A stretch of 44,603 bases of DNA from a virus (Duplodnaviria > Caudoviricetes), in IMG/VR virus record IMGVR_UViG_3300037692_000114, positions 1 through 44,603 of that record. One strand, 5' to 3'. The notes under the pieces were generated by a model. It saw nothing but the letters and a program-made list of their open reading frames with translations. It was not told the DNA's origin and did not search any database. Position numbers and translations under genes: made by a program. This document shows, one piece after another, positions 1 through 44,603 of the stretch (positions are counted from its first letter, which is position 1; each line of letters starts with the position of its first letter).

Positions 1-1
1 C

Positions 2-181
2 GCAATGGCGCCGGTGTGGTGGCAGCAAGGCAATCGTGGCCGCGTAGTGGATTACTGCCTGCGTGATGTGTGGCTTGAGGCGATGCTGGTGCGGCACGTG
101 CTGGATGGTAAGCCTCTCAAGAAATCGGCGCTCGATGAGCCGGTTACTGTCCGGTGGCCGCAGATTACTGAGGCGGCCTGA
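2..181 (+). CDS. 5'-truncated RNase H-like (DEDD) 3'-5' exonuclease, C-terminal part
   Basis: Frame +2, not in ORF track, reads AMAPVWWQQGNRGRVVDYCLRDVWLEAML...; YCxxDV is an ExoIII-type motif. TGA overlaps the next ATG at 181. Confidence 0.6.
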   Translation, partial: AMAPVWWQQGNRGRVVDYCLRDVWLEAMLVRHVLDGKPLKKSALDEPVTVRWPQITEAA

Positions 182-360
182 TGAACCACAAACGCAACCG
201 CCCAAAATCACAGCGTGCCGGCTGCACGCTGTGCAAGCCCTACAAGCATCAGCGATTCGGAAAGTCTCGCGCTGAACGTGAGATCGCCGGCGCGGGCGGC
301 TTCGGGAAGATTCGAGCGGCGGTTCATGCGCGGGCTGATCTGATGGAAGCGACGCGATGA
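181..360 (+). CDS. small basic phage protein with CxxC (59 aa)
   Basis: MNHKRNRPKSQRAGCTLCKPYKH...; TGATG coupling to the upstream gene; below the ORF-track length cutoff. Confidence 0.55.
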   Translation: MNHKRNRPKSQRAGCTLCKPYKHQRFGKSRAEREIAGAGGFGKIRAAVHARADLMEATR

Positions 361-406
361 GTAGGCTTGAAATAGCAACGCAATTGGTGTCGGGGAGGAT
401 TCCGAG

Positions 407-604
407 GTGACTATAGAACTCGGTTGGTGGATTCCAGAAGAGACCGAAGCTGCGCCGCGCAGACGATTACCGCGGTGGGTGCTGGCTGTGAACGACAACG
501 GCATCCTGTACTCGAAAGGTGATCGCCTGCACTACGAATGCAAGGTCTCTACGTTCTTGCGCTGGGTTGCGCGGGTGAATGCACAGCGGGTGTCAAAGCA
601 ATGA
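407..604 (+). CDS. hypothetical protein
   Basis: GGGGAGG ribosome-binding-like sequence upstream; ATGA overlap with the next gene. Confidence 0.55.
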   Translation: MTIELGWWIPEETEAAPRRRLPRWVLAVNDNGILYSKGDRLHYECKVSTFLRWVARVNAQRVSKQ

Positions 605-876
605 ACGAACTGATGGCCAGCGCACTGAGCCCAGCGGAGATCGCCCAGGAATTCCTTTACCACGACGATCCTGGCGTCAAAAAACTCGCGCTCGCTGTCG
701 CCGATGATCTGGTGAATGGCGAAGACGTTGCGGACCTGGAATCAGATCTAGATGCGGCGCAGGACGCGAAACAAGAAGCCGAACAGGAAGTAGAGGACCT
801 GAAGGATTTGCTCGGCGAATGCCTGAATGAAGTCAAAGATGCTGATCTGCTTGCCCGCATCAAGAAGGCGCTGTGA
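601..876 (+). CDS. acidic coiled-coil protein
   Basis: ATG at 601 overlaps the previous stop; heptad-like D/E-rich C-terminal half. Confidence 0.6.
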   Translation: MNELMASALSPAEIAQEFLYHDDPGVKKLALAVADDLVNGEDVADLESDLDAAQDAKQEAEQEVEDLKDLLGECLNEVKDADLLARIKKAL

Positions 877-1034
877 GACCCAAAAAATACTACCGCGACA
901 TGAACCCACGCATTGCCCAAGTCATGCGCGATCTGTACTTCGTTGGCAAGCTCAAGCAGCACGAGATCGGCCGCATGTTCGGCAAGGCTCAAGGCCATGT
1001 GTCGCGCGTCATCAGCGGGCAAGTGTGGACCTGA
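873..1034 (+). CDS. small helix-turn-helix DNA-binding protein (53 aa)
   Basis: Not in ORF track. GTGA overlap; reads MRPKKYYRDMNPRIAQVMRDLYFVGKLKQHEIGRMFGKAQGHVSRVISGQVWT, with a QxEIxxxFGxxQxxVSRV HTH pattern. Confidence 0.7.
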   Translation: MRPKKYYRDMNPRIAQVMRDLYFVGKLKQHEIGRMFGKAQGHVSRVISGQVWT

Positions 1035-1221
1035 TGTCAGCCCCCACCCCAGTCCAATCCCAGCGGGAGCTGTATCCCATGCAGCCTGGGGGGTTCTGAT
1101 GAAGCGCGCGATCGTCAACCTTCTGATGTGGCTGTCAGGACGCAGTTGGCAATCGCATGCGCGAGCGGAACTGATTGCGGCACGGTTGCGGCGTTACCGA
1201 TGGTTTCGTGAAGGCTAATAA

Positions 1222-2088
1222 ATGAACTTTCATCCCTATTCAGAAATCTTCCCGATGATCGAAGGCGCTGACTTTGATGCTCTTGTAGATGACATCAAAG
1301 AAAATGGACTGCGTGAGAAGATTTGGATGTACGAGGGAAAGATTCTTGACGGGCGCAATCGTTTCTTGGCGTGCAAAAAAGCGAGAGTGAGGCCGGCAAC
1401 GCGTAAGTTCACGGGAAAGAATGCCCAGGCATTTGTTATATCGGCAAACATCCACCGCCGTCACCTGACTGAATCGCAGCGTGCGCTTGTCGCCGCAAAA
1501 CTAGCTAGTTTGCCCCATGGCGGAGATCGCCGCTCGGATCAAGCGGCAAATTTGCCGCTTGAAACTCAGGCGTCGGCAGCGGAGAAACTGAAGGTTTCGG
1601 CACGCAGCGTGCGCTCAGCAAAGCAAGTGCTCGACAAGGGATCAAAGGCGTTACGTGATGCTGTCGAAGCCGGTGATGTGCCGATCTCGAAAGCCGCATC
1701 GGTCGTTGACCTTCCAAAGGCAGAGCAGCTTGCGGCAGCCACCAAGAAGTCGGAGCTACTGAAGCCCGTCGAAGTTACCACGGCACCAGATTTCGACTTT
1801 GCTGACTACGAACCGGAAGACGATGACGCGTACAAGGCGAACGTCGAGAACGTAATGATGGCCGACGACAAGCTCGCGGCCATGCGTGCGGAACTCAAAC
1901 AGATTCATCGCGAGATGCAAGGGTTAAAGGCTTCGCGCGACCATTATCAGTCGGAAGCCGGCGCGGCAGTCAGGTTGGTTAAGGCGCGTGATCGAGAGAT
2001 TGATAAGCTGAAAAAACAACTCGCGAAGGCCGAAGAGGAAAATGAATCCTTGCGTGAGCGCGTCTCGATTATGGAGGTCGCAGCATGA
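1222..2088 (+). CDS. ParB/Srx N-terminal domain protein with HTH and C-terminal coiled coil
   Basis: HPYSEIFP...LVDDIKENGLREKI...ILDGRNRFLAC, NIHRRHLTESQRA, GGDRRS, then TQASAAEKLKVSARSV. Confidence 0.8.
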   Translation: MNFHPYSEIFPMIEGADFDALVDDIKENGLREKIWMYEGKILDGRNRFLACKKARVRPATRKFTGKNAQAFVISANIHRRHLTESQRALVAAKLASLPHGGDRRSDQAANLPLETQASAAEKLKVSARSVRSAKQVLDKGSKALRDAVEAGDVPISKAASVVDLPKAEQLAAATKKSELLKPVEVTTAPDFDFADYEPEDDDAYKANVENVMMADDKLAAMRAELKQIHREMQGLKASRDHYQSEAGAAVRLVKARDREIDKLKKQLAKAEEENESLRERVSIMEVAA

Positions 2089-3629
2089 GCGACCTGTTTC
2101 GCACCGATAACACCTATACCTTTCCGCCGCCGCGCGAGTGTCAGACCCGCGCGATAGAGACTCTGCGCGAGGGGCTCCGCGCTGGTCACAAAAATCAGTT
2201 GCTGGTGCTCCCGACAGGTGGCGGCAAAACGATTGCCTCACTGATGCTTATCGCAGAGTCACTCAAGAAAGGCCGCCGCGCGACGTTCGTCTGCGACCGG
2301 ATTACGCTTATCAACCAATCTAGCGAAAACGCCGACAAGTACGGCTTGCACAATCATGGCATCGTGCAAGCAGACCACTGGAGGCGTGACAATTCCCTAC
2401 CATTTCAGATAGCAAGCGTGCAGACGATTCAAGCACGCGGCTATTGGCCCACAGCGGATTTGGTGGTTATTGATGAGGCGCATGTACTGCATTCGGCGCA
2501 CAAGGAATTACTTGGCTCCCGCCGCGTTCCCGTCATTGGTTTAACCGCAACGCCGTGCACAAAGGGCCTCGGTAAATACTTCACCAACGTGGTGAACGCA
2601 GCCACGATGCATGAGTTGACCGAGGCCGGCATTCTAGTGCCAATGAAAATACTTTCATGCACGGCGCCCGACATGAAAGGGGCAGAGACGGATAGTAAAG
2701 GCGAGTGGACCCATAAGGCCGCGTCAGAGCGCGAAGCGAAGATCATCGGTGACGTTGTGACCGAATGGATCACGCATGGAGAGAACCGCAAGACCATCGC
2801 CTTTGGTGCGGATATCGCCTACTGCACGCAGCTGGTACAGCGATTCAATGCAGCTGGCGTTTATGCTGCCGCTTACACGTCAGAAACAAGTGATGCGGAA
2901 TGCGGTGAGTTGCTGAAAGAATTCCGCAAGCCGGATTCAGATGTCCGCATCCTAGTGTCGGTCGAGAAGCTCGCAAAGGGATTTGATGTTCCCGATGTGG
3001 GTTGCGTTATCGACGCGCGCCCGTTACGCAAATCCCTATCCACCGCGATCCAGATGTGGGGCCGAGGACTGCGATCATCACCAGGCAAGGCAAACTGCAT
3101 TCTGCTCGACTTCACGCGCAATATCGTGCGGTTCATGCCGGAGTTCGAAGACGTTTACTACAACGGATTCCGCTCACTGGATGAGTCGGAAAAACTCGAC
3201 GCCAGGCCGCGCGATGACGATCAATGCGAGGCCGCCGGGTGCCCAGAGTGTGGATATAAGCCGTTTCGGCGGCGGTGTCTATCGTGTGGCCACGAGAAAC
3301 AAAGTCAGGCGCTGGAAGACACCACGCGCGGGGTGATGAGAGAAATTAGCATCGGTAGTGGCAAGAAGAGGAAAGTGCTTGCGACGGATGAGTTTGATTT
3401 GTGGCGGCAGCTCTGCGGGTACGCGCGGGCGCACAGCAAGCCAGAGAAGCAACATGCCCGCGCCAAAAACTTATTCCGCAACATTCTGGAGAAATGGCCG
3501 CCGCATGACTTTGATTTCTACCAGACCGAATCTGCTCCGATTACGCGTAACACGAAGAACAAGATCAAGCAGCTTGATTGGGCATGGCGCGAAGGGCAAA
3601 AGAAGGCTCAGCAAGAGGCGCAAGTATGA
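2085..3629 (+). CDS. superfamily 2 DEAD/DEAH helicase with Zn ribbon (RadD/YejH-like)
   Basis: Walker A PTGGGKT, DEAH, TAT motif III, GFDVP, QMWGRGLR; CPECG/CLSCG. Confidence 0.92.
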   Translation: MSDLFRTDNTYTFPPPRECQTRAIETLREGLRAGHKNQLLVLPTGGGKTIASLMLIAESLKKGRRATFVCDRITLINQSSENADKYGLHNHGIVQADHWRRDNSLPFQIASVQTIQARGYWPTADLVVIDEAHVLHSAHKELLGSRRVPVIGLTATPCTKGLGKYFTNVVNAATMHELTEAGILVPMKILSCTAPDMKGAETDSKGEWTHKAASEREAKIIGDVVTEWITHGENRKTIAFGADIAYCTQLVQRFNAAGVYAAAYTSETSDAECGELLKEFRKPDSDVRILVSVEKLAKGFDVPDVGCVIDARPLRKSLSTAIQMWGRGLRSSPGKANCILLDFTRNIVRFMPEFEDVYYNGFRSLDESEKLDARPRDDDQCEAAGCPECGYKPFRRRCLSCGHEKQSQALEDTTRGVMREISIGSGKKRKVLATDEFDLWRQLCGYARAHSKPEKQHARAKNLFRNILEKWPPHDFDFYQTESAPITRNTKNKIKQLDWAWREGQKKAQQEAQV

Positions 3630-3847
3630 GCGTTGCGTCGCTTATCCAGAGAATAGAGCAACGCGAGCAATCTCATTGGGACCGCGAGGCTCGTAGGCTT
3701 GGCTTCAAAAACTTTGCGGATCTGGAAATTGCAGAGAGTGAAGCGTTCGATGCCGCATGGAGCGAACTGGAAAAGAATTGCAATCATCCAAATAAGCATC
3801 CCGATCTCAACGTGTGCGAGTGCTGCGCGGAGAGTTTCCGCGCATGA
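3626..3847 (+). CDS. hypothetical protein, Cys-rich C-terminus
   Basis: ATGA overlaps on both sides. Confidence 0.5.
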   Translation: MSVASLIQRIEQREQSHWDREARRLGFKNFADLEIAESEAFDAAWSELEKNCNHPNKHPDLNVCECCAESFRA

Positions 3848-4686
3848 CGCTATACCAGGCCATAGCTGATGCCGGGATGACGCCTCCGAAGTCCATTACA
3901 GAAGGACGATGGGTACGCTTTCCGGGCATAGGGAAGAGCCGCGGCAATAGAGCAGGATGGTGTAGGTTGATTACGCCAACCATGGGAATCTTCGGAGATT
4001 GGTCGAGCGGTATATCTGAAACATGGCGCGATGATTCACATCTCGATGACGCGCGTTCGGCAAAACTTCTGCAGGAGGCCCGTGAACGTGAACGGCGCTT
4101 CGCCGCACAGGAACGCGCGCGCCAGATGGTAGTAGCAGATGAAGCTCGCAAGCTAGTGAGCGCTGCGGTTATGAGTGGCCACCCCTACTTAGAACGCAAG
4201 GGGTTTAAACAGCGTGCCGCGCTCGTTAGAGAAGGCAAGCTCGTTATCCCCGTGAGGGATGCGATCAACTACAGCGACATCATCAGCGTGCAGCTCATCG
4301 ATGAGTCTGGCGAAAAACGGTTCTTGACAGGAGGTCGCACGCGCGGCGGCATTCATCGGCTTGGGGTCGAGCCACGACACGCGAGACGCATCGCATTATG
4401 CGAAGGCTATGCAACTGGACTGAGTATCGATGCCGCGCTCCAGCGCCTTCCTGCGGCTCATGCCGTCATTGTTTGTTTCAGCGCCCGTAACCTTGAATTG
4501 GTTTCGCAAAAGTTTCCTGGCGCGTTTGTATGCGCTGACAACGATGAGTCTGGTGTAGGCGAGAAAGCGGCGCGAGCTACAGGATTGAAATGGCTAATGC
4601 CGTCAGAGATTGGTGACTTCAATGACTTTCATCTGAAGCACGGTTTGCATGCAGTGATGGAGATGTTGCGAGAGACGTTCGCATGA
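3844..4686 (+). CDS. TOPRIM-domain DNA primase (TraC/P4-alpha-like)
   Basis: HPYLERKG, LVIPV, QLIDESGEKRF, LCEGYATGLS, CADND, GDFND motifs. Confidence 0.88.
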   Translation: MTLYQAIADAGMTPPKSITEGRWVRFPGIGKSRGNRAGWCRLITPTMGIFGDWSSGISETWRDDSHLDDARSAKLLQEARERERRFAAQERARQMVVADEARKLVSAAVMSGHPYLERKGFKQRAALVREGKLVIPVRDAINYSDIISVQLIDESGEKRFLTGGRTRGGIHRLGVEPRHARRIALCEGYATGLSIDAALQRLPAAHAVIVCFSARNLELVSQKFPGAFVCADNDESGVGEKAARATGLKWLMPSEIGDFNDFHLKHGLHAVMEMLRETFA

Positions 4687-5081
4687 AGCTGTGTCCTGAC
4701 TGCCTATCTGACTACAAGCGCAAAACAGGAGGCAGGATGCGCGCCCGCAAGCACAACCAGCCGTGGGGTCGCGGAGAATGGCCGACTTCGCTCTACCATG
4801 CGGAACCGACTCGAAAATGTCGCCCACACCATGTGCAATCACTTGCTGATAGCGCTGCGCGGCGCGCCGGGTTACTGCAAGCAACTCCGAAGTGGGCTAA
4901 CCGTGGCGCCATCCGCGCTGTTTACGAGCGATGCATGCAGATCACGCGAGACACAGGCATGCCTCACGAGGTTGACCACATCGTGCCGCTTCGCGGCGAG
5001 CGAGTGAGCGGCCTTCATGTGCATTGGAATTTGCAGGTCATTCCTGCCGTGGAAAATCGAATTAAGAGCAACCGCTTTTAA
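4683..5081 (+). CDS. HNH endonuclease
   Basis: QATPKWA...HEVDHIVPLRGERVSGLHVHWNLQVIPAVENRIKSN. Confidence 0.9.
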   Translation: MKLCPDCLSDYKRKTGGRMRARKHNQPWGRGEWPTSLYHAEPTRKCRPHHVQSLADSAARRAGLLQATPKWANRGAIRAVYERCMQITRDTGMPHEVDHIVPLRGERVSGLHVHWNLQVIPAVENRIKSNRF

Positions 5082-5100
5082 ATGCGCGCGCCCTCGACAC

Positions 5101-5299
5101 GGCGCGATATCAAATCTGTCGGTTCGTGGGGGTGTCGGGTCACCCAAGCGCGAACACAAAAAATGCTTGGGCATCCCGTGACGGGTCCGATGGGGACAGA
5201 TCCCAAAGGGTCGCCGCTTCCAGATTTTTGCGAGAAATCGCGCCTGGGGGTAGGGGGCTCTTTGAGCCGCTCTGAGAACAGTGAGTTAAGAGACTCTTA
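5101..5299. other. hairpin-rich non-coding region, possible replication origin or structured RNA
   Basis: Nested inverted repeats GGCGCGAT/ATCGCGCC, ATCTGTC/GACAGAT, CCCAAGC/GCTTGGG, plus several hairpins with 3-nt loops; follows the helicase-primase genes. Confidence 0.45.
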
Positions 5300-5317
5300 C
5301 TCTTAGGTAGATGAGGC

Positions 5318-5866
5318 TTGAAATGGATAGTGGAATCGCGGAATGAAGCGCGCAGCGACTGCGGCAAGTATTGCGTCCGTGGCGGTTACGCGGATGGGAA
5401 TTTCTGGCGGGCGGTCCATGTACCGAGCGGGAGATTGATCGTGGCGAGTAGCGACAAAGAATTTGTGAAACTGCGATGCGAAGCGCATGCGAAGGCGCAA
5501 AAGGCGGGGGGGCATCCAATGATTCGATTGAAGCCCAGCGAGCTTAGAGCAGCAATGAAGTACCGGCGCTATGACGCGAAGAGGGACAAGGCCGAGCCGA
5601 AAATTGTTGAGGCGCTGGAGAATGCCGGCTGGGCTGTTTACCGCGAGCTTCCAGTGGATCTGCTGGCACTGAAACGCGTCGACGCCGATCACGTGCTGGT
5701 TCGGTTGCTGGAAGCCAAGACGCCGCAGGGCAAGCGCAACCCGAAGGCTAGAGTACGCAAGGAGCAGGTGGCGCAGAACGAATTCTGCGAGCGCTGGAGC
5801 ATCCCCAAACCAACCACGCCTATCGAAGCATTGCTTGCTGTAGGCGAACGAGTGGAGATCCTATGA
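5318..5866 (+). CDS. PD-(D/E)xK nuclease (VRR-NUC/resolvase-like); an internal ATG at 5555 may start the nuclease domain
   Basis: AKRDKAEPKIVEALENAGWAV...PVDLL...LLEAKT...Q..F...W. Confidence 0.75.
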   Translation: MKWIVESRNEARSDCGKYCVRGGYADGNFWRAVHVPSGRLIVASSDKEFVKLRCEAHAKAQKAGGHPMIRLKPSELRAAMKYRRYDAKRDKAEPKIVEALENAGWAVYRELPVDLLALKRVDADHVLVRLLEAKTPQGKRNPKARVRKEQVAQNEFCERWSIPKPTTPIEALLAVGERVEIL

Positions 5867-5891
5867 GCGAACGAGACTGGAGCAGGCACAC

Positions 5892-6260
5892 ATGATCGAT
5901 CAACTCGGAATCGCGCTCACTGGTGTTACAGCGATCTTCCTCACGCAGAGCAAGCAAGAGCGATGGCGTCGCTATGCCTGTCTCTTTGGCATAGCCGGAC
6001 AGCCGTTCTGGATCTATGCGGCATGGTCTGCCAGTCAGTGGGGCATTCTCACGCTCACAGCGCTCTATACGGCGGCGTGGGCCAAAGGCGTTTGGCAGCA
6101 CTGGATACGCCGTACTACTACCCAGTCAAATCCTCTAGCCGCGCGCTGTTATACGATGAGCGAGCGGCATCTCAGCGGACATCGGGTGATCATTGGTTTC
6201 GATTCGCTCGATGCCGCGCAAGCCGCCCATGAGCATATCGCGAAGTGCGCGCAGTCATGA
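5892..6260 (+). CDS. small multi-TM membrane protein, PnuC/SemiSWEET-like
   Basis: Three hydrophobic segments with GIAGQPFWIY and QWGIL...W..G...W. Confidence 0.6.
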   Translation: MIDQLGIALTGVTAIFLTQSKQERWRRYACLFGIAGQPFWIYAAWSASQWGILTLTALYTAAWAKGVWQHWIRRTTTQSNPLAARCYTMSERHLSGHRVIIGFDSLDAAQAAHEHIAKCAQS

Positions 6261-6464
6261 CAACCCATCGCTGCCGCCGCCGCACCTCAGATCGCTACAT
6301 CCGAGAGCGCCTTGCCATGATCGAGGGCCTATCCTGGTGGGACACGATAACCGTCATCGTCCAATACCAGCGCAAGGAACAGCAGGCTTACATTGACACG
6401 TCGAATTGCTTGAGAACTAGACACCGCGAATGTCACTGATCTACGCCAAGATACGCCTGGCCGA

Positions 6465-6971
6465 ATGGGGGCAGTGGTGAGCCTAGATGAAGCTATGGCA
6501 GCGGAAGTCGAGGAAGAGCCCGTCACATTAAGCTGGCGCGAGGTGGATGCTTTGCTGCGCTACTGGGGATCGTCCCGGTGGCGAGTAGGACTGTGTGGTG
6601 GCTTCCCGCAGCAATCCGCCTGCGCTGGTAGGGTCGAACTGTACGAGCCGCGTGACTGGCTCCGTGTCCATCAACTAACGGCACAAGGGCGCCAAAAAAC
6701 ACACTACGGCGGCCATCGCATCCTGTACTACGGAGCATGGGCTGTCTCAGAGCGGCTGCTATCCATCAACGCCGCCGTGAACACGCTGCCTGAGCCGCAG
6801 TTTCGCGCCATCTTCGCAGCCTATGCTATTGGTTACATTTCCAACGAGGACTTTAGCCACAAGCAAAAGGCGGCGATACTCGAGATCACGCCGGACGCAT
6901 TTAGCGAGCGGTTACGGCGGGCGCGAAAAAAACTCGCGGTCATTCTTGCAAATGCAACGGGGCGGCGGTAA
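6465..6971 (+). CDS. late transcription regulator (antiterminator Q or sigma region 4-like)
   Basis: LLRYWG near the N-terminus; INAAVNTLPE...QKAAILEITPDAFSERLRRARKKL HTH; last gene before the late region. Confidence 0.72.
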   Translation: MGAVVSLDEAMAAEVEEEPVTLSWREVDALLRYWGSSRWRVGLCGGFPQQSACAGRVELYEPRDWLRVHQLTAQGRQKTHYGGHRILYYGAWAVSERLLSINAAVNTLPEPQFRAIFAAYAIGYISNEDFSHKQKAAILEITPDAFSERLRRARKKLAVILANATGRR

Positions 6972-6974
6972 AAA
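6946..6974 (+). promoter_or_regulatory. possible pR'-like late promoter
   Basis: TTGCAA-17 bp-TAAAAA at the end of the Q-like gene, about 30 bp before a terminator; the -10 is imperfect. Confidence 0.3.
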
Positions 6975-7000
6975 GAACACTATTGTCAAAAATAGTCACT

Positions 7001-7026
7001 AAAGCCCCGCCACAAGCGGGGTTTTT
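7001..7026 (+). terminator. intrinsic terminator, possibly bidirectional
   Basis: AAAGCCCCGC-CACAA-GCGGGGTTTTT. Confidence 0.8.
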
Positions 7027-7085
7027 AGCTTTTACGCCTCTCGTCACGTCCCCGACGAGCCCTTACGCCCGCCCTGACCGGTGGG

Positions 7086-7301
7086 CTATTTTTCGTCGGC
7101 GCCGAAATACTCCAGCAGCTCGCGCGCATCCTCAGGGGTCAGTGTGATGTCGGCGCCATGGGCGATCTCCTGGCGCATGTATCGCAGCGTCCAGGTGACA
7201 GCGCGGCTCGGCGGCCGGCGCCAGATCTCTATTTTCCTCAGCCCACCGGCGCGTTTTCTAGCGCGCTCGGCGGCTTTGCGGGTGGCGGGGGATTGGGGCA
7301 T
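7086..7301 (-). CDS. small basic protein with antitoxin/RHH-like N-terminus
   Basis: ATRKAAERARKRAGGLRKIEIW resembles DUF3018-type N-termini; last gene of a tightly packed minus-strand trio. Confidence 0.55.
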   Translation of the reverse strand: MPQSPATRKAAERARKRAGGLRKIEIWRRPPSRAVTWTLRYMRQEIAHGADITLTPEDARELLEYFGADEK

Positions 7302-7303
7302 GG

Positions 7304-7555
7304 TCAGCGGGCGACATAGGTTCCGGCGGCATTTGGATTGTGATCCACCCGATAGACAGCGGCCACGAATTCCTGCCACGTATATGCACGTTGCGACGAC
7401 AGCGGCAAAAAGCCGCGTAGTTCACGCATGGCTTGCTGCGTTTCCGCCCAATTGCCCTCTGGTTTGTGATCCAGGATTCGCGCCGCCATCGAAAGATCCC
7501 GGCTCTTTCCAGTGCGTGCCAATATCACAGCCTGCTGCAGTGTTTGCTTGCTCAT
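7304..7555 (-). CDS. hypothetical protein (83 aa)
   Basis: MSKQTLQQAV...; closely spaced between two same-strand ORFs. Confidence 0.55.
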   Translation of the reverse strand: MSKQTLQQAVILARTGKSRDLSMAARILDHKPEGNWAETQQAMRELRGFLPLSSQRAYTWQEFVAAVYRVDHNPNAAGTYVAR

Positions 7556-7559
7556 TTTC

Positions 7560-7784
7560 CTATGCCTCGTCGTAAGCGGCCCAGGCGTGCCCGGTGCCGG
7601 TGTATCCATCCGGATTGCGCGCGCGCCGTGCTTTGCGGGCCGGCTTGGCGCTTTGCCGAGCCTGCATACGGGCCCGTATGGCGCGCAGCTGCTCTACAGT
7701 CATGCAGAGTTTGTCTGCAGATTCCGCATCCCGCTCGTCGAGCAGACGCTGTTTGAGGGCAGCTAATTCAGCTTTGTCGCTCAT
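7560..7784 (-). CDS. hypothetical basic protein (74 aa)
   Basis: GGGAGA ribosome-binding site upstream on the minus strand. Confidence 0.6.
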   Translation of the reverse strand: MSDKAELAALKQRLLDERDAESADKLCMTVEQLRAIRARMQARQSAKPARKARRARNPDGYTGTGHAWAAYDEA

Positions 7785-7838
7785 ATCTGTCTCCCGGTTG
7801 GGCCGCTACCTCAGCGACCATGGGCAGACTGTACGCCT

Positions 7839-7852
7839 CGTGACATGTCACG
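7839..7852. promoter_or_regulatory. perfect 14-bp palindrome, candidate operator in a divergent intergenic region
   Basis: CGTGACATGTCACG, with a TACAGT -10-like hexamer just downstream on the minus strand. Confidence 0.5.
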
Positions 7853-7888
7853 GCGACCTGAATAAGTCGTAGGGGAAAACCTTAACAA

Positions 7889-8863
7889 ATGAAGTCCATT
7901 ACCGCCGCACTAGCCGCGGCAGCTCTGCTGTGCCTGACACTCTCGGCGCATGGGGCCGTCAAGTCGAGCAAGCTCGATCCACCGACCGTGACGCTCAAGC
8001 GCGGCAGCAGCAATATCACGCCGTCGCCAGCCACCATGGAGGCATGCGAGCCGCTACTGATGCCAACGGCCGAGCAGGATGGGGTGGCGAGGGAATCCGG
8101 GTCAGCGGTCTACGCGTGCACGTACACCGTGCGGCTGCGGGTCGCGTTCGGAAAGAATCCACCGCCGGCACCAACGTGCACCGCGCCTAAGCCCGCTCAG
8201 GACGCGCGGATCCAGACCTGCCCCGCTGGCACCGTCGGGACGTGGTCGCAGACCATGGATTACGTGGCCGCGCCGTATCCGGATTGCTGGGCCCCGGGAG
8301 AGTGGACGCCCGCGAAGCCCGCCGAGGGCATCTGTGCGACGCCGGAGCTGCGCGTCTACACCTGCGCAGATGCCAGCGCGGATGGGCGGATCCTCGAGGA
8401 CAAGGCGGGCGCGATAGTCGATTGGCCGAACTGCGCAAGCGTCGGCTACCGAGCGCCTGACAAGTCCCTGGTCGTCGCGGTCAATCCCGGCACCTGGCCG
8501 CTCTACTGGCGCCTCGCCAGTTCGTTGACCAGCGAGCGCATCTGGACGCAGACCGGTGGGGTGGGCGCCTGGGTGCGAGCCAGTGCGATCGATTGGGGCG
8601 CGGCACCTATGACCGGCACCGCAACGATTTCCTGGACGCCGCCAACCGAGAATACGGATGGCAGCAAAGCTGTACTCACTGGCTACCGTATTCATTACGG
8701 AACGAGCGCTACGTCCATGGGTAAAACCATCGACGTGAATGGCGCCGTCACGTCCTACGTCGTCGAGAACTTAACTCCTGGCAATTGGTATTTCGCGGTG
8801 AGCGCGGTTGCCGCGTACGGAACCAGCGATCTCTCAAGTGTCGCTAGCAAAACACTGCCGTGA
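7889..8863 (+). CDS. secreted Cys-rich protein with C-terminal fibronectin type III domain
   Basis: Signal peptide MKSITAALAAAALLCLTLSAHG; ATISWTPPTENTDGS...GYRIHYG...NLTPGNWYFAVSA. Confidence 0.8.
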   Translation: MKSITAALAAAALLCLTLSAHGAVKSSKLDPPTVTLKRGSSNITPSPATMEACEPLLMPTAEQDGVARESGSAVYACTYTVRLRVAFGKNPPPAPTCTAPKPAQDARIQTCPAGTVGTWSQTMDYVAAPYPDCWAPGEWTPAKPAEGICATPELRVYTCADASADGRILEDKAGAIVDWPNCASVGYRAPDKSLVVAVNPGTWPLYWRLASSLTSERIWTQTGGVGAWVRASAIDWGAAPMTGTATISWTPPTENTDGSKAVLTGYRIHYGTSATSMGKTIDVNGAVTSYVVENLTPGNWYFAVSAVAAYGTSDLSSVASKTLP

Positions 8864-9036
8864 TCGCCGCCACGTTACGCCATCCCGGCCGGCTACTCAC
8901 GGGTGAGCATTACCTGCGCCTTGCCATCATCGACAGCCTGCCTAGAGAGCGTCTGATCGAGTACATCGTCTCGCAGTCGCGAGCAAAACAGAAGCCGGCC
9001 CAGCGCCGAATTTTTCGTGTACGCCAAAACTGATCA

Positions 9037-12000
9037 ATGCGCATACTCGGTACGCTTGCTATTGCCGGTAGCGGCGGGGATACCGAAGCACCCACACAGC
9101 CGCAGAATCTCATCGCGAGTGCAATCAATCGGCAGCGGATCGACCTGACGTGGACGGCCTCGACAGACAATATAGGGGTGACTGGATATCAGATTTTCCG
9201 GGGTGGCAACCAGCTCACGACGACCACGCTGACCAGTTACAGCGACACGACGGTCACGGCGAGTACGGCGTACAGCTACACGGTGGTGGCATACGACGGC
9301 GCCGGGAATAATTCCCAGGCTTCGGCTTCGGCTCAAGCAACGACTCCGGCGAATGCCTCGCCGAGCTGGCAGGCGATCCCCGATCAGACATTGATCGTCG
9401 GGGATTCGTATGCGCTCAACCTGAACGATTTCTGCACGGATGCCGATGCCGACACGGTCCAGTATTCGATTCCTACCGGTACTTTATCGACGGGCGTGAC
9501 GCTGGTCGGTGCGTCGATCTCCGGAACACCGACGGTGGCCGGTCAGATATCGACAGTGACCGTCAGGGCCTATGACGGCTTCGTGAATGTCGATACGACG
9601 ATTGATTTTTCGACATTCGACACGGATGTTACGGCGCCGCCTGTTCCAGCCGGGCTCAATGCATCTGCTTCATCGTCATCTCAGATCACTCTGACCTGGA
9701 GCGCGTCCACCGATGTACAGGGTGGTGCGAATGAGTATGTCTCCGGGACTCAGGACTACCGGATCTATCGCGCGACCGATCAGGCTACATTTTCTCTGCG
9801 ATCCACGACCAGCAGCCTGAGCTATCCAGATACCGGGTTAAGCGCGAGCACGCGCTATGACTACAAGATCGCTGCTCGTGATACAGAGTTGAACGAATCC
9901 ACTCAGTCCGCGGCGGTCAACGCCACGACGACGGCAGTGATTCTCGAATCTGCCATACGGTTCCATCCTGGGCACTATGGCCAGCTTAGAACGGTCGCGG
10001 GCGTCAAGACCAGCGAGTCTGTGATTCTTGCGGATCTCGCGGTGATCTCCGCAAATTCCGGTGAGGCGAATATCGTCGGGTGGGCGGCTAATTTTGCGTG
10101 GAAGCAGATCGAGACATCGCAAGGCGTCTACGATTTCACCACGCCGGACAGATACTTTAACGCCTGCAAGGCAATCGGCAAGCGCTTCATTTTCCGCCTG
10201 GACTATCGACGCTACAGCGGCGATGGGACGCAGAGCGTAGTCCCGGCGTACCTGTATCCGGCCGGACAAGTCGCCGCAGCAGATGGAGGCGCAACGCCCA
10301 GGGACTGGGAAGCCTCTGTGATGGATCGGATTATCGCGTGCTATCAAGCAATAGCCGCGCACTACGATTCAGATTCGATGTTCGAGGCCGTGCAAGGCAT
10401 GGTGGAGACATCGGTCAGTTTCGATGCCACCTATCCGGCGCCGGCAAACTACACGACGACGAACAAGAAGACGCAGTACAAGCGGTGGATGGACGCGGTT
10501 CGCGGGCCGGTTGGGTTCCAGTCTTCGCAAGTGTGGTTCGGCCAAAATTATCTCGGCAACGAGAACGGCTCGGATTGCGAAGAGATGATCATCTACGCGA
10601 TGGCCTTGCGCATCGGCGTGGGCGGTCCGGATACCTGGCAATACGACTGGGTCGTGCCGCCGAATCAGAGCGGTAAACGTCCGCTGTGGTCGGATGAAGT
10701 CGCGCGTGGCGTGCGTGGCTCTGGAACGGATTATCGCCCATCACTTGCCTGGCCGCGCGAAGCGCAGGGCACGGAGATGGGCGGCTACATCGGCAACATG
10801 CTGCCGCAGAACATTCTGCAGTCGTGCAATTATGACGGCTCGCAGTGGATGATCTGGGACTACATCACGGCGGCAAATACTCCAGGTAGTACAGCGGCGA
10901 CGCAGTGGGGTAACGGATCGGCGCAGGGCACGTTGTGGGTGATCCGCAATCAAGCGGTCACCAACACAACGAATCCTTATGCCTCTGGTTTTTATCAGGC
11001 CGGACATTGGTCGGCGTCGCGCCAAGCACTGCGCACGATCTATCCGCGGCCGAACGCAGAAACGCCGAGTTGGGCGCGGCACCGCTGGGCGTATTACGAC
11101 GGTAGCAATACGGTCCAGTATCGCCTGCCTATTGGTGTCATGGGAGGGGCGTGGCCCTACGTGTACACGGTAGTGGCAGGCCCGAGCGGACTGTCCGTTG
11201 GCCGCTCCTACGGCGATACGGACTACGGCATCGTCAAGTGGACCCCGAATGGATCGCAGACCGGATCTGTTGTGACGATCCGCATCACCGACCAAGAACT
11301 GAATACGATCGATGTGACGTGGACGATCAGTACGTCATCGAGCACGGCGCAATTTTTGTTCGTTTCTACTAGCGGCAACGATACGACAGGCAATGGGACG
11401 ATCAGCGCGCCTTACGCCACGATCCAGAAAGTCTATGGGTCTGGCGGCGTCCTGAATCCGAACCGCATCGTGTACTTTCGTGGCGGGACTTACGCGACGT
11501 TCGCACAGAACGCGACGTTTGGCATCAATTGTGTGGACGATACAAGCCCGATGGCGATGCAGAATTTCCCCGGCGAGACAGTGACGTTCAATCACGCGAT
11601 TGCCGGCAGTACATCGGCATGGAGTTCCAATGCCGGCAGCCACGACTGGTTTGTCTATGGCATCGGAATAACGGGCGGGCCGGTCGGATCGACTAATTTC
11701 AGGCACTTTCACAACGGCGGAAAGAACAATCGCCTCACGATCGGCAAGTGCTCAGCGCCTGACGTATGGGGCGGAACCTCCCCCGATGACAACGCAACTG
11801 TTGTCTTTCTCTCGTCGACCGGCAGCGGCATGCGCCAGTATCTGTATTTCCCTGAGTTGGTCGAGACGAATCGCAGCGGTGGAAATTGTGGCGGCGGCTT
11901 CATTGCATTTACCTGCCAGTATTTGCTGGCAGAGCGCTGCAGCGTGACGGGAAGCACCGGCGGCTTCGATCTGTTGCTCAAGGCCGCGACGCAAGATTGT

Positions 12001-12456
12001 GAACTGCGAGAAAGCACGATAGTTCGCACGGATGGCGGCCAGATCACTGGAACGATCTGCCAGATCGATGATGGGATCCAGACAGCGAACATCCACATCC
12101 GGCACAACTACCTTGACTCCGGTGGAAATACCGACACCGGATTCGTCGTGAACAACGCGCGTGTTGCCTGTGGCGCGCATTGGTTGGACAGAAATTCAAT
12201 TCGCGGCGGGGCGATTTCCGTGAACGACAACACAGGAGGACCCAGTAGCGTTGCCATCGCCGGCAATGCAATCCAGGTGAGTGGAATGAACCCAGTACTA
12301 AGAAACTTCGCAAGCGGAACTCCGCCGAACACGACTATTGGCAATACAGAGTGCCACGGATCAAGCGGCATTCTCGATGCGAACATCCTGCTGACTGGCG
12401 CCTACCGCACGAGTTACTACGGCACTGCGAATTCGCGCGGAGCTGAGATCGCATGA
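9037..12456 (+). CDS. 1139-aa multidomain protein: FN3, Ig, FN3, GH-A-like TIM barrel, Ig, right-handed beta-helix
   Basis: Two FN3 repeats (LTWTASTDN..GY.I.R; LTWSASTD..DYRIYR); putative Ig (ISGTPT); WKQIETSQGVYDF..D as in GH35/GH42-like barrels; FVSTSGND..GNGT..APYATIQK as in DUF1565/PL9-like beta-helices. No signal peptide. Confidence 0.8.
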   Translation: MRILGTLAIAGSGGDTEAPTQPQNLIASAINRQRIDLTWTASTDNIGVTGYQIFRGGNQLTTTTLTSYSDTTVTASTAYSYTVVAYDGAGNNSQASASAQATTPANASPSWQAIPDQTLIVGDSYALNLNDFCTDADADTVQYSIPTGTLSTGVTLVGASISGTPTVAGQISTVTVRAYDGFVNVDTTIDFSTFDTDVTAPPVPAGLNASASSSSQITLTWSASTDVQGGANEYVSGTQDYRIYRATDQATFSLRSTTSSLSYPDTGLSASTRYDYKIAARDTELNESTQSAAVNATTTAVILESAIRFHPGHYGQLRTVAGVKTSESVILADLAVISANSGEANIVGWAANFAWKQIETSQGVYDFTTPDRYFNACKAIGKRFIFRLDYRRYSGDGTQSVVPAYLYPAGQVAAADGGATPRDWEASVMDRIIACYQAIAAHYDSDSMFEAVQGMVETSVSFDATYPAPANYTTTNKKTQYKRWMDAVRGPVGFQSSQVWFGQNYLGNENGSDCEEMIIYAMALRIGVGGPDTWQYDWVVPPNQSGKRPLWSDEVARGVRGSGTDYRPSLAWPREAQGTEMGGYIGNMLPQNILQSCNYDGSQWMIWDYITAANTPGSTAATQWGNGSAQGTLWVIRNQAVTNTTNPYASGFYQAGHWSASRQALRTIYPRPNAETPSWARHRWAYYDGSNTVQYRLPIGVMGGAWPYVYTVVAGPSGLSVGRSYGDTDYGIVKWTPNGSQTGSVVTIRITDQELNTIDVTWTISTSSSTAQFLFVSTSGNDTTGNGTISAPYATIQKVYGSGGVLNPNRIVYFRGGTYATFAQNATFGINCVDDTSPMAMQNFPGETVTFNHAIAGSTSAWSSNAGSHDWFVYGIGITGGPVGSTNFRHFHNGGKNNRLTIGKCSAPDVWGGTSPDDNATVVFLSSTGSGMRQYLYFPELVETNRSGGNCGGGFIAFTCQYLLAERCSVTGSTGGFDLLLKAATQDCELRESTIVRTDGGQITGTICQIDDGIQTANIHIRHNYLDSGGNTDTGFVVNNARVACGAHWLDRNSIRGGAISVNDNTGGPSSVAIAGNAIQVSGMNPVLRNFASGTPPNTTIGNTECHGSSGILDANILLTGAYRTSYYGTANSRGAEIA

Positions 12457-12974
12457 CGACGCTCGTTGGCCTTGATAGCTCGACCGGCATCGACCAGGGT
12501 CACGGTTTCGGTATCGATAATCAGTATTTCTACGAGGACTTTATTTGCTCGGTAAGCGGCACGCCGACCGCGATCTATTTCTACAGCGACGGCCAAGTAG
12601 ACACCGACAAATACAAACTCGCGATCTGGAATGCGAGCGGAGTACTGATGGGCGCGACCGCAGAACTGTCAGGCCAGGGAACAGCGGGATTTCACGGCGG
12701 GGCGATAAGCACAGCGGCATTGGTGTCCGGTACGCATTACTTTCTTGGTTTCATCGCAGCGACTAATTTTTATCATTTCACCGATTCGAACGTAAACGAA
12801 ATCGGCAATGTCACAGGTTCCTATCCCACAGTGCCTGCCACTGTCGCAGCACCTATCGATAATGTGTCTGGATGGGGACACATAGCCATTTACGTAGACG
12901 GCACAGCCGGCGGTGGTTTCATCGATTTCTGCCCCTCACATTCCGAAGACATGACCGATAGCGGAGATATGTAA
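12453..12974 (+). CDS. DUF4082-like beta-sandwich protein, probable virion appendage
   Basis: SGTPTAIYFY...KLAIWNASGVLMGAT...LVSGTHYFLG pattern; ATGA overlap. Confidence 0.55.
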   Translation: MTTLVGLDSSTGIDQGHGFGIDNQYFYEDFICSVSGTPTAIYFYSDGQVDTDKYKLAIWNASGVLMGATAELSGQGTAGFHGGAISTAALVSGTHYFLGFIAATNFYHFTDSNVNEIGNVTGSYPTVPATVAAPIDNVSGWGHIAIYVDGTAGGGFIDFCPSHSEDMTDSGDM

Positions 12975-14894
12975 ATGGCGAAGCGAACCATGTTTCGCGG
13001 CAAGACCTCCGCGACGATCTCGGTATTTATCCGCAATTCATCGACTGGCGCACCGCTCACGGGATTGGTTTTCAACACCTCTGGACTGGTGTGCTCTTAC
13101 GCGACGGATCAAGTCGCACGTGCTGCGGTGACGCTCGCGACGTTAGCTGCAGCCGATTCGGCATGGTCCTCGGGCGGATTCAAAGAAATCGACGCCACCA
13201 ACATGCCCGGTGTGTATCGCTTCGATATTCCCAATGCAGCGTTGGCCGCTGGAGAGGGCGTTTCCTTTGCATTTACGGGCGCCAGTTCGTTGTGCAATTT
13301 CGAGATCGATCTGTGGGCAGTGAATCCACAAAATGCAACTCGCATGGGCATGACGGCCTTCCCAGATGTCGCAACCGGAAATGCAGGCGCGGTGATCACC
13401 AGCGGTACGGGGACCGCGCAGATCTCGCTGTCCAGCGGCGGTGTTGCATTGTCTACCAGCGGATTAAATGCTGCCGCCGATGCGGTATGGGACGAAGCGG
13501 CCTCCGGTCATGTGGCAGCAGGAAGCTATGGCCAGGCGCTGAACATCATTCGTGCCGGCACCGCTCAAGCAGGTGCTGGAACTACGATTACCCTGGATGC
13601 CAGTGCATCCGCGGTGGATGACTTCTACAACAATCAGAAGATCTTCATCACCGCCGGTACCGGTGTCGGGCAAGGTCGCATTATCAGCGACTATGTCGGC
13701 TCAACCAAGGTGGCTACCGTTCCGACGTGGGCTACTAATCCATCCTCGGATTCAGTCTTCGTCATCATGCCATTTGGTTCTATCCCAGGAGCAAGCGCAC
13801 CGACGGCGGGTGAAGTTGCCGATGCAGTGTGGGATGAGCTTCGTGCCGATCATCTGGTGTCCGGCAGTTTCGGTCAGGTCGGCGCCCTGGTATTGCGATC
13901 CGCGACCGCACAGGCGGGTACGTCATCCACCATCACGCTGGATGCCTCCGCAAGCGCAACCAACGACATCTACAACTACAACCAGATCACGGTGATTGCC
14001 GGTACTGGTGTGGGACAATCAAGACAGGTCACCGACTACGTCGGATCGAGCAAGGTTGCAACCGTAGGCGTAGCGTGGACCACAAATCCCTCCAGCGACT
14101 CGGTATTCCTGATCACCCCACTGGGTGTGGATGCCGCTACCCTCGCGGCGATTGCAGATTCGGTATGGGATGAGGCGAGAAGCGGCCATGCCACTGCCGG
14201 CACGTTCGGGGAATACGTCAATGCAGACACCATACGGCTCTCTGGCGACGCAACGGCGGCAGACAATGCAGAGTCGTTCTTCGATGGGACTGGATATGCA
14301 GGCACCAACAACGTGATTCCGAGCGTGACGACCGTCACTGGCAATGTTGCCGGCTCTGTGGCATCTGTAACCGGGCTCACGGCATCGGATGTCGGCGCCA
14401 TTAAAACCAAAACGGACTTCCTGCCATCCGCCACCGCGGGCGCTGCAGGCGGCGTGTTTATTGCTGGGGCGAATGCTGCGACCAGCATCACGACTGCATT
14501 GACAGCGAATATAACAGGTGATGTGACTGGCAACTTGAGCGGGTCGGCTGGGTCTGTGACCGGCGCGGTGGGATCTGTCACCGGCAACGTCGGTGGCAAT
14601 GTTGTAGGTTCCGTGGGCAGCGTGACGACGGTAGGCGATAAGACCGGCTACAGCCTATCAGCTGCTGGCGTGGATGCTATTCTCGATGAGGCTATTACAG
14701 AGCCGGCGGGTGTATTCTCGTGGGCGTCAGCAACCCCGCGAAACATCATCGGTTACGTAGGCGCAAAGGCGTCCAATCGAATTACACAGACGGCGACGAC
14801 ACAAACGCTGCGCGATCGTGCGAACACCGTCAATATTTCCACGGCCGCTGTGACATCCGATGGAACCACTACCGTGAAAGGGTCGGATACCTGA
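12975..14894 (+). CDS. 639-aa repeat-rich fibre-like virion protein
   Basis: Three ADxVWDE motifs, two ~100-aa TAQAG..TITLDASASA repeats, VTGNVGG/GSVGSV repeats. Confidence 0.75.
   Translation: MAKRTMFRGKTSATISVFIRNSSTGAPLTGLVFNTSGLVCSYATDQVARAAVTLATLAAADSAWSSGGFKEIDATNMPGVYRFDIPNAALAAGEGVSFAFTGASSLCNFEIDLWAVNPQNATRMGMTAFPDVATGNAGAVITSGTGTAQISLSSGGVALSTSGLNAAADAVWDEAASGHVAAGSYGQALNIIRAGTAQAGAGTTITLDASASAVDDFYNNQKIFITAGTGVGQGRIISDYVGSTKVATVPTWATNPSSDSVFVIMPFGSIPGASAPTAGEVADAVWDELRADHLVSGSFGQVGALVLRSATAQAGTSSTITLDASASATNDIYNYNQITVIAGTGVGQSRQVTDYVGSSKVATVGVAWTTNPSSDSVFLITPLGVDAATLAAIADSVWDEARSGHATAGTFGEYVNADTIRLSGDATAADNAESFFDGTGYAGTNNVIPSVTTVTGNVAGSVASVTGLTASDVGAIKTKTDFLPSATAGAAGGVFIAGANAATSITTALTANITGDVTGNLSGSAGSVTGAVGSVTGNVGGNVVGSVGSVTTVGDKTGYSLSAAGVDAILDEAITEPAGVFSWASATPRNIIGYVGAKASNRITQTATTQTLRDRANTVNISTAAVTSDGTTTVKGSDT
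13476..14220 (+). repeat. intragenic tandem duplication (two full units plus a partial third)
   Basis: Shared TITLDASASA, AGTGVGQ.R...DYVGS.KVATV and TNPSSDSVF between units; coordinates approximate. Confidence 0.85.
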
Positions 14895-15112
14895 TGTCAT
14901 TTGATACCGAAGCTGAACAGTATGGGGCTTTGAACTTTGGTGCGCCATTCATGGTGTCACTGACGTTTCCGGACGCTAGCAATCTAGATACCGAACTTGA
15001 GCGCACTTCGTTCCTGCGCTTGTCGCCGGAAATCACACCGTCTGCTGCTGGTGGAACATCCAGCGCGACGAAGCATCACATGAGTCTGTCGCTGGGGCTT
15101 GGATTGTTATGA
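14894..15112 (+). CDS. 72-aa putative spike adaptor ending in MSLSLGLGLL
   Basis: TGATG and ATGA coupling on both sides; start corrected from the ORF track. Confidence 0.65.
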   Translation: MSFDTEAEQYGALNFGAPFMVSLTFPDASNLDTELERTSFLRLSPEITPSAAGGTSSATKHHMSLSLGLGLL

Positions 15113-15366
15113 GTTCCGAAAAAGTCAGTCGAGAGGTTTCTGCCGCAACCGGCAGCGTCACGGTTACTAACAGTGACGATACCGTGCATGACCCACCGGG
15201 GCGTGCGCTATACGTTGGTACAGGCGGCTCCCTTGCCGTGCGAATGGCCGGGGACGGATCACTGCCTGTGTTGGCCAATGTGGCCAATGGCACAATGTTG
15301 TCTATCGCCGTTGACAAGGTGCTGGCAACTGGCACTACGGCATCTGACATCTTGTTGCTGCGCTAA
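15109..15366 (+). CDS. head spike base protein, RcGTA Rcc01079-like
   Basis: 85 aa; VT.SD......RALYVGTGG.L.V.M......V..G..L...V..V.ATGTTA..I pattern typical of this family. Confidence 0.85.
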   Translation: MSSEKVSREVSAATGSVTVTNSDDTVHDPPGRALYVGTGGSLAVRMAGDGSLPVLANVANGTMLSIAVDKVLATGTTASDILLLR

Positions 15367-15728
15367 TGCTCGGCCGAATCGATCTTCAGCTACTCGGCCC
15401 GCCCATCGGGGAAGCGCTCACGCCGAGGATTCGAGAGGGCGAGGCCTTCCGGGTGACAGTTAGAGCGCTTACCGCGGATCTTGCTGCCGCAACACCGAGC
15501 GCGATGAAGTACAGGATCGATGACCTGAACCAAGGCAGCGCAGTACTGGACTGGACCGCAATGACCCCAGCGACATCGGTCAACGTCATCATCACCGCGG
15601 CCCAGAATGCTATGCGCAATGGGCTATGCGTCGAGCGGCGCCAACTGGTGTTCGAGGCCAGTGATTCGGATGGGCCTGTACGGAGAACGCTGGACTACGA
15701 CATTCAAGACCTTCAGGGAATTTCATGA
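15366..15728 (+). CDS. single beta-sandwich (Ig/BppU-like) structural protein
   Basis: IREGEAFRVTV...YRIDD...V.DWT...I.ITAAQN; coupled to the spike base gene. Confidence 0.5.
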   Translation: MLGRIDLQLLGPPIGEALTPRIREGEAFRVTVRALTADLAAATPSAMKYRIDDLNQGSAVLDWTAMTPATSVNVIITAAQNAMRNGLCVERRQLVFEASDSDGPVRRTLDYDIQDLQGIS

Positions 15729-15730
15729 AC

Positions 15731-15856
15731 CGAACCGTGGCGGAATTGGTAGACGCACCCTCAAATAGCAGGGCACTGCGGCTGCTGCACGTGAACACAT
15801 ACCGTGCGGATGCCGGAGGGCGCCTGATGCTGGTTCGAATCCAGCCGGTTCGACCA
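15731..15856 (+). ncRNA. tRNA-like RNA (Leu-type frame) with about 45-50 extra nt in the anticodon/variable region
   Basis: Acceptor CGAACCG/CGGTTCG plus A-CCA; D arm GCG-GAATTGGTAGA-CGC; T arm GCTGG-TTCGAAT-CCAGC; no canonical 7-nt anticodon loop. Confidence 0.85.
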
Positions 15857-16035
15857 TGAACGGCAAAGACCTGAAAGTCACCGCAGTAGCCAACGAGGTA
15901 TACGGCTATCTCACCGAGATGTGCCATTCATCCGGAATCGACATCGCTGACCTGATCCGGGAGCTATCGAGCAAGCAGCAGTTGATTGACCTGCGCAGGG
16001 GCGTGATGGAGACGCAGGCAGAGGTGGCGAATTGA
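15856..16035 (+). CDS. hypothetical protein (59 aa)
   Basis: ATG overlaps the terminal A of the tRNA-like CCA; MNGKDLKVTAVANEVYGYL... Confidence 0.45.
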   Translation: MNGKDLKVTAVANEVYGYLTEMCHSSGIDIADLIRELSSKQQLIDLRRGVMETQAEVAN

Positions 16036-16295
16036 TCAAGATTGTAAGACTAAAGGCCAAGGATCTATTCCCGGATGTTCCGATTGTGCTTGGGTGGCGC
16101 GAGCATCCGAATGTTGGCTGGTATCGATTCGTGTGTATCAGAATGCCGTGGAAGCGCGAACTCTATGACATCTCTTCTGACGAATGGAGGCTTCAGAAGC
16201 CACGCTGGTATTTTGGGCTATTCGTAGTCAATCCAGGGCCATCAAGACGGGCTCATGCTCGTAAGACGGCGAACATGGCGCGCGCAAATGGCTGA
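16032..16295 (+). CDS. hypothetical protein
   Basis: GAGGTG upstream, TTGA overlap. Confidence 0.45.
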   Translation: MIKIVRLKAKDLFPDVPIVLGWREHPNVGWYRFVCIRMPWKRELYDISSDEWRLQKPRWYFGLFVVNPGPSRRAHARKTANMARANG

Positions 16296-16674
16296 TACAC
16301 CACAAAGAAGCCCTAGGCTTGCCGCGTATCGGGGGGAGTACCGGAAGAACCTGCGCGAGAAGATCGACGCAGACGGTGCTCTGGCCGATATCGAGAGGGT
16401 CAACAAGAAGATCAAGGCGAAATGGAGGTCGCTTGAACCGGCTCAAGTCGGCGCCCTGAAGCTGCTTTCCGATAACAGTTGGCGGAAGCTCGGGAAGCTC
16501 CTGCCAGATCTGAAGGCTGTCGAGCACGATCCGGGGGAGCACGCAGAGAACCTTGCACGGGATCAAATGAATGTCCGCCTTGCCGAACTTTACGCCTCAG
16601 CACATAGCCGCATTGACGGACGAGGAAGCGCTGGAGTTGTACCGGTTGACGACAGCCCTGCAACGACTCACTGA
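16288..16674 (+). CDS. terS: terminase small subunit
   Basis: Position directly before TerL; LREKI...QV.ALKLL...KLLPDLKAVE pattern; overlaps TerL by about 100 nt. Confidence 0.7.
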   Translation: MADTPQRSPRLAAYRGEYRKNLREKIDADGALADIERVNKKIKAKWRSLEPAQVGALKLLSDNSWRKLGKLLPDLKAVEHDPGEHAENLARDQMNVRLAELYASAHSRIDGRGSAGVVPVDDSPATTH

Positions 16675-18031
16675 GCGCGAAAAACTGTACAGCTACTACC
16701 CGGATGAAGGGCCGCTGCGGCGAGAGTTGTACGTCAAGCATCTGGAGTTCTTTCGGCTAGGCGCGAAGTTTAAGCAGCGACTTGCTCTTTGCGCCAATCG
16801 CATTGGCAAAACGGAGGGCATGGGCGGGTACGAGATGACCTGTCATCTCACTGGAATCTATCCATCGTGGTGGGAGGGCCATCGCTTTAGCAGGCCGGTG
16901 ACTGCGTGGGTTGCTGGCGAGACAGCTAAGGACGTTCGCGATTCGGTGCAGGTCAAGCTGTGCGGTCCGATGAGCGATCTAGGAACCGGGCTAATACCGG
17001 CGGCCAACATAGGCAGGCATACGTCTAAGGGTGGCGTGCCGGACGCGATTGATACGCTGTATGTGAAGCATGCGAGCGGGAAGCTATCGTCTATAGCCTT
17101 CAAGTCATACGACCAGGGCCGCGAAAGCTTTCAGGCAGCTGATGTCGATGTGCTGTGGTTGGATGAAGAACCACCGCTTTCGATATACGCCGAGGCCGTA
17201 ACCAGAACGATGACGACGCTCGGGCTCGTCATGCTGACGTTCACGCCGTTGTTGGGCATGTCCGAGACGGTGTTGCAGTTCTTACCAGGCGGTGAGATTG
17301 CGGAGCGTCAGGATCAGACACGCGCCGTGCTGATGGCGACGTGGGCAGATGCGCCGCATCTAACGCAAGAGATGCAGCAGGCGATGCTTGAGACGTATCC
17401 GCCATACCAGCGTGATGCGAGAAGCAAAGGCGTCCCTGCCCTTGGAGCTGGTGCCATTTATCCGGTGCCTGAGAGTGACATCTCCTGTGAACCGTTTGAG
17501 ATCCCAGATCATTGGCCGCGGTGCTATGCGCTCGACGTCGGCTGGAATCGCACGGCCGCGCTTTGGTTTGCGTTGGATCGCGAGTCGCAGACTGTCTATG
17601 CGTACTCAGAGCATTATCGAGGGCAGGCCGAGCCTTCGGTGCATGCTGAATCAATCAAGGCGCGCGGTGACTGGATTCCAGGCGTGATTGATCCGGCTGC
17701 ACGTGGCAGATCACAGAAAGACGGCGAGCAGCTGCTGGCACAATATCAGGAACTCGGCTTGCAACTGACGACAGCAAACAACGCACGTGAGGCTGGTATC
17801 TATGCTGTATGGCAGCGCTTGTCTGGCGGGCGGTTCAAAGTGTTCAAGACCCTGCAAAACTGGTTCGCTGAGTACCGGTTATATCGAAGGGATGAGAAAG
17901 GCAACATCGTGAAGGCGAACGACCACTTGATGGATGACACACGATACGGAGTGCTTTCTGGTCTGGATGTCGCATGCACTAAGCCAACTCCGTACAACGA
18001 CACGCAATCGTTCTGCGCCGACTTCGCTTAA
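16571..18031 (+). CDS. terL: terminase large subunit (P22 gp2-like)
   Basis: ANRIGKT Walker A, FKSYDQGRESFQ, WLDEEPP Walker B, LTFTP, ALDVGW, NDHLMD..RY. Confidence 0.96.
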   Translation: MSALPNFTPQHIAALTDEEALELYRLTTALQRLTEREKLYSYYPDEGPLRRELYVKHLEFFRLGAKFKQRLALCANRIGKTEGMGGYEMTCHLTGIYPSWWEGHRFSRPVTAWVAGETAKDVRDSVQVKLCGPMSDLGTGLIPAANIGRHTSKGGVPDAIDTLYVKHASGKLSSIAFKSYDQGRESFQAADVDVLWLDEEPPLSIYAEAVTRTMTTLGLVMLTFTPLLGMSETVLQFLPGGEIAERQDQTRAVLMATWADAPHLTQEMQQAMLETYPPYQRDARSKGVPALGAGAIYPVPESDISCEPFEIPDHWPRCYALDVGWNRTAALWFALDRESQTVYAYSEHYRGQAEPSVHAESIKARGDWIPGVIDPAARGRSQKDGEQLLAQYQELGLQLTTANNAREAGIYAVWQRLSGGRFKVFKTLQNWFAEYRLYRRDEKGNIVKANDHLMDDTRYGVLSGLDVACTKPTPYNDTQSFCADFA

Positions 18032-20119
18032 ATGCCGCGCCCCACGAACGCCGAAGTCTCGACCAAGCTACTGGCCGAGGTGAAGGAGAATTACAGCCGC
18101 TCTATCTCTGCCGACTCGACCAATCGCGAACTCGCGCTCGAAGATATCCGCTTCGTGGATGAGGAGGGCGCGCAGTGGGATGATGAGACGCGCAAGAATC
18201 GCGGCTCACGTCCGTGCTACTCGTTCGACCGCACGTCCATCGCAATAGATCAGGTCAAGGGCGATCAGCGGCAGAACACGCCGCAGATCAAGGTTCTACC
18301 GATTGATGACAAGTCGGACCGCAAGAAGGCGGAGATATTCGAAGGACTGATTCGAGCGATTGAGCGCAATTCCTCAGCGAAGACCGCGTACAACACCGGC
18401 TTCGATTTCGCGCTGAAGGGTGGATTCGGTGCATGGCGGGTGTATCCGAAGTATGTCGAGGACAGCTTCGACCAGGAACTTTGCATCGGACGTATTGAGA
18501 ATCCGTTCACCGTTCACTTCGATCCTTCTGCAAAGGATTACCTGAAGCGAGATTCCGAGTGGGTCATCGTCACCGAACGTATATCGAAGGACGCGCACGA
18601 CGCGCAATACAGTGCGATTGAGGCTGCGGATTTGGACCTGTCGCAGCACGATCATGACTGGATTAACGACAAGGAGGTGCGCGTCGCCGAGTATTACAAG
18701 CGCATGCGGCGTAAGAAGACGATTGCGCTGCTGGATGACGGCCGTGTCATCGATTACGACGCCATCAAGGCCATCGAGAAAGAGTTACTGGACCCGCCTC
18801 CAGGTTCTGGTATCGCACCGATCCGAGTGATCAAGAAGCGCGAGGCGGATACGACCTACGTGCGCTGGTGGAAGCTGTCGGGTAAGGGCGTGATCGAAGG
18901 CCCTATCGACTACGAATGGAAGTACATCCCCATCGTGCCGATCTATGGTCGCGTGACTAACATCGAGGGCAAGCGCAAGTACCGCGGGCTGGTGAGGAAG
19001 GCTAAAGATCCGCAGAAGGCGTACAACGGTGCGAGAACCGCCGAGATCGAAGCCGTGGCGATGGTGCCGCGCTCGCCGTACATCATGCTACCAGGACAGA
19101 TCAAGGGACACGAGAACCAATGGCGCGAGGCGAACGCCAAGAATCCGCTGTTCCTGTACTACAACGCAGTTCCGAACGCACCGAACGCAGGAAAACCAAC
19201 GCGCGAATCGATGCCGGAGATTCCGCAAGCACTTATCGCGCTGAGCGCCCAGGCTGCGGATGACATTAAGGCGAGCACTGGCAAGTTCGGGCCCAGCCTG
19301 GGCGAGCCGCAGGCGAATGAACTTCCGGGCGCCATCAGGCAGCGGAATACCGAAGGCGATGTCAGCTCCTACGAGTTCATCGACAACTTGGCCGAGTCGA
19401 TCAAGTACACCGGTGAGATCCTGGTGGACATGATTCCTAAGGTGTATGACGGCGAACGCATCGTCCGTATCCTAGGTATCGATGGCAAGGAAGCGTTCGA
19501 GTCGATCAACCAGCGCGGACCTGACGGCAAGTTGGTCAACGACCTGTCACAAGGGCGGTTCGATGTGACCGTGGATGTGGGCCCTGCCTACACCACGCAG
19601 CGACAGCAGGCCGCGGATTACTTGCTCAAGTTCGCATCCACCTCTGATCAGGTCAAGCAGCTGGCCTCCGATCTCATCGCCAAGTCCCTTGACTTCAAGG
19701 GCGCGGATGAACTGGAGCGCCGCCTGCGAATCCCGCTGATTCAACAGGGCGTGATTCCACAGGATCAACTGACGGACGAGGAAAAGGCGATGCAGCCGCA
19801 AGGCCCGCCGCCGCCAGATCCGACGCAGGTTGCATTGACGAACAAGCTCAACGCGGAGGCCGCTCGGGCACAGGCACAGGCACTGCAGACGCAGGTCGAA
19901 ACGGCGACTGCTTCCATCACGGCCCAGATGAAGCCGCAGGAACTGCAGAAGCTAGTTGCCGAAACGATCTTCCAGCAGTTGCAGAACATGCAACTCGCCG
20001 GTGAGATCGGGATAGACCCGAGGACCGGGCAGATGCGGTTGATGAAGTACTTGAATACCGGGAACGAACTGGCGCAGCCGCGTGAGCCCAGGAGGATTCA
20101 GGCGCGGGTTATCGGTTGA
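18032..20119 (+). CDS. portal protein (P22 gp1-like)
   Basis: 695 aa; QWD...RP, G.G.WRV, YIPIVP.YG, GLVR.AKDPQ..YN, G.FDVTVDVGP.Y.T.RQ; Q-rich C-terminal barrel region. Confidence 0.93.
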   Translation: MPRPTNAEVSTKLLAEVKENYSRSISADSTNRELALEDIRFVDEEGAQWDDETRKNRGSRPCYSFDRTSIAIDQVKGDQRQNTPQIKVLPIDDKSDRKKAEIFEGLIRAIERNSSAKTAYNTGFDFALKGGFGAWRVYPKYVEDSFDQELCIGRIENPFTVHFDPSAKDYLKRDSEWVIVTERISKDAHDAQYSAIEAADLDLSQHDHDWINDKEVRVAEYYKRMRRKKTIALLDDGRVIDYDAIKAIEKELLDPPPGSGIAPIRVIKKREADTTYVRWWKLSGKGVIEGPIDYEWKYIPIVPIYGRVTNIEGKRKYRGLVRKAKDPQKAYNGARTAEIEAVAMVPRSPYIMLPGQIKGHENQWREANAKNPLFLYYNAVPNAPNAGKPTRESMPEIPQALIALSAQAADDIKASTGKFGPSLGEPQANELPGAIRQRNTEGDVSSYEFIDNLAESIKYTGEILVDMIPKVYDGERIVRILGIDGKEAFESINQRGPDGKLVNDLSQGRFDVTVDVGPAYTTQRQQAADYLLKFASTSDQVKQLASDLIAKSLDFKGADELERRLRIPLIQQGVIPQDQLTDEEKAMQPQGPPPPDPTQVALTNKLNAEAARAQAQALQTQVETATASITAQMKPQELQKLVAETIFQQLQNMQLAGEIGIDPRTGQMRLMKYLNTGNELAQPREPRRIQARVIG

Positions 20120-20161
20120 TGGCGTGGTTGCATATCAGTCAGATGTGTGTAGGATGGGAAC

Positions 20162-20296
20162 ATGGAAAGATTCCAGATGTTCTTATCTACACCGACGCTC
20201 AAGAGACTCAGGGCGCTTTCGAAGCGCTTCGACATGTCCATTGCCGAATTGATACGGCGGGCCATTGACGAGTTTCTGATGCGCCAAGGAGACTGA
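20162..20296 (+). CDS. ribbon-helix-helix (CopG/Arc-like) regulator (44 aa)
   Basis: Not in ORF track: MERFQMFLSTPTLKRLRALSKRFDMSIAELIRRAIDEFL. TTGCAT-16-TAGGAT lies just upstream. Confidence 0.8.
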   Translation: MERFQMFLSTPTLKRLRALSKRFDMSIAELIRRAIDEFLMRQGD

Positions 20297-20297
20297 G

Positions 20298-20489
20298 ATG
20301 GAGCACGATATCGAGTACCGTATTTGTCCAGCCATCGCTCCTGATGGCTCGCTGCTGCATATGCTGATTCGTATTCGCCGACAGGCAGTGGACAAAAATG
20401 GAATGATGCTCGTCAACAAGGACGAGATCGCCACGAATGCTGACAGGTCAGTTCTTGAGCGCGCCATAAAACACCTTGAGGGTGGCTGA
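20298..20489 (+). CDS. hypothetical protein
   Basis: AAGGAG ribosome-binding site; member of the portal-scaffold insert. Confidence 0.55.
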   Translation: MEHDIEYRICPAIAPDGSLLHMLIRIRRQAVDKNGMMLVNKDEIATNADRSVLERAIKHLEGG

Positions 20490-20605
20490 CATGGACTGCG
20501 CACTGTCGCCGAAGGCAGACGTCATGGAAGTAGAGATTTGCCTAGATGGCTCTGTCGTCTACAAGTCAGGCGGACTCACTACTATCGAATTGCCGAGCAT
20601 CGCAA

Positions 20606-20731
20606 ATGAAACCTAAGCAACCAGTCAAGCCTGCTGCTCCCATGCCGCTATCTGGCGCCGAGCGCCGCGAGCAGCAGCGCAAGGAATTCGGCAAGCGGGT
20701 CGATGCCGAGAAGAAGGGGCGTAAGTCGTGA
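20606..20731 (+). CDS. small basic protein
   Basis: MKPKQPVK...VDAEKKGRKS; GTGA overlap with the next gene. Confidence 0.45.
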   Translation: MKPKQPVKPAAPMPLSGAERREQQRKEFGKRVDAEKKGRKS

Positions 20732-20976
20732 GAACCGGCGAGCTACATAGAATCCGTGGCGTTCATGGAGATACCGGTTTATTTATGGTAGGCGAGCCTC
20801 TGCAAGAGCATTGTGGTTGGTTTAATGTGGTTCAGGTGGATCAACCGGAGATTGACCCCAGGCCGCGTATTGCGCGGCTATCTCCGAACTGGGCGGATTC
20901 ATCCGCGATTGAATGGAGTGATCAGATGACCCCGCCGGCCGTGGTGGACGCGGAGAAGCGGGGGCGGAAGGCATGA
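20728..20976 (+). CDS. hypothetical protein
   Basis: Coupled overlaps; ends VDAEKRGRKA. Confidence 0.45.
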   Translation: MRTGELHRIRGVHGDTGLFMVGEPLQEHCGWFNVVQVDQPEIDPRPRIARLSPNWADSSAIEWSDQMTPPAVVDAEKRGRKA

Positions 20977-21085
20977 GCGTCATTTTTATTTTGCTTACAT
21001 ATGCGGCGATGGCTGCTGGTTTTGTGTTTCTTGGCTTATTCCTGATGGCGCTATTTGCTTGGTTTGACGATCCGGATGATCTTGT

Positions 21086-21349
21086 ATGACCGACGCAGAG
21101 TTCATCGCGGCAATGAGCGACTGCCAAGCACGAGCGCAGTTATTTAATGCCGAGCGACTGGCCGAGGAGCGGGTATACCTCGAATGTCGCCGGCAGGCGG
21201 AAGAGGATCGCGTGCGCGTGGAAAGAGATCTGGCGAGGCATAAGGCTACGCAAGCAGCGCTGATTGTCGTCATGGACCTGTACATCGCACAGATAACCGC
21301 GCCGTGGCAGGCGCTGGCTGAACATATTCGTGCAATGGATCGCGCATGA
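21086..21349 (+). CDS. hypothetical helical protein
   Basis: ATGA overlaps on both sides. Confidence 0.5.
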   Translation: MTDAEFIAAMSDCQARAQLFNAERLAEERVYLECRRQAEEDRVRVERDLARHKATQAALIVVMDLYIAQITAPWQALAEHIRAMDRA

Positions 21350-21864
21350 CGACAATTACATGGGACGGCCGCACGCTGGCCGGCGATACGCAATATTCCA
21401 TGTTCCGCGGCACTGGATCGAAGGTGTTTCACCTCAAGACCGGCGCGCTCTTTGGTTCTTGCGGTCAAATACAGGACGGAGCTGCAGTACGTGACTGGCT
21501 CGAAAACGGCGGCGAGAAGCCCAAGGTGTCGGAGGGTTTTCACGCGATCATGATCGAAAGCGGGAAGCTCTTCACTCTCGAAGACAAGCTGGTCAAGATT
21601 GAGCACGACCGGCCATTCTTTGCAATCGGCTCAGGCCGCGACTTTGCGATGGCCGCGATGCATCTTAGCAAGACAGCCGCTGAAGCGGTACGTGTGTCGC
21701 ATGCATTCGACCCTGACACCGGGCCAGACCTGACGGAACTGAGCGTCAGCGACCCGAATCCACGCTCATTGGATGACATAGTCGATCAACCGCCGTGCGC
21801 AGAGCTTCTGCGCGAGCGGCTATCGGCTGCCGGGTTGATGTCTAAAGGTAACGGTTCCAGTTAG
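21346..21864 (+). CDS. HslV/proteasome-beta-like Ntn-hydrolase
   Basis: MTTITWDG..LAGD N-terminal Thr nucleophile, KVF, G.CG, FAIGSG.DFAMAAM, A.EAV......D..TG. Confidence 0.82.
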   Translation: MTTITWDGRTLAGDTQYSMFRGTGSKVFHLKTGALFGSCGQIQDGAAVRDWLENGGEKPKVSEGFHAIMIESGKLFTLEDKLVKIEHDRPFFAIGSGRDFAMAAMHLSKTAAEAVRVSHAFDPDTGPDLTELSVSDPNPRSLDDIVDQPPCAELLRERLSAAGLMSKGNGSS

Positions 21865-21885
21865 TAGCCGTAGCCCACGAACGAG

Positions 21886-21922
21886 ACAAACAAAGCCCGG
21901 CCAAGTGCCGGGTTTTGTTTTT
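21886..21922 (+). terminator. intrinsic terminator
   Basis: ACAAACAAAGCCCGGC-CAAGT-GCCGGGTTTTGTTTTT. Confidence 0.85.
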
Positions 21923-21928
21923 AGGTAA

Positions 21929-22114
21929 CCGTATTCGGTCAGCTGATAACCGAATACGGCTTTAAGTTGAAGCGCCATGCAGCGGTTTCAGCTGCTACCA
22001 CGGTGTCGGTCGTGTTCGGTCGCTGACCATCTTCACGCCGTCTTCGCAGCCAGTCTGTGGACTATGGCGCCGCGTCGATATTAGCAAAATTCCGCCCGCG
22101 CTAGCGTTTAGCGC
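21929..22114 (+). promoter_or_regulatory. structured leader upstream of the scaffold gene
   Basis: 11-bp inverted repeat CCGTATTCGGT/ACCGAATACGG, a four-way junction closed by GCGCCAT/ATGGCGC, and GCGCTA/TAGCGC. Confidence 0.5.
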
Positions 22115-22130
22115 ATCACTTGAGTAATCT

Positions 22131-22997
22131 ATGTCCGACGAACTCGTTGTTACCCCAACGCAAGAGGGTACGGCTCCACCGGCCGCAGTAGTCTCCCCGA
22201 CTCCTGATCAGGTGACTTCGGGTGCCGCACCGCAAGCGGCAATCGCTACCCCTGATAGCGAAGCTCAGCGACTGAAGAGGTCGCAAGAGACCAGGGAACG
22301 CATCGAGGAGTTAAACGCAGGTAAGAAAGCTGCCGTCGAGGTAGCCGAATATTGGCGAAAACGCTTCGAGGAATCACAGCAGAAACCGCAGGCCGCTGCT
22401 CCGGTTCAGGCCGAACCTGAGCCCGATCCTGATTCGTTCGACGACCCCAAGGCGTACACCAAGGCATATACCGCTTGGTACGACAAGAAGGTCGAACAGC
22501 GCGTCAGTTCAGCTACAGAGCAGGCACGGAAAGACGCGGAAACTGCTGCTGACAGGCGGGCTGCGAAAGCCGAAGAAGAGCGGCGCCTAAAAGCGCTGAA
22601 CGATGAGTTCGGATTGCGACAGCATCAGTTCGCAGAGAAAAACGCGGACTATTTCGATGTGATCGGCAATCCGGCTTTGACATTCTTCAATGGCGATTTT
22701 CTCGACGCACTCAAAGGCAGCGAGAAAGGCCCAGAGATTGCCTATCAGATCGGCACAGACGCGAAACTCATTGCGCGCCTAGCCGGTAAGTCGGTTCCGC
22801 AGCGCATCGTCGAACTCGGCCGCATCGAAGCCGAGCTATCGCGTCCAGCTCCTCCCCCGAAAGTCACCGCTGCGCCGGCCCCGCCGACGCCAATCGGTGG
22901 TGGAGCAGGTGGGGAGGTTGATCCTTCAAAACTGTCCATCGACGATTGGATGCACCATCGCACCAAGCAGATCCTGGCGAAACGCCAAGCTCGGTAG
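22131..22997 (+). CDS. capsid scaffolding protein
   Basis: Directly before coat; coiled coil, P.PD.FDD...Y, S.KGPEIAY, .ELGRIEA.L, APPP..PI, LS.DDW. Confidence 0.85.
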   Translation: MSDELVVTPTQEGTAPPAAVVSPTPDQVTSGAAPQAAIATPDSEAQRLKRSQETRERIEELNAGKKAAVEVAEYWRKRFEESQQKPQAAAPVQAEPEPDPDSFDDPKAYTKAYTAWYDKKVEQRVSSATEQARKDAETAADRRAAKAEEERRLKALNDEFGLRQHQFAEKNADYFDVIGNPALTFFNGDFLDALKGSEKGPEIAYQIGTDAKLIARLAGKSVPQRIVELGRIEAELSRPAPPPKVTAAPAPPTPIGGGAGGEVDPSKLSIDDWMHHRTKQILAKRQAR

Positions 22998-23029
22998 ATG
23001 CGGGGTCACGCAGCTCTTAGGAGCTACAC

Positions 23030-24229
23030 GTGGCCAACACAACTCTTACTGTCGATCAGATTACGAGGGAGGCTTTGCGTGTTCTACACGGAAAGCTTCG
23101 CTTCATCGGTAGTATCAATCGAGGTTATGACGATCAATTTGCCCAGGAAGGCGCAAAAATCGGCGACACCCTGCGCATCCGCCTGCCGAATCAGTACACG
23201 ATTCGTACCGGCCGCACGCTCGCCGTACAGGACAACGTCGAGCGCAACGCAACGTTTCAGATCAGTAGCCAGGCCGGCGTCGACATCAACTTCACCTCAA
23301 GGGAACTGACGCTGGATCTGGATGATTTCAGCGAGCGCATCATCACGCCGGCAATGGCGACGATTGCTGCCTACATGGAGTCCACTGTCTGGACGGCGCG
23401 TTATAAGGATGTCTACAACCTCGTCAACCAGAACGGCGTAGCTCCCACGCTGCGCTCTACGCTGCTCGTAAAGCAAAAGCTGGACGACAACCTGACGCCG
23501 GAAGACGAGCAGCGCACCATGTTGCTGTCAACCACGCACCAGGTCGGGCTTGTGGATCAGATCAAGGGATTGTTCAACCCGCAAGACGTGCTGGCGATGC
23601 AGTACAAAGAAGGACGCATGGGCAAGACGGCCATGTTCGACTTCTTTCAGTCCACCCATGTACTGAATCACACGACCGGTACCGCAGTGGAGGGCGATAC
23701 GCTGTACAACGTCAACGGCGCCAATCAGACCGGCGCGTCGCTGACGGTGAACACCGGAACCACGACGTTCTTGAAGGGCGACGTGATAACGCTCGCTGGC
23801 TGCAATCGTGTGCATCCGGAAACGAAAGTCGATACCGGCGAGCTGCAACAGTTCGTCATCACGGCAGATTCTGGCGCCAATGCAACGACGCTGGCGATCT
23901 CCCCGTCCATCGTTACCAGCGGCGGTGCTCAGAATGTGGCGGCGAGCCCGACGACCACGGGCGCCGTCACAAAACTCGGCGCAGGCGCGAGCGAACTGCT
24001 GACCAGTTCGATGGGCTACCACAAGGACGCGTTCTGCTTCGGCACGGCCGACTTGATCCTGCCCGAAGGCGTGTCGTTTGCCGCACGCGAGGTCTACGAC
24101 GGCATCAGCATGCGCATCGTGCGGGCGTATGACATCGCCAATGACATGCACCCATGTCGTATCGATGTGCTGTTCGGCTCGGCAACGCTGCGCGCGCAGT
24201 TGGCCTGCAGACTCCACGCGGACGGTTAA
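23030..24229 (+). CDS. major capsid protein (P22 gp5-like)
   Basis: MANT.LT...ITREAL, GAKIGDTLRIRLP, GDVITLAG insertion domain, HKDAF...TADL..P, RIDVLFG. Confidence 0.93.
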   Translation: MANTTLTVDQITREALRVLHGKLRFIGSINRGYDDQFAQEGAKIGDTLRIRLPNQYTIRTGRTLAVQDNVERNATFQISSQAGVDINFTSRELTLDLDDFSERIITPAMATIAAYMESTVWTARYKDVYNLVNQNGVAPTLRSTLLVKQKLDDNLTPEDEQRTMLLSTTHQVGLVDQIKGLFNPQDVLAMQYKEGRMGKTAMFDFFQSTHVLNHTTGTAVEGDTLYNVNGANQTGASLTVNTGTTTFLKGDVITLAGCNRVHPETKVDTGELQQFVITADSGANATTLAISPSIVTSGGAQNVAASPTTTGAVTKLGAGASELLTSSMGYHKDAFCFGTADLILPEGVSFAAREVYDGISMRIVRAYDIANDMHPCRIDVLFGSATLRAQLACRLHADG

Positions 24230-24241
24230 GTCATCATCATC

Positions 24242-24269
24242 GCGCCGGTGTGACAGTCGGCGCTTTTTT
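24242..24269 (+). terminator. weak terminator-like hairpin after the coat gene
   Basis: GCGCCG...CGGCGC followed by TTTTTT. Confidence 0.55.
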
Positions 24270-24282
24270 AGGAGATTTCGAT

Positions 24283-24519
24283 ATGGCTATCAATCAACTT
24301 GGAGACGGCAATCCCGATGGCGTGCAGTTGCCGAACACGAAGCTGGGTTTCTTCGGTGTGACTCCTGCTGCCCAGCAGGCAACCATCGCCGATGCGACCA
24401 ACACGACTACGACAACTTCCACCACCACGGCCCTGACGACTGACTTGGACTCGCTTCGTTCCAAGTTCAATAGTCTGCTGGCCAAGCTCGAAACGCTCGG
24501 TCTTCTGGCCGACGCGTGA
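24283..24519 (+). CDS. small head fibre/decoration-like protein with Thr tract, copy 1 (78 aa)
   Basis: AGGAG ribosome-binding site; KLGFFGVTP..Q and FNSLLAKLETLGLL typical of small proteins found after coat genes; ATNTTTTTSTTTALTT. Confidence 0.75.
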   Translation: MAINQLGDGNPDGVQLPNTKLGFFGVTPAAQQATIADATNTTTTTSTTTALTTDLDSLRSKFNSLLAKLETLGLLADA

Positions 24520-25766
24520 GTTACGTCCAGCACGTCCGGTCCGGTCGCTCCGGACCGGGCACTTTCATTGCGGTTGCTGCGTACGATGGACTCAAAACGC
24601 CATTTGTCAGTTCGCTGTTTTCTTCTCGCGATAGTTTGCCGCATCGCATAGACCTGGAGATATTCTCCGGAAATTGTCACCACGACGATTCGCGCAACAG
24701 ACTGGTGCGCGATTTTCTGGAGTCAGACTGCGAGCAGATGATTTTCTTAGACGCAGATGTTTTCTGGCAGGACGCCGATCTTAAAAAGCTGATCGAGTAC
24801 GACGCAGATATTGTCGCCGGCATTTATCCGCTGAAGAACGACGATGAGGATTATCCGGTTGCTCCGCTTCCAGGTGAGCGGTGGGCGAATGAGCATGGAT
24901 TAGTCGAGGTCGCTGGTGTCCCGACTGGCTTTCTGAAGATCAGGCGCAGTGTCTTAGAAAAACTCTATCAGACCGTCGCTCATCATCGCAGTAAGGAGGA
25001 CGGATACGGACGCATGCTCATCCCGGTACTGTTCGAGCGCTCCTTGAATGGACTATCACGTCGCGGTGGGGACTACGAGTTCTGCAAGAAGGCCAGGGAG
25101 GCTGGATTCAGAATCTACGTAGATCCGATGATGCAGCTAGGCCATGTCGGCGACAAACTGTGGACGGGTTGTCTAGGCCATCACTGGCGCAAGGAATTTG
25201 CCTTGAAGGATGGGCTGCAGGCTATCCGCGCCGGAACTGCCGACGCCGGCACATACCTGGAACTGTACAGCGTCTGGGGCAACACATGGGCGATGTCCCC
25301 AGAGGGGCTGTACACCTGTTCGCTGCTGGCGAGAAACGCGAGCGGCCCGATTCTCGACTGCGGATCTGGACTATCAAGCCTGGTGCTTGCAGCCTCAACA
25401 GATCGCCAGGTGCATAGCCTGGAGCAATCACCTGACTGGGCTGGGCGTATCGAGAGGCTAGCGCAAGAGCACGGCTTGACTAACTTGCACGTTCATCGTC
25501 GTTCGCTCATTCCTTGTGGTAAGTGGACGTGGTACGAGCAACCGCCGCGAGATAGGTATGCGCTGGCTATTTGTGACGGCCCGTCAGGTGATGGAAATCG
25601 CGGCGGGCTCTTTGATGTGATGCGTGATGAAATATCAGCCGCATCGATCATCGTCGATGATATCGATCGCTTGTATTCGCGCAATTCTGTTGAGTCTTAC
25701 TGCCGCGAGACCAGCCGGAAGTTCGAGATTTTCGACTGCTCGAAATCATTCGCGCTGATCCCGTGA
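24516..25766 (+). CDS. GT-A (GT2-like) glycosyltransferase fused to class I SAM methyltransferase
   Basis: SRNRLV..FL, MIFLDADV (DxD), VAGIYP, PTGFLKI.R, GGDYEFC, LGHVG; then ILDCGSGLSS, SLEQ...W, ICDGP, IIVDD. Confidence 0.88.
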   Translation: MSYVQHVRSGRSGPGTFIAVAAYDGLKTPFVSSLFSSRDSLPHRIDLEIFSGNCHHDDSRNRLVRDFLESDCEQMIFLDADVFWQDADLKKLIEYDADIVAGIYPLKNDDEDYPVAPLPGERWANEHGLVEVAGVPTGFLKIRRSVLEKLYQTVAHHRSKEDGYGRMLIPVLFERSLNGLSRRGGDYEFCKKAREAGFRIYVDPMMQLGHVGDKLWTGCLGHHWRKEFALKDGLQAIRAGTADAGTYLELYSVWGNTWAMSPEGLYTCSLLARNASGPILDCGSGLSSLVLAASTDRQVHSLEQSPDWAGRIERLAQEHGLTNLHVHRRSLIPCGKWTWYEQPPRDRYALAICDGPSGDGNRGGLFDVMRDEISAASIIVDDIDRLYSRNSVESYCRETSRKFEIFDCSKSFALIP

Positions 25767-26365
25767 AAGTCTGCATTTGCACGCCGTCACTGACGGGGAC
25801 GACGAGCGTTGAATTCACTAAGTCAATGATAGATACAGCCAAAGCGTTGACCCTGGCTGGCATCGAAATGCAGTGGCGAACTGTGTCGTTCAGTAACTTC
25901 GTAGATGCTGCGCGCAATGACTTGATACGTGAATTCATGGCCAGTGACTACACAGATTTGGTGTTCATCGACGATGACATTGGATGGGAAGTCGGTGGAT
26001 TTCTTCGAATGCTTTGCCTCGACGCTGATGTCATGGGCGCAATTTGTCCGCGCAAGAAGGATCCTCTGGAGTGGAACGTCAACCTAATAAGCGCTGACGG
26101 CAAGCGAATAGAGCGCTATGGCATGTTGGAGTGCGCCTATGTAGGCACCGGTCTTATGCGCATCAGACGCAACGTCATGGAGCGAATGGAGCGTTGTTTC
26201 GACACAGCATACGAGAACGGAAGAAAGATAGGCGAAGACGCTTGGTTCTGCCGCGAATGGCGGCGCATGGGCGGACAGGTATGGGCCTATCCGGATATCG
26301 ATATCACACATTCCGGACTGAAGAACTGGACCGGTAACTACAGGAGAGACTGCAATGCCTACTGA
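25763..26365 (+). CDS. GT-A (GT2-like) glycosyltransferase
   Basis: ICTP, ARNDLI..F, LVFIDDDI, VGTGLMRI.R, GEDAWFC, I.H.G. Confidence 0.88.
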   Translation: MKVCICTPSLTGTTSVEFTKSMIDTAKALTLAGIEMQWRTVSFSNFVDAARNDLIREFMASDYTDLVFIDDDIGWEVGGFLRMLCLDADVMGAICPRKKDPLEWNVNLISADGKRIERYGMLECAYVGTGLMRIRRNVMERMERCFDTAYENGRKIGEDAWFCREWRRMGGQVWAYPDIDITHSGLKNWTGNYRRDCNAY

Positions 26366-26609
26366 AGAGACGTTCGGCGTCAGCACATCCCACGTGAAAG
26401 CCGATGTGCTGCGTCATCGTAGCGGCGGAACTGCTGGTTTCTATGGCACCGAGCCGATTGTGCAGCCAGTCAACATCGCTGACGCAACGAATACAACTAC
26501 GACCACATCAACGACGACCGCGCTCACAACGGATCTTGATTCGCTTAGAACCAAGTTCAATTCGCTGCTGACCACGCTGGAAAGCTTGGGGCTCATCGCG
26601 GCGGCTTAA
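26355..26609 (+). CDS. small head fibre/decoration-like protein with Thr tract, copy 2 (84 aa)
   Basis: GFYGTEPIVQP; IADATNTTTTTSTTTALTTDLDSLR identical to copy 1; FNSLL..LE.LGLI. Confidence 0.75.
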   Translation: MPTEETFGVSTSHVKADVLRHRSGGTAGFYGTEPIVQPVNIADATNTTTTTSTTTALTTDLDSLRTKFNSLLTTLESLGLIAAA

Positions 26610-27023
26610 ATGGCTACTCCTACGTCCCAGGCTGCGTCTCAGATTATCGCAGACGCGCTCCTGGTTATTAACGTCATCCGCGCCGGCCAGACGCCTAGCG
26701 CTGTGTTACAGGCGCAGGGAATCCGTCGTCTCAATCAGATGATGGCGCTATGGGAGGGGGAGGGAAGGAATATCGGCTACATCCCAGTGGGTACGGTCAC
26801 GGATGTGCTCACGGTTCCAGACGCCGCCATTCTCGGCATCGTGAACAACCTAGCTATTCATATGGCGCCTTCGTTCGGCGCGAGCGCGTCGCCTGAGATC
26901 GTGGCACTTGCGACGATGGGCCTATCGATAATCGACAAGATCACAGCGAAGGAAGTGATCATGGATATGGATTTGCAGCGTCCTGCTGATTATCTAGGCG
27001 CGTTCAACATCAATACGGGTTGA
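26610..27023 (+). CDS. head-tail adaptor (P22 gp4-like)
   Basis: II.DAL..I.V...G.T, LNQMMA.W, NLA..MAP.FG; lies before the gp10-like gene. Confidence 0.8.
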   Translation: MATPTSQAASQIIADALLVINVIRAGQTPSAVLQAQGIRRLNQMMALWEGEGRNIGYIPVGTVTDVLTVPDAAILGIVNNLAIHMAPSFGASASPEIVALATMGLSIIDKITAKEVIMDMDLQRPADYLGAFNINTG

Positions 27024-27024
27024 G

Positions 27025-28434
27025 ATGCCGCAACTTGCTCTGCCGTTCCACAGCTATGTTCTGAGATCGCGGCCGGCCAGTCCGTCGCGCCTGGTAAATT
27101 GCTTCGCCGAGATATTGCCGAAAGGCGCGAAGCGACCGTATGCGCTGGTACGCGCGCCCGGAATTGCGTCATGGACGACAGTTGGGACTGGTCCGATCAT
27201 AGCGACGCACAAAGCGCTGGGTTACTTGTGGGTCGTTTCTGGCACTAAGCTCTACCGTGTCGACTCGAACAAGACCGTAACTGAGATAGGGACCGTCGGA
27301 ACGGCAGCGCGCGTCAAGATCGTCAACAACATCACGACCATCGTCGTCGTGAATCAGCCGAACGCGTACTACTACGACACGAGTACATCGACATTCGGCC
27401 AGATCACAGATGCTGACTTCACCTCGCGCGGTGCATTGGATGCGGCGTTTCTCGACAATTACCTGTTGTTCGTCGAGCCCAATACAGGGCGGTTCTTTTG
27501 CTCAAATGTTGGCTCTGCTACATCGTTCGACGCCCTGAACTTCGCCACCGCGGAAGCAGCGCCCGACAATCTCGTCGGCCTGATCGTCGATCACCGACAG
27601 GTTCTGCTGCTCGGTGAGGAGACGGTAGAGATCTGGGAACTGGTGGGCGGCGGCGGATTTCCATTTGCACGCGCCGCCAATGGATTCATCGAGCAGGGCT
27701 GCTTCAACGGCATGACTGCCGCGAAGCAGGATAATTCTGTGTTCTGGCTCGCACAGGACTACACCGTCAGGCGATTGGATGGCGTCACGCCGGTGCGGAT
27801 CAGCCAGACAGGCATTGAACAAGCGCTGGGATCGGTGACGATTGGTTCAGGACAGGGCTATTCCTATTCCCAGGAAGGCCATCTGTTCTATGTGCTGACC
27901 TTTCCTGAGGGCACATTCATCTACGACGCCACGACGAGGGAATGGCACGAGCGCGAGACGTATGGATATGCGTACTGGCTGGCCTGGAGTCATGCTCAAG
28001 CGTTCGGCCTGGAACTCGTCGGGGATGTGTCGAGCAACCGCATCGGCTACCTCTCACCGACCACTTACGATGACTGGGGCACGATTCAGAGAATGGAGTG
28101 GACGTACCAGCCAGTCTATGCAAATGCGAATCTGGCATTCCATGATCGCCTGGAGGTGGTCATGGAGACAGGCGTCGGATTGACCGCGGGCCAAGGCTCG
28201 GACCCTGAAATCATGATGGACGTATCCGACGATGGCGGACGGACGTGGGAAGCGCTGCCTAACATGAAGATCGGAAAGATCGGTGAGCACAACACCAAAG
28301 TAGTGTGGCCGCAGTTAGGGTCTTCTGAGGATCGCGTGTACCGCGGCGCTATTTCCGATCCCGTCAAGGCGACGATCATCGATACACAGTTGGATGCGCG
28401 CGGCGCCAGGCCGTTTACCAGGCAGGCGGCATGA
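27025..28434 (+). CDS. tail hub/DNA stabilization protein (P22 gp10-like)
   Basis: 469 aa; ALNFATAE..PD, G..TVEIW, IE.GC, Y.QEGH.FYVLTFP..T..YD..T..WHER, SDDGG.TW, G.IGE. Confidence 0.88.
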   Translation: MPQLALPFHSYVLRSRPASPSRLVNCFAEILPKGAKRPYALVRAPGIASWTTVGTGPIIATHKALGYLWVVSGTKLYRVDSNKTVTEIGTVGTAARVKIVNNITTIVVVNQPNAYYYDTSTSTFGQITDADFTSRGALDAAFLDNYLLFVEPNTGRFFCSNVGSATSFDALNFATAEAAPDNLVGLIVDHRQVLLLGEETVEIWELVGGGGFPFARAANGFIEQGCFNGMTAAKQDNSVFWLAQDYTVRRLDGVTPVRISQTGIEQALGSVTIGSGQGYSYSQEGHLFYVLTFPEGTFIYDATTREWHERETYGYAYWLAWSHAQAFGLELVGDVSSNRIGYLSPTTYDDWGTIQRMEWTYQPVYANANLAFHDRLEVVMETGVGLTAGQGSDPEIMMDVSDDGGRTWEALPNMKIGKIGEHNTKVVWPQLGSSEDRVYRGAISDPVKATIIDTQLDARGARPFTRQAA

Positions 28435-28859
28435 GCGTTCGGCGAATCTTTCCGGCGGTCCCAGGTGGAATCCGGGACTGGACGAGCTATCTGTCAGGAC
28501 TGTTTTTCTCGCGCACATTCACGGCAACGCTGACTGGCTGCACAACGGTCCCGACCGGGACAATCAGATACACGATGTCGGCAGGAGTTGTTGTACTGCA
28601 GATTCCGGCCATTGCCGGCACTTCAAATGCAGTGGACGCAACACTGGTTGGCCTGCCTGAAGAGCTGAGACCGCCGAGCACCGGCATTCGCCAATATCTC
28701 GTTGCGAGGATCACGGACAACGGCACGACTGCGTTTGGGCTGTTGGAGATTAACGATACAGACACGATGAAAATTTACACCGGCGCGACGGGAAGCGGAT
28801 TCACCGCAGCGGGCGTGAAGGGGATTCAGCAATGTACGGTTGCGTATTCGATTGACTGA
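28431..28859 (+). CDS. small tail protein (needle/knob position) with RBP head-like domain
   Basis: gp26-equivalent position; F.ATL.G.T, GLPEELRP beta-sandwich motif. Confidence 0.55.
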   Translation: MSVRRIFPAVPGGIRDWTSYLSGLFFSRTFTATLTGCTTVPTGTIRYTMSAGVVVLQIPAIAGTSNAVDATLVGLPEELRPPSTGIRQYLVARITDNGTTAFGLLEINDTDTMKIYTGATGSGFTAAGVKGIQQCTVAYSID

Positions 28860-28862
28860 GCA

Positions 28863-29474
28863 ATGATCACCATCGTTGATGGCTTCACCCCATACATCGA
28901 GGCCGTTCGAGAGAGCGCGCTGGCAAGTGGATTCGGAACGTGGCGACCAAATAAGGGCGAAGTTGGCTCGTCTGTGTATGACGGAATGAGCTTCTGGGGC
29001 AAGCATTCACTGATGCTGCATGCTCTTTCGTATTGCGTTGGTCGGCCTGTATTCCCAAACAGTATGTTTTTTAGGGTGACAAACGAGAGCACTGAAGGCG
29101 CATATGTGCATAGTGATCGAGAAGCCGGCGACTTTACTTGCATCGTCTATTTGTCGGAACACGGCGAAACCAAATCAGGTACCGGGTTCTATCGACATCG
29201 CGAAACAGGAATGACTCACATGCCCTCATTCGCGGAAATGGCGGAAGACAAAGAATCATTCGCGAAGCTCAAGCAAGAAATGGTAGGCGGCTCAGAGGAT
29301 CACTGGGAACTGCTGGATTTCGTGCGCGGCGTGTATAACCGCGCCGTCATCTTCGATGCGCCACGTTTTCATGCGCGAAGTCCTCGGCATGGAATTGCAG
29401 ATACGGCAGAAGCCGGTCGCATGGTATGGGTTTGTCACTTTGTGACACAACTGGCAGGTGTAAGTCATGGCTGA
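28863..29474 (+). CDS. 2OG-Fe(II) oxygenase (DUF6445-like)
   Basis: VHSD (HxD), CIVYLS, SGTGFYRHRETG, YNRAVIFD...FH, RMVWV. Confidence 0.82.
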   Translation: MITIVDGFTPYIEAVRESALASGFGTWRPNKGEVGSSVYDGMSFWGKHSLMLHALSYCVGRPVFPNSMFFRVTNESTEGAYVHSDREAGDFTCIVYLSEHGETKSGTGFYRHRETGMTHMPSFAEMAEDKESFAKLKQEMVGGSEDHWELLDFVRGVYNRAVIFDAPRFHARSPRHGIADTAEAGRMVWVCHFVTQLAGVSHG

Positions 29475-30444
29475 AATTTGGGGCGCTGCGATTCTCGGTA
29501 CAGTCGCTGTCGGTAGCGCTGTTGCACAGAATCGCGCAGCTGGCAATGCCGCGCGTGCGCAGGGGCGTGCGAGCGATGCCGCCATCAATGAGCAGGGCCG
29601 TCAGTTCGACACTCTGCTGTCGCTTACCTCCAATCAGCGCCAGATCGGCAATCAAGCGCTGAATGCGCTAGGCGGTATCTACGGGTATTCGCCTGCGCCT
29701 GGGTTCTCCAACGATGAATACGCGATAGGTGGCGGCAACCAACTACGCTCACAGCAGCCCGTCATGGTTGGCGGCGTCGAAATGCCGCCCGGCACGACGA
29801 CTAAGGATCTCGGAAAAGGCTGGTTTGAGGTTTGGTTTGATGGCCAGAGAGTCGGCACGCTGCGTCCTGGCGGACCTAGTGGACGGTTCATCAACGATAC
29901 CGGGGCTGACTTAAACTCACTGTGGGGACAGTGGGAGCAGGGACAGATGGCCACGAATTCCGCGAACGCGCCCGGAGGCGGTGGGAATCAACTCGCAGCT
30001 CCAGACTACTCTGAGTTCTACAGGTCACCCGACTATCAGTTCCGCATGAATGAGGGACTGAACGCCGTACAGAATAGCGCAGCCGCGCAGGGCGGGCTGT
30101 ATTCAGGAAATGCGTTGCGTGGCATCCAGGACTATGGACAAGGTCTGGCGGCAGGTGAGTTCGGCAACTACGTCAATCGACAGTTGGCTATTGCCGGTAT
30201 GGGGCAGGCCGCGACCACGCAGGCCGGAAATGCCGCGATGACCACTGGCGCGAACATCGGCAACATGCTCCTGAATCAAGGTAATGCCAGGGCTTCAGGA
30301 ATCATCAATCAGTCCAATGCGATCACCGGCGGCATTAACGATCTCGCATCGCTTTATGGGATGTACCGAGGCGGGTATTTCGGCAGTGGGTCGCCCTACG
30401 CTGGCGGATGGGCGAATCAGGCGTCTGCGGCAGGAGTGAGCTAG
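29467..30444 (+). CDS. DNA ejection/pilot protein (P22 gp7-like)
   Basis: Hydrophobic G/A N-terminus; SPDYQFR..EG..A....AAA.GGL.SG..L.....YGQGLA..E; G/Q/N-rich. Confidence 0.8.
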   Translation: MAEIWGAAILGTVAVGSAVAQNRAAGNAARAQGRASDAAINEQGRQFDTLLSLTSNQRQIGNQALNALGGIYGYSPAPGFSNDEYAIGGGNQLRSQQPVMVGGVEMPPGTTTKDLGKGWFEVWFDGQRVGTLRPGGPSGRFINDTGADLNSLWGQWEQGQMATNSANAPGGGGNQLAAPDYSEFYRSPDYQFRMNEGLNAVQNSAAAQGGLYSGNALRGIQDYGQGLAAGEFGNYVNRQLAIAGMGQAATTQAGNAAMTTGANIGNMLLNQGNARASGIINQSNAITGGINDLASLYGMYRGGYFGSGSPYAGGWANQASAAGVS

Positions 30445-31649
30445 TGGCAGAATTTCAACCGATTAGGATCGGCCAGAACTTACTCGCCGGTCAGCAAGGC
30501 GCGCAACAGGTCCAATCGAACAGGCAGGCGAATGAACTGCGCGCCCTGCAATTGCAGCAAGGCCAGCAGCAGATGAGCCGCGACGAGCAGTTTCGCAATC
30601 AGCTCGGCACTTACCTACAGGGTGGGACAAACGCACTCGCTGCGATGTATCGGGCCGATCCAGAGCGTGCGATGCAGGTGCAGGCGTTTCAGGGCCAGCA
30701 GAATCAGATCGCGAGGCAACAGGAGATCGCGATAGCGAAGGAATCCTACGGTCAGGCACAGGCGGTTATCGCCTCCAAGGCGCCAGCCGATTACTTCCGC
30801 ATCCTGATGCCTGATAAGGCCGCGGCGTTGGCCAAGCAATTGGGCAAGGACGTGGATGAACTGACAGATGAGGACGCAACAGGAATTGCGGAGCGCGTTT
30901 CAGCTATTGCTGGCGCGAAGGCTGGAATTCTGCCTGAGTACTCGAATCCGGAAGCCGCGCAGATTGACGGCAAGGACGTGTTCGCCCAGTTCGAGAAGAC
31001 TAGCGGACGCCCGCGCGTGCTGGAAGGCGTAGGCCCAAGGCCGCAGAGGCCGCTGGTATCGGTCGGTATTGGCGAAGAAAAGGCCGAAGCCAAGAAAGTC
31101 GGCGAGGGCATGGGCGAGATGTACGTCTCGCTGCAGCAAGCGGGATCTGTCGTGCCGGCCAAGCTTGCGAAGCTCGATCGTATGGAGCAGCTCATGGAGG
31201 GCGTTAGTACTGGGAAACTGACGCCGGCAATCACTCAGGTCGCCGCCATTGCACAGTCGCTCGGCTTTGAAGTCGATACGAAACTCGGAGCCAAGCAAGC
31301 CCTTGAGGCGCTATCGAATGAAATCGCGTTAACCCTTAGAAATCCGTCCGGCGGGGCCGGTATGCCGGGCGCACTTTCGAACAAAGACCGGGAGTTTCTG
31401 ACGTCAATGACGCCTGGTCTTGCCAAGACACCGGAGGGCAACAAACTCATAATCCAGACCGCGCGCAATCTTGCAAAACGCGAGCAGGAGGTTGCTAAGC
31501 TCGCGAGGGCATACAGAAAGAAAAACGGCTCGCTGGACGAAGGCTTTTACGACGAACTCGCCGATTTCAGCGCCGCACATCCGCTCTTCGGTAAGGAAGC
31601 TGCGCCGGTTGTCACAAATGATGGCTGGATCATAAAAGAGCAAAAGTAA
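30444..31649 (+). CDS. DNA ejection protein (gp20-like)
   Basis: GTG start after AGGAG; Q-rich helical; GA.SNKDREFL...PGL..T.EGN motif; position. Confidence 0.7.
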   Translation: MAEFQPIRIGQNLLAGQQGAQQVQSNRQANELRALQLQQGQQQMSRDEQFRNQLGTYLQGGTNALAAMYRADPERAMQVQAFQGQQNQIARQQEIAIAKESYGQAQAVIASKAPADYFRILMPDKAAALAKQLGKDVDELTDEDATGIAERVSAIAGAKAGILPEYSNPEAAQIDGKDVFAQFEKTSGRPRVLEGVGPRPQRPLVSVGIGEEKAEAKKVGEGMGEMYVSLQQAGSVVPAKLAKLDRMEQLMEGVSTGKLTPAITQVAAIAQSLGFEVDTKLGAKQALEALSNEIALTLRNPSGGAGMPGALSNKDREFLTSMTPGLAKTPEGNKLIIQTARNLAKREQEVAKLARAYRKKNGSLDEGFYDELADFSAAHPLFGKEAAPVVTNDGWIIKEQK

Positions 31650-34243
31650 TGCCAGGACTAGACGGCGAGAATAATCCGCTTGTTATTCACGGACGAAAGA
31701 ATTTAGAAACGAATGGGTGGTTCAAAGATGAGGATGGCATGCACACAATCCTCAGCGGGTCCGTCGACGATGAAAGACTCAATAATGGCAAGCCAACAGT
31801 TATTCCCTTTGTTTATGAAGGCAGGAAGGTCGGCGTTGATGAAGCTATAGAGCGTGCAGTTACGTCTGGGATTCAGTGGCCGTCGGCGAACACGCATGAA
31901 GAAGCTACCGCAATTTCAAAGGCGGCGTCTAGTGCAATGGATAGGTACTTGGAGCCAAGACAATACAAAATCACAGCTCCAGACGGCAAGTCGTACGTCA
32001 TTTCTGGTCCGCCTGGGTCGACGCAAGAACAGGCGCTGCAGAAGGCCATGGAGCAGTATGCGCGAACGCGTGGTGACGCCCAGTTGAGCGACGCCGCGAG
32101 GCGTCTTGAAATGGCGCAGGGCATCGCTAAGGCGAATCCAGATGTTTACGGAAACATCGTAGCTCAGGGCGAGCCAGAGATTGACCCGCATGCATTGCAG
32201 CGCGGCCCGGCATTACCTGCTGACAAGGCGAATTTCGGCGCATCCGTTAAGGCCGGTGTGATTGCCGATCCGGATACGCAACGCCGAGAGATCGCGAAAT
32301 CGCTGTTCCCGGATGACCCTAACGGCGCTCAGCGCATTGGGTTCATGGACGGATCGCCTGTCTATGTAGACGAGCAGGGTCAGCTCAAGCGAGTCTCTCC
32401 GAGGATCGTAAGCGGTCTGGCAGAGATCACCGCTAACGTTCCGGAAGCTGTTGGTGCTGTGGTTGGGTCGTTCGCGACTGGAAACCCAGTCAGCGGTGCA
32501 GCCGCGGGCGGCGCGGGCGGCAGGGCGGCCAAACGTGCGGTAAGTGAACTGGTATTCGATGAGCCCGCGACGCCGTTGAGCGTCGGGAAAGAAATGGTAG
32601 GCGAGGTCGCCGTCAATCTCGTGGCCGGCGGTCTCGGCAAAGGCGTTGCCGGCTTCGCGGGCCGCGGGAAGATCGTCGACTTCTCGCCTCAGAACGTTCG
32701 TACAGCCGAACAGGCGCGACAGTACGTCAAGCAGTCCACCGGCATCGATCTGGATCTGGCCCAGGCGTCCGGAGATCGCAAGCTATTGGCGTTGAGGGAC
32801 TATGCAGCCCGTTATCCAGGACGCACGGCCGAACTGATCCAGGCCGCCGACGAAGCGGCTGCGGGGCAGTTGGACAACGCGACAAATCGCGTGCTCGACT
32901 CTATTGCGAAGTCGACGCCGTCAGAGATCGCGGGAAAGGAAGGCATCAATGCCGCGCAGATCGTGATACGTGCGGCGCGAGATAAAACGTACAAGGAAGT
33001 CAAGCCACTGTATGACGCAGCCTATGCTGCAGTTCCGGAAGTCACGGACCCGGAAATCCTGAAGATGCTGGAGTTGCCGCATTTCGATGCAGCAATGCGT
33101 AGCGGCAAACGCCTTGCTGTCCTTGAAGGATCGTCAACAGCCAGGGTCGCATCCAAAGCCGCACCAGAGCAGCAGATTGCCTCTGCGTCTTCTCAAGCGG
33201 ATCTAGATTCAGTGGCGAAGGCGCTCAAGCTATTCGATGAGAATCCAACGCCTAAAATGCAAGCGCTCGAAGCGGCGTATTCACGCCGTTCAAAAGAACT
33301 TCGCGCCGCGCCGGCAGGTCAATCACAACCTGCGTCGCCAGCGGCGACACCGGACGCGCCGAGTCTTCGTGATCTGGACTATCTGAAGCGTGGTCTCGAT
33401 GACCAAATAGAATCCCTACGCTCGAAGGGAAAGCGCCAGGAAGCGGCGGCGCTCTCGAAGCGCAAGAATGAAATGGTCGCCAAGCTAGATGAACTGAGTA
33501 ATGACCAGTGGAAGCTGGCGCGGCAGAAATATCAAGAGTTGATTCGCGCCAACGTCGAGCCGCTGGAGAACGGTATCGTTGGGGTGCTCGCTGGAATAAA
33601 AGACCCACTCGCATCACGCGCCGCCGTGAAGATTTTCAGCGACCCGAACGTCACGCCTGCCGCCATCAATCTTGCAAAGACTGCGCTGGAGAAGCAGAGC
33701 CCAGAAGCATATGCAGGACTGGTGCGGCAGTACCTCGCGCATCGTTGGAATCAAGCGCTGAAAACTACCCAAGGCGGGGACATTATCAATCCCGCTGGGA
33801 AGTTTCGTCAGGCCGTGTACGGAACGCCGGCTGATAGAGATCGCATGCGGGCCATGCTTCCGGCTGGCGCAGGATCAGCCTTTGACGATCTCATGCTGGC
33901 GATGGAAAAGCTTTCGCGCACGCAATTGGGCGCTTCGCGCGTAGCGGGTTCAAACACCTTTCGCGATCAGGAATTGAATGAATCCTTGAAGGGTCAGGGC
34001 GCCATTGTCTTTCGGTGGCTGACCAGTCCGCGCAAGTCCATTCAGGACGCCGCCGAGGAACGCGCTAAACAGAAAAGCTTGGACGCGATTACAGAAGCAC
34101 TGCTCGATCCCGCCAAGCGTAGCCAGCTTCGTCAAGTTGCTCGCATGGAGCCATCCACAAAGCAGGCAATCCTGCTTAGTGGATTACTCAGCGGTCAGGC
34201 GGTAGCAGATATCGCGCCAGAACGAATGCCAGCGCTGCAATAG
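31649..34243 (+). CDS. large DNA ejection protein (gp16-like)
   Basis: 864 aa, helical, Ala-rich; G/A-rich membrane-like segment; PLYDAAY, LDYLKRGLDD; position. Confidence 0.75.
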   Translation: MPGLDGENNPLVIHGRKNLETNGWFKDEDGMHTILSGSVDDERLNNGKPTVIPFVYEGRKVGVDEAIERAVTSGIQWPSANTHEEATAISKAASSAMDRYLEPRQYKITAPDGKSYVISGPPGSTQEQALQKAMEQYARTRGDAQLSDAARRLEMAQGIAKANPDVYGNIVAQGEPEIDPHALQRGPALPADKANFGASVKAGVIADPDTQRREIAKSLFPDDPNGAQRIGFMDGSPVYVDEQGQLKRVSPRIVSGLAEITANVPEAVGAVVGSFATGNPVSGAAAGGAGGRAAKRAVSELVFDEPATPLSVGKEMVGEVAVNLVAGGLGKGVAGFAGRGKIVDFSPQNVRTAEQARQYVKQSTGIDLDLAQASGDRKLLALRDYAARYPGRTAELIQAADEAAAGQLDNATNRVLDSIAKSTPSEIAGKEGINAAQIVIRAARDKTYKEVKPLYDAAYAAVPEVTDPEILKMLELPHFDAAMRSGKRLAVLEGSSTARVASKAAPEQQIASASSQADLDSVAKALKLFDENPTPKMQALEAAYSRRSKELRAAPAGQSQPASPAATPDAPSLRDLDYLKRGLDDQIESLRSKGKRQEAAALSKRKNEMVAKLDELSNDQWKLARQKYQELIRANVEPLENGIVGVLAGIKDPLASRAAVKIFSDPNVTPAAINLAKTALEKQSPEAYAGLVRQYLAHRWNQALKTTQGGDIINPAGKFRQAVYGTPADRDRMRAMLPAGAGSAFDDLMLAMEKLSRTQLGASRVAGSNTFRDQELNESLKGQGAIVFRWLTSPRKSIQDAAEERAKQKSLDAITEALLDPAKRSQLRQVARMEPSTKQAILLSGLLSGQAVADIAPERMPALQ

Positions 34244-34349
34244 GCAATGCGCACAGGTATGACAGAGGAATCATGAGCCATCCGTGTTCGAAAGTCTTGA
34301 TCGCGAATGACGTACCAACGATGAGTTCTGCTGTCAGGAAGTAGTTCAT
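34188..34349 (-). CDS. 53-aa two-TM membrane protein, possible superinfection exclusion
   Basis: Not in ORF track: MNYFLTAELIVGTSFAIKTFEHGWLMIPLSYLCALPIAALAFVLARYLLPPDR; fills the gap after the gp16-like gene. Confidence 0.5.
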   Translation of the reverse strand: MNYFLTAELIVGTSFAIKTFEHGWLMIPLSYLCALPIAALAFVLARYLLPPDR

Positions 34350-35295
34350 GCCTGCTTTATACACATCGCCTCGTTTTGTCGCGCTATCGGCGACTAATCA
34401 GCTACTGCCAGGCGCGAAGCTTACGTTCAGCGTGTCTGGTACGTCCACTTTACAGAATGTGTACCAGGATGTCGCATTGACCGTCCCGCATGCCAATCCT
34501 GTCGTTGCCGACGGCGCTGGCGTATTTGCAAAAATCTACCTTGACCCAGCTCTGCCTAGTTACCGCGTGCTACTGACGGATTCCGCGAACGTAACGCAGC
34601 CAGGGTATCCGATCGATGACTATCCATCGAACCAGAATATCGCGCAGACGCTGCGGCTGAAGTCGCCAGCACCGGAACTGATCCTGGAGGAGACAGACGC
34701 CTCAGCTGGAAATCAGAAATGGCGCATCCGCGTCAGCACCGAGCGGATGATAATTTCGCTGCTCAACGACGCTGAGAGCGTAGCGACTGATGTCGCGATA
34801 TTCGATAGATTAGGATCGGTGAGCAATGCGATAGCGCTTGCCGGAACCGATATCTCCTTGGACGGTAATGTTGACATCACTGGTGATATATCCGTCGCCA
34901 GTGATATCTCCGTCGCTGGTGATGCCACTGTAGGCGGCAAGACGGTAGTAACAAATAATCCAGTGCTCGCATTGCCTGGCGCAGCAGGCGCGCCAGGGTT
35001 CGGCTTCACGACCGGACCGACTAACGGAATGTATTTGTATGGTGTCAACGAACTTGGTTGGGTTACTAACGGTGTGCTACGGGCGCGTTTGCAGTCAAAC
35101 TACTTCTCCGTCATTCCCAGCAATATACAAACAAATAACGAAGACAATTTCATTCGCTGGGGTACAGGATCACCTGAAGGCGCTGCTACGGCGAAAGTAG
35201 GCTCTATGTTTCTTCGCACGGATGGCGGAGCCAACACGACGCTTTACATAAAAGAATCCGGTGACAACACCGTGAATGGCTGGGTTGCGAAATAA
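34348..35295 (+). CDS. short tail fibre / receptor-binding protein 1
   Basis: N-terminal particle-binding domain LPGAKL.F...GT.T...VYQD..L..PH.NPVVAD..G...IYLD; C-terminal GTGSPEGA.TA.VGS.FLRTDGGA.TTLYIKESG motif. Confidence 0.78.
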   Translation: MPALYTSPRFVALSATNQLLPGAKLTFSVSGTSTLQNVYQDVALTVPHANPVVADGAGVFAKIYLDPALPSYRVLLTDSANVTQPGYPIDDYPSNQNIAQTLRLKSPAPELILEETDASAGNQKWRIRVSTERMIISLLNDAESVATDVAIFDRLGSVSNAIALAGTDISLDGNVDITGDISVASDISVAGDATVGGKTVVTNNPVLALPGAAGAPGFGFTTGPTNGMYLYGVNELGWVTNGVLRARLQSNYFSVIPSNIQTNNEDNFIRWGTGSPEGAATAKVGSMFLRTDGGANTTLYIKESGDNTVNGWVAK

Positions 35296-36866
35296 TGGCC
35301 CACCAACTCTTTCACCTGCCCAAATCAACGGCGATCAGCAACAACCTGACGTTGCTGCCTGGAGCGAAAGTCGGCTTCTTCATCACCGCAACATCGACGC
35401 TTACGGATACGTATCAGGACTCTGCGCTCACGACTCCGCACACCAATCCTGTCATCGCAGATGCCGCCGGGCGACTGCCGCCGGTCTACCTAAACCCAGA
35501 CATTCTCTATCGCGTCACGTTCACCGATAGCGAAGACGTAGAGATCTACCCAACTGTAGAGCCTATCAACGATAGATTACTGTCACAGGCGATTATTGGC
35601 GCGTATCTCAACCCGCGCACTGCAGCCGAGATCGCCGCGGGCGTGACGCCAGTGAACTATGCATATTCTGAGGGTCACCTCCGTCGTTACGGAGGCGTAG
35701 GAGATGGCGTCACAAGCGACAACGCAGCAATTCAAGCCGCCTTTGCGGTGGCCCGTGAAAGCCTCGGCGAGATCTTCATTCCGATTGGAAACTGGCTCTA
35801 CACCGCGAACATTCTCATCGATACGCGTATGAATGTCCGGGGCGAGAGCAAATGGGAGTCGGTGCTGCTCAAGAGCGGCAACTTCGTGGGCATCACAATT
35901 GCCGCAAACTGCTCGTTGAGCAATTTCCGTCTTGACCGCACGGGCGCAGGTACGGGAGCCGGCATTGAGTGCACAGGCAATTTCCGTCCCGATATTCGCT
36001 CGGTGTTCGTTCGCAACCAGAGTTCGCACGGGCTATACCTCACCGACTGCGATCTCGGGTATTTCAGCGACATTGTATGTACAGAGAACGGTGGCGATGG
36101 CGTTCGAATCGATGCGACCGTTTCCAACGAGGGAAACGCGAACACTCTCATCAACATCGACGCGCGAGACAACACCGGCTACGGACTCAATGTCGTCAAG
36201 GGTTACTCTAATTTCATCATCGGACTGCAAGCACAGAATAACGTTGCGGGTGGATTGCGACTCGACGATGCGCGCGGGAATTTTGTTACCGCATACCTTG
36301 AAGCCAGCGGAACCGGCGGCGCAGAACCAGAAAAGAATCTGATCCTGACGGCGAATGCCGTTGCCAACCATGTTTTCTTGACGGAGCACGAAGGCGGGAT
36401 GACGGACTCATCCACAGATGACGCCAACACCGTCTATCAGACGAATCGGTCAGGGACTTATAGCTCGCATACCAAAGCGCTCACATCGAAAAAGCTCAAA
36501 ATACCCCAAGAGGGCTACAACGGTACGCAGTACAACGGTGTGCTCGAAGTCACGCACACCGCCAACGATCAATTCACCTGTGAACTGATCGGCGCGTCCG
36601 GGCAAGATGAAACCCTGCTGCTCACTGCGCCAACCGGAGGTGGAGCAAGGGCCAAACTACAGACCGATCTGTTGCAAGCCGCTTCGTTGTTTGCCACTGG
36701 CGCCACCGTCGCCGTGGCATCGGGCCAGCTTGGCATAGGCACGACTACAGCGACGACCGTAGGCGCGGCAGGCGGTGCATCGGCATTGCCGGCAACGCCG
36801 CTTGGCTACCTGCGAATGAATCTGGGTGGCACGTTCATCAAGGTTCCGTACTACGTTGACGCGTAG
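35295..36866 (+). CDS. tailspike / receptor-binding protein 2 with beta-helix depolymerase
   Basis: Paralogous N-terminal anchor; YGGVGDGVTSD.AAIQAA pectate-lyase-3-type start; N/G-rich beta-helix; AGGASALPATP.GYL C-terminus. Confidence 0.85.
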   Translation: MAHQLFHLPKSTAISNNLTLLPGAKVGFFITATSTLTDTYQDSALTTPHTNPVIADAAGRLPPVYLNPDILYRVTFTDSEDVEIYPTVEPINDRLLSQAIIGAYLNPRTAAEIAAGVTPVNYAYSEGHLRRYGGVGDGVTSDNAAIQAAFAVARESLGEIFIPIGNWLYTANILIDTRMNVRGESKWESVLLKSGNFVGITIAANCSLSNFRLDRTGAGTGAGIECTGNFRPDIRSVFVRNQSSHGLYLTDCDLGYFSDIVCTENGGDGVRIDATVSNEGNANTLINIDARDNTGYGLNVVKGYSNFIIGLQAQNNVAGGLRLDDARGNFVTAYLEASGTGGAEPEKNLILTANAVANHVFLTEHEGGMTDSSTDDANTVYQTNRSGTYSSHTKALTSKKLKIPQEGYNGTQYNGVLEVTHTANDQFTCELIGASGQDETLLLTAPTGGGARAKLQTDLLQAASLFATGATVAVASGQLGIGTTTATTVGAAGGASALPATPLGYLRMNLGGTFIKVPYYVDA

Positions 36867-37603
36867 GGTTCAGCCACGATGAATACCGAAGTGCTCATGC
36901 CTGCCGCCACGAATGGAAACGGGAATCTACTGATCTCCCGTATTCGCATGTTGTGTCTGATCGTCTGCGCCAACCAGCGCCAGTCGAATCCGAGGTGTCC
37001 GCCGTTGTGGCGGCGCAGTCTGTCCATGTTGTACAGACCTGCCCAGAATGTTTCTGCCCATGTGTACTCCAGGTGCCTGGAGTACCCGGTGAGCCAGGAG
37101 CCGACATTCTTGATCCAGATGGCGGGCCCGATCTCGACCGGGACCGAGCACACGAATAGCCGCGGTCTCATCTCAGCTACCATCTCAACGATTCTCACCA
37201 CATCGCTTTCTTTGATGTGCTCCATGGTCTCCAGAGCGATGACGACATCAGCGCTTGACAACGTGGGCAGTATGCGTGTCGCAGAGCCTTCGATAGCGCG
37301 GAAGTTCGCGCTATCGCCGAAGCGGGAAACAGATATCTGCGCGAGTGTCTGATCGATCTCGATGCCGGTGTAGTTGATTCGGTAGCGCGAATTCAGCAGT
37401 CCGAATAGCTTCCCGTGCGCGCTGCCAAGTTCAATGACATTGATGGGTCTATCGATTGCCAGCGAATCGAATATATCTAGAATGCGCCTGTAGCGGAACG
37501 AGTGCAGCCAGGAATTGATCGGGTTTCTGTTCTGGTTTATTTCGTACTGCAATGCATCTGCCGGTGTCATGTTGTAGCCGGCCTTCAGGTCTGCATCATC
37601 CAT
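36851..37603 (-). CDS. class I SAM-dependent methyltransferase (moron)
   Basis: VIELGSAHG, YTGIE, DVVIALETMEH, SVP; AGGGAG before ATG at 37603; opposite strand to its neighbours. Confidence 0.85.
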   Translation of the reverse strand: MDDADLKAGYNMTPADALQYEINQNRNPINSWLHSFRYRRILDIFDSLAIDRPINVIELGSAHGKLFGLLNSRYRINYTGIEIDQTLAQISVSRFGDSANFRAIEGSATRILPTLSSADVVIALETMEHIKESDVVRIVEMVAEMRPRLFVCSVPVEIGPAIWIKNVGSWLTGYSRHLEYTWAETFWAGLYNMDRLRRHNGGHLGFDWRWLAQTIRHNMRIREISRFPFPFVAAGMSTSVFIVAEPYAST

Positions 37604-37655
37604 ATTGAACTCCCTATTGTTAGATGGACGCCCCGCCGCCAGATGACCTCGATCC

Positions 37656-37925
37656 ATGAAGCAGGCGAACTCCGACGATAACAGAGATGAGAACGGTTTC
37701 CCAAGGGGTATACACGTGAGCCAGCACTACGGTCGCGAGGAAGGCTCTAATTCGAAACTTATCTTCTGGTTTCTAGGTGGATTAATGGCCATCAACGTCG
37801 CCCTGATGGGGACATTTATGACTTGGGTGGGTAGCGCAATTGTGGCTCTGCAGACGGACGTAGCTGTTATAAAATGCCAGCTGTCGCCAGATTGCCAAAA
37901 GGTAGCAACCAATGCAAAGCCCTGA
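37656..37925 (+). CDS. single-TM membrane protein (lysis region)
   Basis: LIFWFLGGLMAINVALMGTFMTWVG followed by a short coiled coil. Confidence 0.55.
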   Translation: MKQANSDDNRDENGFPRGIHVSQHYGREEGSNSKLIFWFLGGLMAINVALMGTFMTWVGSAIVALQTDVAVIKCQLSPDCQKVATNAKP

Positions 37926-38271
37926 AAAAAAGCTTGCGCCTGACACCGTCAACAATGCGCCAAACACAACCATAGGCGACAACAGCCCGCAGGCTCACGC
38001 GAGCGTCCAGGACCGTGCCGGGCTGTATATCGCCATCGTCGCTCTGTTCACGTCAGTACTCGCTCTAGGCATGGTCATCATGATTCCTAGAATCATCGAA
38101 GCTGAAGTGGATCGAGGAATTGCGGAGGCTAAATCTAGCATGCAGCAGCAGGTCGCGGATGCGAAGGCTACGGCCGATGCCGGCGCTACTGACGGTCGTC
38201 TTGCGCTCGACAGAGTAGAGAAGGCGGTCGCCAAGCTTGAGGCGAAGGGTTTGATCAAAGAAAGTCATTAG
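37912..38271 (+). CDS. single-TM plus coiled-coil protein (i-spanin-like topology)
   Basis: LYIAIVALFTSVLALGMVIMI followed by an Ala-rich helix. Confidence 0.5.
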   Translation: MQSPEKKLAPDTVNNAPNTTIGDNSPQAHASVQDRAGLYIAIVALFTSVLALGMVIMIPRIIEAEVDRGIAEAKSSMQQQVADAKATADAGATDGRLALDRVEKAVAKLEAKGLIKESH

Positions 38272-38280
38272 GAGATCTAC

Positions 38281-38445
38281 GTGAGTCACGCCGTGATTAT
38301 CATTCGACGCAACGCCGCTCCGGAAGCAGAGGCCACGGAGCCCAGCTACGAGTACAGCATTCCGATTCCGCATGAAGCCACGCCGCAGCAAGTCGGCGAG
38401 CTAGTTCGCAAGGCGTACAAGAAGCTTGAGGCCAGCGACGACTGA
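38281..38445 (+). CDS. hypothetical protein (54 aa)
   Basis: AGGAG then GTG; MSHAVIIIRRNAAPEAE...; TGATG chain into 38445-38618 and 38618-38758. Confidence 0.5.
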   Translation: MSHAVIIIRRNAAPEAEATEPSYEYSIPIPHEATPQQVGELVRKAYKKLEASDD

Positions 38446-38754
38446 TGCGGGTCCACCTCATGTACCGCGCGGCAATTAAACACATCGCCGCCATGGAAGG
38501 CATCTCGCCAGAAAACAGGGACGTTCTCGCGCACATTGCAGCGCGCAGCATCGCCGGGTGCTCTCGGTGGGATGCGCTGCGGGTGGGGTGGATTGTGTAT
38601 CGGATGCTGGTGAGCTGATGCGCGCAGAACTCGCTGCGTTGTGGGCCCTGGCCATCTCGGTGTTCAACTCACTCGTCGGCTTCGGCGTGTTCCTGATTCA
38701 TTGCCGCGGGGATAAGCGGCGGGATCGGGAGAATGTGAAGAGGAGGCGCGAGGA

Positions 38755-39108
38755 ATGATGGAAACCCTACGACAGAAGCAATCGAGATTCGCCCTCGGCG
38801 TCGCCCTGCTCATCCAGCACGCCGATAGCCTCGGCTACGAAGTCACGCTGGGCGAGGCGTGGCGAACGCCAGAGCAGGCCAAGTGGAACGCGGCGCAGGG
38901 TATCGGCACGGTGTCGAGCCTGCATGTCGAGCGCATGGCTATCGACATCAACCTGTTCAAAGATGGGCGCTACATTACGGATGGCGAGGGCCACGCCGAG
39001 CTGGGCCGTTGGTGGAAATCGCTGGGCCCGGACTACAGGCATGGCGGAGACTTTGCGAAGCGCGATTGGAACCACTACAGCTTGTCGTCCGATGGTAAGC
39101 GGGCATGA
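38755..39108 (+). CDS. endolysin, M15 family peptidase
   Basis: GEAWRT.EQ, SLH..RMAID, GGDF...D.NHYS zinc ligands. Confidence 0.88.
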   Translation: MMETLRQKQSRFALGVALLIQHADSLGYEVTLGEAWRTPEQAKWNAAQGIGTVSSLHVERMAIDINLFKDGRYITDGEGHAELGRWWKSLGPDYRHGGDFAKRDWNHYSLSSDGKRA

Positions 39109-39359
39109 ACGACGACCGAACCGCTCGCGCCCAAGTCGGTCTCGCTTTTCTCTATGGCATAGGCTTCCTAGGCGTGCTGGCCGCGCTAATCCTCGCGCCA
39201 CCGAACGTCAACGAGTTCGTCAAATCCATGTTGCTAACAATGCTCGGCTACCTCGGAGCATTAGTGCAGCAGCAGTCGTCATACTTCTTTGCTAGGCAGA
39301 GACCGGATAGCACGCCGCCAACGATTCCTCCCGCCGAACCACCGAAGGAAACGCCATGA
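39105..39359 (+). CDS. holin-like two-TM protein
   Basis: Two TM segments then SYFF; adjacent to the endolysin. Confidence 0.65.
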   Translation: MNDDRTARAQVGLAFLYGIGFLGVLAALILAPPNVNEFVKSMLLTMLGYLGALVQQQSSYFFARQRPDSTPPTIPPAEPPKETP

Positions 39360-39751
39360 AAGTGAAAGTCTTGATCATCCCTATGCTGGCGCTGCTCGCC
39401 GCCTGCGCCACAAACGCCACGAAGCCTCAGGACGTGATCTCGCTCGCCTGCTCACCCTCGGATGCCTACCTGATCGAACGCTGCGCTGAGGCCGTAGGGG
39501 ACGTATACGGCGTATTCCAGACTCGTGCCCTTGAGATCGTTTCCGATCCGGTGACGCCGGCAGACGTAAAGCTGGCCATCCAGAAACTGGACCGCGAATT
39601 GACGCCGGCCGTCCGTACGCTGGCGCAGACCTCGCTCGCCTATGTCCAGTTGCGAGCCGCTAGCGCACCGGAAGCGGCGGCCAAACGCGCCGAGCTTGCG
39701 CTGCAGCTCGCCGAGGTGCAGCCGAAAGTCCAGACACTCCCGAAACGGTGA
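39356..39751 (+). CDS. lipoprotein (lysis cassette, possible spanin component)
   Basis: Lipobox LLAA-C after a basic/hydrophobic signal. Confidence 0.7.
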   Translation: MKVKVLIIPMLALLAACATNATKPQDVISLACSPSDAYLIERCAEAVGDVYGVFQTRALEIVSDPVTPADVKLAIQKLDRELTPAVRTLAQTSLAYVQLRAASAPEAAAKRAELALQLAEVQPKVQTLPKR

Positions 39752-40374
39752 GAACTAGCGGAGAAGACATGCTTGCGCCAGGGATGAGGTTTGGTCGTTG
39801 GCTCGTTATCTCTAAGCCAGTGAGGCGCGTTCGATTCTGGTTTGCAGATGTCAGATGCGATTGCGGCACCATGCGTTCTGTTGAACTGCAGAGCCTAAAA
39901 CGAGGCATGAGCAAATCTTGCGGATGCCTGCGCGCGGAATTGACGGCGAATGCAAAAACCATTCATGGCGCGTGCAAGAACGGCCAGTCTACGGCCGAAT
40001 TCACAGTTTGGATGTCTATGCGCCGGCGTTGCCATGACTTACGCGATCTCGCCTATAAGGACTATGGCGGGCGCGGTATCAAGGTGTGCGAGCGATGGCA
40101 ATCATTCGAAAATTTCTTCGCCGACATGGGAAGGCGACCAGAAGGGTTACAGATTGATCGTATTGACAACAACGGCCACTACGAGCCGGGCAATTGTCGA
40201 TGGACGACGTGCGCTGTCCAAGCTAGAAACAGGCGCAATAATCGACTCGTTATATTCAACGGCGTCACAATGACCTTGAAAGACGCGGCCATGGCGTCCG
40301 GCGTCAAGTACACCACTGCTTACATGCGAATCACGGCCCGCGGATGGTCTGTTGAAAGAGCGCTGCTCGGATAA
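39748..40374 (+). CDS. free-standing HNH homing endonuclease
   Basis: FGRWLV, CDCG, SKSCGC, W.SMRRRC, YGGRGIKVCERW, IDRIDNNG.YEPGNCRW. Confidence 0.9.
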   Translation: MRTSGEDMLAPGMRFGRWLVISKPVRRVRFWFADVRCDCGTMRSVELQSLKRGMSKSCGCLRAELTANAKTIHGACKNGQSTAEFTVWMSMRRRCHDLRDLAYKDYGGRGIKVCERWQSFENFFADMGRRPEGLQIDRIDNNGHYEPGNCRWTTCAVQARNRRNNRLVIFNGVTMTLKDAAMASGVKYTTAYMRITARGWSVERALLG

Positions 40375-40393
40375 CAATCACTGGAGACATCAA

Positions 40394-40657
40394 ATGTCAT
40401 TGCTTACTTGGCTCACCTTTGTTCAATCCCTCGCCACCGCCTACGCAACCTCGCAAGGCGTCGACATCCGCGCCCTCGGCTACTTGCGCGTGGCTACCGG
40501 TCTTGTTACCGGCCAGCAGCCCACCGACGCCGAACTGCAGGCGCTCATGGACGAGTACACGGCCAAGGTCGCCGGGCAGACGCCGACGACAGCAGAGGAA
40601 CTTCAGGAACTTGACGCGCGGCTGGCGGCCAGGAGTGCGGCGATTCAGTCGGTTTGA
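40394..40657 (+). CDS. hypothetical helical protein, last late gene
   Basis: GGAG ribosome-binding site; MSLLTWLTFVQSLA... Confidence 0.6.
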   Translation: MSLLTWLTFVQSLATAYATSQGVDIRALGYLRVATGLVTGQQPTDAELQALMDEYTAKVAGQTPTTAEELQELDARLAARSAAIQSV

Positions 40658-40989
40658 GCTGCCTTTGTCGTACCGTCGTCGGCACCAATGTCGCCGTGGC
40701 AGCCGGCATTCACATCCGCTTTAGCTTGGGCTGCCAGCGAACCAACCGAACCGGTGACATTGCCGCCGACATCACCGCCGACATTACCAGTCACTGACGC
40801 GCTGGTATTTGTGCGGGTATTCCAAGCTAAAATCGCTTCGTCTATCGTGCCTTTTGGCGGGCCCTCCGTGCCGCAGCCAGCACACCAGACATAGGCGGTC
40901 GGTCCAATGTCATCTTGGCCGTCCATGGTCTTTCCTGACTCGCCGCAGAAGGGGCACGGCAGGAGATAACTGCCTGGCTTGAATTTCAT
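40645..40989 (-). CDS. Lar-family restriction alleviation protein with fibre-like C-terminal extension
   Basis: LLPCPFCG...V.C..CG..GP...EAI.AWNTR. Confidence 0.78.
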   Translation of the reverse strand: MKFKPGSYLLPCPFCGESGKTMDGQDDIGPTAYVWCAGCGTEGPPKGTIDEAILAWNTRTNTSASVTGNVGGDVGGNVTGSVGSLAAQAKADVNAGCHGDIGADDGTTKAAQTD

Positions 40990-41183
40990 GAATGCTCGGA
41001 GTGTGCGTTGGGAATAGCTCGCTGTAGCCATGCCAGAAGCTCGCGAGCTGCTGTCAGGTCCAGATAGATATGCGGCGGGCCGGCATCAACTTTTTCACGG
41101 ATGCCAATCAAGCCGCAGCTTGACACAAAGGCGTATAGCCCATCGCCATTCAATGGCTCAACCTTGATGAACTGTTCACTCAT
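40986..41183 (-). CDS. hypothetical protein
   Basis: MSEQFIKV...IYLDLTAARELLAWL; coupled overlaps. Confidence 0.5.
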   Translation of the reverse strand: MSEQFIKVEPLNGDGLYAFVSSCGLIGIREKVDAGPPHIYLDLTAARELLAWLQRAIPNAHSEHS

Positions 41184-41347
41184 GTGTCGTGATCCGTCAT
41201 CTTTGCCATGATCTTGAACCATGCTTCCTGTCTACGCGCCTCGTCCACGTATTCTGACCATCGCGGCCCAATGTGGTTGTCATGTTCATCAGCGTCGATA
41301 CCCATCATCTCGCAATACGCGCGAGCCATTGCCTCATGCTTATTCAT
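41180..41347 (-). CDS. hypothetical protein
   Basis: GAGGT ribosome-binding site; MNKHEAMARAYC... Confidence 0.55.
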   Translation of the reverse strand: MNKHEAMARAYCEMMGIDADEHDNHIGPRWSEYVDEARRQEAWFKIMAKMTDHDT

Positions 41348-41624
41348 GTCGTACCTCTGTGTTGGAAACGGCTCTACGATTCCAAGCAGCCGCCGCTGTA
41401 GTTCTGTCCTGATAGTGCTTCGGCGTCCGTACCGCGCATGACGAGTTTGTGCATTCAACTGCAATCGGGTGTGTGTCGCCGCGCTGTTCTCCCTCGCGAT
41501 ACGCAGCCTCGTGTCCACAGAACGGACATCGATCAAGCGTGGCCTGGTCGGTATCAAGGTTTGTCGGATGACGCCCCTGAAAGCCCATGCATTCGATGCC
41601 AGCCACGGTATCTGCCTTGCTCAC
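41340..41624 (-). CDS. second Lar-family protein
   Basis: L..CPFCG.EA...VEC....C......AAAAWNRR. Confidence 0.78.
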   Translation of the reverse strand: MSKADTVAGIECMGFQGRHPTNLDTDQATLDRCPFCGHEAAYREGEQRGDTHPIAVECTNSSCAVRTPKHYQDRTTAAAAWNRRAVSNTEVRHE

Positions 41625-41626
41625 GA

Positions 41627-41791
41627 CTATCTACACCCCTGAGCCTTTGTGTTGAGCGCTGAGCAAATCGTTCTCTTGCAGAACTTGCAGCGAAACGATT
41701 CGCGCGTGAGCCTACTCAGGAGCCACATGACAGGCGTCCGGTAGATCATTCGCCAAGTGCTGCAGTTGGTACATCGCATATAGCTGCTCAC
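41627..41791 (-). CDS. small Zn-ribbon protein
   Basis: CTNC...CKFC; AGGAG and GTGA overlap. Confidence 0.45.
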   Translation of the reverse strand: MSSYMRCTNCSTWRMIYRTPVMWLLSRLTRESFRCKFCKRTICSALNTKAQGCR

Positions 41792-42036
41792 TCCTGATGG
41801 GTGTGACATTCTAACCGGCCGGCATATCGCTCGCGGCGCCGCTCCTTCCGGGCATCCTCGCGCATCCACATGCATAACCTGCATGAGCTAGAAGGATGGC
41901 TCTCGTTTGGCCTGTGCTTTCTCATCGTGCCCATTCCAGCCCCGCAGTGACACTTGCCGAAGTCACGCCCATGCTTGATCCATTCCTGCCGCCACCGCTT
42001 CACCATGATGTGGCGGTCCATCTGAAATCGTTTCAT
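41788..42036 (-). CDS. basic Cys/His-containing hypothetical protein
   Basis: GGAG ribosome-binding site; CHC...RK....H....C.LC. Confidence 0.55.
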   Translation of the reverse strand: MKRFQMDRHIMVKRWRQEWIKHGRDFGKCHCGAGMGTMRKHRPNESHPSSSCRLCMWMREDARKERRRERYAGRLECHTHQE

Positions 42037-42409
42037 CGCTGCTCCACTTGCTGCGGGCGGGAATGCCCGGAGTAGTGGTGAGTCGGTGATGTTCATTCAT
42101 TGCGACCCTCGCAGGGTCAAGCTCTCTGCGGTTGTGCGCCGGGTCTTGTGTGAACGCCGGAATGACGCGAACTTCTGGATGGATCGGCGGTCGTTCAATT
42201 ATCACCGTGCACCTCTCCGGGTTGATGCGTGCGTCGCGTGACGCGCTTGATTAGCCAGGCTTCCAGGCGATCTAACCCACTGCGGCCAAGCCAACCAGCT
42301 AGGCACCCGCATGAGAAGCCGAACCACAGAAACGGCGCGATGTCTTCGTAGGTCATGGTTCAGGTCCGTTCAGATCAGCGGTCGATACAGTTAGTTTCTG
42401 TATATCCAT

Positions 42410-42867
42410 CATTGGCCGCCTCCTGGTTCACTTGCGTTAAGAGGAGCGGAGTCTATGGGCAAGAATCTTTTCATCGTCCCTACAAGCCTGATCTCTGGCA
42501 ACGCGCATCAAGGATTCGGCGGTTTGTCTATCGCAATCGGCCAAGGCCATGAGGTTTTGGATGCCTAAGTTGCGGTACAGCACTCTGCCGCCCTGGCGAT
42601 CCAAAAGCCTGAAACTGTCTTTGTAGTCAACGAACATTACTCCGCTCCTGGTTCACTGGCATTCAGATGTGATGATATTGCTCATAGGAGCGATGTCGGG
42701 GCGGGCTTCGACGAATACGTACCCGACAAAGGTATAAGCAGGCTTCGTTATCTTGCCCACGTGTGTTTGCAGCCAGTAGGTAAATACGACCCTCGATGTC
42801 TCTTGTGTTTTCATGGATCATCCAAGCAGATGGCGAAGATCATTACTCAGCTCCTGGTTTACTTGCG
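42410..42867 (-). repeat. three copies of a ~26-bp gene-boundary motif
   Basis: At about 42410, 42635 and 42841; minus-strand consensus GC(A/C)AGT(G/A)AACCAGGAG...ATG. Confidence 0.75.
42437..42637 (-). CDS. hypothetical protein
   Basis: AGGAG within the boundary motif. Confidence 0.55.
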   Translation of the reverse strand: MFVDYKDSFRLLDRQGGRVLYRNLGIQNLMALADCDRQTAESLMRVARDQACRDDEKILAHRLRSS

Positions 42868-43163
42868 AGCAGATAGTCCGCTCTGCCAAGGAATTTGTAC
42901 TTCTGCGAGACGTTGCTGATATAGCTTTCGCCGCGCTGTTCGAACTTGCCGACCTCCATGTCGAACAGCATCAGGGCGGGTTCCCCGTCTACGACCAGCG
43001 TTTCCCACGGCTCGCCCAAGATGCGCTCAAACCTGCAGCGCTTCCTGATGTCCATTAGCCGCCAATCGCGCCCCAAGATCGCCTCAACGGCGCTCTGAAT
43101 CAGACTTTCCTTTTGTTCGGCTATCTTTTGCATGGCCGGATCAATGTACTCAAGCATGCTCAT
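42843..43163 (-). CDS. hypothetical protein
   Basis: MSMLEYIDP...; follows the nucleotidyltransferase gene. Confidence 0.55.
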   Translation of the reverse strand: MSMLEYIDPAMQKIAEQKESLIQSAVEAILGRDWRLMDIRKRCRFERILGEPWETLVVDGEPALMLFDMEVGKFEQRGESYISNVSQKYKFLGRADYLLASKPGAE

Positions 43164-43171
43164 CCCCTGGT

Positions 43172-43963
43172 TCAGGACTGCTGCATCCCCGACTGCCACA
43201 TGGCCAAGTAGGTATCGACGACGAATTTGTCGATCGCGCGTTCGTCAGGCTGATCCGGCAGTAATCCGCTGTCCAACGAGTCCCGCAACTCGCGCTCCAG
43301 TTCACCGGCCCTGGTCAGGACTTCCTGAAAGTTCAGTTTGCCGGTACGGATTGCGACCACCTCTTCCCGTTCGGCCTTCCGCATTGGCAGCGACATGGTC
43401 CCTGTCGTCATCAACTCGATCCCCTGGTGCGCTAGGCGTACCACATGGCCGGCGTACTTCGTATCGAATCCGTACTGCTCGACCAGTTCGGGTCGGTGAA
43501 TCCGCATCTGCCCGCGTTCGCCCATCAATCGCTGTTTCTGCGCGACCAAATACCCGAGGAAGGATTTGCCGACCTGCTTGGATAGAAACATCGATTTCGC
43601 CTGTCTCAGTGCGTGGCCAAATCCATGCGTCTTGTCGATTAGCGCGTCAGGCTTAACGTATAGCGGCAGGAGGATTGTCGGGTTGCCCTTGGCCGCTAGT
43701 CGAGAGAACTTGCGCAGCGTATGCACGGTGAGATCCAGATCTCCCGGCCCAGAACGAACTCCATCCGGCTGCGTCCTGTACACCATCGTTTCGAAGTGAT
43801 GAAGTCCCACCACCTTTTCGGGCGGCTCGATGCAGATCGCCATCTCATCCCGGTCATCGGTGCCGGCTACCGCGGTACCGTGCACCGTAGAGCCCACAGT
43901 CGCTTGCAGGATGATGACTGAGCCCTTCGGCAGCCCCTTCCATTGCTCGGCTGGATTAACCAC
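43172..43963 (-). CDS. Pol-beta superfamily nucleotidyltransferase (YcgL/RlaP-like)
   Basis: VGSTVHGT....DD.D, D.T...L.KF..L..KGNP..L, GY...Q, GFDTKYA.HVVRL, IR.G, LP..PD. Confidence 0.88.
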   Translation of the reverse strand: MVNPAEQWKGLPKGSVIILQATVGSTVHGTAVAGTDDRDEMAICIEPPEKVVGLHHFETMVYRTQPDGVRSGPGDLDLTVHTLRKFSRLAAKGNPTILLPLYVKPDALIDKTHGFGHALRQAKSMFLSKQVGKSFLGYLVAQKQRLMGERGQMRIHRPELVEQYGFDTKYAGHVVRLAHQGIELMTTGTMSLPMRKAEREEVVAIRTGKLNFQEVLTRAGELERELRDSLDSGLLPDQPDERAIDKFVVDTYLAMWQSGMQQS

Positions 43964-44495
43964 GTAGCGCCTCCTGAACGCGCGCTTCCTGCGCTTGGAC
44001 TACGATCTGAGTGGCCATCGCATGCAAGGTAGGATCGCCTTCCTTCAGAACCTCCAGCAACCTCTCCTTTTCGCGAATGTAGACCTTGGCGAAGTCCGGA
44101 TCTAACGCAAGTATGCTTCGGCTATTGTCGATCAGGTCCGCCAGCTTCACGGTCTTAGCCTTCGATGGCGCGTCCGCGGTGTGCTCGCGGTCCATTGCCT
44201 TCCGTACGGCACGGTTGCCGTCTTCTGGCTTGCTCGCGTCGGTCAACCACCCGACCAGCTCAGCGACCTCGGTACCGAACTCGTTTTGCACCTCGGCAAG
44301 CGTACACGGCGTATCCTCGACGACATCGTGAAGCCATGCCGCGGCCAGCATGATCTCGTCGTGTGGAACGCTAGCGACCAGTGCCGCCACCTCCGCAGGA
44401 TGATGAATATACGGCTCACCGGTGTACTTGCGCACCTGCCCGATACTGCCGTGCCATTTCGCTGCGAACTCGGCGGCCCGCTTTTCAAGATTCAT
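43956..44495 (-). CDS. HD-domain small alarmone hydrolase (SpoT/Mesh1-like)
   Basis: H...GQ.RKYTGEPYI.HP, AAWLHDVVEDT, FG.EVA.LV..LTD, VKLAD..DN. Confidence 0.9.
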   Translation of the reverse strand: MNLEKRAAEFAAKWHGSIGQVRKYTGEPYIHHPAEVAALVASVPHDEIMLAAAWLHDVVEDTPCTLAEVQNEFGTEVAELVGWLTDASKPEDGNRAVRKAMDREHTADAPSKAKTVKLADLIDNSRSILALDPDFAKVYIREKERLLEVLKEGDPTLHAMATQIVVQAQEARVQEALRG

Positions 44496-44603
44496 GCTCT
44501 GCTCCTACCTCAGGCGGGGATGGCATGGGCATCCAGTGCGATGGATTTGCGAGCCCAAGATTGCCGGGCACATCGTGAAAGCCTCGCGTTATCCACCCGC
44601 TAA

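Follow-up and report, generated by a model that had tools for sequence, protein, structure and literature searches.

The RNA gene and its genomic context

The window, the whole stretch of 44,603 nucleotides analyzed here, is a 91% complete virus record (IMG/VR IMGVR_UViG_3300037692_000114) of a soil/sediment phage whose terminase, portal and coat genes are P22-like. A gene for a tRNA-shaped RNA lies on the coding strand, with tail and fibronectin-domain genes before it and the terminase gene after it. It begins 2 nt past the stop codon of the gene upstream, and its CCA end overlaps the start codon of the gene downstream. The features of the locus are the following.

15366..15728, + strand: upstream gene, 120 aa, function unknown; present in relatives without the RNA
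15724..15730, + strand: left copy of a 7-bp direct repeat; holds the stop codon of the upstream gene
15731..15856, + strand: tRNA-Leu-shaped RNA gene, 126 nt, from +1 to the encoded CCA (sequence and Rfam)
15731..15737, + strand: 5' strand of the acceptor stem (C1-G72, G2-C71, A3-U70) (sequence; inverted repeat)
15738..15757, + strand: U8, G9, Leu-type D arm (A14, A15, G18, G19, A20a) and A26; D arm proper at 15740-15756
15758..15768, + strand: linker in place of the anticodon arm, predicted unpaired (fold prediction)
15769..15826, + strand: predicted 58-nt rod at the position of a type II variable arm (fold prediction)
15828..15845, + strand: U48 at 15828 and canonical T arm (G49-C65, C50-G64, U51-A63); T arm proper at 15829-15845
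15846..15856, + strand: 3' strand of the acceptor stem, A73 and CCA; the final A is the A of the next gene's ATG
15855..15861, + strand: right-hand copy of the same 7-bp repeat; extends over the CCA end and the start codon of the downstream gene
15856..16035, + strand: downstream gene, 59 aa, function unknown; abuts or overlaps the upstream gene in empty-site relatives

The two acceptor strands (15731-37 and 15846-52) pair at 7/7 positions, with A73 at 15853 and CCA at 15854-56. The perfect 7-bp acceptor, the A73-CCA end, the Leu-type D arm, the canonical T arm and the length of 126 nt that an earlier note on this DNA had described were all confirmed in place. The tRNA-likeness that it had proposed was supported by the Rfam tRNA model, which scored 37.9 bits on the 126-nt RNA (gathering score 29) with an above-chance E of 8.4e-6 on a 2.5-kb stretch; ARAGORN missed the gene, calling 0 tRNA genes in the entire window, and two whole-window Rfam scans did not pick it up. 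The LeuRS identity bases (A73, A15-U48, G18, G19, A20a and U54-A58) are all present, by a comparison with PMC9976931 that concerns presence only; in experiments described there, E. coli tRNA-Leu can lose both its anticodon arm and its variable arm and remain a substrate for charging, provided that A73 and the D/T contacts are retained. The combination of C1-G72 and A73 is like a proline acceptor.

No promoter-like site was found in 14800-16700, suggesting that the RNA is probably made within a long late transcript. We found no partner gene, and both neighbouring genes also occur without the RNA; the downstream 59-aa protein gave no family match, and its atlas matches were all below 0.9. Among the 61 ORFs scanned there was no match to the Ro60/TROVE or SmpB families and no aminoacyl-transferase. 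Elsewhere in the window, a gene for an RlaP-family nucleotidyltransferase adjoins an HD_4 hydrolase gene at 43172-44495 (- strand), a possible RNA-repair or alarmone module with no link to the RNA gene. The portal gene is locally divergent in near-identical strains (window 18223-18382 and 18032-20119), which suggests a recombined tract.

Structure of the centre

A 5-bp anticodon stem with a 7-nt loop, U33 and a Leu anticodon was not found in the RNA. A Leu(CAA)-like loop word occurs at 15760-15766, but no stem is in register with it and the wider class described below shows no enrichment of words of this kind; the earlier statement that there is no usable anticodon is thus upheld. None of 793 single excisions restored an anticodon arm, even in a relaxed test (4/5 pairs and U33), and no intron or ribozyme family of Rfam matched at E up to 10. 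Splicing to an ordinary tRNA, an outcome that the earlier note had raised, is not borne out by these excisions.

With the shell enforced, the lowest-energy fold (-51.5 kcal/mol) contains the rod at 15769-15826, which is predicted to close 1 nt before U48; a core hairpin at 15779-15815 is common to all folds. The complementary strands recorded earlier (CCCTC at 15758-62, AGGG at 15770-73 and GAGGG at 15816-20) and the hairpin at 15779-15815 are present as described, but the two folds built on them are both energetically disfavoured against the rod. Under the same constraint fold A, in which the first five bases of the linker pair with 15816-15820, reached -48.8 kcal/mol (about 1% of the ensemble) and fold B -47.2 kcal/mol (about 0.2%). 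In unconstrained folding, under a model that ignores tertiary contacts, the D and T arms were not formed (pair probabilities 0.02-0.03) and paired with each other. The folding z was -2.5 both for the 126-nt RNA (1/200 shuffles as good) and for its 72-nt centre (2/300 shuffles as good). No two-sided covariation was seen for the rod, because just two lineages carry this centre, with one difference between them. Since the rod closes one base before U48, as the variable arm does in 63/100 canonical phage Leu tRNAs, it may be read as a greatly extended variable arm in an RNA that has lost its anticodon arm.

An IMG/VR search for relatives of the centre returned none except the near-identical genome. 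Plasmids held no relatives of the centre, cultured phages gave short arm matches only, among the matches listed, and 56/56 GTDB pattern matches failed the shell test.

Empty sites in related phages

Ten loci were collected with the upstream protein as anchor; one belongs to a near-identical strain (L265/G006), in which the RNA is identical, and two of the rest are the same contig. All 8 of the other distinct contigs holding the upstream gene were without the RNA. In four of these eight the same gene pair abuts or overlaps, and the RNA aligns as a single gap. Neither of the two complete related records tested had an RNA match anywhere, and among 80 terminase-anchored loci the RNA was present in none but the near-identical one. 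The RNA is likely to be optional cargo.

Against the empty sites the RNA is a clean 131-bp indel flanked by the 7-bp repeat. Dropping one repeat copy and the interior recreates the stop/start overlap of the relatives L266 and L269, and the inserted unit spans the mature +1 to the CCA. A flanking repeat was rejected as a feature of the wider class: a 7-bp repeat occurs in 1/105 members, the window gene itself, and shuffled pairs reach at least 7 in 0.45% of cases, so that the repeat rests on the empty-site alignment. Since it is not a class feature, an RNA-templated origin of the insert is a possibility at most. No contigs with precise excision were seen in runs X1-X4.

Other insertions are found in this group of phages. 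An insert of about 200 nt, one gene further downstream, is near-identical among L267 (about 10545-10750), L266 (about 7390-7600) and L262 (about 1550-1702), all three without the window RNA, and is absent from the window and from L269. It folds into several hairpins, with no two-sided covariation and no Rfam match, and may represent either a short ORF or a second RNA cassette. Among its head genes (15250-16077), L266 has a match resembling a group I intron (E 3e-4), with an ORF inside it. Ordinary tRNA cargo also varies: after the sigma-region-4/HTH gene the near-identical strain L265 carries a tRNA-Ser(UGA) and the end of another tRNA (1-122), L266 carries a tRNA-Met-like gene (206-281), and the window has a terminator-like hairpin only (6970-7030).

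Conservation in a diverged copy

A diverged copy of the locus was found in run X4, a separate soil study, on a 418-nt contig of depth 3.9 that spans 15645-16035. It differs from the window by 36 substitutions and 8 gaps overall, of which the RNA has 1 substitution and 0 gaps; the changes number 1/126 in the RNA against 35/265 in the flanks (Fisher P 9e-6). Conservation of the centre, which has 1 change in 72 nt, equals that of the shell. In the upstream gene 9/27 third codon positions differ, and the divergence of portal pieces from this run is about 10-15%. The single change in the RNA, T15792G, gives the core hairpin one more pair and takes its energy from -31.1 to -35.4 kcal/mol; of 216 possible substitutions, 5 are as stabilising. 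The change does not favour one fold over another. A constraint from the antisense ORF at 15610-15927 was ruled out, because X4 has indels and a change at the ORF start.

Beyond the RNA, the identity between X4 and the window continues for 17 nt on the upstream side and 8 nt on the downstream side; the absence of a long shared tract favours selection over long-tract transfer. Differences in the upstream gene amount to 11/75 for X4 and 19-29/75 for four empty relatives; X4 is thus the closer, which fits one gain followed by retention. Judged from this sequence comparison, the whole RNA is likely to be under selection, although the high identity, seen in one low-depth contig, could also come from a recent transfer.

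A wider class of phage RNAs with Leu-type shells

To define a class, we used a pattern in which 55-85 nt separate a Leu D arm from a T arm. In 11/64 parts of IMG/VR 121 stretches matched it, giving an estimate of about 720 in all, and normal-length genes with the same arms were estimated at about 2800 in IMG/VR. Paired acceptor and T stems, which we call shells, were present in 89/104 distinct sequences with enough flank, and the acceptors paired at 6/7 positions or more in 90/104, against a mean of 19.6 with shuffled partners. Features that the pattern does not impose were also kept in the shells: U8 in 89/89, U48 in 88/89 and A73 in 69/89. A loose anticodon-arm test was passed by 3/89.

The centres of the shells fall into 71 clusters, with that of the window alone in its cluster. 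The last helix closes one base before N48 in 29/79 clusters (shuffled mean 10.8, max 22). Structured centres are a modest feature, 13/79 having z below -2. A retained Leu anticodon word was not enriched in the class (20/79 against 22.8), and CTCAA was found in 7/79 against 3.6, a level reached by 8/200 shuffles. Flanks of 3 kb or more were available for 66 members, of which 47 had no ARAGORN tRNA nearby. The class is mixed: 8/105 are like Leu tRNAs with a loop insertion, and some contain nested tRNAs. The window RNA has all the class features, including U51-A63, an unrelated centre and a helix closing one base before 48.

A control set drawn from 3/64 parts comprised 120 normal-length stretches, with 107 distinct sequences and 106 shells, of which 100 were canonical Leu tRNAs and 6 were set aside. 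An A-U/U-A pair at 51-63 is present in 74/88 long shells against 32/100 Leu tRNAs, a difference that holds within GC bins, and G2-C71 in 62/88 against 22/100; P values for such comparisons overstate the differences, since the members are related. A73 is found in 68/88 long shells against 100/100 Leu tRNAs, and with this position relaxed leucine charging cannot be general in the class. Predicted EF-Tu binding, computed with the energies of PMC3239215 (Table 2) for the 86/88 scorable members, was -9.72 kcal/mol for the class and -10.22 kcal/mol for the Leu tRNAs; the same article places the outlier line at 1.3 kcal/mol.

Genes of this class escape standard tRNA annotation, as in the cultured phage Bacteroides BS-TP2, which carries an unannotated member at 19547-19663 of PQ571275.1; a Firmicutes-like member (L019) gave no cultured-phage match. 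A literature search that covered few subscription papers returned none on the class, and the set of 10,006 viral RNA candidates reported in PMC10690425 may list members.

Several subgroups were noticed. A shell subfamily (L017, L019, L023, L036, L100 and L008, at about 2490-2600 of 5-kb loci) has a centre in which, judged by eye, covarying partners appear to make a pseudoknot. Leu(UAA)-like tRNAs with a hairpin in the anticodon loop (L204, L211, L220, L225 and L246, 3994 onward in the oriented loci) are candidate mini-introns, and in L209, L217 and L222 a second tRNA is apparently nested in a Leu-type shell. Normal-length shells without a Leu anticodon arm also exist (L365, L399, L417 and L422), indicating that the class extends below 55 nt and that about 720 is a floor for the D-arm type.

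Interpretation and alternatives

The gene is real and probably specifies a functional, non-decoding, tRNA-shaped phage RNA. Its centre is unrelated to those of other lineages and nearly fixed within its own, and thus behaves like a specificity element, which favours the reading of the RNA as a natural non-decoding tRNA scaffold presenting a lineage-specific hairpin to a host factor. We give this reading a probability of about 0.5. The suggestion of a non-decoding mimic or scaffold made in the earlier note gains from the 0/793 excisions, from the presence of the LeuRS elements and from a centre conserved like the shell in X4.

The ends of tRNAs are trimmed by RNase P and 3' exonucleases. By analogy with this biochemistry, host enzymes would cut a stable 126-nt RNA from the phage late transcript, RNase P and 3' trimming releasing its two ends. 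LeuRS may be able to charge the product, which, from what is known of tRNA biochemistry, should not be able to decode. The hairpin would then likely be presented to a host tRNA-handling or defence protein and, in the most speculative step, might act as the specificity element in a phage-host conflict, one that would most plausibly be tRNA-centred. Anti-phage defences commonly target tRNA, which makes a widespread phage RNA without an anticodon a good candidate for RNA-based counter-defence. A broader proposal, that phages evolved natural tRNA scaffolds with exchangeable lineage-specific payloads against host tRNA-targeting defences or other host proteins, and that this copy came into a junction of coupled genes as a cassette with exactly the ends of the mature RNA, as would be expected from RNA-templated insertion, is put forward tentatively and is in our view doubtful as a whole. 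The selection on the centre, the empty-site relatives and the cultured member make the question testable.

Of the alternatives, a plain decoy survives best, although we consider it unlikely: the upper half would sequester effectors with affinity for the T arm, acceptor and CCA, and the centre would be filler by which the anticodon is removed. Shell features conserved across the class around unrelated centres agree with such a decoy. The T arm and the acceptor/CCA are where Cas12a3 binds, as characterized in PMC12851939, and it cleaves tRNAs without their loops, so that a decoy might act through the upper half. The X4 centre, however, with its single change in 72 nt, matches the shell in conservation. 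In the work reported in PMC13056530, the cuts made by AriB and bacterial Schlafen fall in the anticodon arm, and since this arm is absent from the window RNA a decoy for them fits poorly; the known rescue by phage tRNAs, in the cases given in PMC12409363, works via decoding variants. The earlier note had offered three options, of which the scaffold stands best. The decoy for anticodon nucleases fits least, since the RNA lacks an anticodon arm and anticodon-loop words are not enriched. The option of a dedicated processing signal is weak, given that these genes persist in syntenic relatives that do not have the RNA.

It is rather improbable that the gene is a decayed or hitch-hiking tRNA-Leu remnant, recently moved between related phages and without function. 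The patchy presence among relatives, the clean indel with its 7-bp repeat, which suggests insertion, the coming and going of ordinary tRNA cargo in the group and the single diverged copy seen are all in its favour. A remnant is nevertheless hard to reconcile with a shell in which every pair is perfect, with X4 identity that stops 17 nt and 8 nt outside the RNA and leaves no long shared tract, with an upstream gene closer in X4 (11/75) than in the empty relatives (19-29/75), and with a class that keeps the Levitt base, which the pattern did not impose, and a T-stem signature of its own.

The position of the RNA, 2 nt past a stop codon and with its CCA overlapping the next ATG, could instead point to a cis element, that is, an RNase P cut site or a translational control uncoupling the head-decoration genes from the packaging genes. 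The lack of a promoter-like site in 14800-16700, which probably places the RNA inside a long transcript, is compatible with this, and maturation would cut the downstream start codon. Yet four syntenic relatives keep the gene pair without the RNA, a cut site needs no invariant 72-nt centre, and an ATG at the 3' end is found in 10/105 class members only; we regard a cis element as improbable.

Less probable again, and in our view very unlikely, is a leucine-charged non-ribosomal amino-acid donor like the staphylococcal non-proteinogenic tRNA-Gly. The LeuRS elements are present, A-U/U-A at 51-63 is the rule in the class (74/88 against 32/100 Leu tRNAs), and EF-Tu binding of the class is predicted to be weaker by 0.5 kcal/mol. 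The class members, however, are not independent samples, and the window RNA scored -9.7, a value as weak as that of 9/100 canonical Leu tRNAs and within the 1.3 kcal/mol used as outlier criterion in the analysis of PMC3239215. No aminoacyl-transferase was found among the 61 ORFs scanned.

An intron-containing tRNA that is spliced to an ordinary one, like the tRNA genes with introns of Lak phages (examples in PMC6784885), can be dismissed as highly improbable, since 0/793 single excisions yielded an anticodon arm by the relaxed test and Rfam gave no intron or ribozyme match at E up to 10. Pointing the other way are 8/105 class-pattern matches that are like Leu tRNAs with a loop insertion (5/5 stem, U33 and normal variable length) and the RlaP-family nucleotidyltransferase encoded in the window, far from the RNA.

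Comparison with known systems

Membership in the known kinds of tRNA and tRNA-like RNA was considered, and a decoding tRNA, a spliced tRNA, YrlA, tmRNA and allo-tRNA each failed on defining features. For tmRNA there is A3-U70 instead of the G3-U70 alanine pair, no ARAGORN call and no tag frame. A non-proteinogenic tRNA was rejected since EF-Tu binding was not weaker by more than 1.3 kcal/mol (-9.7 against -10.2). C4-type antisense RNA is tRNA-like and processed by RNase P. It was rejected because complementarity to the phage's own genome was at control level, the best antisense word being 10 nt (controls mostly 10-11).

The soil-derived allo-tRNAs and irregular tRNAs, some of them possibly charged yet unused in translation according to PMC5389517, are defined there by 8/4 or 9/3 acceptor branches, whereas the window RNA is 7/5 and without an anticodon arm. 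YrlA Y RNAs (Rfam RF02553) are non-decoding tRNA mimics, phages included, and one of them is cut by RNase P and gains CCA, as reported in PMC4201824. YrlA genes lie beside Ro60/TROVE, of which there is none among the 61 ORFs of this 91% complete record, and the YrlA match of the window RNA comes from the T arm, scoring 24.2 bits where 69 is the threshold. Lak megaphage tRNA introns are likewise conserved inserts in oversized phage tRNA genes. Excision of the insert leaves a normal tRNA-Tyr in one supplementary entry of PMC6784885, however, and no such excision exists for the window RNA; the Leu D-arm motif was absent from the three supplement files of that article that were searched. With bacterial tRNA-Leu (Rfam RF00005) the RNA shares the D arm, A15-U48, A20a, the T loop, A73 and CCA, and it differs in having no anticodon arm, a length of 126 nt, C1-G72, G2-C71 and U51-A63.

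T4 rnaC is the closest precedent. Like the window RNA, rnaC (species 1) and rnaD (species 2) are phage RNAs, 139 and 119 nt long by annotation, and both are treated in PMC9697503 and PMC3014915 as late RNAs of unknown function. The likeness of rnaC is one of architecture only, a canonical T arm and an acceptor-like stem of 5/7 pairs around a long centre. Unlike the window RNA, it lacks a Leu-type D arm and an encoded CCA and gave no match to the Rfam tRNA model at E 0.01, and it lies in a tRNA cluster whereas the window gene is alone in its genome record. Homology was not indicated, as no T4 match occurred among the best blastn rows (loci including L203) or the listed phage matches, and no sequence relationship between the centres is evident by eye. 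Both rnaC (L203 2409-2547) and the window RNA (15731-15852) open with C1-G72, G2-C71 and A3-U70, which may be chance.

Engineered tRNA scaffolds resemble the window RNA in keeping the acceptor, D and T arms while other RNA replaces the anticodon region, and foreign structured inserts carried in this way are processed and protected by host enzymes in E. coli, as in the constructs of PMC3753655. Such scaffolds are artificial and bear their hairpin at the anticodon position, whereas the predicted rod of the window RNA is at the variable-arm position. By analogy, the window RNA may work most like rnaC and like an engineered tRNA scaffold, and the class to which it belongs offers a comparative route into the old question of the role of T4 rnaC and rnaD.
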